Assembly: GCF_001194135.2 (NCBI RefSeq)
Contig: NC_068991.1
Span: forward strand, 35,654,753 to 35,718,752
Reading direction: 5' to 3'
DNA from: Octopus bimaculoides
Taxonomy: Eukaryota
DNA: 64,000 bases
Positions 1 to 64,000 of this stretch are shown here, one piece after another. Numbering within the stretch: the first letter of the stretch is position 1; each line of letters starts with the position of its first letter. The position numbers and the translations under genes were made by a program. The notes beneath the pieces were generated by a model. The model was not told the origin of the DNA. It saw only the letters and a list, made by a program, of their open reading frames with translations, and made no database searches.

Positions 1-175
1 AAAAAGTTGTGGTGATAGAGTACAGCAGGGTTTGCCACCATCCCCCGCCGGAGCCTCGTGGAGTTTTAGGTGTTTTCGCTCAATAAACACTCACAACGTC
101 CGGTCTGGGGATCGAAACCGCGATCCTATGACTGCGAGTCCGCTGCCCTAACCACTGGGCCATTGCGCCTCCACT
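1..175 (-). mobile_element. tRNA-derived SINE, 5' part (Arg-like head; resembles octopus OR-type SINEs)
   Basis: Minus strand reads GGAGGCGCAATGGCCCAGTGGTTAGGGCAGCGGACTCGCAGTCATAGGATCGCGGTTTCGATCCCCAGACCGG: A box (TGGCCCAGTGG), B-box-like GGTTTCGATCCC, then a non-tRNA body running off the window edge. The family name is from recall, not a search. Confidence 0.8.
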
Positions 176-359
176 TTGCATGTACTATATTTGCATATAA
201 TGTACATATATATGCATACATACGCATACGCGCACGAAGGAATGTTACTGATACATTACGATGATTAATCAAGATTTAGAGGGACCTGGTTCTAAGATCT
301 ATAATCAAAACCATAGAATCAATATATTTGGCTTATTTCTCCAATTTCTCTCTTCCTTT

Positions 360-438
360 CAACCCCAATCACTCTCTGTTTATCTTTCTTTCTTTCATTC
401 TTTCGTTCTTTCTTTCTTTCTTTCTTTCTTTCCTTCAT

Positions 439-478
<40 letters not shown>

Positions 479-482
479 TCAC
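360..482 (+). repeat. (TTTC)n microsatellite
   Basis: Direct reading of the tandem TTTC array. Confidence 0.95.
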
Positions 483-604
483 TTGCTCTTATTTAGCCCA
501 CACTGCTAATTATCAATTCTTAGCATTGCTTTTGTAATTATAAATGTGGTCTTCTTACTTTGAATTGTAATGATTTGCAACATAGGTACGAGATCAGAAA
601 TTTG

Positions 605-945
605 GTAGTGAAAGATTAAGTGATTCAATTGATTTAATAGAGACTGGTTCTTCACTTACATTAAATTATCGATCTTGTGAAGATGAAAGGAAAAGTTAAC
701 TTCGGTGGGATTTGAACTCAAAATGTAAAGAGACGTATCTAAATGCGGCAAAGCGTTTTCTTTGGTTGCCAACCGGTTCTGCTATGTACCACCCTTTTGT
801 AATAATCCTTTCTATTTTAAGCACTTTGCCTGAAATTTTTGGGGAGGGAGCTAGTTGATTACATTGACTCCCGCGCTCAACTGGTTCTTATTTTATCGTT
901 CCCGACAGGATGAAGAGCAACGTCGACCTCGGTACTTTGCAGCAA
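605..945 (-). mobile_element. Two decayed copies of the 'GGCGGCGAGCTGGCAGAA' tRNA-SINE family
   Basis: Both match the near-intact copy at 35524-35737 (e.g. GATGAAAGGAAAAGTTAACTTCGGTGGGATTTGAACTCA; GATGAAGAGCAACGTCGACCTCGG). Confidence 0.75.
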
Positions 946-1454
946 TAATAACAATGGTCCTAATTATTATAATGCTTTATTTTATAGTTCACCAAGGCCA
1001 TGACTTTGGGAATTGCGCAAGAAGAAAATCGTAACACGAAATAAGGTAGTTTCCATAGAGTAAAAAAGTGAAATCTTTAACAACAATAAGAATAATAATA
1101 AATAAACAGCAAAGGACAACAAAAACAATAAGAATAAGCAGAATGATAAGAAGCAACACACCTAAAATCTATATCACTCTGGTACCTTTCCCACCAGTTG
1201 TTACTCCATTTAGCCAATTCCGTCGATTTAAGCCAGCTTTCATAAAATTCATTGGAAAACGGCTCCTACCACTTTATGAGTTTATATATCCATGACTGTT
1301 AGCCTTTATCACTATCTTGTTTTATATTTTAAGGGTTGTATGCAAAATGCATGTGACTGGCTGCATGTGTGTGTGTGTTTTCATATCTACATGTACGTTA
1401 TAGTCGTTTGGGTGCGTGTGCAAGTATGCGTATTGGTTCATTTGTTTTTCTTAT

Positions 1455-1567
1455 GAATGACTTTCTTCCATGTCTAAGAGTTGTACGTACGTGTGTATGT
1501 ATATGTGCGTGTGTGCGTGTGTGTGTGTGTGTATATATGTATGTATATATGTATGCATGTATGTATG

Positions 1568-1607
<40 letters not shown>

Positions 1608-1680
1608 TTAAGTATCTATGTGTGTGTGCGTGCACGCGCGCGTGTATGTATGTATCTTTTCGTGTGTATATGTGTGGGTC
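1455..1680 (+). repeat. Compound (GT)n/(GTAT)n/(AT)n microsatellite
   Basis: Direct reading. Confidence 0.9.
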
Positions 1681-1889
1681 TGCGCATTCTTTTCGTTTTT
1701 GTCGGAAATGGTGACAACTTTTTGTAATTTTATAGTTTAATAATAAAGAAGATTCTTGTGTTTTGAGAATTTGCTTAAATGTTTGTTATACACAAATATT
1801 TATGTGTACGAGTACGTAGGTCGAAACATTTTATTGGGAAACAAATCTAAAAACAAAGAACACACTCATACAGATAATCAGAATTAGAA

Positions 1890-3450
1890 TTTAAATATTA
1901 TATAGACTGGAGGATGTAATGTTTTGTAGCCGGACAAACAACAAAGCATTGTGTGTAATATTCAATGACAAAACTATTGTAGGGCTAAATGAATACAACA
2001 TGTGTAGGCGTTAGGAAATGAAGTATTCGCAGCAGTCACCAAACAGGAAAACTACCAGATGAGAAAATGGAGGCTTGAAAGAAATATTTGAACACAACTA
2101 TCATTTTCACTTGGATAAATGTGAATAAGTTGCGCTTAATGCTAGCTTAAGGCTAACTTATTTTCACCAAATAAAGAAAAATTATTTACTGAAAACACTT
2201 TTTTTTCAATTAAAGTACAAGCTATCCAATCGGTTTCTCGGATTCTTGATGAGCGAGCAAATATGTCTGAGAACGTTACTATTATTATTCGGGGATTTTA
2301 AAAGTGACACTCGAACATGGAAGAGCTGCAGATGTTAACATTTTCAAAAATACGACGTAAAAATGAAGTACAAACTGGTTTGGAAACGTTTAAAGTGTGT
2401 CACAGCCGAAAGCTGTGATGCAGGAAGATATTTCATTGAATGGTGACATATCGTGAAGTGCAAAATTTTACAAGAACCGGTCGTATCAATGGTGAAATTT
2501 ATCTAATCGCATGCACTCATCGCCAGTTTTGAGAACTTTGGGTAAAACAGAAACTTGATAAAACGATTTGCCGTACCACACTGATGACGATAGCCTTGCT
2601 GTTATTTCACAAATGTTTGGTAGGAGACTGGCATTTTTAACGAGAAAAATCGCTGACATAATGATGCTTTTTAACGAGTTTAGTCTTGAATTATATGACT
2701 AGATATCTGCTGAGAAATTTTTCTACATAAATTAGCCTCTTTCTTTTTTCATTCGCAGTTACTAATAGCTTGAACCACTTTCTTTGCTGTGGAAAATACA
2801 ACCAAAAAGCAAACTCTCCATTTCCTTTTAAATTCACTTTCTTCATTAATCTCAAGATACAGTTTCAACAGTGTTTTTTTCAGAAACATTAAAAATCATT
2901 CAAAATCCATTTGACTATATTATCAAAGAACTTCCGTTAGATCTACAACTGGAAATTATTGACCCGCAATCAAATGGCACATTAAAAGACACGTGCATAA
3001 GAGAAAACATGATACACTTTTATTTAGATTCCTCTTACATGAAGGATGTACTTCTTCATATTCTTTTCTTGGAGTGGATTTCAACATTTGTCACAACCTA
3101 TTTACGGGAAAAAGCATTTTTCAAAGTTAAACTAAATCAAATCCATGTTTAGGTCATTGCTAACAGATTGCTATCCAAACTCAGTTTTGATTACACGAAC
3201 CACAAAATTTGACCACTATTTGACAGCATTGCACCCCCGCCCTCCAAAAAAAAAACGAATTCTATGGTTCCCATTGATTGTGCTATATGGAAAATTATGG
3301 TATATTCTTCTATAAGTAAAACATTAAAGTAATTAAAACACAATCTGTTTTCATAAGTTTGTATGATCATGATTCTGTTTTTTATTTGCCTTTATCTAAA
3401 AGACAAAAAGCATTTCAAATTCTGCTCGCCTCCAAAATGTTTTGCCTATT
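1890..3450 (+). mobile_element. Decayed hAT (Charlie/SPIN/Buster-like) transposase relic
   Basis: ORF 2871-3152 (IQNPF...LPLDLQLEIIDPQSNGTLK...STFVTTYLREKAFFKVKLN) matches the hAT C-terminal dimerisation pattern (NPF..P.ELQMELIELQ...FGSTYLCEQ.FS.MK). Upstream fragments VTIIIRG and LVWKRLKCVT fit the same family. Many stops and frameshifts. Confidence 0.8.
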
Positions 3451-4490
3451 CTTCTTTAGGATATGAAGGTTAACGTTTCACCGACGACTTGACCCAACTG
3501 GTAGCCTTGCATTAAACACCTGACATCTACCAAGATTGTTTTGTTTATGTTGAAGATTATTTTATGAACTTTGGCAAATAGTCTACGCTTCATTTTGTTT
3601 TGATACTATGAAGATTAATATTTTAGTTTTTTAGATTCAAATTTTGTATTTCCAAATTTCTAATTTCAGCCTTAAATGTTTCTGAAGCTTACTGTTTTAT
3701 AATTTACCAGTTCCCGACTGAGAGTTTCAGTCATACTGGTGTGCTATTGACTACTTAGATTTCCTAATTACGATAATCTATGAAATATTTTGTTGCAGAA
3801 ATGACATTTTATTTTTCTGCGTCCGATCCAACCGAAGATGCTTGCTTGTATTTTGATTTTATGAACAGGGAATGAATTAAAAAATATGATTGCTGATAGC
3901 TGGAGATTTACTGATTGATTTTATGCCCCTTGATCGTGTCTTAAGGTAATTTATGGCCATTTTATTATCTGCATCAAGTTGGGAACGCTTTTTCCCCTAT
4001 ATGTGTTTAGAATTGTTTGTCTCTTACGTAAAAGTTTTATACATATTGCAACATACTAAATTACTTGATGTGTGTTCAATAGATTTTGGTATTGATATAT
4101 TTACCGAAGCAGCTTTGGATTGAAGATGATTTCCCGATAATTAAGGGAAAACACATCTCTTATAGTTTATTATTAGCTTCAGGATTATTGCTGCCGGACT
4201 CTGGGTAGCTGGTGTATTGATGTTCTTGTTATTGTAACGTATACCGTTAATTGAGTTTTGTTTTACAGTAAAATCGTGCGCCATTGTTGATTTGGATGAC
4301 TCGATTTGTTTGAATCCGTTTTATTCTTGTAATCTGATTAATATATTCGTTAAGGTGTTTTGAGTTTAAGTCTAGGCCTGGGTGTTTGATATGCCATATA
4401 TATTTCAGTATTTGCACATAACCAAGATGCCCAGGCTCAGAATATTCGGTGGCATCGCTACTTTGTACCAGTGGCCATAGTTCGGATTGA
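3450..4490 (-). mobile_element. Highly decayed LINE RT C-terminal region (Jockey/I-like)
   Basis: Broken minus-strand frames give INGIRYNNK, IFNPKL.FGKYINT and MYKTF, resembling the YLGV.FD.KL.W..HI and LYK..IRP motifs. Confidence 0.5.
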
Positions 4491-5148
4491 GACGATGTGG
4501 TCTTATACTTTTAGCCATGATGGTTTTGTTAAATTATATTTAATTACTACGTACATGATGATGATTAAAAAAATTATCTTTGATCAAATAAAAATTACGT
4601 TTCTTTAACATTGAATTTTATATTGTTTTAATTATGCATTATATTCCAGCTTACATGCTTAGCTACTGTGCAACGAGTCGAGAATATTGTTTTACATATT
4701 TGTTCAAGTACAGATGTTACACTATATGTACTGCTTAGGTATTTATATAGAAATATTTCTATATATATTAACCTACATTTTGTTCATATTTGTTTGTTAC
4801 TGCATATGTAATGTTTAGTTACCTGTGTAAACTTAGATCTTGTAGCTGAACTTATCCATAAAATGGCTACTTTAATAGGTTACTTGAATATAAGCGTTAA
4901 ATATATACGTCCGAATATCGAAATGACTATTTGAATGTATGTATGCATGTATGCATGCATGCATGTATCTATGTATGTATGTAAGTACCGCTGAATCAAT
5001 AAGATGTATATGTGGGATTTGATAGCTAGCTAGCTAGTTAGATAAGTGGAAGGTTAGGATAAATGTATGAGAACACTTTTGATCGTAGGGTTTATTGATC
5101 AGAATCTGACTTCGGACTAGACAACTAAGCTGAAAGGGAAAGATTGAA

Positions 5149-5280
<132 letters not shown>

Positions 5281-5896
5281 AGGAGGAGAGAGAAGTGGGG
5301 TGAGAAAATATACATTGTCTACAATTCCGTTCTTTTTGACAAATAATAAGAGAGTAACTGGGGAAGAAATATAATAATTCGTTTCTGTTTCTAAACAATT
5401 TACAGATAAAACAAATGTCTGTAGAAATTCTATTACGGGTAGTTAATGTGTTCACACAATGTCGCTTTATACCAGAAAGATATTTTACTGCATCTAAGAT
5501 TAAAAATATGTTACATTAAGAAACTCTGAGCGTAAGCGATATATAAACGGTAGTATCATTTGTCTCCCTTGTGTGTAACACTATGATCTATGCTCTCTAA
5601 ATTATTTACGTGCTAGTTTAGTTGTGATATCACCAATGATGTCAAATATTTATCTTAATTTAATGTATTAAAAACTATTATAAATTAAGGGAAAATATAT
5701 GCGGCTTGTTAACAGACAAAATTACAGGAAATTGACGTCTGTTTAAACTAAAAAGGAAGATCGCTATCACTGGATGTTAAATTTGATATTAGGATGAACA
5801 TTTCGTCTCGTTCTTTACTACCAATCTGTACTTTCATATAATACATATATACATTCATACATATGCATACACAAACAATATATATATATATATATG

Positions 5897-6938
5897 CTAG
5901 CAGAGGCACCCGGCGTTGCTCGGGAATGAAATTGTTGCTTATATACTTGAAGAAAAAAAGGCAAAATATGCTGTATAGAAATTTGAGGACATTCTGTAGA
6001 TGGGCTCTCAGATGAATGATGGCTGGGCGCCTCTCATGAATGGGGAAAATTGAAGATGTGCCAAAAAGCCTCATTGGTACTTGGAAACTTTTACGAAAAT
6101 TAAAATGGGGATTAAATGAAAAAAAATGATTTACGTGAATATCCTCACAAGAGTAATTGAAATAAATGGCNNNNNNNNNNNNNNNNNNNNNNNNNNNNNN
6201 NNNNNNNNNNNNNNNNNNNNNNNNNNNNNNNNNNNNNNNNNNNNNNNNNNNNNNNNNNNNNNNNNNNNNNNNNNNNNNNNNNNNNNNNNNNNNNNNNNNN
6301 NNNNNNNNNNNNNNNNNNNNNNNNNNNNNNNNNNNNNNNNNNNAGAGGTTTGTTGTCGTGTGCGTGTGTATGTGTGAGAGAGTGGTGTGTATGTAGTATT
6401 TACTCTCTCTCTCTCTCTCATACACACTCACACACACACTCACACACAAAATAGAGAGTGAAGCTTTTTGCCGTTGTTACGTCAATACCGGAGCACGCGC
6501 TCGCGCATACACACGTGTGTCTTTGTAAATATGTTTGTATACATTTATGTATGTGTGTGTTTGTAAGAGACAGAGTGTGAGTGAGAGAGAGAGGTTTGTT
6601 GTCGTGTGCGTGTGTATGTGTGAGAGAGTGGTGTGTATGTAGTATTTACTCTCTCTCTCTCTCTCATACACACGAACACACACACTCACACACAAAATAG
6701 AGAGTGAAGCTTTTTGCCGTTGTTACGTCAATACCGGAAGTTGACATTGAGGAACCTTTTTAAAGAAGTGAATCTTAAATATAAAGCAATATTATTTGTT
6801 TTTAATTAAAAAAATCAAATGAAGAGCCTAACATTTATCCGAGGTCAAATTATTCATGCATCACAAGTATGGAAGCATTTGGTGAAGTCGATTTCACGTG
6901 AAAAGCGATTACACACACAACTCTGTTTTATATATAGT
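5897..6938 (-). mobile_element. Non-autonomous Helitron retaining a Rep/helicase fragment
   Basis: Minus-strand 3' end is the CCCGAGCAACGCCGGG hairpin followed by CTAG (5897-5900). The 5' end is CTATATATAAAA near 6937. An internal frame gives RLFGTSSIFPIHERRPAIIHLRAHLQN, matching the Helitron motif WRIFGFPIHER.PAV..L.VHL.N. Contains an N-gap. Confidence 0.75.
6344..6738 (+). repeat. ~149-bp direct repeat, period 246 bp, inside the Helitron
   Basis: 6344-6492 and 6590-6738 are near-identical (AGAGGTTTGTTGTCGTG...GTCAATACCGGA). Confidence 0.9.
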
Positions 6939-7039
6939 ATATATATATATAACCGTTATACTCCAGTTCGCTTCAAACTTTAATAGTGGTAACACTTTGA
7001 ATAAAGCTGTACGGATATATTTTTAACCAAGATGAAATC

Positions 7040-7800
7040 TGGATGCAGAACCGTATATTCTGTATTGCCAAACATTTGTGGGAAAGTGACACTTTTACTT
7101 ATAATAATCACCAGAACAAACACTTCAAGTGCCATGAAAACAACCTGAACAAGCTACAAGATCGTCTGTGTAGTCATCATCCGCACTATCTGCCACACAG
7201 GATATCGAAATCGTTTTCATCATCATTACTTCGTTCCGTCAACATGACCTCTATACTGCAGAGTTAATCTGTTGCCCTGCTTAAAATCACCACCTAGGTT
7301 TTGAGTGCATTTTGCATTATCTTCTCTGTTTCATACACGGGAGCCCAGGTCTTGGGTTTGGAAATAAATTCTACCTTTCTTGCCACTATACAAGGAGGAC
7401 TTGAAAATGATTTATGTTCTCAGTTTGCTTGTGCGGGTGTAAAAAAATGTTCCTTACTCTGTGGTTTACTGAAAAGCCACTTGCTTATAAGCAGAGCAAT
7501 TCAAAATCCAAATATGGAAATATGAAATAACAGTGAACTGATGATAGCAGTTATTTCAATTCAGATATTTTGATTAAATTTTAGATCTGTCATACTAGCT
7601 ATCGACTTAAAGTCAGTACCCCTTAGCTGTGCGATTAAGTTCTCAGCAATTATATCTTCTTTCTCACACCTTTTCTGTGATTTTTTGTCTACAACGTACT
7701 TTGTCTTATTGTTTATACTTTCTGATGATACATGTTCTGTTGTTGTCTCAGCTTTCTATCAACATTTACTGATTGTTTCTAATTTAGGTACAAGATCAAC
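7040..7800 (-). pseudogene. Decayed ORF ending in an acidic tract and a PHD-like finger (probably transposon-derived)
   Basis: Long frame with scattered stops, then ERSNDDENDFDILCGR / DDDYTDDLVACSGCF / WHLKCL / YYK*KCH. C4HC3 spacing is recoverable across frameshifts. Confidence 0.45.
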
Positions 7801-7814
7801 CGTTCTGAGGATAG

Positions 7815-7975
7815 GCGGTTAGTCGGTAACATTGCCCCAAGAACTTGATTGGTACATTACTTTATTGATTTCCAAGAAATGAAGCGCATAATTGACCTTG
7901 GCAGGATTTGAACTCAAAGCGTTAAGAGCCAAAATAAGTACTGCAAAACACTATTTTTCGTTTCTCTGACGACTT
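7815..7975 (-). mobile_element. Decayed tRNA-SINE copy
   Basis: AATTGACCTTGGCAGGATTTGAACTCAAAGCGTTAAGAGC matches the 35524-35737 family. Confidence 0.7.
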
Positions 7976-8589
7976 ACCAGCTTACTACTTTTGTTAACTT
8001 TGATAATTGCTTGTAATATAAGCTTAATACCGTATAAGCATTCCGTAGTTTGACTAACCCATAGCTGGTGCCTATTTTAATGATCGCCGACTTTAATGAT
8101 CCTCCTGACTTTATGTGGGCACTATTATAAGCCTTCACTCTAGTTAGTGTCTGCAATCTCAAATTTACGAGTGTTTTATTGGTTAGCAATGATAAATTCA
8201 ATGTTTTTTTTGCAGCAGCAGACTAGCATTCTATCCAGTAGGAGGCTTATCAGCTGCTAAATACAAGATAAACTTTGGTCGAGAAGACTATGAAGGGACG
8301 GGAAAACACTAATTTAATTTTCTATTGAAGCTTTTGACATCAGTGGCGTCCTAGCAAAAAATATGAAGTCTACACATTTAATACGAAGTGTCACGATTAT
8401 GTTAAGCACCAGTGTTTATATACTGTACAAAGATAGAAGCAGAGTTATATGTATGACTCTGGATAAGTTAAGATGGCTAGGTGGTTTCACAACTTCGTTT
8501 CACTACCTCCATACTGCTTATAAAGGTTAAAATATTTAATTTCTTTTCTAAATCATAACGGGTTGTGCCGTACAAGCGTTCAAGAGGAA

Positions 8590-8935
8590 TCGATAGCCTG
8601 TTTTCGGCTGCAAGTTGTAATTAGAACAATTTCATTTAATGTTCAGTTTTAAGTGTTCTTGAGTGAAGCAAAAGCATTAATCAGTAAGAAGGCGCAGTCG
8701 ACGAAGAGGGGAAGAGGACAAGTAACAGATATGTAAGGTGCGGTTGGTGTTTAGCTTCAATTGGTGCAGGTTGATGTCTCGGGAAAACACTGGCAGAGAG
8801 GGAATTCCAGAAAGGAATGGTTAAGAAACGTGTTTACTATTTCGTAAGGTGTAACAAACTTTGAGTACCTATATGAGAAATACTGGACGGGAAATGCTTT
8901 ACTCAGAAGAACAAAATGCCTATGTTTGTCACATG
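8590..8935 (-). mobile_element. 3' end of a Jockey/L2-like LINE
   Basis: Minus strand ..CCTTTCTGGAATTCCCTCTCTGCCAGTGTTTTCCCGAGACATCAACCTGCACCAATTGAAG.. translates to WNSLSASVFPETSTCTN, like the conserved LINE tail WNSLP..VFP..YNL..FK. Confidence 0.55.
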
Positions 8936-8958
8936 GTTGGTGAGATCTTGCTAATCAG

Positions 8959-9012
<54 letters not shown>

Positions 9013-9448
9013 CGTGATTATATATGTCACGTATTTTCCAATAAATCGTTTCATTACTGGCAATGAAAGATATCCATAAATTTCTTCAAAGTAAAATAAA
9101 CGCATGACTTTTAAGATCCATCCCGCTTCTGAGTTCATTAAGGACTTGAAAAGATATTCCTTTAAGAATCAAAAGCAAATCACGAACTCGCAAGGATGAG
9201 ATTTTACCTACATTCAATAATGTTCAACGTATGGATATCAAATCTATTTGAGTGTGTGGTAGAAACATATGCATGAATGTGCATGTTTCTGAGTGCGTGT
9301 GTTTCAGTATACGTCTGAGTGTGTGTTTCAGTGTTAATATGTCGGAGTTTGTGAATGTGTGTGTTTTTGAATGTGTGTGCATGCATGAATGTACGTATAT
9401 GCACTAAACACATACATAAAAATACATATACACATCCAATCACAGCAC

Positions 9449-9503
<55 letters not shown>

Positions 9504-9919
9504 AAGGGATGCAGATATTTGTATGAGGTTGGATGTAAATATGTTTGTGTGCTTGCGTTTACTGTTTCAACATCTGATGTATTTTTAGAAAGAAATTATT
9601 GATGTTTAAGGGAAGGTTGAAGCAGTGAGGATGGAGAGAAGAAAGAAAAAAAATATGAAGAAAGGGAAAAAAGGGGAGGAAGAAGCATGAAGATGACGTG
9701 GGTTGAAGAAAGGAAATAGGCTGGTGAAAGGATGCAGGGGGTAACAACGAGGTATGAGGGGTAGTAACAACATACAGGGGTTGTTAACAATAATATATAG
9801 GGGTAATGAAATATTAGGGATAACAATAGCCTACACTTCATGAAACTATTTTATATACTTTTAGTGATTCATTTAATTTCGTGCCAATTTGCAGAAAGTT
9901 CAATAATCTCCGAAAAATC

Positions 9920-10064
<145 letters not shown>

Positions 10065-10364
10065 TCTTTTGGTATTTGGTATTTGATATTTTTTTTGGTT
10101 GTCAGTTTTACTGGTGTTTGCTTTCAGCTATTTTATATTTAACGTCTGTTCCTCTTTTGTTTTTTAGTGATTGTTTTATTGTATTTTCATTATTTCTAAT
10201 GTTATCTTTTATCCGAACGTGTTTTCTTTAGTTGTTACATATCCACACAGCCATACTTTTACTCACACACACATATACACATACACATATACGTACTCAC
10301 AAATATACACTCACGTTAAACACATTCACAATCAAATACTAACACATTCATTTTCAAGTATGTT

Positions 10365-10608
10365 TTCTTGTTTGTTTGTTTGTTTGGATACTTGTTTGGT
10401 TGGCTGGTTGGTTGGTTGGTTGGTTGGCTGGTTTGGTTTAGTTTGAATTGGTTCGAGCTTGGTTTTATTTTAAGGTATTCTTTATTGAATTTTATTTCCA
10501 CTTGTTTTCTTCTTCTTCTTCTTCTTCTTCTTCTTCTTCTTCTTCTTCTTCTTCTTCTTCTTCTTCTTCTTCTTCTTCTTCTTCTTCTTCTTCTTCTTCT
10601 TCTTCTTT
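10365..10608 (+). repeat. (GTTT/GGTT)n and (CTT)n microsatellites
   Basis: Direct reading. Confidence 0.9.
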
Positions 10609-10902
10609 GATGCAGACTTCAGTCTAACGTGCTAAAATTCTGCTCCGGTGTTTCTCGATATTTTACAAATGTAACTAAAAAAAGTAATTTTAATTTTTAT
10701 TTTTATTTCCCTCAAGAACACTTATTGAGCGTTTTGGAGGTCTTCTCCTACTGGGATTTGACAACAATGTCGGTTGTTAAAATATGTTCATTTTAGTCTA
10801 TCGTCGAACGACATAGTGAAAATGGATTTTTTTCCTCAAATCCGCCCCTCAGAAAGATTACTGTAAACATAGCAAAACAACCACAAAACAAAAAAAAAAC
10901 AA

Positions 10903-11511
10903 TCTTATACCTAAATGACAATTTCTGTCTGTCGATCTGTCTGTTACCATCTTGCTCCCTACACCAGTAAACCAATTTTCACGAAACTTTGCATACATGT
11001 TAAACTAACATCCAGTTCAAGAGGAGGGTGCAAGGAGTGTCAGTGTGAGAGAAATGTGCTGGCTGAGTGGGTGTAGCTGATATCAAGGAAAGGGAGAACA
11101 GCGTTGTGTAAGCGACAAATGTGGAGTGGCAGTGAGATGATAACGTTAATACAGTTGTCATTCACGGATAAGCACGCAACGCTGCATACATACTTTCGTA
11201 AATACATAGATACATGCATACACTCACACATGAAATTTTAAAATTACGTCAAAATTTTCAAATTTGGCATAATGAAATAATTTTCCAGAAGTTGTAAGTA
11301 CTTCTGAAGTTTTGATAAGTTTTAATAAAGTTATGTGAAACGGTCGAACAGACACGTAAATAATTTAAAAAGTAAAAAATTCCCCAAGGAAGTTTTTTGC
11401 GAAAAATTGCCTATCTGTGGAAGAAGGCATGGTCTGACATGGAATAAACAAAAAAATTATATAAGACATTCTACTGTAAAATTGCCCGGGAACGACGGGC
11501 TAGTCAACTAG
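10903..11511 (+). mobile_element. Complete non-autonomous Helitron
   Basis: Starts A|TC (10903) with TCTTATACCTAAATG..GTCTGTC..CACGAAACTTTGCATACATG. Ends with the GCCCGGGAACGACGGGC hairpin, then CTAG|T (11508-11511). Inserted between A and T with no TSD. Confidence 0.75.
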
Positions 11512-11599
11512 TAAAACATGTAAGGAGCCACCAAACAAATTGTAGAAAATTGAAAATAAAGCTCTAACAAAAATACAACATAATATCAACACGTATGAC

Positions 11600-13000
11600 A
11601 ACAACACCTTATATGCGTTTTCATTCCACATCAGGTGCAAACACGAGTAGTGAAAAGATGGCCTTTGCTACCGCCCGCCAAAGACAATCTTGTGATATGG
11701 AGTATATTGCTGAAAGATCACAAGCCTAGCAACATTTCGTTCATCAAATTGGCATCAGTAATCCACAATCAATCACATAGTCTCATTAGAGGAAAAAAAT
11801 AATTTATGTATAGCCAAGAACACTGCAGGCTTTCTCGTAACATACAAACAAGAGTCCGAAACAACCTGGCAAAAATCTAAACGAAATTTCTCAAATTGGG
11901 AAAGGGAGGACATAAAATGTTATGTTACCTCTGAAGCAGAAGATGGAGCAAAAGTACAAGACCATATAGTATGAGCCACACCTACCAATAAGCTGTTTTC
12001 TATATGGTCACCGTCAGAGGCATTGATTGGAAAAATCGGCCACTAGCTAATAGTTACCTTCATAGCACAATAAGAACAGGTAGTAACCGCAAAAGTAACT
12101 TTCGGCAACATGTGGTCGAATGAGACCCCTATGAATATATATATAGGTTCTCATGACCTCACAACGCTAGAAAACAATATCAGGACTGTTCTGTAGAGGG
12201 TACTGAGAAGAAAATCAAATCTCAAAATATATCTAAGATAGTTGACACATGGCAGCAAAATTCATCTAAAAGCTTTCTGCGCAGAAAGCTCCTCTCCTAA
12301 CAATTAAAAACAAAACAGGTCAGTCCTTAAGCAGCAACAGGCACAACACCTGAGTCGGCAAATGAAATTGCACCATTTTAATTATCAGGAGCAAATCACA
12401 AGGTCCCAAAGTTCTAGCCTCATCCAAGGAAAATGAGAGGAGTCACCCACAGCAGCAACAACAGCTAGCACTAAATGACCAGGAAGTGACTCACCCTCCA
12501 TTGTAGCATCATTTCAGTAACTTATGAAGATGGGACGAGACGAATGTGGACTGAGAAAAGCAGTCTTCTTAAAAAACGGAAACTAAAAAAAAAAAATTTA
12601 TAAAATTGTGAGGTAGTGTACATTTCTCCAGGAAAAAAATCATACATCACCAAGGAAAACCAATGTCTTGCGAGGTGGAAGCAGCCTCCGCTCTGAAGAA
12701 GTGAAATTTACAGCCATTCACAAGAAAACTAAAACTCCAATAAAAGTCTTATACAACATACACAAGAAATATTCAGATTAAGTTTGAACTGAAAAGAGAA
12801 GGGATCATAGACAGAATGTTAGAACAAAATTTCGGATAGACTTTAACAAGTGTTATATATTAACAATCCAGAGGACTTACCTAATATAACAAAACAACTC
12901 CTCGTGGAAGATTTTGGAATTATCGTCCATGAACGATACAAGAAAGGAATGCATTGGAAGCATAATCAGAAATGTGGAGCACACTGATCAACTAATAATA
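11600..13000 (+). mobile_element. Heavily decayed copy of the ORF1-like zinc-knuckle family (cf. 39696-40998)
   Basis: Fragments MVTVRGI, VEG.., a remnant knuckle (..GACACATGGCAGCAAAATTC = [G]HMAAK), a KKRKLKKK tract, and a C-terminal IKVLYN..EDLPNIT resembling TVVFYN..DTLPNVV. Confidence 0.4.
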
Positions 13001-13448
13001 GCTAGGTTTCGATATATCAAGGCTTTCTAAATTTCCATAAAATCAATCCTATCGCTTTAAAGAAACTGGTAAGATTAGAAAGGTATTCTTTTCTCTAAAA
13101 TCAGTATCGACATGGTTTTTCATAAAACTGCTAAACTCGGTTTAAACAACAATAACAGTTTCATATAAATTTCCGGTTGAAGCTTTTGTCTAGAAATTAC
13201 GGTGTTATTTGTATTGGAAAAGACGATGTCGGTGAAACAGTCACAGACTCACCTTCCTGATAGGTTACATTACATTTGAAGTGTTCAAAGAATAGATTTC
13301 GATAAAAAATTAAAAGGAAAAGAAAAGATACAAGGTTAGTGAAGTTCAAGACAGTACTATTAGTGGCGTAAATGAAAAGAAATGATTACTCTTAAGACCC
13401 GAGAGTGGATTGTGATCTCGTTTTTGCTTCTTGCACTATAGTGCTTAC

Positions 13449-13613
13449 CACTTCAACTCCTGGTATTGAACAAAATTCCCTAAGTCGACGTAAAAAAACG
13501 AAGTTCCAGTTGATTTGAATCCGCAGCCTTGTTTCGAGCGCTCGTTGTATTTCATTTGCACTGCAATTTCTCATGATAAAGCTATGAACATTAGATAATC
13601 TTACTTTCTGTCC
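13449..13613 (-). other. Candidate internal coding exon of an unidentified gene
   Basis: Donor GTG|GTAAGC at 13449. Acceptors TTGCAG| (13560) or TTTTAG| (13613). Two frames are open (ANEIQRALETRLRIQINWNFVFLRRLREFCSIPGVEV or QMKYNERSKQGCGFKSTGTSFFYVDLGNFVQYQELKW). No family recognised. Confidence 0.3.
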
Positions 13614-14618
13614 CTAAAATTTGTAACTTTATCGTAAAAATCTTTAACCGAGGAAGGTAATTCACTTTATGGATGCCTGTATATGATGAATCCAATGGGA
13701 GAAATTTGATGCTATACGCTGGACATCCTACAACATATTTTGTAATTAAAGTTCAATTCAAAGCAGAGCCTGTAAATTGGGAGCAACTGTCTATGGATGA
13801 ATATTTCCAGATAATCTAGAACCTACTCCCAAGATCGAGGTGATGCCTTCTACCCAGAAACACAGACACACACCAGCAGTGGATTTGAACTCGCATTTCA
13901 TGAGGTGACAATCGTATTTAGAATTGTTGTTTCTACAGTTAAGATTGTGACTAAGAGAATTTCGCTTATTTTGATGTTGCAGGGTTACAGCAGTGTTGAA
14001 AGTTAGTATAGTATTAAAATGCTGGGTATTCATATCCATTTTTAATGTACTGTTGTATAATGTATTCAACTAAAGCGTGATGAACAGTGCAGCACAAGGT
14101 AATGTAGTGTAATGTAGTATGGTGCAGTAGTTGGCAAGGTTCCAGTACTATCATACGTAATGTAAATGTTAGTTTAAAAGACAAAGGAAATGACTACCTG
14201 TAGCGTTCATGCCTTTTCCAAGGCTATAATAACTGATATCACTGATGATGTCGAATTTTCTGTAAATCTATTCCTTACTTTATAATGAAAGCCATCGTAT
14301 TTCCATAATAACTGATTTGTCCCTTTCACACAAGTGAAGCTAAATGTATCACCCGTTTCTTGCTCCTAATACGTTCCGGTAGATTCAAATGAGCAATGAA
14401 TCGAGTGTCTTGTTAATAAACATTCTCTGAAAGGAGGTTTTCAAAAACAAAATACAACGATTAGCGGACAAGCGTTCGATTATACCGGAACACATTAATA
14501 ATAAATGTATGAATGTATGTATGTATGTATGTATGTATGTATGTATGTATGTATGCATGAGTTCGCAAATTTATACATATAGTCGCAAACGCAAATATAA
14601 AATGTAGATATGTATATA

Positions 14619-15250
14619 TACATGAAGTGATAACCAAAAGAAACCGGAATTTTGCAATATTGTTTTATTCACTTCGTTTCACATGTTTACACTTTATTTG
14701 CTTTCAAATTATTCTCAATTTGAAGAAATGCATCGGTCCAGGCGTATTTTCTACTATTTGAAGAAATACTGGAACTCTTACGAAGTAACGTCTTTAAACT
14801 GTTCCATGATCAGTCAACTGTTCCATGATCAGTTCATGAATTTACGTGATGTTTTCATTTACTCGGAAGGTCGACAATCGTCCTGAACGCGATTGGCCTT
14901 CAAGCGACAAGTCACCATTCCTAAATCGTGGAAACCACTCCCAAACATGTGCTTTGATCATGGCAGCGTCCTTGTGAGTTGTCTGAAGCATGACAACGGT
15001 TTCAGTCGCCGTTTTCCCCAGCAGAAAACAAAATTTCTTTCGGTTCAGCCATCGCAAAAAATCGATCAACAGAGGAGAAGCAGTACAAAAGAAAGACTCA
15101 CAACGTGACAGTATGACTCCACCCAACGATGCCCGTCGGATCCTGATGCTTGTGGGTCGCATCAAGTTGCGTTCAGCGACAAAGCCTGAATTACAGTGGG
15201 CTTGTTCCGCAGAGAACGTTTCTCATTACTTTCGAGTACCCTTTCGTATA
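14619..15250 (-). mobile_element. Internally deleted mariner (Tc1/mariner) derivative
   Basis: ORF 14842-15165 contains KFCFLLGKTATETVVML..HVWEWFPRFRNG..SLEGQSRSGRLST, the mariner N-terminal HTH region. Degenerate TA-flanked terminal inverted repeats. Confidence 0.85.
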
Positions 15251-15271
15251 CATATCTACATACATACATTG

Positions 15272-15326
<55 letters not shown>

Positions 15327-18300
15327 CATATACATATATATAGTAAAATCGACAATGAAGTACAGTGAACTTGCCATGGGCAATGTGTGTGCATATGAGT
15401 GCTTATGCGCCTGGATGTATATCTTGCACGTGTATGTATGAGTATTAATGTCATTTTTTTTATACATACAGCTGCTCATTATTTTCTATTGCGTTATTGC
15501 TTCTATATCGTATTACCTCATATATTATCTCTGAGGACCTAAGTCTCTTGTCATCCTCAGACTGGGATATCTTCGATAGAATAACCACTTACTATAATGA
15601 AGCACTTTCTAGTAGCGGTTTCAATTATAAATAAATATTTAAAGGATAAGATCCACTTACCACAGGGTAGAGTAAATGCAGAAAGGCGGAAGTAAACTGG
15701 TTTAATCTATCACACATCCAAGAATTTCCTGCACGCATTGTCTGGAATTTTAGATCACGTTTTGTACCCACACATATACGCCATAACCTCTTCAATTCAC
15801 TTGTCCTGTAAGAACAAGATCATTTTCTAAATATTACAGTTTCAATATAGCTTCAAATAATGTAAACACATGTATTTCCCAATCAGCTACCAACTTATCA
15901 GCCTATAATAACTGTCAAGAATCTGTCTTCATTTCAACTCAAAAGAAGTCGTATGCCAAACAACCACAAAAGTTCTGGATGGAGTTAAAAGGAACGTGTA
16001 ACGTATAGTATATCCAACATCGAACACTTTCAAGAGTTACTTCTTTCGTTATCTTTAGTTATTTATGTCAAGGAATAGGGAAAATTCCAACTTTCTCAAA
16101 ATTCCTCTGGAACTGAAAGATCAGGAATAGCTATATCTCCCAATAACACAAGAAAATTTTCTTGAAACTACTCTATACCCCATTTGCCTAGTTGAAAAGT
16201 TCAAGATCGTGAATTAACCTGTGACATCTCCTTAACGGAGATCAATTTTATTGTCTACTTGCCGCCATCGCCGATGGTTCCTCTTAGACATGTTTCAAAA
16301 TTTTTGTTTCCAAATGTTGCAATTAATAAAAATCGGTTTTAGCCAGTTCCTGCTGGCCAAGAGGGTAACCACCTCGAAAGAAGTTGTCTTCTTCGACACC
16401 GCCATAACGCAAGAAGAGTAGCTCCGCAATCTGCAACAAATTTGACCAGCTTTAAACAATAAGAATGGTGGCTCTTGTTTATAGAACTCAGCAAGCAAAT
16501 TGTTTGCTGATGTATATTTGTTGATATTTCCCAAACCAATAGTATATTATCATGTGCACTTTATAAATATCCTAATGGAATCATTCAAGTGTATCTGCTA
16601 TATCATCTGAAAAATCACAAAAATATATCTTGTAAGTGTACGTGTATGACTCTTGACTTTTTTAATATATATATGTGTGTATGTATGTATGTGTGTGTGT
16701 GTGTGTGTGTGTGCGTGCGCGCGCGCGAGTGCGTGTGAGTGTGTGCATGTGTGAATGTGTATACTGTGTGTGCGTTAGGACCCTACATCTCTTCTTTCGG
16801 ACGTGTCCACGACAGGTCTTGAACTAGAACTAGGAACGTATGAAGTACTTATATTGCTGTTCGTAGTTGTCCCCCTTGCAAGCTCAATTAGTGAATAATG
16901 TAATTGAGCAATGTACTGTTATTTCTAATGTTAACCACATCGCAAATAATCAAGTTCATATCTTACATACAGTAAGATTGACCAGGTCTTTGAGGATAAA
17001 AAACAAATTGCCAACTGTTTGTTTTCTTGTACAATGCACATATTTCTGAGTGTGTAAAAGATACTTTATTCAGTAGATAATGTGTTCACATATACAAGGG
17101 CAGAAACAAATAATTGCCTTCAAATTAATCCTTTCATTTGTCCCATGATTCCATTGAGCTGGAAGTATCTACTGCTGGTTTCTACAGTATTAGGTTAAGA
17201 CGGAATATTTCTGGATAGGTGATCAATTTGTTGCTGGTATTTTCCACCGAAGTTCTTCATATACTTTTAAATTAAGGCAAGAAAAGAATGTCCAAATCTG
17301 ATATAAGCGAAGTGCATGTAGGATCCTGACATCATGTTAATTAGGTTCCGATCGATGGATGACAATACTACTTAATGTTCCAGGAAGTAGTTATTTTTTC
17401 CAGTGGAAGAATTGCTTGATGCGGTATTTACCAACCATTTGTAAAACTGATGTTTATATTTTTATATTGATGAAAATCCAACGTAATGTTATAGTGTTAT
17501 GCAGTGATGCGAATATTCTTTAAAGGTAGATGAAACGGATGAAGAAAAAAGGGACAAGTGAGGGGAAAAGAATCATACTTAAATGTAGAATAAATATTAG
17601 GTTAAAGAAAGAGTGACACACTAACATATTTATATGGGAAATATACTGAAAAAGGATATAATGAAGAGAAGAGCAAACTCACATAGGTGATATGGAATGA
17701 AAAAGCATACACAAATATAAAGTGTCTTGTATAGAGAAAGGGTAAGAAGAAAGAAAACCAAAAAGAGATGCTTATACATTTAATTAGATGCAATGAAGTG
17801 GAGTAAAAATAGAAAGGACAAGTCATACATATTGAGAGATCAAATAAGAAAGAAATGGAAACGGAACAAAAATGAAAACAATAACGAAAGAATAAGTGAA
17901 TGAATGAAATACAATACAAAAACAAACAAACAAGAAGAAAGGTTGCAGTTTTTATGAACAGAGAAAGTGAGGCTGTGCCACTTCTCTCACAACTAGTAAA
18001 GATAGCTGTAGACAACACCTAGGGAATGTATGAATACATGGAGAGATGTATATCAACAAAAAGATAATATACATGTACAGATTGGAGAGCGTACCTGCCA
18101 GGGGAGGGAATCATCTATAAGCATAAATAGGTTGTTATAGAAAGAAATATATGTAGACCCGGTTGCTGTTTACATAAAAAGTGGATAAATATACATAAAC
18201 ATAAATTAATCCATAAAGTCAGAGAAGTGTGTGATAAGAAACTGAGAGAAAGAGAGTGGGTGACGGAGAGGGAGAAAGAAAAGAGGGGGAGAAAGAAGAG

Positions 18301-18823
18301 AAGGGAAGAAAGAAGAGAAGGGAAAAAGAAGAGAGGCAGAGAAAAAAGAAAAGGGGAGAAAGAAGAAAGGCAAGAAAGAGAGAGGCGAAGTGTGAAAGGG
18401 GAAGTGAGAGAGAGAGAGGAAATGAAAGAGGAAGTGAGAGAGAGAGGAAGAGCGCGCATGCACGTGCGCGCACGCAAGAGAGAGATCCATGTATATAGAA
18501 AGGTACGCTTGGTCGTTCGGACAAACGTCATAGTAAGTATTGAGCTAAACAGTGAAAAACATCGTTAAGTAGACAAACAAGGTAATGATTTCATCACGAT
18601 TTTTAATACTTCACTCATTAAATATTTTAACATTAACTTAACTATTGCTGCCTCCTTGATAGTGCTTGAGCTGTTTAATATCTGAACGATTCTCTTTTCT
18701 TACGACAATGATGGTACGAATTTAGTAATTCATTCTTCACTTCTACCAGTAGGGTGAAGCTATACTTCACAGAAGAGCTCAGAATTAATTCAAAGTATAT
18801 CATGAGTTGCCTCCGCTTACTTA

Positions 18824-18887
<64 letters not shown>

Positions 18888-19352
18888 GTATATATAGATA
18901 TAGGGCAGAGAATTGCCAATTAGTTAATAAAATTAATAATTANNNNNNNNNNNNNNNNNNNNNNNNNNNNNNNNNNNNNNNNNNNNNNNNNNNNNNNNNN
19001 NNNNNNNNNNNNNNNNNNNNNNNNNNNNNNNNNNNNNNNNNNNNNNNNNNNNNNNNNNNNNNNNNNNNNNNNNNNNNNNNNNNNNNNNNNNNNNNNNNNN
19101 NNNNNNNNNNNNNNNNNNNNNNNNNNNNNNNNNNNNNNNNNNNNNNNNNNNNNNNNNNNNNNNNNNNNNNNNNNNNNNNNNNNNNNNNNNNNNNNNNNNN
19201 NNNNNNNNNNNNNNNNNNNNNNNNNNNNNNNNNNNNNNNNNNNNNNCATGATATACACAATAAATCCGAAAATGCTAAATTCACCCATGTATATGTGACC
19301 ATGCGACATCACTTATCACATGAGAAGAAGAAATCAGCATCAACGAATTTAC

Positions 19353-19420
19353 CGACCAGTAAGTTCCGTATCCCTCCTCAAAATTGACCCATGTGCGCCA
19401 CAAATAGTCCCGCAGAAATA
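19353..19420 (-). other. Candidate 68-nt exon (FLRDYLWRTWVNFEEGYGTYWS)
   Basis: CTGCAG| acceptor and TCG|GTAAAT donor; weak resemblance to the fibrinogen-domain R.W..Y..GFG motif. Other frames and the other strand are also plausible. Confidence 0.2.
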
Positions 19421-20469
19421 CTGCAGTTTAACCATCCAAGGGAAGATCATCAATATATAGATATAGGGCAGAGAATTGCCAATTAGTTAATAAAATTAAT
19501 AATTAACAATTTTGCCAAGTAGTTCAGTATGCAAAAAACCTTTATCGGTAAAACTATTTATAATTATAAACATATAGGGATCAGCATGAGTTGCCTCACC
19601 AACATAATTATATATATGTATATATATATACACACGTGTGTGTGCGTGTGTATTTGTGTGTGTATACATATATGTTTATATATGAAATTCAACTAATGGC
19701 CTTCGCGCGTGTGGTGTATCTAAGAAAGTAACTTCGATGATTTATTTTCTATAAATAGAAAGATGTATTTGATTATACATTTTTAGAGTGTTTTTGAATG
19801 TTTATGCATATTTACTCATGTGTGAATAGTCTTGTTTGTGAGCGTGAGTGTGCGTATGTGTGTTGTATCCATGAGCATAGACTGACCATGACATCGGAGA
19901 ATAGCAGACCTAAACCACAAGAAAACTACAAATGGTCATCAGATTGAGACGAATGTAATCATTTGGCGTAATTACTAAAAAAGCTGTAACTCAGCAAAAG
20001 ACTGTAAGGATAACGAAATTAAATGGAGGATACGGAACGGTAGCTAATATCGATATGACATTAAAGTTTGTTGAAAAATCAATCTTATTTACTGACAACT
20101 TTTTACATGATACACAACACTTAGCCGGGAACATTAAGGGCAATATGCCTATATAAATAATACTGCGAAAGAGTAATATATAAAAACAATAAATGCATTT
20201 ATAGACACACATATGCCTACACATTTAAATACATACATAGGTGTATATATATATATAGATACACATAGATACGCAAAAATACATACATTCATTCCTACAT
20301 GCATATATAGATATATACATACAAAGAAAATCGAGCTATTTGGTCTCCAAATATTTGAGAAATCATTGAAAATGATCAAAATCATTCAAATGAAGATAAA
20401 TTGCGAGGAAATGAGACCAAGAGAGCGGAACATAACAGAAGAGATTACCAAGTATCTGTTATATTACGT

Positions 20470-20470
20470 T

Positions 20471-20567
<97 letters not shown>

Positions 20568-20570
20568 ACA
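20470..20570 (+). repeat. (CA)n microsatellite at the 3' end of the RTE
   Basis: Direct reading. Confidence 0.95.
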
Positions 20571-20599
20571 CACGCACGCAAACATTCATGCATACATAC

Positions 20600-21595
20600 A
20601 TGCATGGTGATTGTCTACTCCTTTTGCAGAGTTTGACCACCTCCTGTACCCACACCTTAGAACCATCATGGCATCTGATGTAGCTTTTTAAACCAGACAA
20701 TGTTCTGAAAAGACACCCACATAGATTGCACGATCGATTTGGGCCACCAAGAGCTGCGGATAAGTTCTGATCTTTGTGGATCTTAAAATGTCTTTTAAGG
20801 CCTCCGCTAGATTTGCAAACCTTCTGGCATACACTGTATTCAAAGGTGTGCACAGACATATAATCAGAATAGTTGGTGAAGGTTCGTTTTCTATGGGTTC
20901 GCAGATGAGATTTGAGCCCAGCAAAAGAAAGGCATTGTCTATCACAAACTGTGCACACAAAAAGGTCATTGTGATTCACCTTCTCGATCGTAACATTCTT
21001 CCTTAAATCTCTCTTGAGTCTTGCATACGTAATTCAGGCCTCTTCAAACGCTTTCATCCACTCCACACTTTTGTTCGCCATCCAGCTCGATCCGAAGCAA
21101 GGGTTTCTATGTCCTTTGGATCCATTCCAAGTGACATCATAGTAGTCCTTACGCCGTCCTTAACCTCTTTTTAGGTTTACACCGATAGCGTGTCCCCTCT
21201 GCTAGCTCACCATAAAACAGCTGTTTGGGCATGCGGTTATCCGCCATTCGAACAATATGGCTACACCATCTCATTTCGTTTCTCAAAATCATAGCTTTAA
21301 TTGAGGTGATGCCTGCAGATGCAAGGACAACTGTATTTGGAGTAAAAGAACTCCATTTAAAGTTTAAAATGCGATGAAGGCATTTTTGGTGGAATTGTTC
21401 TAACAATTTAAAATGCCTTTCATAACAAGTCCATGTTTCACAGGAATACAACAGGGATGGTATGACAAATGATTTGTAAAGAGCCAGCTTTGTATTGTTA
21501 TTTAAATGTCGCTGGCACCAAACGCCTGACTCCAAGCCAGCAAATGGTTTTGCTGCCGTTTGAATTCGCACCTGTATTTCTGTATCAAGATTTCC
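20600..21595 (-). mobile_element. 3' portion of an RTE-clade LINE (RT thumb and C-terminus with three C2H2 fingers)
   Basis: EIQVRIQTAAKPF..L...VW..TKLALYKSFVIPSLLYSCETWT..LEQFHQKCLHRIL..W..NTVVL..RWCSHIVRMADNRMPKQLFYGEL is the classic RTE ORF tail. It continues via frameshifts into CTVCDRQCLSFAGLKSHLRTH and two further fingers. Confidence 0.92.
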
Positions 21596-22234
21596 ACACA
21601 TATATATACATATATACAAATATAGATACTCATATACATATATATATANNNNNNNNNNNNNNNNNNNNNNNNNNNNNNNNNNNNNNNNNNNNNNNNNNNN
21701 NNNNNNNNNNNNNNNNNNNNNNNNNNNNNNNNNNNNNNNNNNNNNNNNNNNNNNNNNNNNNNNNNNNNNNNNNNNNNNNNNNNNNNNNNTATATATATAT
21801 ATATATATGCATATACATCTATAAATATAGACATACAAGGATATATATATTCATATAGACATACATACATTCACATCCAACCATATATACACATATTTGT
21901 AAATGTACGTACATATCTTCTATTTTCGATCCTATACTTGCTTCTTTCTTTAGATTCCGGTCATGATGGAGCACCTCCTTGAAGTGTTTACTTGAAGAAA
22001 TTCCTATCACTGACAAATTTAAATGAACGTTTTTCCCTCTAATCCTATACCAACTCTTAATTTAGTAATCTCTTACTTACATTTCAACTTCTCTCTCATC
22101 TTAATTTTTCCTTACATCTCATAAAACTCCTCCTCTTCATTTCATTTCTCTTTTTTTTTCTACGTGTCTCACTAAGCTACATTTTCCTATTACTTCCTGT
22201 CTACTAATGAAGCTAGTCTTCCGTTCATCATCAC

Positions 22235-24780
22235 TTGCGCCCAGGATGTAAAACTTTGCTGTCTTTCTTTAACACCCTTGTCAACTTTTTCCTGGAGATG
22301 GACGCTGTTCAAGACGTCGGATTTTTTTATTCCCCACGGCTATATCACTGTACTATTTCCGTTAATTTCTCTGGACCGCCTTCTCCCTGGACCGCCTTCT
22401 CCCACTCGCTTATTCCATCCATTTCTCCCTACGTTTCATACTCCCTTTTAAACCATATTTTCCACGATTTTCTCGCTCGCACTAAACAACATAAACTCCA
22501 CTCACTCTTTCATTCTGTCCCACCCGATTCCACTACACCTACCCCTCCCCCTTTTCCGATCCACTCCCCCCTTATCCTCTCTCCCACACTCCCATTACTC
22601 CAGCTCCTACACACTTCCTCCTCTCTCTCCTCCCAGCCTTCGACTACCTCCACCACCTCTCCACATCCAACTCATCAACATCTCCCCACTCAGTCTGTTG
22701 TTACCGTTCCTTCTGATCTTCCCCTCTCTGAGGCGGTGTGCTCTCTTCTCAGTAAAAGTCTGTGCTTCATCCCCCCATTCCATCCCGTAACGAGTTTCAG
22801 ACCCATGCTTATATTCATAGCTTTGTGCGCCGCGTCAGGCTATATGCCCTATTCCAAAACACTCCACCTGCATCTAATGAAGAGGATTGCTTCACCGACC
22901 TGGGCCACCGACCATCTCACTGGATGCCAGCTCCTGGCTAATTCCAAGCAGTTGATCATTTTGCAAGCATCTGCCAACGTGTTGTGGATCAGTTCAACTT
23001 TTGCAAGCGTCCCCGACATTTCAACATCTCCCCAGCCGAACTCTCGGCATTTCGATGTCTCCAACGCCGCAAAGATAGCATCATAAAACCGGCCGACAAG
23101 GGAGGAGCCGTTGTGGTGTGACGCGCAGACCTTTACAAGGCTGAAGCTCTCCGCCAACTTTAAGACACCTCCTTCTATTGCCCTCCACGCCTAACTACCA
23201 ATAGACCGTGTCCTCCACTATCCATGACCTCATTTCCTCCTCCCGTGTTCCTCCCACCGACTCCAATCTCATTGTCCGCATTCCACGCACCCCTACCATT
23301 TACTTCCTTCTCAAAATTCTCGAGTCCAAGAGCCCTGGCTGCCCCATCGTCTTTGCCTGCAATTGCCCCACGGAATCGATCTCTAAATACCTCGACTGTG
23401 TCCTTGTCCCCCTAGTGCCTTCCCTCCCTACCAGCATCTACGACACTAACAATGTTGTCCGTCTCTTTAACTCTTTCTCCTTCCTTTCTGCCCCTCTAAA
23501 CTTCTCTTCACTATTGATATCAAGAGCTTATATACAGTGAACCCACACAACGAAGGACTGCTTGCGCTGAAACACTGTCTGGACCTTCGACCTGACGCCC
23601 AACCTGACACCTCCACACTTCTTCGTCTGGCCGAACTTATTCTCTCTCTCAAGCGCTTCTCGTTCGCGAGGAATTTTTACCAACAGATCTCTCAGGAGTG
23701 GCCATGGGAACGAAAATGGACCCCAACTATGCGAAGGCTCAAATAGTCTCACAATTCACTGGTTCCATTCCCGAACTATACGGTCGTTATATCGATGACT
23801 GTATCGGTGCGACCTCACTTTTTAGCGAACAACTAGACTCCTTCCTCTCTTTTGTCCAATCCTTCCATCCTGCTCTCGAATTCTCCTGCACTATTTCTAA
23901 CTCTTCCATCGAATTTCTCGACATTTCTGTCAGCATACAACACTCCACTCTTTATACCTCTATCCACTACAAACACACTGACTCACACTCCTACCTTAAC
24001 TTCTCCTCCTACAACCCTACCCACACTAAGCTTTCCATCCCCAACCCGCCCCGACGTTGCCCGTCTCTCGTTTTCCCTCACCTACCACCCCACTATCCTG
24101 CCCCTCCAACGCACCATTCTCTGAACCTTCCAGAGGTCCATAACCTACGTGACCTCCTGGTCCTCAGTTTCTCCCCTAATCCCACCTCCCACGCTATCGT
24201 ACCTGCCCCTACCTCCCCAACAACACCATCCTCACAGGCACCCATCATCTTCCCAATCGCATCACCAATTCCTTTATCTGCACTTCTAGTAACGTCATTT
24301 ACTGCATCTTCTGTTCTTTCTGCCCTTCTCTGTACATCGGTCAAACCGGTTCGTGGAGCACCTCCGCGATATCAGACTCGGAAATGACACCCCGGCCTCG
24401 CGCCATTTCCGCTCTACTGGTCATTCATTACAACATCTGTCTGTGTTCGGACTGTCTTTGCAGAGGGGACCATCCGGACTCCCACCATCGCCGTGAACAA
24501 GAATTAATCCTTTCTCTCTTCGCGCTTTTGCACCACATGGGCTCAACTCCCTTCCTCTCTTCATCTTACACCTACCTCTTCTCTTCACTCCTATCTACCT
24601 CCTCTCTTCATTGATATCAACATCAAATACCTCTGTTTATTTTCTCTTATATTTTTCTGTTGAAGAGTGTAGGCTCGAAACATAAAAGACTTTTTCATTT
24701 TCCCGAGCGTCAAACTAATACACCTGCTTGTTGTTCATACACCTGTCTTCGTCTTCTGTTTTTCTATAAATTTCAACTAT
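22235..24780 (+). mobile_element. Near full-length, frameshifted Penelope-like element (RT and GIY-YIG, Neptune-like) with 3' pseudo-LTR
   Basis: Motifs across frames: IIKPADKGGAVVVW, PTIYFLLKI..CPIV, DIKSLYT.NPH.EGL.AL, GVAMGTKM.PNYA, RYIDD, IEFLDI, HYK.TDSHSYL. Then CTSSNVIYCIFC..C..LYIGQTG (GIY-YIG with adjacent Cys cluster) and RHF..GHS..RREQELI. The terminal repeat ends at (TA)n and a gap. Confidence 0.92.
24652..24690 (+). ncRNA. Minimal type I hammerhead-like motif in PLE pseudo-LTR (A6->U variant)
   Basis: TTTT-CTGTTGA-A-GAGT GTAG GCTC-GAAA-CA-TA-AAAGAC: stem II hairpin, GAAA, minimal stem III, UH, and stem I pairing. Confidence 0.5.
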
Positions 24781-25805
24781 ATANNNNNNNNNNNNNNNNN
24801 NNNNNNNNNNNNNNNNNNNNNNNNNNNNNNNNNNNNNNNNNNNNNNNNNNNNNNNNNNNNNNNNNNNNNNNNNNNNNNNNNNNNNNNNNNNNNNNNNNNN
24901 NNNNNNNNNNNNNNNNNNNNNNNNNNNNNNNNNNNNNNNNNNNNNNNNNNNNNNNNNNNNNNNNNNNNNNNNNNNNNNNNNNNNNNNNNNNNNNNNNNNN
25001 NNNNNNNNNNNNNNNNNNNNNNNNNNNNNNNNNNNNNNNNNNNNNNNNNNNNNNNNNNNNNNNNNNNNNNNNNNNNNNNNNNNNNNNNNNNNNNNNNNNN
25101 NNNNNNNNNNNNNNNNNNNNNNNNNNNNNNNNNNNNNNNNNNNNNNNNNNNNNNNNNNNNNNNNNNNNNNNNNNNNNNNNNNNNNNNNNNNNNNNNNNNN
25201 NNNNNNNNNNNNNNNNNNNNNNNNNNNNNNNNNNNNNNNNNNNNNNNNNNNNNNTATATATATACATACATACATACATACATACATACATACATACATA
25301 CACACACATATACATGTTTTCATGTCAGTGTGCATGTGTATGAGTATGTGTGTAGACAGTATATATAAGGAACTTCATCGTTATTTAAATTCCACATTTC
25401 ACAACCTACAGAATATTTGTACTAAGTTTCAAATGCCATGGAAAACAGAAAATACATTTATTCTTTCATTACTTCACATTGCAATTTATATTCCTCAAAT
25501 ATCGTGTTTTATACTCTATAATCCGAAATGATAATTTTTTATAATGATTGAACATATTTTCCATTTTATAAGAATGAGCATTCTGATTCATAAGACACAG
25601 TACCTGAATATTTTTGAAGCACAAGCAAATTTACATATGAAACAATGGAAGAATGAACTATTTTCAATCTTCTGTAGTATTTGAAACCTCGTACTAATTA
25701 ATGGGAAATTTCGATTAGATATTTATATCTTTGTCAGCTTCTGCACAATATTCAACTTCATTTCAGGATCTCTGAACGATTGTTAGATATGTCTGCGTAA
25801 CATAC

Positions 25806-25922
25806 TTCATAGCTGGCCAGAGAAGATGCGTCTTGGAAGATGCTACGGTGTAGAACAGTATCTTGGGAAATGCTGTAGATTTGCATTCCCCAAACATGAT
25901 GAAGAGCCTCCTTGCTATTAGC
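25806..25922 (-). other. Candidate 117-nt symmetric exon of an unidentified gene
   Basis: AAACAG|GCT acceptor and GAA|GTATGT donor; 39 codons open (ANSKEALHHVWGMQIYSISQDTVLHRSIFQDASSLASYE), and a second frame is also open. GC-richer than the flanks. Confidence 0.35.
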
Positions 25923-26603
25923 CTGTTTCGATTTACCATTTAATTCATAGTAACGTTGTCATAATAAACCGATATGTTGTATCAATTCCGAAACTAAAAG
26001 AACCCATACCTAAAGTTTACTTCTATCATGTGAAACCAAAATACAATACTTATTGAAAATACTGTTCAGTCTATGGCAGACAAGGACCTTGAAGAATGTA
26101 GACGACGAGCTCCGGTACTTCAGCCGCAGCTCTCAGTAGAGAGATTTTGAATAAAGACTGAAGAAGAAAGCACTACTACTACACTACTACTCAAGATTCT
26201 TTATGTTTCTTTATTTGACTTTATTTGACTCATTCATGTTTACTCAAAAAGAGAACTCGAACCTGGGATTAGATAAAAACGCTCTGCCTACATATCTCTT
26301 TAAGAACGCGCAAGTGTGCTTTTTGTTATCTCATCTAACCACATGAATATTAGATATATTTCTTCCAACCGTGCTCGAGTGCTGAACTGGAATTCACTAG
26401 CAACAATTAAGCTCTCTATAGGGGTTGGGTGGGGTTGGATAGGGTCAAGCTGTCTGATAACAAAATAGCTCATCTTGATAAGCCGCTTACATGTGAATTA
26501 ACTGTAAAACTGAATAAGTTACAACTTAACGAATAATGTTATAATATTTTAATATACAGTGTATAGCATATATTTCAGACTGAAACATCTCAACAGTACA
26601 TAT

Positions 26604-26669
<66 letters not shown>

Positions 26670-27094
26670 GATTACACACATATGTAAACGTTTAATCATT
26701 TTCAGATAACATGAATATGAGGAAAATTTTAGAGAAAAATAAATAAAAATATATAAATAGATTTAATGACCGTATCTAAAATTTGTCATCATGTATTATT
26801 AATGTTGTTGAAGATGGAAATAAAAATAATTTGGAAGGAGACAATTTAAGAAAATAGAATACAAAGGCATTATTTTATGTATGTTGCACATCTGTATTGA
26901 TTTCTACATAAGAAATATGTGCATATTTTCCAAAAGTATTACAATTTTGATTTTGAATTTAATTTCTAGATGAAAAACTATTGCTGTTATCTTAAAAGCT
27001 AAAAAAAACAAACAAACAAAAAACAGATCATTAATTTTTTCACTTTTTCATTCAAACTGATAAGTTTCAATCATTATTAAATAGATAATTGCTT

Positions 27095-27304
27095 CAAATT
27101 TTGGAACAACGCCAATAAATTCAACAGGAAGGGGCCAGTCGATCACATTGGCCTAGTATTTGACTGATACTTTACTTTAACGACTTCGAGAGGATGAACA
27201 GAAAAGTTACTCACGTCGGGATTTGAACTCAAAACGTAAAGAGCAGGTAGGACTGCTATTAAGAATAATTCGTCTGATGCGCTAAAAATTCCTCCAGCTC
27301 GTCG
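27095..27304 (-). mobile_element. Decayed tRNA-SINE copy
   Basis: GGGCCAGTCGATCACATTG..GGGATTTGAACTCAAAACGTAAAGAGC matches the family. Confidence 0.75.
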
Positions 27305-27496
27305 ATTGTCAGTGTATTGAATAAAAAAATGTAGAAAAATTTAAATATGTTAGCCTATATCTCCATAATAACAGCATGAAGTTGTAATGAATTATTAACG
27401 ATAATATTAGAAACATCGCGTAATGGTCTTTCAAATCTTGTGACTTGGATTAGAATCTTAAGACTTAATACTGAAGAATTTAACAATGTCAAAAAT

Positions 27497-27690
27497 ATTG
27501 GTTTCAGATTTCGGTACAATATTGGGGAAGGAGTAAGTCGATCACATCGACTCCAGTGCTCAACTGCTACATATTTTATGGACCTCGAAAGGATGAAAGG
27601 CAAAGTCGACTTCGGCTCAGAACACGAAGACGGACGAAATTCCGCTAATCATTTTGCCCGGCGTGCTAACGATTCCGCCAGCTCTCCGCC
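27497..27690 (-). mobile_element. tRNA-SINE copy
   Basis: GACCTCGAAAGGATGAAAGGCAAAGTCGACTTCGGC..GATTCCGCCAGCTCTCCGCC. Confidence 0.85.
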
Positions 27691-27849
27691 TTACGTAATG
27701 TCAAATATATTGTTTGTAGATTTTCATCAGAACTTATCGGATGTTAAAGACTTTACGATGAATTAAAACGTGATGGAATTTTATTCATCACAGTTTCCCA
27801 AAGAAAATCCAGCGCCAAATAAGATTAGGGCACCCACCCATTCCCGCTG

Positions 27850-29060
27850 CTTCCGGAGTTTAACCTATCAGTTCACACAGAATCTCCTGTCCACTTTAAA
27901 TCGAGTTGATGAGTTACTCCAGCGAATCTCTGAAACGTGTGTTTGTATATTTTCATCTGTGTTATTTGAAATAGATGTAACGCTGAATGTTATCTTCTTT
28001 CCTTTCGACACCATAACAAATAAAATGTTCTCTAAAAGATGATATCAAGAATCACTTCGCTAGAGAATTCTTTGCATTAAGATTTGTGGACGTGTTTTCA
28101 ACATTGACTCTACCTACCATCTCTTCGCATATAAATAACGTATTTTCTTTCTCACCTTGGAATACACATATCAATAAATCACCTCTGCTTCCGGGGTCCT
28201 GTCGTCCATGTTCTAACTTCACATCTGCTACACCTCACTCTCTCATAATTCATCTTCTTCGGCTAGATATCTTTAGTTATTCCAGCACATTTCATTTCTT
28301 CAAATTCCTTTTACAAGAAGGCAACAAACTGGAAGAATCATTTGAGAGTCTTGCAATAATTGTTCTAATCGTTTCTTTTTTTCCGAGTTCAAGTACCGCC
28401 GAAATCATATTTACCTGTCATGCCTTTGGAATAGATAAACAATGTTCCAAGGTGGAGGATTGGCGGAATTTTAGTGCATTGTGATATTTGTTCCAGTTCT
28501 TACGTTTCCGGGCAGGTGTGATGAAATTGTCTACATGTTGTCAACAAAATGGTGTCTCGTAAACTAGAAGGAATTTTCAGTCTTCCACGATAGTTCCATG
28601 GCAACAAGCACATAACGCTTATTTCAGGCATCATTAGGGGTTGTTCGTCGATGCGATAAGAAACAAATAGTTTTTACGATTCTTCTAACTTCTCGCAACA
28701 TCACCAATTTTCGACAGCCTCTTGTTTTGTATTGAATGCCTCTCTATAACCCAGACCAATATTCCATTAACTGCACATAAACAACACTTCTTTGATTTTG
28801 CACACCACCAACATCGATACACAACCGATATCTTTGCTAATCTGAATGTAGCTTCTCCGCTTAACAGTTACTCGACTTCTTTCCTCATCGTTTTGGAACC
28901 TTTCAGATCACCCGAGTATTGCCTAATCAAAGCAACCAGCATCAACTTCCCAAACCGTATCACTTAAACCTCTGGAGGAAGCACCACTCGATTTATGCCG
29001 ACTTCCTAACAAAATGAATTTCATTCCCGGATTACCTAAGATAACTAAACAGTAGGTCCT
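27850..29060 (-). mobile_element. Very decayed restriction-endonuclease-type (R2/NeSL/CRE-like) non-LTR relic
   Basis: Broken frames give GLGYR (GGLGI-like), H.CPET..WNKYHNAL (like the R2 C..T...R..RHN motif) and an ..RGDLLI.. segment. Clade assignment is uncertain. Confidence 0.4.
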
Positions 29061-31827
29061 TTCATATTTCTTACACTGTAAAAGGTTACAGTCCCAAACT
29101 CCCAAATAGTTCATTCTACAGCAGTATTGGCAAAGATCATTGCTTGCAAAATTTGACAGAGGTTACCAACACAACGACAACTAGAGCGACGATGAAGAAT
29201 AACCACCCTACCACCACCACCACCACCATAATCATCCCTGTAATCATCATCATTTGTCTCTGTGACCTCCGCTTTCTGCTTACTTACTCTACAACTATTC
29301 AACATCCACCCTCATAGTCATACATGCAATCACCTGTCGCGCTCTGCCTTTGAGTCAGTTCTCCTCTAAAGATAACCTACATTTTTTTTCTCTTTTTTTT
29401 CGTCGGCCATTTTCCATCGTGCTTTTGTGGGCCGCACAGACTGCAGGTTTTCATACCTTTGCAATGTATGTGTGTGTGTGTGCCCGCACATGTATGTGTG
29501 TGTTTGTGTCTATGTATGTATATGTATGTCTGTCTATGTGTGTATGTATGCACACACATGTATACATCTCACCCTGGGTCATTTCATTTACCTCATTTTC
29601 GTGTCATTAATGCAAATTCTCTAGGGCATAAATGTATTCTAGGACAATTGCTGTGTTGATGACCAGAGAGCCCACTTGCCTCTAGATAATCGCACTAGTT
29701 TTTACTTAATGCCGTGTCAATTTCTGAGAAATCTTGATTCTTGAAATTATCGGTGGCATTTCCTCATTTTGGAATTGGTCCCAATTGCCACCAAAACGCC
29801 TTTTCTATTTCCTCTGGAAGAGGAGATATTTATAATAAGTCAAGAATTCATCTCGCATGTAATTTAATATACAATTAATCGTCTTTGCTGTTTAAATGCA
29901 TGCCTCTGCCAATTCTAAGTTTTTTTCTGTTTGCTCATTTTCAATTGACACGTTCTTGTTGTCACCACAGTTATAATAAACTTCAATCCCTTGGCCTTTA
30001 ATAACCCAGATATACCGTCCTGGGCCGCCTAGCTTACCCCCCATACACACGATATTAACATTGCCTTTCATCGTTCTGTAAATGATAGAATTAGTGAAAT
30101 ACTATAGTCAAAATGTTTCGATTATTACCATCTCGCTCACAAATTTCTGGTCTTGCAACTGTTACAAATTATTGAGACTGTTATTACACCGAAAACTAGA
30201 TTTTTGAATTCGTTTGTCCCACGTGCCTGGTAACAGAGTATTGTACTGGAATATGGAAACAACTTTGAAAGAGAAGTCCCGTCGTCTTAATCATCCAAAT
30301 ATTTTTTCATTAACTATTGCAATATCTTTAGAATTTCTCTTCTATTGACTTTATTATAGAAATGCGAATTTAAAGATTTTATGAAAGAAATTCGATTTAA
30401 ATGCTTCTAGAAATAATAATAAAGCAAACACAGTTTACTCAGAAATGAATCAAAACTATAAATAAATCTTTAATAGAATGAAAATGAAAAGACGGAACTA
30501 CTTCTAACAATTGTTTATAAACCAAGATAAACATCGTTTACAGTTTTTCAAATGTTTTGACAAATTAGAGTCACCCCTTCCTTCGACAAACTCGTATTCG
30601 CACATAGTAACAAGACATATCTAAACACATAAATTTTGTTCTAATGATTTTCTTTCATTCAATCTGAACTCTTTGTTATGCATTTGTTTGTGTGTTTGTT
30701 ATTGTTGTTGCGAATTAACTTCTAGCTCTTCGTTTCTCTTGTTGCTGTTGTCGAAGCACTTGTTTCTGTTCAATCCAGTTTACGTGATCGTTCGTTCTTG
30801 TGTTGCTGTCATTTAGAGATGATTGTCCTGAAGTATCTACCACAAATTACTCCACCATCGGGATTCTTGATCCTCCAGCATTAGTTTTTAATTAATTGAC
30901 ACTGAGGCAGAGACACTGTTCCAGATGGCTTTTAATATATCAGGTTTAATAAACCCTTGAAATTCTGTCACTAAATCAACTCAGTTATTTTCTTACAGTA
31001 TACGTTATTTTTATTTCCTACACCATTTTATAAACACCACGACCGTTAATGGATGCCTCAACATATGCAAGTTCAGGATGCTACATTCATCTTCCTCATG
31101 TACAGTTTTTCGAAGCTGAACACTAGTTCCAAGTAGCGGAGGTACACATTCTCAAATGTCTCACTATCAAATCGTTGTTAATCATTCTCAAATACTTCTT
31201 TTAGGAGTAATTTCAATGATTTTTGGTGCATGGCAAGAAACATCGACGTCTTTCAGTCCAATATTATTTCTTGATATATTTGATGATATAGTTTGATGTA
31301 AAACCAATTCTAATCATTTATCTGAAGTTTGAGTAGAATAACCTCCGTGTGACGATACTGTATGGCACTTGCAATCCTCGTTGGTGCTGCTGCTGTTGCT
31401 TTGGCCCTTGGTCAGCTTTGATCAAGCAACCACAGAATTAGAAAGGTTCCGGTTATGACTATCACATTCTATTCTTCAAATACACATTATCTAATGTCAT
31501 TTCTTTTTTAAGATAGCGTGTCATTTGGCTGCTATTTCCAGCGAGTCGAGAGACTAAATAGAGTTACCACCGAAGATGCTGCTGCAATTATTTATGTAAA
31601 GCTGATAACTTGTTAGTGACCACCCTGTAGAGCCAGATCAAAGGTGGTTAAACCATGACCTCCATCTTTTTTTTTTACGGTTGGGTGTAATTTGAGACAA
31701 AATTGGCTGTTATTTCTAGCACATCAAATGACTGCCGTTGGTATTGTTGATGTTATTGTTACCATACTACAGTTGTTCAAGATGCAGTAAACTGAATCAG
31801 GATTACCGATTAGAAACATGATTACTA

Positions 31828-31876
<49 letters not shown>

Positions 31877-32535
31877 GAGAGAGAGAGAAAGAGAGTGAGA
31901 GAGAGTGAAAGAGNNNNNNNNNNNNNNNNNNNNNNNNNNNNNNNNNNNNNNNNNNNNNNNNNNNNNNNNNNNNNNNNNNNNNNNNNNNNNNNNNNNNNNN
32001 NNNNNNNNNNNNNNNNNNNNNNNNNNNNNNNNNNNNNNNNNNNNNNNNNNNNNNNNNNNNNNNNNNNNNNNNNNNNNNNNNNNNNNNNNNNNNNNNNNNN
32101 NNNNNNNNNNNNNNNNNNNNNNNNNNNNNNNNNNNNNNNNNNNNNNNNNNNNNNNNNNNNNNNNNNNNNNNNNNNNNNNNNNNNNNNNNNNNNNNNNNNN
32201 NNNNNNNNNNNNNNNNNNNNNNNNNNNNNNNNNNNNNNNNNNNNNNNNNNNNNNNNNNNNNNNNNNNNNNNNNNNNNNNNNNNNNNNNNNNNNNNNNNNN
32301 NNNNNNNNNNNNNNNNNNNNNNNNNNNNNNNNNNNNNNNNNNNNNNNNNNNNNNNNNNNNNNNNNNNNNNNNNNNNNNNNNNNNNNNNNNNNNNNNNNTG
32401 CTGCCGCTGCTGCAGCTGCTGCCGCTGCTGCCGCCGCCGCCACCGCCGCCGCCGCAACAGCATCAACAACAACCGCCACTACCACAACTACAATCACCAC
32501 CATCGCTGCCGCCGTCAACAACAACAGCAACAATT
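31828..32535 (+). repeat. (GA)n, N-gap, then a compound (GCT/GCC/ACA/ACC)n triplet tract
   Basis: Direct reading. Confidence 0.85.
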
Positions 32536-33382
32536 ACGATAAGAAATATTTAATGACTTAAATCCTTGAAAATTTAAATAGCTTTTCTCATTTAATCGTT
32601 TAATCTGGTGAAAAGGGTTTCTTTGGAAACAGTCTTGCATTATTTTATTTATTTTGCATGAAATCTTAAATAGTAGCATAAACTTTGTATTTTTGTTTCA
32701 CTGAAGTTAAGGTACATAAAAAAAAAATGAAAATATTTCGTCTCGTTTCAATTTAAAATTGGGATCATTAAAACCAACAAAAATAGAAAATAGGAAGAAA
32801 ATCAAGAAAAAAATGTTGTTTACCTTCAACAACATGAATCAAAATATATTTTAGATGGAACAGATAACGCGATTGACAATGATAGTGCTTGGTTTATTTA
32901 GAGAAGGAAGAGCAGGGCCTATGATATTTCTCTGGGTATCGAAGACTGATGGGTTGTTAGGAAGAATTTATCCTCAGATTAGAAAATGAACTCTCTCTCC
33001 ATCTGATGGGCTTCTATGCAATTTCCGTCCACAGATTTTAATTCACAAGGCTTTGTATAACACATTTAGCACCATACAGTGCAATGAGATCAAACTGGAA
33101 ACAGCGAATGAAAGCGTGACGTCTTGACATTACAAAAAAAAATGAGTCTGGAGAGTATTAAATGGTTAACGAATTATCTGTAAAGCAGGTGAGAAACCGA
33201 GGAATTTTAAAAGCCAGGCAAATATATATTTATATATAATCTGAGAGCAAAGGGAACAGTACAATATATGTACAGCAGAATTTGAACTCTGTCATTGAGT
33301 TTATTGTTCTTTACAAAGTATAATGTTTAATATTGTGTTTATATGTGAATACATACGTGCATACATACATAAATCTAAGCAC

Positions 33383-34430
33383 TGCTCTCTCTGCCCTTCT
33401 CTATACATCGGGCAAACGTGACACCGCTTGGCTGACCGGTTCGCGGAACACCTTCCAGACATCCAACTCGGGAATGACACCCCGGTCTCACGCCATCTCC
33501 GCTCTACCGGTCACTCTTTGCAACACCTGTCTGTGTTCGGATTGTCCTTGCACAGGGGCCATCTGGACTCCCGTCTTCGCCGTGAACAGGTATTAATCTT
33601 CTCTCTTCACTCCTTTGCGACACATGGGCTCAACTCTCCTGTCCTATTCATCTAACCCTCTTCCCCACAATTCCTCTCACACCTACTTCCTCCCACCCAC
33701 CTCACCTCTCTTGCTCCGACTCCTACTTCTCCTATCACTCCTNNNNNNNNNNNNNNNNNNNNNNNNNNNNNNNNNNNNNNNNNNNNNNNNNNNNNNNNNN
33801 NNNNNNNNNNNNNNNNNNNNNNNNNNNNNNNNNNNNNNNNNNNNNNNNNNNNNNNNNNNNNNNNNNNNNNNNNNNNNNNNNNNNNNNNNNNNNNNNNNNN
33901 NNNNNNNNNNNNNNNNNNNNNNNNNNNNNNNNNNNNNNNNNNNNNNNNNNNNNNNNNNNNTATCCCCACCCTCAGCCTAACCCACACCCACCCTTTCTTG
34001 CCACACTGTCACATCCCCCACATTCCAACACCACCACACCACACCACACATCACCACATCACATCACACCACCACGCATACACTAGCACTGACCACTTCC
34101 CAAAACCCACACCATCATCCACACATCTACACATGCACACACGCACACGTCAAGATCACCAGCCCTCTTCCACACGCACATACATGCTCTCTTATACATA
34201 TGGACGTGCACCTTCGTTTTGGGATCCCCTTCTTCCTAGCTCTCCTGTGTGACCCCTCTGTTGGGCATTAGCCACTAAACATTCTTTATTTTCTCTCCCT
34301 GTTTCTTTCTGTGGATGAGCGTAGGTTCGAAACTTAAAGACTTTCTCACTTTCCGAGCGTTAAACTAATACATCTGTTTGTTGTCTACACCACCTGTCTT
34401 CGTCTTTTGTTTTTCTTGTGAATTCTCCCC
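33383..34430 (+). mobile_element. 5'-truncated Penelope-like element (GIY-YIG tail and pseudo-LTR), same family as 22235-24780
   Basis: LYTSG.T..LADRFAEHL.DIQLGNDTPVSRHLRSTGHSLQHLSVFGL..RREQVLIFSL..HGLN. Terminal repeat CTTTCTGTGGATGAGCGTAGGTTCGAAACTTAAAGAC..CGAGCGTTAAACTAATACA. Confidence 0.9.
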
Positions 34431-34437
34431 AGATATG

Positions 34438-34491
<54 letters not shown>

Positions 34492-34511
34492 CATATATAC
34501 ATTCACACACA

Positions 34512-34559
<48 letters not shown>

Positions 34560-35523
34560 ACCAATGTGATACGTGGTTGTATGTGAAATTTTAGATTAGT
34601 TACTTTAAAAAGAAAACTAATTTGCTTTAGGTTTCTAAGAAACTGAGAATCGTGACTTTCACTGGAGGAGTTAAATGGCGGCTCAATAAATGCTAAGTCT
34701 TTTTGAAATCCTCGATGTAAAGTTATAATTGCGAAATAACGAAACAAATTTGCGCAGCATGTCTTTTAAACAGTTCAGGGGATTTGCTATCTACACAAAC
34801 GTATAAAGGTAGCCTTAGCAAAATTCACGTTACAATCAAGCATATCTTTTGATACTAATCGAAACATACAGAGCATAGTAACTGAAAACCAAATCTTTGA
34901 TAACACCAAGTAATAAACGTGTAATAATATTCCACAAAGGAACTGATGCCAAATTAATCGAGATTAACGTTTCTTCTGTTTTCCGGTGTCCAATGTAGTA
35001 GTCTGGTAGCCTTTAAACTTCTAAATGAAAATTTTCCTGTTTCTTCCCCAGTAGCTATTTGTCAAACACTGTTTATTTTAATATTCGCTATCTCTCAGCT
35101 CGTTAATGCATTCATGTTTATTCAAATATTCTGTAGACTTTTCAAAATTCCAAGACATTGTATAGAATAAAAAGAATATTGTAGTAAAAATATTAACCTA
35201 TCTACCTTTTATGTTTCTTCAGAAAAGGCAACGTATTTAGAAATTTCCTACATTTTGTTTCACCTATTAACCTACAGGTGGTTTTCTTTGAAACTTAGTA
35301 ACGTGTTTAGAAATTTTTCATAGTTGGTTTTTCGTTCTGCTTTCTAATATATCACAACAGTAATGGCGATGGATTTCCAGAACTGCTATAAGGCAAGACA
35401 AATTAATAGTTAAAGCATTAACCGAGCAGCCAGGTATGCGTGCTCTGCTTAGCCACTGAACCCGGAGCGTTGCAACAGTGAAGGTATCCGACAATCCAAA
35501 TTCGTGAGATTTATATTTAAATA

Positions 35524-35737
35524 CTTTTCTACTCTAGGCACAAGGCCGGAAATTTTTGGGGAGGGGAACAGTCGATTAGATCGACCCCAGTACGCAACTG
35601 GTACTTAATTTATCGATCCCGAAAGGATGAAAGGCAAAGTCGACCTCGGCAGAATTTGAACTCTGAACGTAAAGACAGACGAAATACCGCTAAGCATTTC
35701 GCCCGGCGTGCTAACGTTTCTGCCAGATTGCCGCCTT
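35524..35737 (-). mobile_element. Near-intact tRNA-derived SINE with 17-bp target-site duplication
   Basis: Minus strand GGCGGCAATCTGGCAGAAACGTTAGCACGCCGGGCG..GAGTTCAAATTCTGCC..GTCGACTTTGCCTTTCATCC..CTGGGGTCGAT. TSD AGATTTATATTTAAATA at 35507-35523 and 35738-35754. Confidence 0.92.
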
Positions 35738-37459
35738 AGATTTATATTTAAATAAACAAGCTGAATGGGTCAGGTCTTTTCACTTGAAATCTATACGTAA
35801 ACTTGAATTTTCACTGGTTACTCAACAACAGCTGGGGTCAGTTTCAGCAATGAAACCTGCATCTAAATGGATAAGCATTCGACATTCAGACATTAAACCT
35901 ACATTTCAGGATTTGATAAAGGATCACGCAGACATAGTGATGAATTAGTTTTTGTAACTTTACGTAAGAGACCAATAATACCGCACTGATGTTCACATTT
36001 GCTGTTATACCATTCTTATATCACAAATGTTGAAAGTTTCATGTAACATCTTGCAAATTTACTCCTACTTCCATTTCATCAATACTCACTAATCACTTCC
36101 TTTCCAATATAAATGACTTTGCTACATACCTGTAAGATATCCCGGCTTTGCCATCTGCTGTTTTGATGTATATCCTTTACATTATTTTGTACAATTATTA
36201 AAAAAAATTATTATTAACAAATTACTTAATTATTTTATTATGAAATTATTTACACAACTGCTACTTATTCATCTATTTGTCTTTCTAGCAATTTGGCTAA
36301 TCAATTACTTAATCTATTCATTTTATTACTGTTTAATTACTACTTCTGAGTTAGCCTCTCTCCAAACTACATCTATAGATAGTGGGGCACTTATTTTATT
36401 CAGTCATCTATCACTGTATCTCTTGATTAATCTTATTTTATTTGATCTCATATAACATTATTCCATATTTTATTTAATTTATTGGTCACAATATTATCTC
36501 TCAATAAACATAATCTTGAAATTATTTCATCCTCATTGGAACACTTAAAAGATACTTTGCTGAATCATATATTATTTTGACGTGCTATTCACATGATGTC
36601 CTTATAAACAATGGAATGTAGTTGCACTACCTCTAGGTTGAACATATATTTGTTAGTGATGTGTATTCATTGCCACAACTGCTGTTGGAGGATCCACTAA
36701 TACGCAAAAATTCAATACAAACATACATACATACATACATACATACATACATACATACATAATATATACATATATATGTGTATATAATAAAATGGAAGAT
36801 GTGTGTGTATGTGTTTGTGTACAGGCCTTTTACTTGATCCCCCTTAAAATGAATATTTTTCATCCGATTTCGTTCACCCTGGGAAAATACATTGCTTAAG
36901 TTCCAGAGATGGTCATACACTCTTCAAAGTTTCCACATAATGAGTAATGCCGCCCCTACGGGACGTAAACACCTTTTCATAGGTAAATAAAAAATACCGA
37001 TGATCGTTGCTTCAAAGGACATAACTCTTGATAACGTAGTTATGCTACTTTCACTTCGTCTTCTACTACAGTTTTTACAATGCCCATTCACGGAAAACTG
37101 CCGATATTTTCACATTAGCACTTCCTTGAGGTAGCCATGCGTGTATATGTGTGTGTGTATGTGTATGTATGTATGTGTGTGTGTCTGTGTACACCAATGT
37201 CTGTAATATTTGTCACCAAATGATACAATAAGAATACAGACACTTTTCAATATCATTTTACAAGGAAAATGTTTATATTTAACTGTATAATTAGGTTAGT
37301 TAATCGTCCATTCCTGTACAGGTTCCCCAGTAAGATTTTAAAATGGCATACTTGGAACTATTTAAAAGTTACCACTATTTGAAAAATCCTACATGGAAAA
37401 TTGTAGAGGGCGGCTAGTTAATCTAATCGAATTGTTTAATACACACAAAACCCACCCAC

Positions 37460-37461
37460 CC

Positions 37462-37554
<93 letters not shown>

Positions 37555-37615
37555 ACACACACACACGCATACAGACATACACACAAACACATGTATGAGC
37601 ACGCACACACACATA
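37460..37615 (+). repeat. (CA)n microsatellite
   Basis: Direct reading. Confidence 0.95.
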
Positions 37616-38342
37616 TATGTATGTGTGTACTTCCACTACTTTGATTTAAGCGGTTAGCACTTCGCTCACAAACTCTTACTCACATTCTATGGAAAGGGAA
37701 GTTGAAATCCAGTCTTCGGCAAGTAAGAGCGACATTTTTTGAGTAGATGCTTTGCTGTGTGTGTAAGTGTTGTAGCATTTAAAAATATCTCGAATAAACA
37801 TATAAATCTGTACTTCTTGATTCTTGTTTCATTTATCGCGGATTACACAAGCATCTGAATTCTAATATTCAAATAGTGAGATGAAGCAGACTTAGAAAAA
37901 ATACCGGACAAAGAAGGATTGAACAGTTTGTCAGCCAAAATCAAACGCATATACATGTACACTAGAACACGCACATGCACACACACACGCAAACACATGC
38001 AGGCACGCACACATTCATGCGCGCACGCACGCACGTGACGCATGCATGTGCGCTCGCAAATGTTTGCATAAACGTATAAATACATGCATACATAGATTAT
38101 ATTGTTTGAAATAGTTTTCAGTAATAATAAGCATGATCTATTTCCAGGCGTGAGAGATATAGACAATATATGGTCCAAGCGTAGTCTAAATGTGCTCCTA
38201 CTTCTGATTTATGTGCGACAGACTAGTATTTTTCTAAGCAGATGCGTGTTTCTATTCTTATTACATCAGACACAAGCTGCTGCTGCTACGAAAGCTAGAT
38301 ACCTTGATGGAACATACATACACACACACATACATACATACA

Positions 38343-38373
<31 letters not shown>

Positions 38374-39444
38374 GTCTGCTTATATATGTGTGTGTTTGTG
38401 TATATATGTCTGTACACATACATATTTGCATGAATTTCTTATAGTCTTGCATTATATATGATTAAATTGACTTCAAATTGTAGTTATTAAACATCTAATG
38501 TCACTGGTGTCTGAAATAAATAGAGTCTCAGTGAGTTTTTATACTAAGCCATTCGAGGCTAATTTATTCCTATTTATCTATAAATACCACTTAACAGTAT
38601 TTTCTAAATGGAAATCTGCGATAGACAACAGTTTTTCTTTTTACAAGGAAGTTTCTAAACTGCTTATTATCATGATAGCTGGTACAATCTTCTGCAGATT
38701 CTAGCTTTTATGGAAAACACTTCAGAAGCAGTACATAAGCCCACCAGTGATGAAATATACATTTCAAATAAGGTTAGGTTCACATCAATACTTGGCATAC
38801 CCTGACAGTTACATTAAATGTAAATGATTTGATTGAAACCTGACGATACGAAAGTAACTTCTTTTCACATACAGATTTGTTATATCAATGATAACAGAAT
38901 ATTTACCGAAGAGTTTCGTTAAATTATTTGAAGTCTCTTCATCTTCGAATTGAACACCTAAGTAAGTTTAGATCTCTATTCAATCTTTACGTCAACATTT
39001 TGGTAAACCAATATATATATATCTGTAAAAATGTTGAAACATTTGAAACAGTTGAAACATTCCTGTCACAACCTGGGACCTTGAAGGCTGATTAAATAGA
39101 AGAAAGTATACTAGTCCTTTAATATATGATATTCAATATTTCATCTATTCAATAAGAAAATCAATACTTCATTTCATTTCACTATATATACTATATATTC
39201 TTTATCCTACATTAATATTATAAGAATATAAATAAAACATAAAAAACAGAGTTGGAAATCCTTTGAATAATATATATATATATATAAAGCATTTGTATAC
39301 TGTCAACTCAATGTGACAGTCCCAATAAGGGAATCATACTGCTGCTATTTAGCCCTAGGAAGCTGGACCGCTTCCTGTCGGCCTTGACACATTTCCTGTG
39401 TCTTTATATTTGCGAGGGGGGAGACAAGCACCCCCACCCAGCTC

Positions 39445-39506
39445 AGTGTGCATTCAGGGACATGCTTCTGAGTCATTGCTCGTCATCAGCCTGAAGTAGC
39501 AACACT
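39445..39506 (-). ncRNA. Type I hammerhead ribozyme fold
   Basis: AGTGTTGCTACTTCAGG-CTGATGA-C-GAG CAATGA CTC-A-GAAG-CATG-TC|CCTGAATGCACACT. Stem I TTCAGG/CCTGAA is perfect and extends, the stem III CATG is palindromic, and there is a GUC cleavage triplet. This copy has G at position 15.1. Confidence 0.7.
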
Positions 39507-39695
39507 ATTTCTCTTTATTATAGGCACCAAGGCCTCTACATAGAGGGGGACATAACACGGACAAACAAAACAAAACGTGGGGTACATAAAACGAATGATG
39601 AATAAAATGAATAACTTACAGTGAGGTGATGAAATGGCTTACGAGTCCCCCAAAACTCGCAGCTTCATTTAACAGTTTTCTTATACAGTTTATGG

Positions 39696-40998
39696 TCATT
39701 TTTTTTCTACAATAATTATATGTGGTCTCAGCTCCTCTGTCGTTACTACATTTGGCAGGGTGTCGTAACCCACATACAATCCACTTGCTTTAAAATTATA
39801 CGGGTGTATTTGTTGCAGTCTCTTCATTATATGTTTTTCCACCACTATAGCTTTTTCTTGTTCTTCAAACGTTCCAGGTTCCAGTTTAAGTTTTACTAAT
39901 CCCTTTATTTTAGCAATCGTCTTCTCCAACTCTAAATTCTTGTTGTAAAAAACCACTGTTCTGATATTTTAATATTCTACTTTTCCAGCTACCTTTCCTT
40001 CCATCCTCGCTACATCCTTCTGGTTTATCATCGTTTCCCACCAATTTATCCACTTCTCCCTTCTTGTTAAAACTTTTTCATGCTCTGTGTCTTGGGTTCG
40101 ATTCTCAGTTTCATCTTTTTCAGTTTCCTTTTCGTTCTCTGTCTTCTTTTTCTTTCCCCCTCTCTTTTTTGGGGTGGGGGGTGGGGGTGGGGTCTTTGGC
40201 GGCGATTCAGTCCGCATAGGTTTTCTATCTGTTCCTTCTAAACATTCCTCACTCTCCACTATCTCCGCCTGTTGTTCGACCTCTACCATATCATCTTCAC
40301 AGATCTCTGTTTCTACCACTTGGACCTCTCTATGGGGACACATTACCTGTATATGTCCCCTACTTCCACATCTATAGCATATGGGTGGCCTCCCCTCTAC
40401 CACAAACCTCAGTCGGGTGTCATCGGGGAGTACCAACTCCTCTGCGAGGTTACGCAGGTCAGACAGGGTTATATGGGTTAGAATTTCCAACCCCAATCCC
40501 CATCAGTTGATCTTTTTAGACCTCTCCACTTTTATGATTTCCACCTCTTCTTTGCAATTATAGATTACTGCTGCCACCAGCCATTTTAAATCTATTTCCA
40601 GTGGTACTTTTCCGATTCTTATCCTTGCGGCTATTCTGCCGTAATATACTGGCAAAAGAGCCCACTTCTCCGTTCTTAGAGGTATGGTAGAATATCTCTT
40701 CGCATCTGCCTCGCTCCCAAAACACACCTTTACACTTTCGCACCTCCTTCCTCTCGTGTAGAACACCATTTCTTCCCCAATTCCGCTCAAGCAACTCTCC
40801 ATTGCCTCAACCTACGCTACATCAACTTTCCCCAATGCTACGTTTAGTGTCTCATACGTTATAATTCCTTTTTCAGCGCTTTCCATCACTTTCTTGGGCG
40901 GACCAACCCGTAGGGCGTCCCCCTCCCACTTCAACAACCTAAAGTGCCTCTTGCCTCTTCATGCTTGTAACTTCCACTCCAACCTCCCTCATCTCCAT
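39696..40998 (-). pseudogene. L1/Tx1-type ORF1 (gag-like, CCHC zinc knuckle), interrupted by stops and a frameshift
   Basis: Joined ORFs: ..YTRGRRCESVKVCF..LPVYYGRIAARIRIGKVPLEIDLKWLVAAV..VVEGRPPICYRCGSRGHIQVMCP, followed by Pro/Lys/Glu-rich linkers and a C-terminal domain ending at stop 39696. Confidence 0.8.
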
Positions 40999-41489
40999 GT
41001 CGCCGGCCGGCCGACACCTGCCAGCCGCCGCCGCGCAACTAGCAGTCACTACAAACGTCACAGAACAANNNNNNNNNNNNNNNNNNNNNNNNNNNNNNNN
41101 NNNNNNNNNNNNNNNNNNNNNNNNNNNNNNNNNNNNNNNNNNNNNNNNNNNNNNNNNNNNNNNNNNNNNNNNNNNNNNNNNNNNNNNNNNNNNNNNNNNN
41201 TAGCAGCAATTTCAAAACTTCAAACCAACAACAGCCACTTCAACAATTTTTCAACACTCTCAATTACGACATTCATCAACTTACGCTCTCCGCTCACAAA
41301 ATCACAACATAACTCCAAAAAACACGACTATCCAACTCGGCTGAAGTAGCAACACTAGCTGGTTGAAAATGCATGTCAAACCCTCGCAAATATATATATT
41401 TTTTGTGAAAACAGATTCACTGATTACAAAAATTAGAAATGATCTAATCATAAATCTCACAGAGAGAATTAATCAGCAGTGTTACGATG

Positions 41490-41550
41490 AAGCATTTGTA
41501 TACTGTCAACTCAATGAGACAGTCCCAATAAGGGACTGTCACATTGAGTC
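41490..41550. repeat. Copy of the element's terminal 45 nt fused to a perfect hairpin
   Basis: AGCATTTGTATACTGTCAACTCAATG(A/T)GACAGTCCCAATAAGGGA repeats 39288-39332. ACTCAATGAGACAGTCCC-AATAA-GGGACTGTCACATTGAGT is an 18-bp inverted repeat with 1 mismatch. Confidence 0.9.
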
Positions 41551-42802
41551 TTTATTATACTTTGCCTACTTAAGTAAAGGATAAGTGAAGGGTATTTCTT
41601 TAAAAAGTTATTCATGAAAGAGCAGCTTACTCTCTAGAAAGAGATCAGTCCTTCAATTCTTAACTGTTATAATCTGGACATAATTCTAGTTCTAAGACTT
41701 ATAAGACTTCGGAGTTCGTTAAAAATAATGGACAATACCTGAGTATACTCACTGTGATCAATGTAGTGATAGTTGTTTGGAAGAATTCCACTAAATGTAC
41801 AATAAGACCATTCGGGGAATTTGACATTGTCCTTCATACTTATAATTCAATTTTTAACTTATTTCAAAAAGAGCTGGAGCCATGCTGCAAAAAGATCAAG
41901 AAACTTATCGTTGCAGATAACCTGAACACCGAAAATATTTTAGAGAGATAAATATGTAGTGCAGAGTACTACAGAACATAAAAAAGACTTCAGAAGCAGA
42001 CGCATAAAAAGCAGTAGCTATGGAATCCATGATAAATGGTGATTAAGTAAACATATGTGAGAGAAATTATCTGGCTGTAATATTGATGGAGGTTATAAAT
42101 AAGGTTCGGCCGGATTTGCACATTACCAATATGTCTCGAACGGGAATGAAATAGTTGGAAGGAGATGAGAACGGAAATGATAAATTTGGCATGTAATTAT
42201 ATAATCGTAAAATACAAAAAAAAAAAGCAACATTTGCAAAGAGAAGAAATATATCAAGAACCAGAAGGAAAAATAGAAGAAAGAATACTTAAAGAAAGGA
42301 ATGATAAAAATGAGCCTCAGGGCTTTGACTGACATGTAATTTGAGTAGGAATTGTAATTTGAGTAGGAACTAATCTCCGAGTGGTAGAGAAAATCGCAAT
42401 TCTTTGAAATTAAAATGAAATTATATAGCGAACATGTTTATGCTGGAATGCAAAAGAATCACGTATAGAGAAACATAACATCAACGAACAGACACAAAAT
42501 AATCCAGAAAAAGCTTTTTCTTGATCAATATTGTGTTTAACTGAAATATATCAGAGGCATTATATCTCACAGAAGTGAGGATATTTTGGCAGTCATTTCC
42601 AGAAATGTTATCCCAATTAACAAATAAGAGTTTCGGATTACCTTTTACATACTATTTTCCCCACCAAATATTTGATATTAGATTTCCTTAATTTTAAAGA
42701 TAACTTGATCGCAACTCCAATATTTATATTATGTCTTCCATGGATCTAACTGTTAGCGACGTAGTATTGTAGTTGTTACTGATATTATTGTTATAACAGA
42801 AC

Positions 42803-43760
42803 ATGGCGTCGAATTTTTCGGAAAATTGCCAAGGGAGTGAAACCAGAGATTTGAACAACTGTTTTATCACCGACTTTCCATCTCTCCAACAAAGCTCCTT
42901 CCTCTCTACAGCTATTACCACCACCAATACCGAACGAAACAAAAGTAGCAACGACAAATGAGGAAAACAATAGCAACAAGGAAACTGAAAATAACAATAA
43001 AAATGAAACCGCCCTCGAAAGTCCAATTTTCCATTCAACACACCTGGAAGTTGTATCTCCAGACCAACAAATACCATTAACGCTAATACACAAAATGAAA
43101 ACCAAACTTGCAAATCTAGCGCTAGCAGTTTCGCTGAAGCAAAAAGTATCCTCCTGAGGTACGGACGAAATGTTGTACTGAACATATCAGAATCAAATTA
43201 GCAACAAACATTTGTATAGAAATAGAACAGGCGACACGGCAGCTGACTGAAAAGTTCCACAGACTAACCTGGGGTAGCAAAACATAAATAGCCAGAGGAA
43301 GAAAGGACAGCACAATAGAAGTGAGATTCTTTACAATAGAAGTGAGAATGAGTTGACAAAGCACTCCATAGCAATCCCAAGGGGTGAAAAACAGGTCTTT
43401 ATCCCAACATATTTTGGTCGCATAGCAGTTCAAAAAAAATATCTAATGTGTCGCCAGAAATAAACGCTGGTTGGTGAAAGTCATCTTTTTGAGATAGAGG
43501 GCAAAACCAAGTCTAGAGGTACAAATGCTGCAAAACCAAAATTGGGCAGGCCATGGGATGGAGTTATTGATACAAACGGATCACTAAAGTATAAAAGCTA
43601 TGCTGAACTTGTTAAATCTGCCAAACAGCACAACACTATAAGTAGCCGTTGACGGCAGGAGATCAAGTTGTCACTTGTGCGGTGACACAAACCACCTCAA
43701 AGCTTTCTGTCCACAGCAAAGGAAAGAAGACCACCAGCTCTACCGATACTCGCACCACCA
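42803..43760 (+). pseudogene. Second, divergent ORF1-like zinc-knuckle copy
   Basis: IARGRKDSTIEVRF, EKQVFIPTYFGRIAV..SNVSPEINAGW, NWAGHGMELLI and VAVDGRRSSCHLCGDTNHLKAFCP are colinear with the 39696-40998 protein. Confidence 0.75.
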
Positions 43761-43789
43761 CCACAACAACAGCACCAATAGGAAAAACA

Positions 43790-44150
43790 GTTGTGCAAAT
43801 ATCAATAATATCAATTCCAACACAGGGACACAAACTAAAATTTATGTCGGATCTTGTGAATCCAGATTTAAAATTCGCCTGAACAACCCAGATCTTCTTT
43901 CAGTGTCCCGGAAAGACGCAAGACAACAACACTTGGAGCATACGTATGGCGCCTAAAGGACGATCATACGCCCTTTAACATCAGGTGGAAATTATTGGAA
44001 ACTTGTGGACCCTATCGTAATGGAACAAGACTGTGTAAATTGTGTTTGGCAGTAAGATTTATAATTCTCATGAACTCACATGAGCCAGGAGGCCGTGGGG
44101 AGTTGTCCACATTTTCGGAAATTTTTACTTCCAAATTGTAAGATCTAGCT
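43790..44150 (+). mobile_element. Penelope-like GIY-YIG endonuclease C-terminus
   Basis: TKIYVGSCESRFKIRLNN..TTLGAYVWRLKDDHTPFNIRWKLLETCGPYRNGTRLCKLCLA..SCPHFRKFLL matches the PLE endonuclease pattern (YIG.T...FK.R..NH..LS..IW.LK..W.IL...YN.....C.LCL..CRH..KFLL). Confidence 0.85.
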
Positions 44151-44519
44151 ATCAAGCGAAGGAAGACNNNNNNNNNNNNNNNNNNNNNNNNNNNNNNNNN
44201 NNNNNNNNNNNNNNNNNNNNNNNNNNNNNNNNNNNNNNNNNNNNNNNNNNNNNNNNNNNNNNNNNNNNNNNNNNNNNNNNNNNNNNNNNNNNNNNNNNNN
44301 NNNNNNNNNNNNNNNNNNNNNNNNNNNNNNNNNNNNNNNNNNNNNNNNNNNNNNNNNNNNNNNNNNNNNNNNNATGTTTTTTTTTTCTAAACTTACGTTA
44401 CACATACACAAGTAAATAACTGCTCTATGTTTTATAGGGTATACTCTTCTCCTGATTTATGATATTGTAACGAATATATATATATATATATATATATATA
44501 ATGTGTGTGTGTGAGTATT

Positions 44520-44725
44520 TGTGTGTCTGTGTTTGTCTCCCATCATCGCTTGACAACCGATGCTGGTGTGTTTACGTTCCCGTAACTTAGTGGTTTGGCA
44601 AAAGATACTGATAGAATAAGTACTAAGCTTACAAAGAATAAGTTCTGGGGTCGATTTGTTTGACTAAAACGCAATGCTCCAGCACGGCCGCGGTTAAATA
44701 ACTGAAACAAGTATAAAGAAAAAAA
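44520..44725 (+). mobile_element. 3' half of the composite SINE
   Basis: CATCGCTTGACAACCGATGCTGGTGTGTTTACG..CTGGGGTCGATTTG..ACTGAAACAAG, same as 49320-49531. Confidence 0.85.
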
Positions 44726-45768
44726 AGAAAATAAGAGGATAGCCTGATGTTAAGATGGCAGTAAAAAGGTGTTTGCTGCTATGTACATTTAAAAATATTT
44801 TGACACTGTATACGGATTTAAATACTTTTGGGATTACATAAACAATATTTTACTTAGGTTATGAGCAATTCCCATGAGTACTATTTTTAAAGTTTCTTTC
44901 ATTTTTAGATTTCCTGGTATCTGAACTTTTTCTATCATAACTAATTATGTGATTAGCAATTGTTAAGCTATTTCTATGTCCCAACTGAAATTGCAATAGC
45001 ATTTAAACGTTGTATACCTATCTTTTCCGTTACTTGGATTCCAGATGAGTCAAACATGCAATCCTTTGGGATTGGATTTAGAAAACACGACAGGAAATTG
45101 CCTTTTCTTCAGAAAAGATTTCTAATTTTTTCATTGGCACAAAGGAAATATGCGCCATTGCTTAATTATGTTAAAATTTCCGAAATGGTTTATTAATTTC
45201 AATTAATAAATCAGTGGTTTGATAAAGTAAATCTTCTGAATTAATAAGAAAGAGCTCATATGAACCTTGGTAACCAACGTTAGCTTGTCTCGATTCAAAC
45301 GAAGACGCAGTGAAATATAAAAATACTGGACTTAAATTAAATAGATTGGATTGAAAAACAAAGTTTATTTTAAAATAATCTCATTCGGAAATGGGTTTTT
45401 CAGTCTCAGTAGTGAATAATTTCGTATCTTTTAGGAGATTTTGCTGTCATACATCTAATCCAGAGATACCTAGAAGCAAATAACAAATAACAGGTCTATA
45501 GACGACCGTATCAACATTTGTGTATGTACGTATGAATATATGTAATCATAGTTATACATATACATGTATTTATATAAAGAGAACATAATTATTTGAGAAA
45601 GCAATTAATCAATCAATTAAATAATTTACTAATTAAATACTTATCAATTAATTGATAATAAAAACGGAAATGAAATATAACTGACTCCATGACTCTCTCA
45701 AAGTACAAAATATCTATTTTTATACTCGCTTTCAAATCAAGAGTCTCACACGCACGCACGCACATACA

Positions 45769-46612
45769 TTAAGTTGGAATGAAAGACCAGTCGCAATTTT
45801 GACACGATCAATTTAATGTTACTTTTTCAATATTTTGGTAAAAATATACCTGGACTTTTACATCATAATGCTTCTTTTTTTCTTTGCAGATTACTTTATA
45901 CCATAGTGGTTAAATTCATATCGATTTTATTCTTTTTACACGAGGTTGGATCAGACCCATTTCAAACACTGCATGCTACATGAATTCTAAGTAGGCCATT
46001 CCTCAAAGGAAGCAGCAAGAAATATTCGTTCTCTCTTAGTAAATGAAGTGTCTGGACTTAGCCAGTTTCGCTAAGAAAATTTTCTCTCACAGATACCCTT
46101 CGATATAGAATCATCACAAGTGATGAAAACTGGATTCTCTATTATCATATCCAACAACTACGACAATGGTTAGCACCCAATGAAAAGGAAAATCCTTCCC
46201 CAAACTCGAAACAATTATGCAAACAACTTGCTATCAGTTGAAAGTTATGTGCTATCAGTTGAAAGTTATGCATACCGGATGCTATCAAACTTATGGGGTC
46301 ATCAAGAGAGAATGTGCGCCGTTGCGGGCCTTTTTGTCGACAGCATTATTGCTTACTGAAACGATCAACTGGCTGCTAGGTTTTGCAAGATCAACTGGCT
46401 GCTAGGTTTTGCTCAATATTCTACCCATTGCTTATCGTCTCTTTTTATTCAAATTCAATGGCTTGCTTTCACCACTATTGCATAGATATCACTCATGATT
46501 GTATTTGCTTTACAATGATTTGGGCATAGCGCTAACAACAATTATACTACGTACGTTTATGTGTATTTATCAACTGCATAGCTTCAGTCAAGTCAATAAT
46601 CATCCCAACTTA
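45769..46612 (+). mobile_element. Decayed mariner element with TIRs
   Basis: TIRs TTAAGTTGGAATG / CATCCCAACTTA. Fragments HFKHCMLHEF (N-terminus) and RYRIITSDENWILY..RQW (first D of the DD34D region). Two small internal tandem duplications. Confidence 0.8.
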
Positions 46613-46952
46613 TAATTCGCTACTGGAATACTATGAAGACGTATTTTTTGTTATTTTTCTAAGTCAGCTTTTTTTCTCTCTTTAATATATAGAGACCACG
46701 TCGTTCCTTCGCCATTTCCTGATTGATTAATATATTATTTGATATGAACAACTAATATATATTTTGTATCTAAACTAGTAACAGTCTTTAGTTCACCAGC
46801 GGTTGAGGAACTGAATAGCCATGAAACATCTAGGGGTCCCACAAAGTAACTTGTGAATATAATAAGGTTCGAAAATCGATTAAGGTTGTTCATTTTTTCA
46901 GTCTGCGGAAAAATGGCAAAAATTTACCCTGTTTATAATTATACCACACACA

Positions 46953-47036
<84 letters not shown>

Positions 47037-47053
47037 TGTATGTATGTATGTAT

Positions 47054-47324
47054 GCAGGCGTGGCTGCGTGGTAAGAGATTTGCTTCCCAACCACATAGTT
47101 CTGGGTTCAGACCAACTGCGTCGAACCTTGGGCATGTGTGACCTATTATAGCCTCGGGCCGACCAGAGCCTTGTAAGTGGATTTCGTAGACGGAAACCGA
47201 AAGATGCCCGTGGTATAAATATATCTATATGTGTGTGTGTGCATCTGCGTTTGTCCCCCGCCATCGCTGACAACCGATGCTGGTGTGTTTATGTCCCCGT
47301 ATCTTAGCAGTTCGGCAAAAGACT
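47054..47324 (+). mobile_element. Composite tRNA-SINE (3'-truncated)
   Basis: GCAGGCGTGGCTGCGTGGTAAG..GGGTTCAG..ACCTTGGGCATGTG..GACGGAAACCGAAAG, internal (TA)(TG) tract, then the second module. Confidence 0.85.
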
Positions 47325-48554
47325 CTCCAGAAGTTTATCATTTAAATATATATGAGCATGTCTAGATATGCAACTATATGCATGAGAGTACATACATAAA
47401 GCAAAACATACAAATCTGTACATATACATACATACAAACAAAAATACTCTGTTGTTGATGTTGAAATTCCAGTGAAGGAGCCTTGAATCTAGGTTAGAAA
47501 CCGGCTCTTTCTCTGTTGGCAAGAAATCTTGAAATAGAACTGAACAATGACATACATACATACATACATACATATAGAAGCCGAAAATAATACAATGTGA
47601 ATAGAAAATGTATCAAAAGAAAGTAGAGGACAACTCCGACAGCAAGTAAATGAATGGATAGACTAAAGTTAAACCGTTTATTTAAGATTTTCTCGTTAAT
47701 ATCATACTCTATAATCACATCTTATCAAGACAATGTCAGCTTTTGTATTTAAAAGCATTTAGCCGAAAAGAATCCTACTTTCTATTTATTTCTGTCATAA
47801 TTAGAAGGCAAAGAAAAAACAAAACAAACAAGAAAGAAGATATCGTATATATTATTTCGTTTAAGTGCTATGGTTTATAAAAATAACGGATAATTATATA
47901 TGTACGAATGATCAAAAGGCTTTTGCAAACATTTCAGAAGCTTGCACAACAGATATACCCATTATTTATAATTTACTTTAATCGTAGTTTATTTAATTTT
48001 GTATCAATACAGTTTCAGCGTAATACGATTGAAGAGATATAGCAAGTAATAAAAGTAATTATTTCTACCTAGTCTAAAATATGGAAATAAAAAAACTTCA
48101 TTGGAGGCTAATGTCGTTTTGATAAATTTACGTACTGCATTCATTCTAGATTATATTCATTTTTTACCTTAAATCCTGTTTGCGGTATATCCCAACATAG
48201 GATTATTTTCTTAAATTCCATTGAAACTGCGATGTCTCAAACCTCAATCGATAATAGAAAAAACATAAAAAGAAATTTAACTCTATATAGTTTATTGTTT
48301 ATAAGCTCATGTTTGTTAATTTATCAACTACATCTCTATCTCTAATTTTTTCCAGCCAGTTATTGTTTTTTTTTCATGTTTATGCACGTGCATTTATATA
48401 AGTTTATAAATACATACAGATAAATGTCACTCCAAATCAACCCATCCGTCCATCCATCCATTCACCTACCTACCTACCTACCTACCTACCTACCTACCCA
48501 GTTATTTGTAAAATACACGTTGAGACAAATCATTAATAACACATAATTCGACGC

Positions 48555-48561
48555 TCAGGAG

Positions 48562-48596
<35 letters not shown>

Positions 48597-48600
48597 TCAT

Positions 48601-48636
<36 letters not shown>

Positions 48637-48640
48637 TTTT

Positions 48641-48684
<44 letters not shown>

Positions 48685-48685
48685 A
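48555..48685 (+). repeat. (TTTC)n microsatellite
   Basis: Direct reading. Confidence 0.95.
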
Positions 48686-49040
48686 CGCTATAACATTTAT
48701 TAGTAAGTTACGGCTGTTTTGATAATTAGTGGAAACGTTACACCAATTAATATACTGGGTTATATAAGTAAGAATAATTATGTAAAACCATATAGCATTA
48801 ATTAAAAGGTTTCATTAATCTTTACATCAAACTGCCGTAAAGGTAATACGAGTGTGTATAGTTGGATTTGGTTAAATAAATACATTGAGAAAGTGAGGCT
48901 TAGAAGATCAGAGTAAGAGATTAAACAGCAAATTGTTATACTATCAAAGAAGCACCTAAGTGCAAGGGCCATGAAGTCAAAGTGTCAACTTAATTCTAAT
49001 TCGTTCCATCTATTGCAAACTGGTAGGACGACCAGCCGAC

Positions 49041-49531
49041 AGATGTAGTGGTAAGTAGCTTGCTTACCGACCGCATGGTTTCGGGTTCAGTCCTACTGCG
49101 TGGCACCTTGGACAAGTGTCTTCTACTATAGCCTTGGGCAGACCAAAGCCTTGTGAATGGATTTGGTAGACGGAAACCGAAAGAAGCCCGTCGTATATAT
49201 ATATATATATATATATATATATNNNNNNNNNNNNNNNNNNNNNNNNNNNNNNNNNNNNNNNNNNNNNNNNNNNNNNNNNNNNNNNNNNNNNNNTGTGTGT
49301 GTGTGTGTGTGTGTGTGTGTATTTGAGTGTCTGTGTTTGTCTCCAACATCGCTTGACAACCGATGCTGGTGTGTTTACGTCCCCGTAACTTAGCGGTTTG
49401 GCGAAAGACATCCGATAGGATAAGTACTAGGCTTACAGAGAATAAGTACTGGGGTCGATTTGCTCGACTAAAGGCGGTGCTCCAGCATAGCCGCAGTCAA
49501 ATGACTGAAACAAGTAAAAGAATAAAAGAAT
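49041..49531 (+). mobile_element. Full composite tRNA-SINE with internal (TA)n(TG)n microsatellite
   Basis: tRNA-like head, CORE-like CACCTTGGACAAGTG, internal microsatellite and gap, second module, tail AAAAGAATAAAAGAAT. Confidence 0.88.
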
Positions 49532-49643
49532 GTATACTAACAGAGAGGTAAACAGATTAAGATATAAGGTGGAGCTATTGAAAAGACGATAGTTTACAGC
49601 TATATTCTCGGAAGTATTATTAATAAATAGGTGGAAGAATATA

Positions 49644-49675
<32 letters not shown>

Positions 49676-49685
49676 NNNNNNNNNN

Positions 49686-49719
<34 letters not shown>

Positions 49720-51000
49720 AGAAAAACTGAGACATAGATAAGATTTGAAAGAAGCACAATTAGAATAAAGTTACAGAATAAAGTCCGCTACCATGATTAT
49801 GGGTAGATATCATGTGATCATTTACAATTGAAATTAAATAAATTTGCAAGTTACACAATAAATAATTTGTTATGTAGGAAATAATTTAAGCATGAAGTAT
49901 TAGGATGTAAGAGGGTATTTTATAGAGAATCTCCTGTGATAAAGTTGGAGGAACATAAAGCGAGAATATATGATCAATAATTACGCATATAAATTAGATA
50001 AGACTTAAGTTTAACAACTTATAATGCTCGTATAGAACATATTACAGCTAGCCTACTTTCTTTGTATGGAAGTGTAGTACGTATAATTTACCACGAAACT
50101 GAGATTCTAGATAAAAACACAAATCAAACGCATAACAACTATCGAGTATCAATCTTCCCTTTACACTAGATGTGCTAATGCACTTAGATGCTTCATGCTC
50201 TTAAGTTCTTAATTAGCGTTTCCCAAAGCCCATGGGCATAATTAGTTCTTTAACGTTCATAAGCTTATTGTTACTTAATCATGCAAAGATAATATGGCTT
50301 CAAGCACCACGCACTACAACAGAAAGGAAGAAACAATATATACTCAAACAAACTTCGTCCCATAACCCAGCCTGTACCTCTCGAAAGTCCACAGCTGAAT
50401 ACTGGAAGGATTTTGCACAACAAAGGTTGTGGCCTATGGAGTTACACGCACACCGTCTGATGGTCATTAAGCGTTCTGTTGGGTGCGCCAACGATTTTGC
50501 CAGACCAATGCCTTGCAGCAATAACTATACAGATAATACACCTAATACTATGTATACCAGTTGGTATCAAAATTACTGTCGTATATATAATCAATGTCTT
50601 TCAAATAATTAATATAAATAATAAAGATAAATTAATATAAATGCTCTCTTATTACATAGGCGCCACAGTGTTTAAATTCAAACTCAGATACATAGTCATA
50701 TACATTCTTTTATTAATAAAAGGTAAGTTCTAGGCACTACACTAGCTAAATTTATCTAATATCTCAGAGTATTTGTGTGCATGTATGTATGTATGTATGT
50801 ATTATACTGAAACAAATATTATTGACTGTGGCTTCGTAGTTTTGGATAGCTAAGAAAGCTAGCCGAAACATCGAGGTTACTGCTGATAATATTGTTGTTT
50901 AAGAATAATAAATTTGCACACAACAAAAGTATAGTGTAACCCTTTAGATTAAATTAAAATTGTTTTTATTATAACTGAAGATAACAGCAAGCATATATAT

Positions 51001-51031
<31 letters not shown>

Positions 51032-51497
51032 CATACATACATACATACATACATCTATATGTATGTATGCATGTATGTGTGTATGAATGTATGCATGTAT
51101 GTATGCACACACATACCTATATACACATATATAAAGAGCACAAATGGGGTTTGAAATTTATGACACCTGTTTCGGGGGAATTTATTGATGTTTTTATAAA
51201 TCACGTCATGGCATAACATCCGCCATCTTCAGGCAAAATTTCAAATAGGCATGAAATAGGCGAGGTAATTTCTTGATCATGACGAATCCAAGCAACATTG
51301 TTCTTGTATTACTAACGCCACACCTAGATTCAACCTTGAATCGGGTCTGCGGTCTAAACTGGATTTGGTATATACAGTATCCTACCAACATTTGAAACAT
51401 TGTTGTTTTACCAAATTTAGAAACCTATGTTAAGGTACATAGCCATATCTGGCATCTTAAGTATCGATGTTCCTAGGTTCTAGTGAATCATGTACCT

Positions 51498-51498
51498 A

Positions 51499-51572
<74 letters not shown>
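51498..51572 (+). repeat. (TATC)n microsatellite
   Basis: Direct reading. Confidence 0.95.
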
Positions 51573-52837
51573 ATCCATTCACGACTACCTACACACCCAT
51601 AACCCTATTGCTAAAATTAACTCTACAGCCACTGACCTTAGCCAGAATAGACACAAGCATTTACTGCTAGATTTCTTCACCCATCTTTATAGGCGAGAAG
51701 AATACCACTGGCACCTACTACTCTCTTTAAATTCCTTTCATTTTGCTCTATTTTGTTTATTTTTTACGTTATCTTCCTCTGCCCCTCCCCCACTCTGTTA
51801 TCTTCTTGGCTATCTTTGAAAACACACGAAGAGTTAACTAGATTTAACTGGCTACGATATCAGAGATCAATGAGTCATTAAACAATCATCGCATATAAAA
51901 CAATAAGCACTGATGCCTAACTCTGAGGGCTAATCCACATCTTGTGGTATTTTTTCTCCGGACTAAATTTTTTAATCAGCTAAAGAAAACGGTTTTTTCA
52001 TGATGTAATCGAACTATTCATCAATAAAAAATGCATCTGAAACAGTTGTAGTGAACCTTTAACCCATTTGTATTCATATTTTATACAATCGCTGGACCTG
52101 GAATCTCCCCTATGTTTGATCTAGAACTTGCATTGTATCGTGAACTTACATGCGTCTTTGTATATATATATATATATNNNNNNNNNNNNNNNNNNNNNNN
52201 NNNNNNNNNNNNNNNNNNNNNNNNNNNNNNNNNNNNNNNNNNNNNNNNNNNNNNNNNNNNNNNNNNNNNNNNNNNNNNNNNNNNNNNNNNNNNNNNNNNN
52301 NNNNNNNNNNNNNNNNNNNNNNNNNNNNNNNNNNNNNNNNNNNNNNNNNNNNNNNNNNNNNNNNNNNNNNNNNNNNNNNNNNNNNNNNNNNNNNNNNNNN
52401 NNNNNNNNNNNNNNNNNNNNNNNNNNNNNNNNNNNNNNNNNNNNNNNNNNNNNNNNNNNNNNNNNNNNNNNNNNNNNNNNNNNNNNNNNNNNNNNNNNNN
52501 NNNNNNNNNNNNNNNNNNNNNNNNNNNNNNNNNNNNNNNNNNNNNNNNNNNNNNNNNNNNNNNNNNNNNNNNNNNNNNNNNNNNNNNNNNNNNNNNNNNN
52601 NNNNNNNNNNNNNNNNNNNNNNNNNNNNNNNNNNNNNNNNNNNNNNNNNNNNNNNNNNNNNNNNNNNNNNNNNNNNNNNNNNNNNNNNNNNNNNNNNNNN
52701 NNNNNNNNNNNNNNNNNNNNNNNNNNNNNNNNNNNNNNNNNNNNNNNNNNNNNNNNNNNNNNNNNNNNNNNNNNNNNNNNNNNNNNNNNNNNNNNNNNNN
52801 NNNNNNNNNNNNNNNNNNNNNNNNNNNNNNNNNNNNN

Positions 52838-52897
<60 letters not shown>

Positions 52898-52899
52898 AC

Positions 52900-53275
52900 A
52901 TGTATTCATCTTCCTATTCTCTACCTCTATAACTACTCCCTTAGTAACTTCATTATTAACACCCTCTTCTTGAACTCTTTTCTCCTCTCACCTTTCCCTG
53001 TCTCAGTATCCCCTCCCCAATTCCTCCACGTTTAATCATTCCATCTTTGAACTTCTCTGCACTTAGATCTTAGATCTGAAATGTAAGGTCTCTACTCTGA
53101 TGACGGAGGCTCATCTCATCCTATGTGAAATGCATCTATACAACCGAATTTTGTGATGAACTAAATCTACCAACATTATTATGGATCGCTGAGTCCCCAG
53201 AAACAGCTGTTTGACTTACAAGACTTTTCTTTCATTCCGTATCAGTTGGACCTATTAATATAAATATCTATATAT
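52900..53275 (+). mobile_element. Probable PLE 3'/pseudo-LTR fragment carrying an extended hammerhead-like motif
   Basis: Pyrimidine-rich tail like the other PLEs here; CTGATGA (53097) ... GAAACAGCTGTT (53200) with a paired stem II base. Confidence 0.5.
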
Positions 53276-54644
53276 TTATACATATAAATTCATCATCTGA
53301 AAGTTTTCACCATTTGATTTCTCTCGTGTTGCATGTATACATATATGCATATTTTGTATTTAATAAATCTAATATATTTGAAGTCTAATTTGTTTATCCT
53401 CATAATTGCTTCTATATGTACATAAATGTTTGTATGTATGTATATGCATGTGTATGAGGGTGTATATATATATATATATATACATATATATGTATATATA
53501 AACTCATATGCATACATAGCAGCATATACATAGGCGGTGCTCCAGTATGGCCACAGTCTGAAACAAACAAAAGAGTAAAAGAGTAAAAGATTAATATATA
53601 TATATATTATATATATGCAGGTGTAAGTATATATACGTGCATATGTATACATATGCATATAATACATATATATATATATATANNNNNNNNNNNNNNNNNN
53701 NNNNNNNNNNNNNNNNNNNNNNNNNNNNNNNNNNNNNNNNNNNNNNNNNNNNNNNNNNNNNNNNNNNNNNNNNNNNNNNNNNNNNNNNNNNNNNNNNNNN
53801 NNNNNNNNNNNNNNNNNNNNNNNNNNNNNNNNNNNNNNNNNNNNNNNNNNNNNNNNNNNNNNNNNNNNNNNNNNNNNNNNNNNNNNNNNNNNNNNNNNNN
53901 NNNNNNNNNNNNNNNNNNNNNNNNNNNNNNNNNNNNNNNNNNNNNNNNNNNNNNNNNNNNNNNNNNNNNNNNNNNNNNNNNNNNNNNNNNNNNNNNNNNN
54001 NNNNNNNNNNNNNNNNNNNNNNNNNNNNNNNNNNNNNNNNNNNNNNNNNNNNNNNNNNNNNNNNNNNNNNNNNNNNNNNNNNNNNNNNNNNNNNNNNNNN
54101 NNNNNNNNNNNNNNNNNNNNNNNNNNNNNNNNNNNNNNNNNNNNNNNNNNNNNNNNNNNNNNNNNNNNNNNNNNNNNNNNNNNNNNNNNNNNNNNNNNNN
54201 NNNNNNNNNNNNNNNNNNNNNNNNNNNNNNNNNNNNNNNNNNNNNNNNNNNNNNNNNNNNNNNNNNNNNNNNNNNNNNNNNNNNNNNNNNNNNNNNNNNN
54301 NNNNNNNNNNNNNNNNNNNNNNNNNNNNNNNNNNNNNNNNNNNNNNNNNNNNNNNNNNNNNNNNNNNNNNNNNNNNNNNNNNNNNNNNNNNNNNNNNNNN
54401 NNNNNNNNNNNNNNNNNNNNNNNNNNNNNNNNNNNNNNNNNNNNNNNNNNNNNNNNNNNNNNNNNNNNNNNNNNNNNNNAATTAATAAATTTCTTCTGCG
54501 AAAGTCTAAACACTTCTGGAATGCATCTTGTAGAGATAGATAGAAAGATAGAGATAGAAAGAGAGAGAGAGGGAAAAAGAAAGAGGGAGAGAGGGTGACA
54601 GAGAGAAGGAAAACTCACATACACATATATGTGTGTATGTATGC

Positions 54645-55027
54645 TCTTTTACTTGTTTCAGTCATCTGACTGCGGCCATGCTGGAGGACTTCCTTTATAG
54701 TCGAGCAAATAGCCCCCAGAGTTTATTCTTTGTAAGCCTAGTACTTATTCTATCGGTCTCTTTTGCCGAACCGCTAAGTTACGAGGACGTAAACACATCA
54801 GCATTGGCTGTCAAGCGATGCTGGGGGACAAACAGACACACAAACATATACACACACATATATATACATATACGACGGGCTTCTTCCAGTTTCCGTCTGC
54901 TAGATCCATTCACAAGGCTTTGGTCGGCCCGACGCTATAGTAGATGACACTTGCCCAAGGTGTCACGCAGTGGGACTGAACCCAGGATCATGTGGTTGAT
55001 AAGCAAGCTACATACCACACAGCCACA
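54645..55027 (-). mobile_element. Full composite tRNA-SINE
   Basis: Reverse complement of the 49041-49531 type, with a short internal CA/TA tract. Confidence 0.88.
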
Positions 55028-55895
55028 GGAGTAGCTGTGTGGTAAGTATATGTGTGGCTGTGTGGCTGTGTATATTTAATTCTATATATATATATATATA
55101 TATATATGAACATACATAGTAATAGAAATATATATGTTTAAATGCATGTGTATTATATATACATATTCAAATATTTATACGTATCTGTACACAACACATG
55201 CACACATGCGCGCACACGCAAATACACACACAAGCACACAAAAACACACACATACACGCATACATAGAGTTTTGTGTAAACTAGATTTGTTGGAATCATT
55301 TGTGAAATGTTCGTGCCTCTGAGAAAAAGAACAGAGAATAATAGCAAATATTTCTATGTGACTGAAGATACGTTTTTTGTATGTATGTATTTTATATTTG
55401 TATGTATGTTTGTTTGTATGTATGTATGTATGTATGTTTGTATGTATGTATGCGTGTATAATGAATGAAGTATCTCAGTATCGGGGAACGGCATTAGCGA
55501 TCAATAATCGCCTTATATTAAGGTCAAGTTTATCATATAAATCAACAGCAACCTACTCGCTGAAAGATTGGGAAGTTGGAATTGAGAAGATGATTATAGA
55601 TGTTCAAGAACAAATTTTAAATGCCAATAGCTAAATAGCAGCGCTGCTACACAACAACACGTATTTATGTAAAATATTTAGTCAGGTAGAAGATGAAGAA
55701 CAGCAAGATATTTCGTTTAATAAAGGAAAGATATATGTGTTTTTTTTTAATCGATATATTTAGATTTGAAGCTCAAAGAAGAAAAAAAGGGCTCCTACCT
55801 TCGTTTCCATTTATATCTGAAAATATGATTAATTGCTCCTAATAATATCGTGAAGCAGTGTAGTGGCACCTTAGAAAGCTGTGTGATGTGATGTG

Positions 55896-55937
<42 letters not shown>

Positions 55938-56337
55938 NNNNNNNNNNNNNNNNNNNNNNNNNNNNNNNNNNNNNNNNNNNNNNNNNNNNNNNNNNNNNNN
56001 NNNNNNNNNNNNNNNNNNNNNNNNNNNNNNNNNNNNNNNNNNNNNNNNNNNNNNNNNNNNNNNNNNNNNNNNNNNNNNNNNNNNNNNNNNNNNNNNNNNN
56101 NNNNNNNNNNNNNNNNNNNNNNNNNNNNNNNNNNNNNNNNNNNNNNNNNNNNNNNNNNNNNNNNNNNNNNNNNNNNNNNNNNNNNNNNNNNNNNNNNNNN
56201 NNNNNNNNNNNNNNNNNNNNNNNNNNNNNNNNNNNNNNNNNNNNNNNNNNNNNNNNNNNNNNNNNNNNNNNNNNNNNNNNNNNNNNNNNNNNNNNNNNNN
56301 NNNNNNNNNNNNNNNNNNNNNNNNNNNNNNNNNNNNN

Positions 56338-56371
<34 letters not shown>

Positions 56372-56696
56372 TATATATAAAAATATGATCCGGAGATCCG
56401 AGTGTAGGAAGTCGGTAAACTTCAGGTAGTGAATGGTAGGTATAGAGAACAAACTGTGGACAGTGTATCATAAAGAACGATAACAATTCATTGGCGCCAA
56501 GAATTATACATGTTTTCCTATATCGAAGTTGCGGGGAAATTCGATAAGCTGACAGTTTCTATATAGCTTACAGTTAGCAACTAGAGTTGCTAGTAAGGTG
56601 AATAAATATCCAAATTGAGAGAGTAGAATAGGTAAAATGTACCTTACATATGTTTCTTAGCTAGCTGAAGCTCTTTATGCGACGAGATATGCTCCG

Positions 56697-57141
56697 GCGA
56701 TAAGGCAAAGGCTGAGACCCAAAATTTGCAAGAGTTGGTGTGTGGCTTAGAGTTGAAGAGTAGGAAGGAAAAGAAAGGGGAAGAAAGAAGAAAGGAAAAT
56801 AGAAAATAATTGTTATCTTTAAGGGGAAAATAATGTGACAAGAGATTTTACCGACTGTTAGAATCCTGTCGTTCAAGTTAATGAGGATAAAAGGGGTGGT
56901 GTTCGCGTTGCAGAATACAAGGCACCAGTACACACACTCAAGCACCAATACAAATGCACACGTACACACCAACCGCGAGCACGTATTTATGATCACAATA
57001 TTTCCCCCTTAACGATAACATCATTTTCTCTTTTTTCTTCTTTATTTCCATTTCTTTCTCTTTCCTTTCTGTCTCTTTTCCTTCCTACTCTAAGCCACAC
57101 CGACTCTTGCATAATTTAGGTCTCACCATTTGCTTTATCGC
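56697..57141. mobile_element. MITE-like element with ~145-bp imperfect terminal inverted repeats
   Basis: 56697-56838 (GCGATAAGGCAAAGGCTGAGACCCAAAATTTGCAAGAGTTGG..AAGGGGAAAATAATGTGA) matches the reverse complement of 56993-57141; spacer is ~150 bp. Confidence 0.7.
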
Positions 57142-57356
57142 GTATTGGCTATCTTGACATACTTCTTGACTTATTTGCTTTTTACTTATTTTTATTTTTT
57201 ACTAATAGCTTCTCTATTAAGTTAAACTCACCGCTGTGTTTGGAAAAAAGGGTGGGGAGAACTGGACCCCCTCATCCCGGAATCACTGGAATTTTTTTCT
57301 TTTAGTCGAATGAATTGCGGTGACCTCCTAATATGGCACAAAGCCTTTTTTTTTGG

Positions 57357-58567
57357 AAAATGGGGTGAGGCGTGGTGGAACCCTCGGAAATTTCACCCCA
57401 CCACTCCCAACATGTTATAGAAGTACGTTTTCCAGAGTGTTGATTACATGGTTCGTCATTAAATATATAGAGAATGTGAATTAATATGTTAACATTTATA
57501 TTGTGTGTATTTTATGGTGAAACTAATTTTTCCTGAAGTCGTAGTGTATGCATATATATTTATATATTAATATTAATATATTAATATATNNNNNNNNNNN
57601 NNNNNNNNNNNNNNNNNNNNNNNNNNNNNNNNNNNNNNNNNNNNNNNNNNNNNNNNNNNNNNNNNNNNNNNNNNNNNNNNNNNNNNNNNNNNNNNNNNNN
57701 NNNNNNNNNNNNNNNNNNNNNNNNNNNNNNNNNNNNNNNNNNNNNNNNNNNNNNNNNNNNNNNNNNNNNNNNNNNNNNNNNNNNNNNNNNNNNNNNNNNN
57801 NNNNNNNNNNNNNNNNNNNNNNNNNNNNNNNNNNNNNNNNNNNNNNNNNNNNNNNNNNNNNNNNNNNNNNNNNNNNNNNNNNNNNNNNNNNNNNNNNNNN
57901 NNNNNNNNNNNNNNNNNNNNNNNNNNNNNNNNNNNNNNNNNNNNNNNNNNNNNNNNNNNNNNNNNNNNNNNNNNNNNNNNNNNNNNNNNNNNNNNNNNNN
58001 NNNNNNNNNNNNNNNNNNNNNNNNNNNNNNNNNNNNNNNNNNNNNNNNNNNNNNNNNNNNNNNNNNNNNNNNNNNNNNNNNNNNNNNNNNNNNNNNNNNN
58101 NNNNNNNNNNNNNNNNNNNNNNNNNNNNNNNNNNNNNNNNNNNNNNNNNNNNNNNNNNNNNNNNNNNNNNNNNNNNNNNNNNNNNNNNNNNNNNNNNNNN
58201 NNNNNNNNNNNNTATATATATATATATATATATATTAATATTAATATATTAATATATATCAATATATTAATATATTAATATATTAATATATATCAATATA
58301 TTAATATATATATATAAATATATTAATATATGTATATACATATAAAGCCATGATAGATCGTTGACCAAAGACCATTAAATTTTTTTCTCCGTGTTTTTCT
58401 CCTTGTTTTCTCCGTATTCTTTCTGTTAAAGAGCGTAGCTCGAAACGTTAAAGACTTTCTGTATTCCCGAGCGTCAAACTAATACATCGTTTTGTTGTTT
58501 ACACCACCTGTCCTCGTCTGTTGTTGTTTTTTTTGTACATTCTCCCACATATATATGTATATATATT

Positions 58568-58607
<40 letters not shown>

Positions 58608-58816
58608 AATATATATATATGCATACACTATGACTTTAGAAAAAATATTTTCAGCATAATACACACAATATAAATGTTAGCATATTAATTTACATTCTGT
58701 ATATATTTAATAACGAACCATGTAATCCACACTCTGGAAAACGTATTTCTGTAAAATTTTGAGAGTGGTGGGGTGTGTGAAATTTCCGAGTTTTCCACCC
58801 TACCTTATCCCGTTTT
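57357..58816. mobile_element. Foldback element: ~200-bp inverted arms around an AT-palindromic centre with a nested PLE pseudo-LTR
   Basis: 57357-57555 matches the reverse complement of 58615-58816 (e.g. TACGTTTTCCAGAGTGTTGATTACATGGTTCG / CGAACCATGTAATCCACACTCTGGAAAACGTA). The centre has (AATATATT)n, a gap and 58345-58550. Confidence 0.8.
58345..58550 (+). mobile_element. Solo PLE pseudo-LTR related to those at 24600-24780 and 34260-34430
   Basis: TTCTGTTAAAGAGCGTAGCTCGAAACGTTAAAGACTTT..CCCGAGCGTCAAACTAATACA..ACACCACCTGTC. Confidence 0.8.
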
Positions 58817-60639
58817 AATATTTCACACATGCGCGCGGGTACATACACACACGTACACACATATGAAAGTTCTTGGTGGATCTAGTGTCTTACTGTATGA
58901 TTGAAAGCTATATCAACCCTAGAACTGGACGTCACTTCATAGTGTCGATGGTCTCATTCTTTCCATCTAGAGTAAAGACCTAATAATTTAACAGCTTAAG
59001 GTTCAGAGCCCCACGGCTTTTCATTACCTTACTAGGATCCTCATAGATCTTCGAGGTATTGATGTATCCACAACGTGGATGTTGATGTATTTAGAAAGTA
59101 CTTAATGCACATTCGTATTTGAGATATCAGATGAATCAATACCACGATAAGAAACGCAAATAAGGCTGGTGTTGGCGAAGCCAGCAATGCCCTTTAACGA
59201 AACCAGATATAGAGAGAAGCCGTCGAAATGACGTGATTAAACTAACACTGACACCAATAGTAGTGTTTCATCATGGCTACAGCCTCTAGTTGAAACAGGT
59301 AAATGTGAAAGTAAAATATATATGTGTATTCATATATGTATTTGTACATATATTGGTTAAGGTGTTGGACAAGCAATCATTGCGCCATCATTTCGAATCC
59401 TCGACAAAATGAAAATCAAAATTAAAAATCAAATCTTAAAAATTAGAAGTTAAAATGTTGAAAATTAGCAGTCAAAAAATTAGAACAATTCTTTTTAAAT
59501 GTAACACTATAAGTATATATAAAATAATATGGAATAAATTATTTGGTGAAATATTATATATGATAATATATCAATATTAAAATGTAACGTATTATATAAA
59601 GCTATGAAATTAAAAAATATATAAAGTTTCTACCTAAACGTGTGATGTTCTGTGTGTGTGTAGGTAAATGTCTTGTGATAATACATGAAATTACAATAAA
59701 ATATGGATATAAATTATACGAAAATATAAAAGTAATAAAACGTAAAGACATATGTCTATGTATGTACATAGCTGTAAGTCCTTACATGTGCGCACCTAAA
59801 TCCTCCCATACATCTACATATACACTCATCCACACTCACACATCCACGTGCATGGGTGCTCAGTTCTATATAAATTGATAAATTTGAACAAAAATATATA
59901 AATTAACAGAATAAAATAAAAATTAATAAAATTTTGTAATTCATGAAGATTCATAATATTTCTTGCTGACATTGTAGACAATGTGGCTGAAATATTAGAA
60001 AATATTTACTGGTGTCTGGCCAGCTCCCAGAAGCTTCACTTTCAGCGTTTAGACAGGTGCTAGGGTTCAGTGAGCTCTTCAGAATAAGTCACCTTTCTCC
60101 TTTATGGAGCGCACACCTTCTGTTGCCGCTGGTATAGGGCTTACTTTTTTTTCGAGCCATCCAGTTGATTGTTGGTGGACCGCTCTTTTAAATCCTATAT
60201 ATTGCTGGAAAGCACTTAGCTGTTGCATTTGTTAATTTATTTAATTCATTTTTTATATACTTTTAATTCTTTAATTCTCCATTTTTTAATCTTTAGTAAT
60301 TTAAAATTTTAAAATTTTCATATTTTAATTAAAATTTTTAGTGGTTCAATTCTTAATTTTTTATTTATGATGAATTTATTTTTAATTTTTATTTACGCTT
60401 TTAGTTCTTAATTTTTTACTTTTTTAATTTTATTTTAAATTTATGTGTTTTGATTTATTCTTACTAAACTCAACCTTCACGCATGTACAACAGTAACTTG
60501 ATCAAAATCTCATAATTAAGTCTAGCAGAGTTGTTCTCCTTCAAAAGTAAATGGTTTGGTGATACACCGGTGGTACTTTTCCCTGTAAGGGACATACACA
60601 ACAACTGATGAATGGTGGTCGAAAATCGGATGAAGCTGT

Positions 60640-60816
60640 TCTATATTTAAGAGACGAGGAATTATGCATATCATTTACATTATTTACATTTGACGGATAT
60701 TTCTCCTCATCTTGTTTGTTGTTAAGACAACGTTTCGGCTGATATATCCTCTAGCCTTCATCAGGTGTCTTGGGGAAATTTCGAACCTGGGTTCTCATTC
60801 CTAAGGTATTTTTCGA

Positions 60817-60870
<54 letters not shown>
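60640..60870 (-). mobile_element. Short non-autonomous repeat with a minimal hammerhead motif next to an (ATT)n tract
   Basis: Minus strand AAGACAC-CTGATGA-A-GGCT AGAGGATATATC AGCC-GAAA-CG-TT-GTCTT. Confidence 0.65.
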
Positions 60871-60871
<1 letters not shown>

Positions 60872-61255
60872 CACAGTAATTATACGGAACATTTAAATCG
60901 CTAAAATATGTCAGACTAGAGCTTGATAGCTTGAAATTAGCTGCATATTTTTGTAATGGAAATTATTAAGGAGAACTGGCAAAAACCTTTCTTAGCAAAA
61001 TTAATTTTTAGCAAAATTAATTTTTAGCAAATTGGAAATGTGTATAAAAAATTACATTGTTTTCTCAGTAGATGGCTTCACTTTTTTTAATCACTCCTCC
61101 CCATACTCGCGTTCTTCTGTCAGCATGGCAACTGCCGCCTCACTCGACCAGATGCTCTGCCGTTCATTGTTACCTATGAAGAACTGTAACTTCGGAACTG
61201 TACCACGTGGTCTGGTATTCGAGAAGTCTTGTTGGGATGCCAGTGCTACTTAGTT

Positions 61256-61461
61256 ATTGGTTTCAAGTTTTGGCACAGGGCCAGCAATTTCGAAAGAAAG
61301 GATAAGTGGTTTACATCGATCAACTAGTACTTATTTTATAGACCTCGAAAGAAATGAAAGGCAAAGTGAATCTCAGTGGAATTTGAACTCAGAACGTAAA
61401 GACGGACGAAATGCCGCTAAACATTTTGCCTGGTATGCTAACGATTCTGCCAGCTCGTCGC
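61256..61461 (-). mobile_element. tRNA-SINE copy
   Basis: GACCTCGAAAGAAATGAAAGGCAAAGTG..GGAATTTGAACTCAGAACGTAAAGACGGACG..GATTCTGCCAGCTCGTCGC. Confidence 0.85.
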
Positions 61462-61836
61462 TTAGTTATTGGATGCTCTTCTTATTACATTGCAGTCACC
61501 TCTTTTTTATTGATTCAGAAACCGTATTTCATGCTATGCAGTTGTACTTCTACATAAAGACATTCAAGATACTGACCTGTCTGGTCAGTACTTGGTTCGT
61601 AGACTATGTAATTGTATTTTCACACTAACACGGCCTGTGAATGTAACTACTTTGTAGTTTACCAATCATACTGGTCAGTGCTTAGCTCTATGATGCACTT
61701 CACCAAGATTGATTGAAGCCACTTTTCGTTTTGCGGCTCCAAAAAGAGAAGCTGAATTCCTAGCTATATTTTGCTACACTGTCTCAGCTGAAGATCAAAG
61801 GAGTGTTGAGCAAAGGAAGTACTCTGTCTACTTGAA

Positions 61837-61919
61837 ATGGCGAACGAATATTTCACAAGTTCTAGTTACAGCAGACTAGGTCACATTCCGGAAACTGTAC
61901 TGGACATACCGCCTTGGAA
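61837..61919 (+). CDS. Candidate first coding exon of an unidentified host gene (MANEYFTSSSYSRLGHIPETVLDIPPW..)
   Basis: GAAATGG Kozak-like ATG with an upstream in-frame stop, 27 open codons, a consensus donor AA|GTGAGT, and a possible 5'-UTR acceptor CTGTCTCAG| upstream. No homology recognised. Confidence 0.35.
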
Positions 61920-63244
61920 GTGAGTTTCTTTATTTTCTTAGCTTTATGGCATCACAATCTCAATAGTTTTGAATGTTTACCATATGAATATTAGATGCAC
62001 AATTTCACATATATTTTTTCATAAATAACTGCAAGAAAATAATAAATTCAAGAAAATGTTCTTTTTTCTTAATAAAAAAGACGTAACAACAAATTCTGTG
62101 TTTTTAAATGTTTGATTTAAATAAGTAGAATNNNNNNNNNNNNNNNNNNNNNNNNNNNNNNNNNNNNNNNNNNNNNNNNNNNNNNNNNNNNNNNNNNNNN
62201 NNNNNNNNNNNNNNNNNNNNNNNNNNNNNNNNNNNNNNNNNNNNTATATATATATATATATATATATTGTGAACTATGAAATATAAGATATTTCAAGCAA
62301 ATAGATAGTGAAGAGTATAAAAATAATTGAAATTTATGTCATTATAAAAACATAAATATAAAAGAGTAATTAATGTAAATAGTTCGATAAGTATTTAAGA
62401 AGTAAAATATTATTTTTCCTTTACTTGTACGAAACGTATAACTTAGATATAATTAAATAATGAAAAAAAATTGCGGTAAAATTTATCACTTTAACTGATT
62501 TGAATACGCTAAATGAACATGTTTGTTGGGTATAATACATGATAAATTCAAATGTCTTAAAAATATGTGAAAAACACGTAACTATAAAAATCTAGGAATA
62601 TAACCTAAACATCAACTTTTATGGTTACTTTTAAGATGCTTTCAGATAACAAGCACAAGTAACGTAAGATCAATTCACATGAAAGTTGGAGAGGACACAT
62701 GAACTAAAATTGAATAGATGATATTTCAAGTTTTGGCTAACAACATTTTATAATTGCCGATAAAACATCATATACACATGTCAATACAGTGTGTAAATAT
62801 ATAGATAATGGTTTCTGATGTTAATAAGAAGTGAGTGAAATTACAGTTGTTTCTAAAAGCAATTTGTTATGGCTTTTAAAGTTAGAAAAAAGTTGTGTTT
62901 TGGTCTAGGAAATTAAAATCAAATTGAAAACAGAAATGGCTTGATAAATAAAAGCATCTCACTGTGAGTAAAATATTATGCCACCAGGAAGTTTTATATA
63001 TATTTAATACTCGTGGAAATGAAAAAGAACAAATTCTAGGATATTAGATATGAAAATAGCTCAAATGAAATTATAAAAATATGGAAAGGAAATATATACC
63101 CATTTATTCTTGTTTTAGTTTTTGGACTGTGTACATACATAATACATACATACAAACAAACAATCATACATACATACATACATACATACATCCATACATG
63201 CATACATACATACATACATACATACATACATACATAACTGCTAG

Positions 63245-64000
63245 AGATATTAATGTAACCCATAATTTCTTTGTAGATGACCTCAAGATTTGCGCTAAAA
63301 ATGTTAATAATGCCCCCCTCTCCCCCCCAAAACCCAGCTGGGATTAATAACAACATTTTCAGCTGACATAAGAATTTGGCCCGAAGAAATGTTCTTATTT
63401 GATTGATGAACAGGGAAAATCAGTCCCCCAAACCCCAAACCCCAAACCTGTGCATCAATGGTATCACTATTTCTCCTGCCGCACTCAAAGAATGCTACAA
63501 GTACCTAGGCATTGATGAAAATATATCGTACGAAGGTAATATGTATAAAGACAGAGTGACTCAAGAACATTACACCAGACTTAGAAAAATATGGCAGTTC
63601 AAACTCTCAGTACTGATTCCATCATTTGGAATACTTGACTGGTCTGTAAAAGAAATTCACTCCATAGACATTAAAACCTGAAAGATTCTAACATCAACTG
63701 GAAATATCCACAAAAATAGTGATATTGACGGTGATATCAGAAAAGATAACGGAAATAAACAATATATAATGCCATCCAGAAAAAATTGTCCTGCAATAAA
63801 TATAGAGAATCCCTTTGTTATAGAATACTTACAGAAATATCAGCACAAAGAATACTGGTGGAACTTTCCAATTATATCATCTATCAAGTGTAAGCATAAT
63901 AGGCCGGATATTGTTTTGAGACAAAAAAAATATGTACCGTCATAGAGGCCAGCTATCCTGCTGATGTGAATATCGTTTCGAATGTCAAAGAGAAAGAAGG
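63245..64000 (+). mobile_element. Decayed R4/Dong-like non-LTR retrotransposon (RT and restriction-like endonuclease), internally deleted, runs off the window
   Basis: THNFFVDDLKI.AK, EFGPKKC, YKYLGIDEN, LRKIW..KL, LIPSFGILDWSVKEI..IDIKT*KIL..H..SDID, then YWWNFPI....HNRPDIVL..IEASYP.DVNI...KEK. Confidence 0.85.

Follow-up and report, generated by a model that had tools for sequence, protein, structure and literature searches.

The 64-kb stretch of Octopus bimaculoides DNA that was analysed, referred to here as the window, contained on its minus strand a broken open reading frame (ORF1, 39696..41068) with a zinc knuckle and, beyond its stop codon, AATAAA (39514-39519), a hammerhead motif, TATAAA and a (TA)n tract, all of which had been listed in the original prediction for this DNA. 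The frame ran from the edge of an assembly gap (41068) to a TGA at 39696-39698 and comprised an N-terminal part, two RRM-like domains, a CCHC knuckle, a charged linker and a conserved C-terminal domain (39699-39956). It was disrupted by four stops (40812-14, 40503-05 and 39969-71 in frame, plus one in the N-terminal frame) and by one frameshift near 40925, and the start codon was either lost or within the gap. The knuckle (CYRCGSRGHIQVMC, 40338-40379) matched Pfam zf-CCHC with an E value of 3.1e-5, and a YGR..IRIGKVP segment (40602-40646) formed part of the second RRM-like domain. An AlphaFold model had a mean pLDDT of 91.7, and its Foldseek matches were tandem-RRM proteins (probability 0.99-1.0). 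The predicted L1/Tx1-type character of the protein was borne out by the zf-CCHC match and the tandem-RRM model, ORF1p of the window being of type I, i.e., a protein with RRM domain(s) and a CCHC knuckle (PMC5203782). Neither a reverse transcriptase (RT) nor an endonuclease was present 3' of ORF1, and ORF2 of a relative, used as query, had no match anywhere in the 64-kb window, in agreement with the prediction of an ORF1-only element.

The assembly gap (41069..41200, 132 N) fell at the boundary of the 5' UTR and the start codon. Its flanks belonged to one element with their order kept, the 5' UTR on one side being homologous to, and aligning with, the 5' UTRs of relatives at loci L002 and L008, and the flank on the other side beginning at about codon 1 of ORF1. 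The window codon aligned with the ATG of relatives was TGT. The corresponding region measured 92-95 nt in relatives as opposed to 71 nt plus 132 N in the window, so the missing sequence probably amounts to no more than about 21-24 nt and the gap is probably over-sized.

The LINE unit (5' UTR, broken ORF1 and 3' UTR) extended over 39508..41340 on the minus strand, a length of 1833 nt as assembled with the 132-N gap counted in, and lay between two exact copies of a 17-nt sequence, the upstream copy (TAGTGTTGCTACTTCAG) at 41341..41357 and the downstream copy at 39491..39507. The latter also provides the 5' strand of hammerhead stem I and of a long closing helix. The 3' UTR (39508..39695) ended ...GAGGCCTTGGTGCCTATAATAAAGAGAAA without poly(A), and the unit terminated at AATAAAGAGAAA (39508), which is the terminus of full-length relatives. 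Since the exact copies flank precisely a unit with the 3' end of full-length relatives, we read the 17-nt repeat as a target-site duplication (TSD), matching at 17 of 17 positions in the window, rather than as the element's own terminus, as had been proposed; the flanks of the relatives are unrelated.

The LINE family and its ORF1-only copies

Exhaustive protein searching, which was needed because word-indexed searches returned only 1-2 matches, yielded 314 relatives of ORF1 at E<=1e-3. The named relatives that were looked up were all octopod (Octopus bimaculoides, O. sinensis, O. vulgaris and Argonauta hians), and, judged by sequence, the window ORF1 is a member of an octopod-specific LINE family of the L1/Tx1 group. 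Placement in this group was based on the ORF1 type together with the zf-RVT domain and the closest PDB structure of a relative's ORF2. In a distant full-length member, L005, ORF1 was followed by an ORF2 with Exo_endo_phos, RVT_1 and zf-RVT domains; the same three domains were noted in degraded form in ORF2 of L003, and in L001 the N-terminus of an APE-type ORF2 began 35 nt past the ORF1 stop. The L005 ORF2 aligned end to end with human L1 ORF2p (E 4e-42, the best PDB match), whereas its match to R2 (about 1e-19) was in the RT region alone. Thus, full-length relatives at some distance (L003 and L005) are ordinary two-ORF APE+RT LINEs, an outcome that the original prediction had named as one that would count against it. 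Intact ORF1 relatives of 379-453 amino acids occurred among annotated proteins (P0005, P0007 and P0050); two further relatives, P0001 and P0004, had no contig on record.

The inserted unit is an ORF1-only, HAL1-like derivative of this LINE family. ORF1-only copies were present in the window, in L004, in L009, in L006 (5'-truncated), in L007 (two copies) and in L008 (two copies), those of L007 and L008 forming head-to-tail arrays apart from the hammerhead repeat. In addition, L009 carried at 8954-9053 a 5'-truncated retrocopy of about 50 nt with its own 16-bp TSD and 12 nt of read-through sequence.

The 3' end of the window unit aligned with the 3' ends of L004, L003 and L005. Identity between the 3' UTRs of the window and of O. 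vulgaris L004 was 90% over 48 nt, and global alignment of the last 60 nt gave 98% over 52 aligned columns; directly past the unit similarity fell to 65%. Both units ended ...ATAATAAAGAGAAA and were followed by TSDs with 17/17 and 18/20 matching bases, respectively. Full-length L005 ended ...GAATAAAGAAATG, followed by an exact 16-bp TSD (16/16), and L003 ended ...CAATAAAAAGAAT within (ATT)n, the terminal motif GCC(C/T)T(T/G)GTG(G/C)C..AATAAA being common to the window unit and both full-length elements. The ORF1 proteins of subfamilies that share the 98% identical 3' end were only 28% identical. At L009 the TSD of the ORF1-only unit was short and imperfect (8/10), a point against the reading of nested insertion.

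The host repeat and its hammerhead motif

Removal of the LINE unit restored a continuous, structured repeat of about 350 nt, composed of two parts. Part R (39284..39490, minus strand) reached from the hammerhead core to the 3' end of the repeat, which adjoins the (TA)n microsatellite (39271..39286) that forms its 3' boundary; the two R copies of L009 each shared about 69% identity with it, and R of L006 was also related. Part x (41358..41486, minus strand), located after R and ahead of the insertion site within the tandem unit, was 78% identical to x of L009 over 59 nt, and the R end was contiguous with x in the window as in L009. Upstream of x lay the last 49 nt of a 5'-truncated R copy (41487..41535, minus strand), identical to 39284-39332 at 47 of 49 positions, and an inverted partial copy of the R end (41532..41560, minus strand), which forms a palindrome with a 29-bp stem together with that upstream copy. 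The same inverted-copy layout was noted in L009 at 5763-5900. Within one locus R copies were 92.5% (L009) or 47/49 (window) identical, compared with about 69% between loci, and the tandem extended over about 1.14 units in the window and 1.65 in L009.

With the unit and one TSD copy removed, the monomer measured 353 nt in the window and 341 nt in L009, with GC contents of 42% and 39%. Its minimum free energy (MFE) was -133.7 kcal/mol in the window against -86.4+-5.9 for shuffled sequences (z -8.05), and -100.4 against -75.4+-5.5 (z -4.5) in L009. All 73 pairs of a consensus fold were kept in both monomers, and both sides had changed in 17 of them. One long-range helix was formed by an arm at 41381..41394 (TATATTTGCGAGGG) and a partner at 39405..39418 (CCCTCGCAAATATA), both on the minus strand, and was retained in L009 with different sequence. 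The partner arm contains the predicted TATAAA, which was indeed present (within 39400-39413) but was not conserved in the O. sinensis relative. The host repeat is thus a non-coding, strongly self-paired, hammerhead-bearing unit of about 350 nt made of R and x, and its anatomy is that of a non-LTR retrozyme or of a flank of a Penelope-like element (PLE).

Three other interpretations of these sequences were rejected. The 14-nt inverted repeat is not the end of a MITE with TA duplications; its arms belong to the long helix that L009 keeps with different sequence. Nor is the 49-nt direct repeat a LINE/SINE 3' tail or the TSD of an insertion of 2.2 kb; it represents the terminus of one unit of the tandem. 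Finally, the DNA past 39508 is not unrelated host DNA, as L009, L006 and L004 show that the flanks are a recurring repeat.

The hammerhead motif (39453..39495, minus strand, 43 nt), the features of which were compared with those in PMC4209133, was of type I, with cleavage predicted after the C at 39459. It consisted of stem I UUCAGG/CCUGAA (6 bp), a CUGAUGA box, a 3-bp stem II, GAA, stem III and GUC, stem III being a single base pair capped by the palindromic loop CAUG (CUAG in L009). When scored for the type-I core (C3U4G5A6N7G8A9, G12A13A14, A15.1-U16.1 and H17), every conserved position was kept except 15.1, which was G instead of A; in addition, the 10.1/11.1 pair was a C.A mismatch. With four stops and one frameshift in ORF1 and G at 15.1 in the hammerhead, the window copy is dead.

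The isolated hammerhead fold was not the thermodynamic optimum, and Rfam hammerhead models did not match the window motif at E<=10. An initial verdict that the motif was spurious had been reached with stem III taken as GCAU/AUGC (-8.2 against an MFE of -23.4 kcal/mol, pair probabilities near 0), and this verdict was withdrawn because L009 gave the register with a 1-bp helix III and because Rfam proved insensitive. Rfam models also missed or under-scored other loci with the same motif class, so the negative result carries little weight and, more generally, motifs of this class can go unannotated by curated models. A metagenome scan for the hammerhead pattern (at least 120 loci, many of them possibly chance) was used solely for this calibration of Rfam. 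At other loci the core was kept and stem I showed compensatory changes, with double changes at three pairs, and 79.5% of hammerhead pair cells were paired in register compared with 25-52% when partners were slid. The downstream copy in L009 had the full core while the upstream copy read CUGAUGC, and L004 carried a U3-A8 core variant of a kind already documented (PMC4209133). The prediction of a metazoan-type hammerhead downstream of the ORF was upheld; it is a real metazoan type-I motif, and one that belongs to the host repeat rather than to the LINE unit.

Recurrent nesting at one site of the repeat

At three other loci, L009 and L006 (O. sinensis) and L004 (O. vulgaris), ORF1-only units were found at the homologous site of the repeat and in the same orientation as the repeat, so the junction between ORF and hammerhead recurs outside the window. 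The insertion point is within the 5' strand of stem I, and all four nested units were within about 10 nt of one repeat position. Relative to a CAAC motif the junction was offset by 0-8 nt between loci, and the duplicated sequences were near-identical inside each locus and different between loci. These locus-specific duplications, together with the shift of the junction by a few nucleotides, point to separate insertion events. For L009, the one locus checked for synteny with the window, similarity outside the composite was confined to dispersed repeats and was nowhere collinear, and the idea that the two are orthologous loci was rejected on this ground. An uninterrupted x-A-R unit, i.e., a full empty target, was not seen among the loci examined, and insert-free R was found only in part, as the upstream copy of L009 (about 5900-6125) and as the 49 nt in the window.

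The comparison loci were located by way of annotated proteins, a route that may be biased towards copies lying in transcribed repeats, and only four nested loci are known. On such grounds the LINE derivative might insert anywhere, its hammerhead-repeat neighbourhood being a coincidence or an artefact of the search. We consider this very improbable. Four insertions lay within about 10 nt of a unit of about 350 nt and in the same orientation, the probability of three further matches under random placement within the unit is well below 1e-3, and the window itself was chosen independently of annotation.

The explanation to which we give somewhat better than even credence is that a HAL1-like non-autonomous LINE inserts site-preferentially into hammerhead repeats. 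The LINE unit would have arrived by target-primed reverse transcription, with the 17-bp duplication as a result, and RT and endonuclease would have come in trans from an autonomous relative with both ORFs, able to recognise the conserved 3' end ...GCCTTGGTGCCTATAATAAAGAGAAA, a form of 'stringent' template recognition. The preferred target of the LINE lineage would be a short segment of the repeat, around ...CAAC(N)1-4|..., much as Tx-group LINEs have specific targets of their own, and read-through transcripts into the repeat, by annealing at another repeat copy, may strengthen the preference. Against this explanation, the relatives examined included no autonomous partner that shares the target or has a closely related ORF1, and full-length L003 and L005 occupied other targets.

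The original prediction had proposed that the parts constitute a single chimeric class of non-autonomous element, with ends defined by the ribozyme and mobilisation by PLE machinery. Locus-specific TSDs, shifting junctions, the LINE-type 3' end and the restoration of the repeat on excision all speak against it. A more detailed version treats the whole composite, in the order x, A box, ORF1 unit, A box and R, as one non-autonomous element of retrozyme or PLE type with ORF1 as cargo. Its transcript would span two hammerheads and, after cleavage and perhaps circularisation, would be reinserted at (TA)n, with PLE machinery or some other RT carrying out the last step. This version is in our judgement unlikely, although several observations are in its favour. 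The architecture was found in three species and L009 lacked synteny to the window; R copies were far more alike within a locus than between loci, as in repeats made by insertion; an inverted 5'-truncated copy beside the upstream repeat and (TA)n boundaries are as in the PLEs of PMC8557442; and the 17-bp duplication keeps both the closing helix and hammerhead stem I formable with the cargo present. However, A boxes derived from one capture should diverge within a locus by at least about 30%, as the loci do, yet they matched at 17/17, 18/20 and 8/10 positions within loci while differing strongly between them, and the junction position shifted by a few nucleotides. The 98% identical LINE 3' end, conserved despite 28% ORF1 identity, argues that this end and not the R end is the functional terminus, and ORF1-only copies as well as the tiny retrocopy occur without R. 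Furthermore, no PLE RT was seen in or beside the composite in the window, L004, L006 or L009, the window has no upstream hammerhead, the upstream core in L009 reads CUGAUGC, and the window core has G at 15.1.

Locus L006, in which a 5'-truncated ORF1 unit and a complete R lie between (TA)n tracts on both sides, would also fit joint movement of ORF1 and R and is a point in favour of the single-element model. It also suits co-mobilisation by LINE machinery, in which insertion into the repeat is followed by 3' transduction past a weak AATAAA into R and ORF1 plus R is copied to new TA-rich sites, so that some copies would move as one unit with no role for a PLE or a ribozyme. Such transduction is established for L1; the signal in L006 is mutated to AATACA, and the 12 nt carried by the small L009 retrocopy prove read-through beyond the LINE end to at least that extent. 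Nevertheless, the window, L009 and L004 have an upstream x and A box, which 3' transduction could not supply, and L006 is the only locus that fits. The 100 nt or so upstream of its unit, while not recognisably x, contain a motif like the x arm (TATATTTTGCATTTGCGG). Co-mobilisation is given a low probability. Identity tables drawn up by segment for the LINE and R parts were too noisy for separate trees.

Beyond site-preferential insertion, it is conceivable, though we think it quite doubtful, that octopod hammerhead repeats and the L1/Tx1-type LINE lineage form a working partnership rather than a case of parasitism. In such a partnership a constitutively transcribed repeat would give a promoter and ribozyme processing, and a hammerhead-delimited, possibly circular RNA of about 2.2 kb would encode an RNA chaperone. 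If true, LINE machinery would be the long-sought mobiliser of metazoan retrozymes.

Comparison with known systems

Association of a LINE with hammerhead repeats appears to be undescribed, and in the literature no description was found of a LINE that nests repeatedly at one spot of a hammerhead repeat. The retrotransposon that mobilises metazoan retrozymes is an open question for which the candidates are 'LINEs or PLEs' (PMC7229834), and a LINE family physically tied to retrozyme-like repeats offers a concrete test system, long-read assemblies and brain RNA-seq being already available for the genomes concerned. ORF1-only 'half' LINEs have been documented mainly for mammalian L1; here they occur in a tail-less octopod lineage with type-I ORF1, the diversification of which spans at least three Octopus species.

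HAL1, which 'encodes only ORF1p', is described as having 'originated independently several times' (PMC5753468). Like mammalian HAL1, the octopod unit is a non-autonomous LINE derivative with only 5' UTR, ORF1 and 3' UTR that was retrotransposed with TSDs. In contrast with HAL1, the ORF1 of which is of the Transposase_22 type, the octopod ORF1 is of type I (RRM + CCHC) and comes from an invertebrate LINE of the L1/Tx1 group; its unit has no poly(A) tail, the conserved 3' end pointing to stringent recognition, and copies often occur either in head-to-tail arrays or nested within another repeat at a single site.

In Xenopus, Tx1L resides inside Tx1D, i.e., a LINE at a fixed site of another repeated element. 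The octopod LINE likewise sits at one site of a repeated target in the same orientation, at four loci with locus-specific TSDs. Within the L1 clade, the Tx-group LINEs combine RRM/CCHC variants of ORF1 with 'a target-specific insertion' (PMC3747384, PMC5203782), and the likeness of the octopod family to Tx1 is one of layout and ORF1 type. Unlike in the Tx group, the octopod target is a hammerhead-bearing repeat, the inserted copies have no ORF2 and the two full-length relatives seen use other targets.

The host repeat itself resembles metazoan non-LTR retrozymes (Cervera and de la Pena 2020, PMC7229834) in its type-I hammerhead, short tandem unit (150-450 bp), GC content below 50%, high degree of self-pairing, lack of coding capacity and weak helix III with a palindromic loop. 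It differs from them in having only 1.1-1.6 units per locus and, in the window copy, a 1.8-kb LINE insert and a core substitution. In PLEs, an inverted 5'-truncated copy by the upstream repeat and a preference for (TA)n have been described (PMC8557442), as has a hammerhead in the flanking direct repeat (PMC8557442, PMC4209133). The host repeat shares with PLE pLTRs this flanking-repeat hammerhead, the partial tandem, the inverted 5'-truncated upstream copy and the (TA)n preference, whereas no ORF for RT or GIY-YIG was present in or beside the composite in the window, L004, L006 or L009, the stem lengths (6 and 4 bp) were canonical for metazoan hammerheads rather than those of a 'min-HHR', and the internal region was a LINE ORF1 unit with a TSD of its own.

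ORF1 and its LINE family

The ORF1 reading frame runs on the minus strand of the window from 41068, at the edge of an assembly gap, to a TGA at 39696-39698 and is broken by in-frame stops at 40812-14, 40503-05 and 39969-71, by one more in the N-terminal frame and by a frameshift near 40925. The sole Pfam match in its product was to zf-CCHC (E 3.1e-5), for the knuckle CYRCGSRGHIQVMC at 40338-40379. With 30 relatives as input, AlphaFold gave a model of the protein up to and including the knuckle that had a mean pLDDT of 91.7 and resembled tandem two-RRM proteins (Hsh49, NONO, nucleolin RBD1-2 and hnRNP A1 UP1) with probabilities of 0.99-1.0. The predicted YGR..IRIGKVP segment was present and located in the second of these RRM-like domains. 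By the definition of type I ORF1p as RRM plus CCHC, a combination that occurs in plant L1 and Tx1-like elements (PMC5203782), the window product qualifies as type I.

Above the gap lie 140 nt of 5' UTR, homologous to the 5' UTRs of two other O. bimaculoides copies (L002 and L008), and below the gap the sequence starts at about codon 1 of ORF1 (CSVTFVVTASCAAAAGR in the window, MEKAPVGGLSYAATTGR in L002). Both sides are collinear with relatives, and the window codon aligned to their ATG is TGT. From a common 5' UTR motif to the S-Y/C-A-A codons, relatives had 92-95 nt; the window had 71 nt and 132 N there, and the true missing length is therefore probably about 21-24 nt. A stop in the context TAT TAA AA was noted in frame where the charged linker meets the conserved C-terminal domain, both in the window (39966-39974, after GKVEY) and in L002 (about 10745-10753, after NFVTY). 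The annotated protein A0A0L8GKK6 (P0001) terminates exactly at the residue before this stop; the remaining relatives read across the position without interruption. The stop of the window and L002 could be an ancestral nonsense mutation held in common or a site of programmed read-through.

A word-indexed protein search with the window ORF1 returned one relative only, an O. bimaculoides 'CCHC-type domain-containing protein', and an exhaustive search returned 314 (E<=1e-3); the named relatives that were looked up were all octopod (O. bimaculoides, O. sinensis, O. vulgaris and Argonauta hians). Complete members are 379-623 aa long and have a common layout, with a C-terminal domain that is the counterpart of the last 86 codons of the window ORF1. 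No family member contained an RT within the same protein. Directly after ORF1 at an Argonauta locus (L005) was an ORF in which Exo_endo_phos, RVT_1 and zf-RVT were recognised. It aligned over its full length with human LINE-1 ORF2p (E 4e-42), as opposed to over the RT part only with R2 proteins (~1e-19). A degraded version of this ORF2 follows ORF1 in O. sinensis (L003), and in L001, a contig from ENA, the N-terminus of an APE-type ORF2 begins 35 nt past the ORF1 stop. This downstream context and the ORF2p match identify the family, at the level of sequence, as ORF1 of an L1/Tx1-group LINE. In some annotated octopus proteins, such as P0117 (A0A0L8I7X9) and P0127, an ORF1 fragment is joined to WD40 or LDL-receptor domains; these fusions are probably gene-model chimeras that arose from TE copies inside genes.

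Ends of the LINE unit and ORF1-only copies

The full-length LINE of L005 ended in ...GTGGCGAATAAAGAAATG and lay between perfectly matching 16-bp target-site duplicates. The corresponding end in L003 was ...GTGGCCAATAAAAAGAAT, within (ATT)n; tracts of (ATT)n on either side of this degraded full-length LINE (9720-9775 and 15344-15379) were also noted, a pattern which suggests that the L003 subfamily targets microsatellites. The ORF1-only copies of the window and of an O. vulgaris locus (L004) ended in ...GTGCCTATAATAAAGAGAAA, at the position aligned with the full-length ends. The last 60 nt of these two copies were 98% identical over 52 aligned columns (terminal sequence, last ~60 nt, GAGGCCTTGGTGCCTATAATAAAGAGAAA), as opposed to 28% identity only between their ORF1 proteins. 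An end so conserved points to stringent template recognition, with RT and endonuclease presumably supplied in trans by an autonomous two-ORF relative. Right after the window LINE end were the 17 nt TAGTGTTGCTACTTCAG (39491-39507), repeated right before the 5' UTR (41341-41357), and an 18/20 duplication occupied both equivalent places in L004. From the aligned 3' end and the 17-nt duplication on both sides, the window element is therefore an ORF1-only retrocopy with its own ends, 39508-41340, that was retrotransposed without ORF2.

Other ORF1-only copies were noted at two O. sinensis loci (L009 and L006). Head-to-tail arrays of two such copies were present in O. bimaculoides (L008, 5462-7400) and on a Logan contig (L007, 740-3539), where 3' ends AATAAAGAAAACG and AATAAAGGAAGG, respectively, adjoin the next 5' UTR with no hammerhead repeat between the arrayed copies. 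By eye, two further short insertions (6425-6680 and 7105-7520) appeared to break the 5'-truncated copy of L006, and RefSeq model XP_036360159.1 splices out around one of them.

The hammerhead and its host repeat

Rfam hammerhead models gave no match on the window even at E<=10, and one register of the fold was thermodynamically poor; comparison with L009 gave the correct register. As a control, Rfam 15 hammerhead models likewise missed the CUGAUGA-N-GAAACUAGUC class on metagenome contigs (L010, L020, L032, L061 and L083), the exception being a sub-threshold Hammerhead_3 match of 28 bits in 54-nt tandem arrays, while inverted pairs of the class gave weak miRNA-like hairpins instead of any hammerhead match.

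The motif reads UUCAGG-CUGAUGA-C GAG CAAUGA CUC A-GAA-G-CAUG-U-C/CCUGAA in the window and ...CCAGA-CUGAUGA-AGAGCAACUACCCU-GAAA-CUAG-UC/UCUGG in L009 (slash, cleavage site). This architecture is that of most metazoan type-I hammerheads, which have a helix I of 6 bp, a helix II of 4 bp and a helix III of 1-2 bp with a small palindromic loop and are active as dimers (PMC4209133). Among four copies, 79.5% of pair cells were paired in register compared with 25-52% for slid partners, three stem I pairs were changed on both sides, and the loop changed from CUAG to CAUG while remaining palindromic throughout. Stem I of the L006 hammerhead is of entirely different sequence (CACAC/GUGUG), and all 4 bp of its helix II are matched. 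Because just four or five sequences were available, covariation is supportive but not conclusive. The L004 core (11652-11715), UUGAUAA, is best read from its sequence as the U3-A8 covariant of C3-G8 reported for Cercyon PLE hammerheads (PMC4209133) and not as random decay. With G at 15.1 and C.A at 10.1/11.1, the window copy may lack activity. Two more CTGATGA...GAAA matches, on the minus (60733-60775) and plus (60605-60624) strands, were noted about 130 nt apart beside (ATT)n, in or beside a repeat common to the window and L009 (12043-12483; 84-89%). The minus-strand match, CUGAUGA-AGGCU..AGCC-GAAAC-GUU-GUC, in which stem I was not evident, could be a PLE-type minimal hammerhead.

Without the LINE unit and one copy of its target-site duplication (A box), the flanking sequences form a continuous repeat unit, comprising the post-cleavage part of R (hammerhead core to repeat 3' end), x (the part just before the insertion site), the A box and the hammerhead. 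The hammerhead thus belongs to a structured repeat distinct from the LINE unit. This repeat was 353 nt long with 42% GC in the window and 341 nt long with 39% GC in L009, with an MFE of -133.7 kcal/mol compared with -86.4+-5.9 for shuffles (z -8.05) in the former and of -100.4 compared with -75.4+-5.5 (z -4.5) in the latter. Their joint fold had 73 pairs, all retained in both units and 17 changed on both sides, and included a long helix between the post-cleavage strand and the end of x plus the A box. The predicted TATAAA box was present in one arm of this helix but is not conserved as sequence.

Ahead of the window unit came the terminal 49 nt of a further unit (identity 47/49) together with a partial copy in inverted orientation. 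Ahead of the L009 unit came a complete R, which shares 92.5% identity with the R downstream, and an inverted piece made up of R-end and x. The repeat 3' boundary was (TA)n at two loci (window and L006) and TA-rich sequence in L009, with (TA)n ~35 nt further; in L004, the repeat lay between two (TA)n tracts and R was cut off after ~48 nt. The host repeat is like non-LTR retrozymes in the length and GC content of its unit, in its self-pairing and in having a type-I hammerhead (PMC7229834), and like PLEs in its partial tandem arrangement, inverted upstream copy and (TA)n preference (PMC8557442); no PLE RT was seen near it. A dispersed SINE-like repeat of ~200 nt was also noted, in at least four copies in the window (651-929, 27524-27692, 35526-35726 and 61261-61459) and three in L009 (70-82% identity).

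Recurrent nesting of the LINE unit in the repeat

At four loci (window, L009, L006 and L004), ORF1-only units occupied the homologous repeat position and had the same orientation, and no synteny was found between L009 and the window outside the composite of x, A box, ORF1 unit, A box and R. The ORF1-hammerhead association is therefore real, and chance is a highly improbable explanation. The original prediction, the listed sequence features of which were confirmed with refined coordinates, was of a single class with ORF1 cargo moved by PLE machinery via ribozyme-defined ends. Its ORF1-only unit, hammerhead and junction shared across loci held; the single PLE-mobilised class did not. A-box duplicates matched within loci (17/17 in the window, 18/20 in L004 and 8/10 in L009) but were barely alignable between loci, whereas the repeats were ~69% identical. 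Since two A boxes from one old capture are expected to differ from each other no less than the loci do, this match favours repeated insertion, as do the slight shifts in junction position (CAACCAGC/TAG... in the window, CAACGCC/TGC... in L004, CCAACA/GC... in L009 and ...A/ACCAGTG in L006), the conserved functional terminus, which is the LINE 3' end, and the ORF1-only copies that lack the repeat.

A small retrocopy (~50 nt) of the LINE 3' end at L009 8954-9053, truncated at its 5' side and located at an unrelated site with its own 16-bp TSD (CTTGAACTTGCACCAA), also speaks against a chimeric element. Past the LINE end it continues for 12 nt into A-box sequence (CTAGCAAAGACT), and this read-through shows LINE-type mobilisation of transcripts from a nested copy. 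The main copy, which lies 900 bp upstream, has an identical stretch of 26 nt across the LINE 3' end and the read-through bases. A chimeric PLE or retrozyme element with ORF1 cargo is accordingly considered unlikely, even though R pairs within loci resemble repeats made at insertion and no full empty target was seen at the loci examined. The 5'-truncated ORF1 plus R of L006, between two (TA)n tracts, would also fit joint movement of ORF1 and R, either in such an element or by 3' transduction; LINE-driven co-mobilisation of the two is, in our estimate, a similarly unlikely account of the association. Site-preferential nesting of the LINE unit into the hammerhead repeat is the reading we favour, with moderate confidence, and annealing of read-through RNA at another repeat copy could add specificity.

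The window element would then be, on balance, a HAL1-like element derived from a LINE with type I ORF1 and homing to hammerhead repeats. In design, the octopod ORF1-only unit comes closest to HAL1 of mammals, described as 'a non-autonomous derivative of L1 [that] encodes only ORF1p' (PMC5753468). Its nesting at one repeat site resembles the target-specific insertion by which the Tx group is recognised among L1-clade LINEs (PMC3747384).
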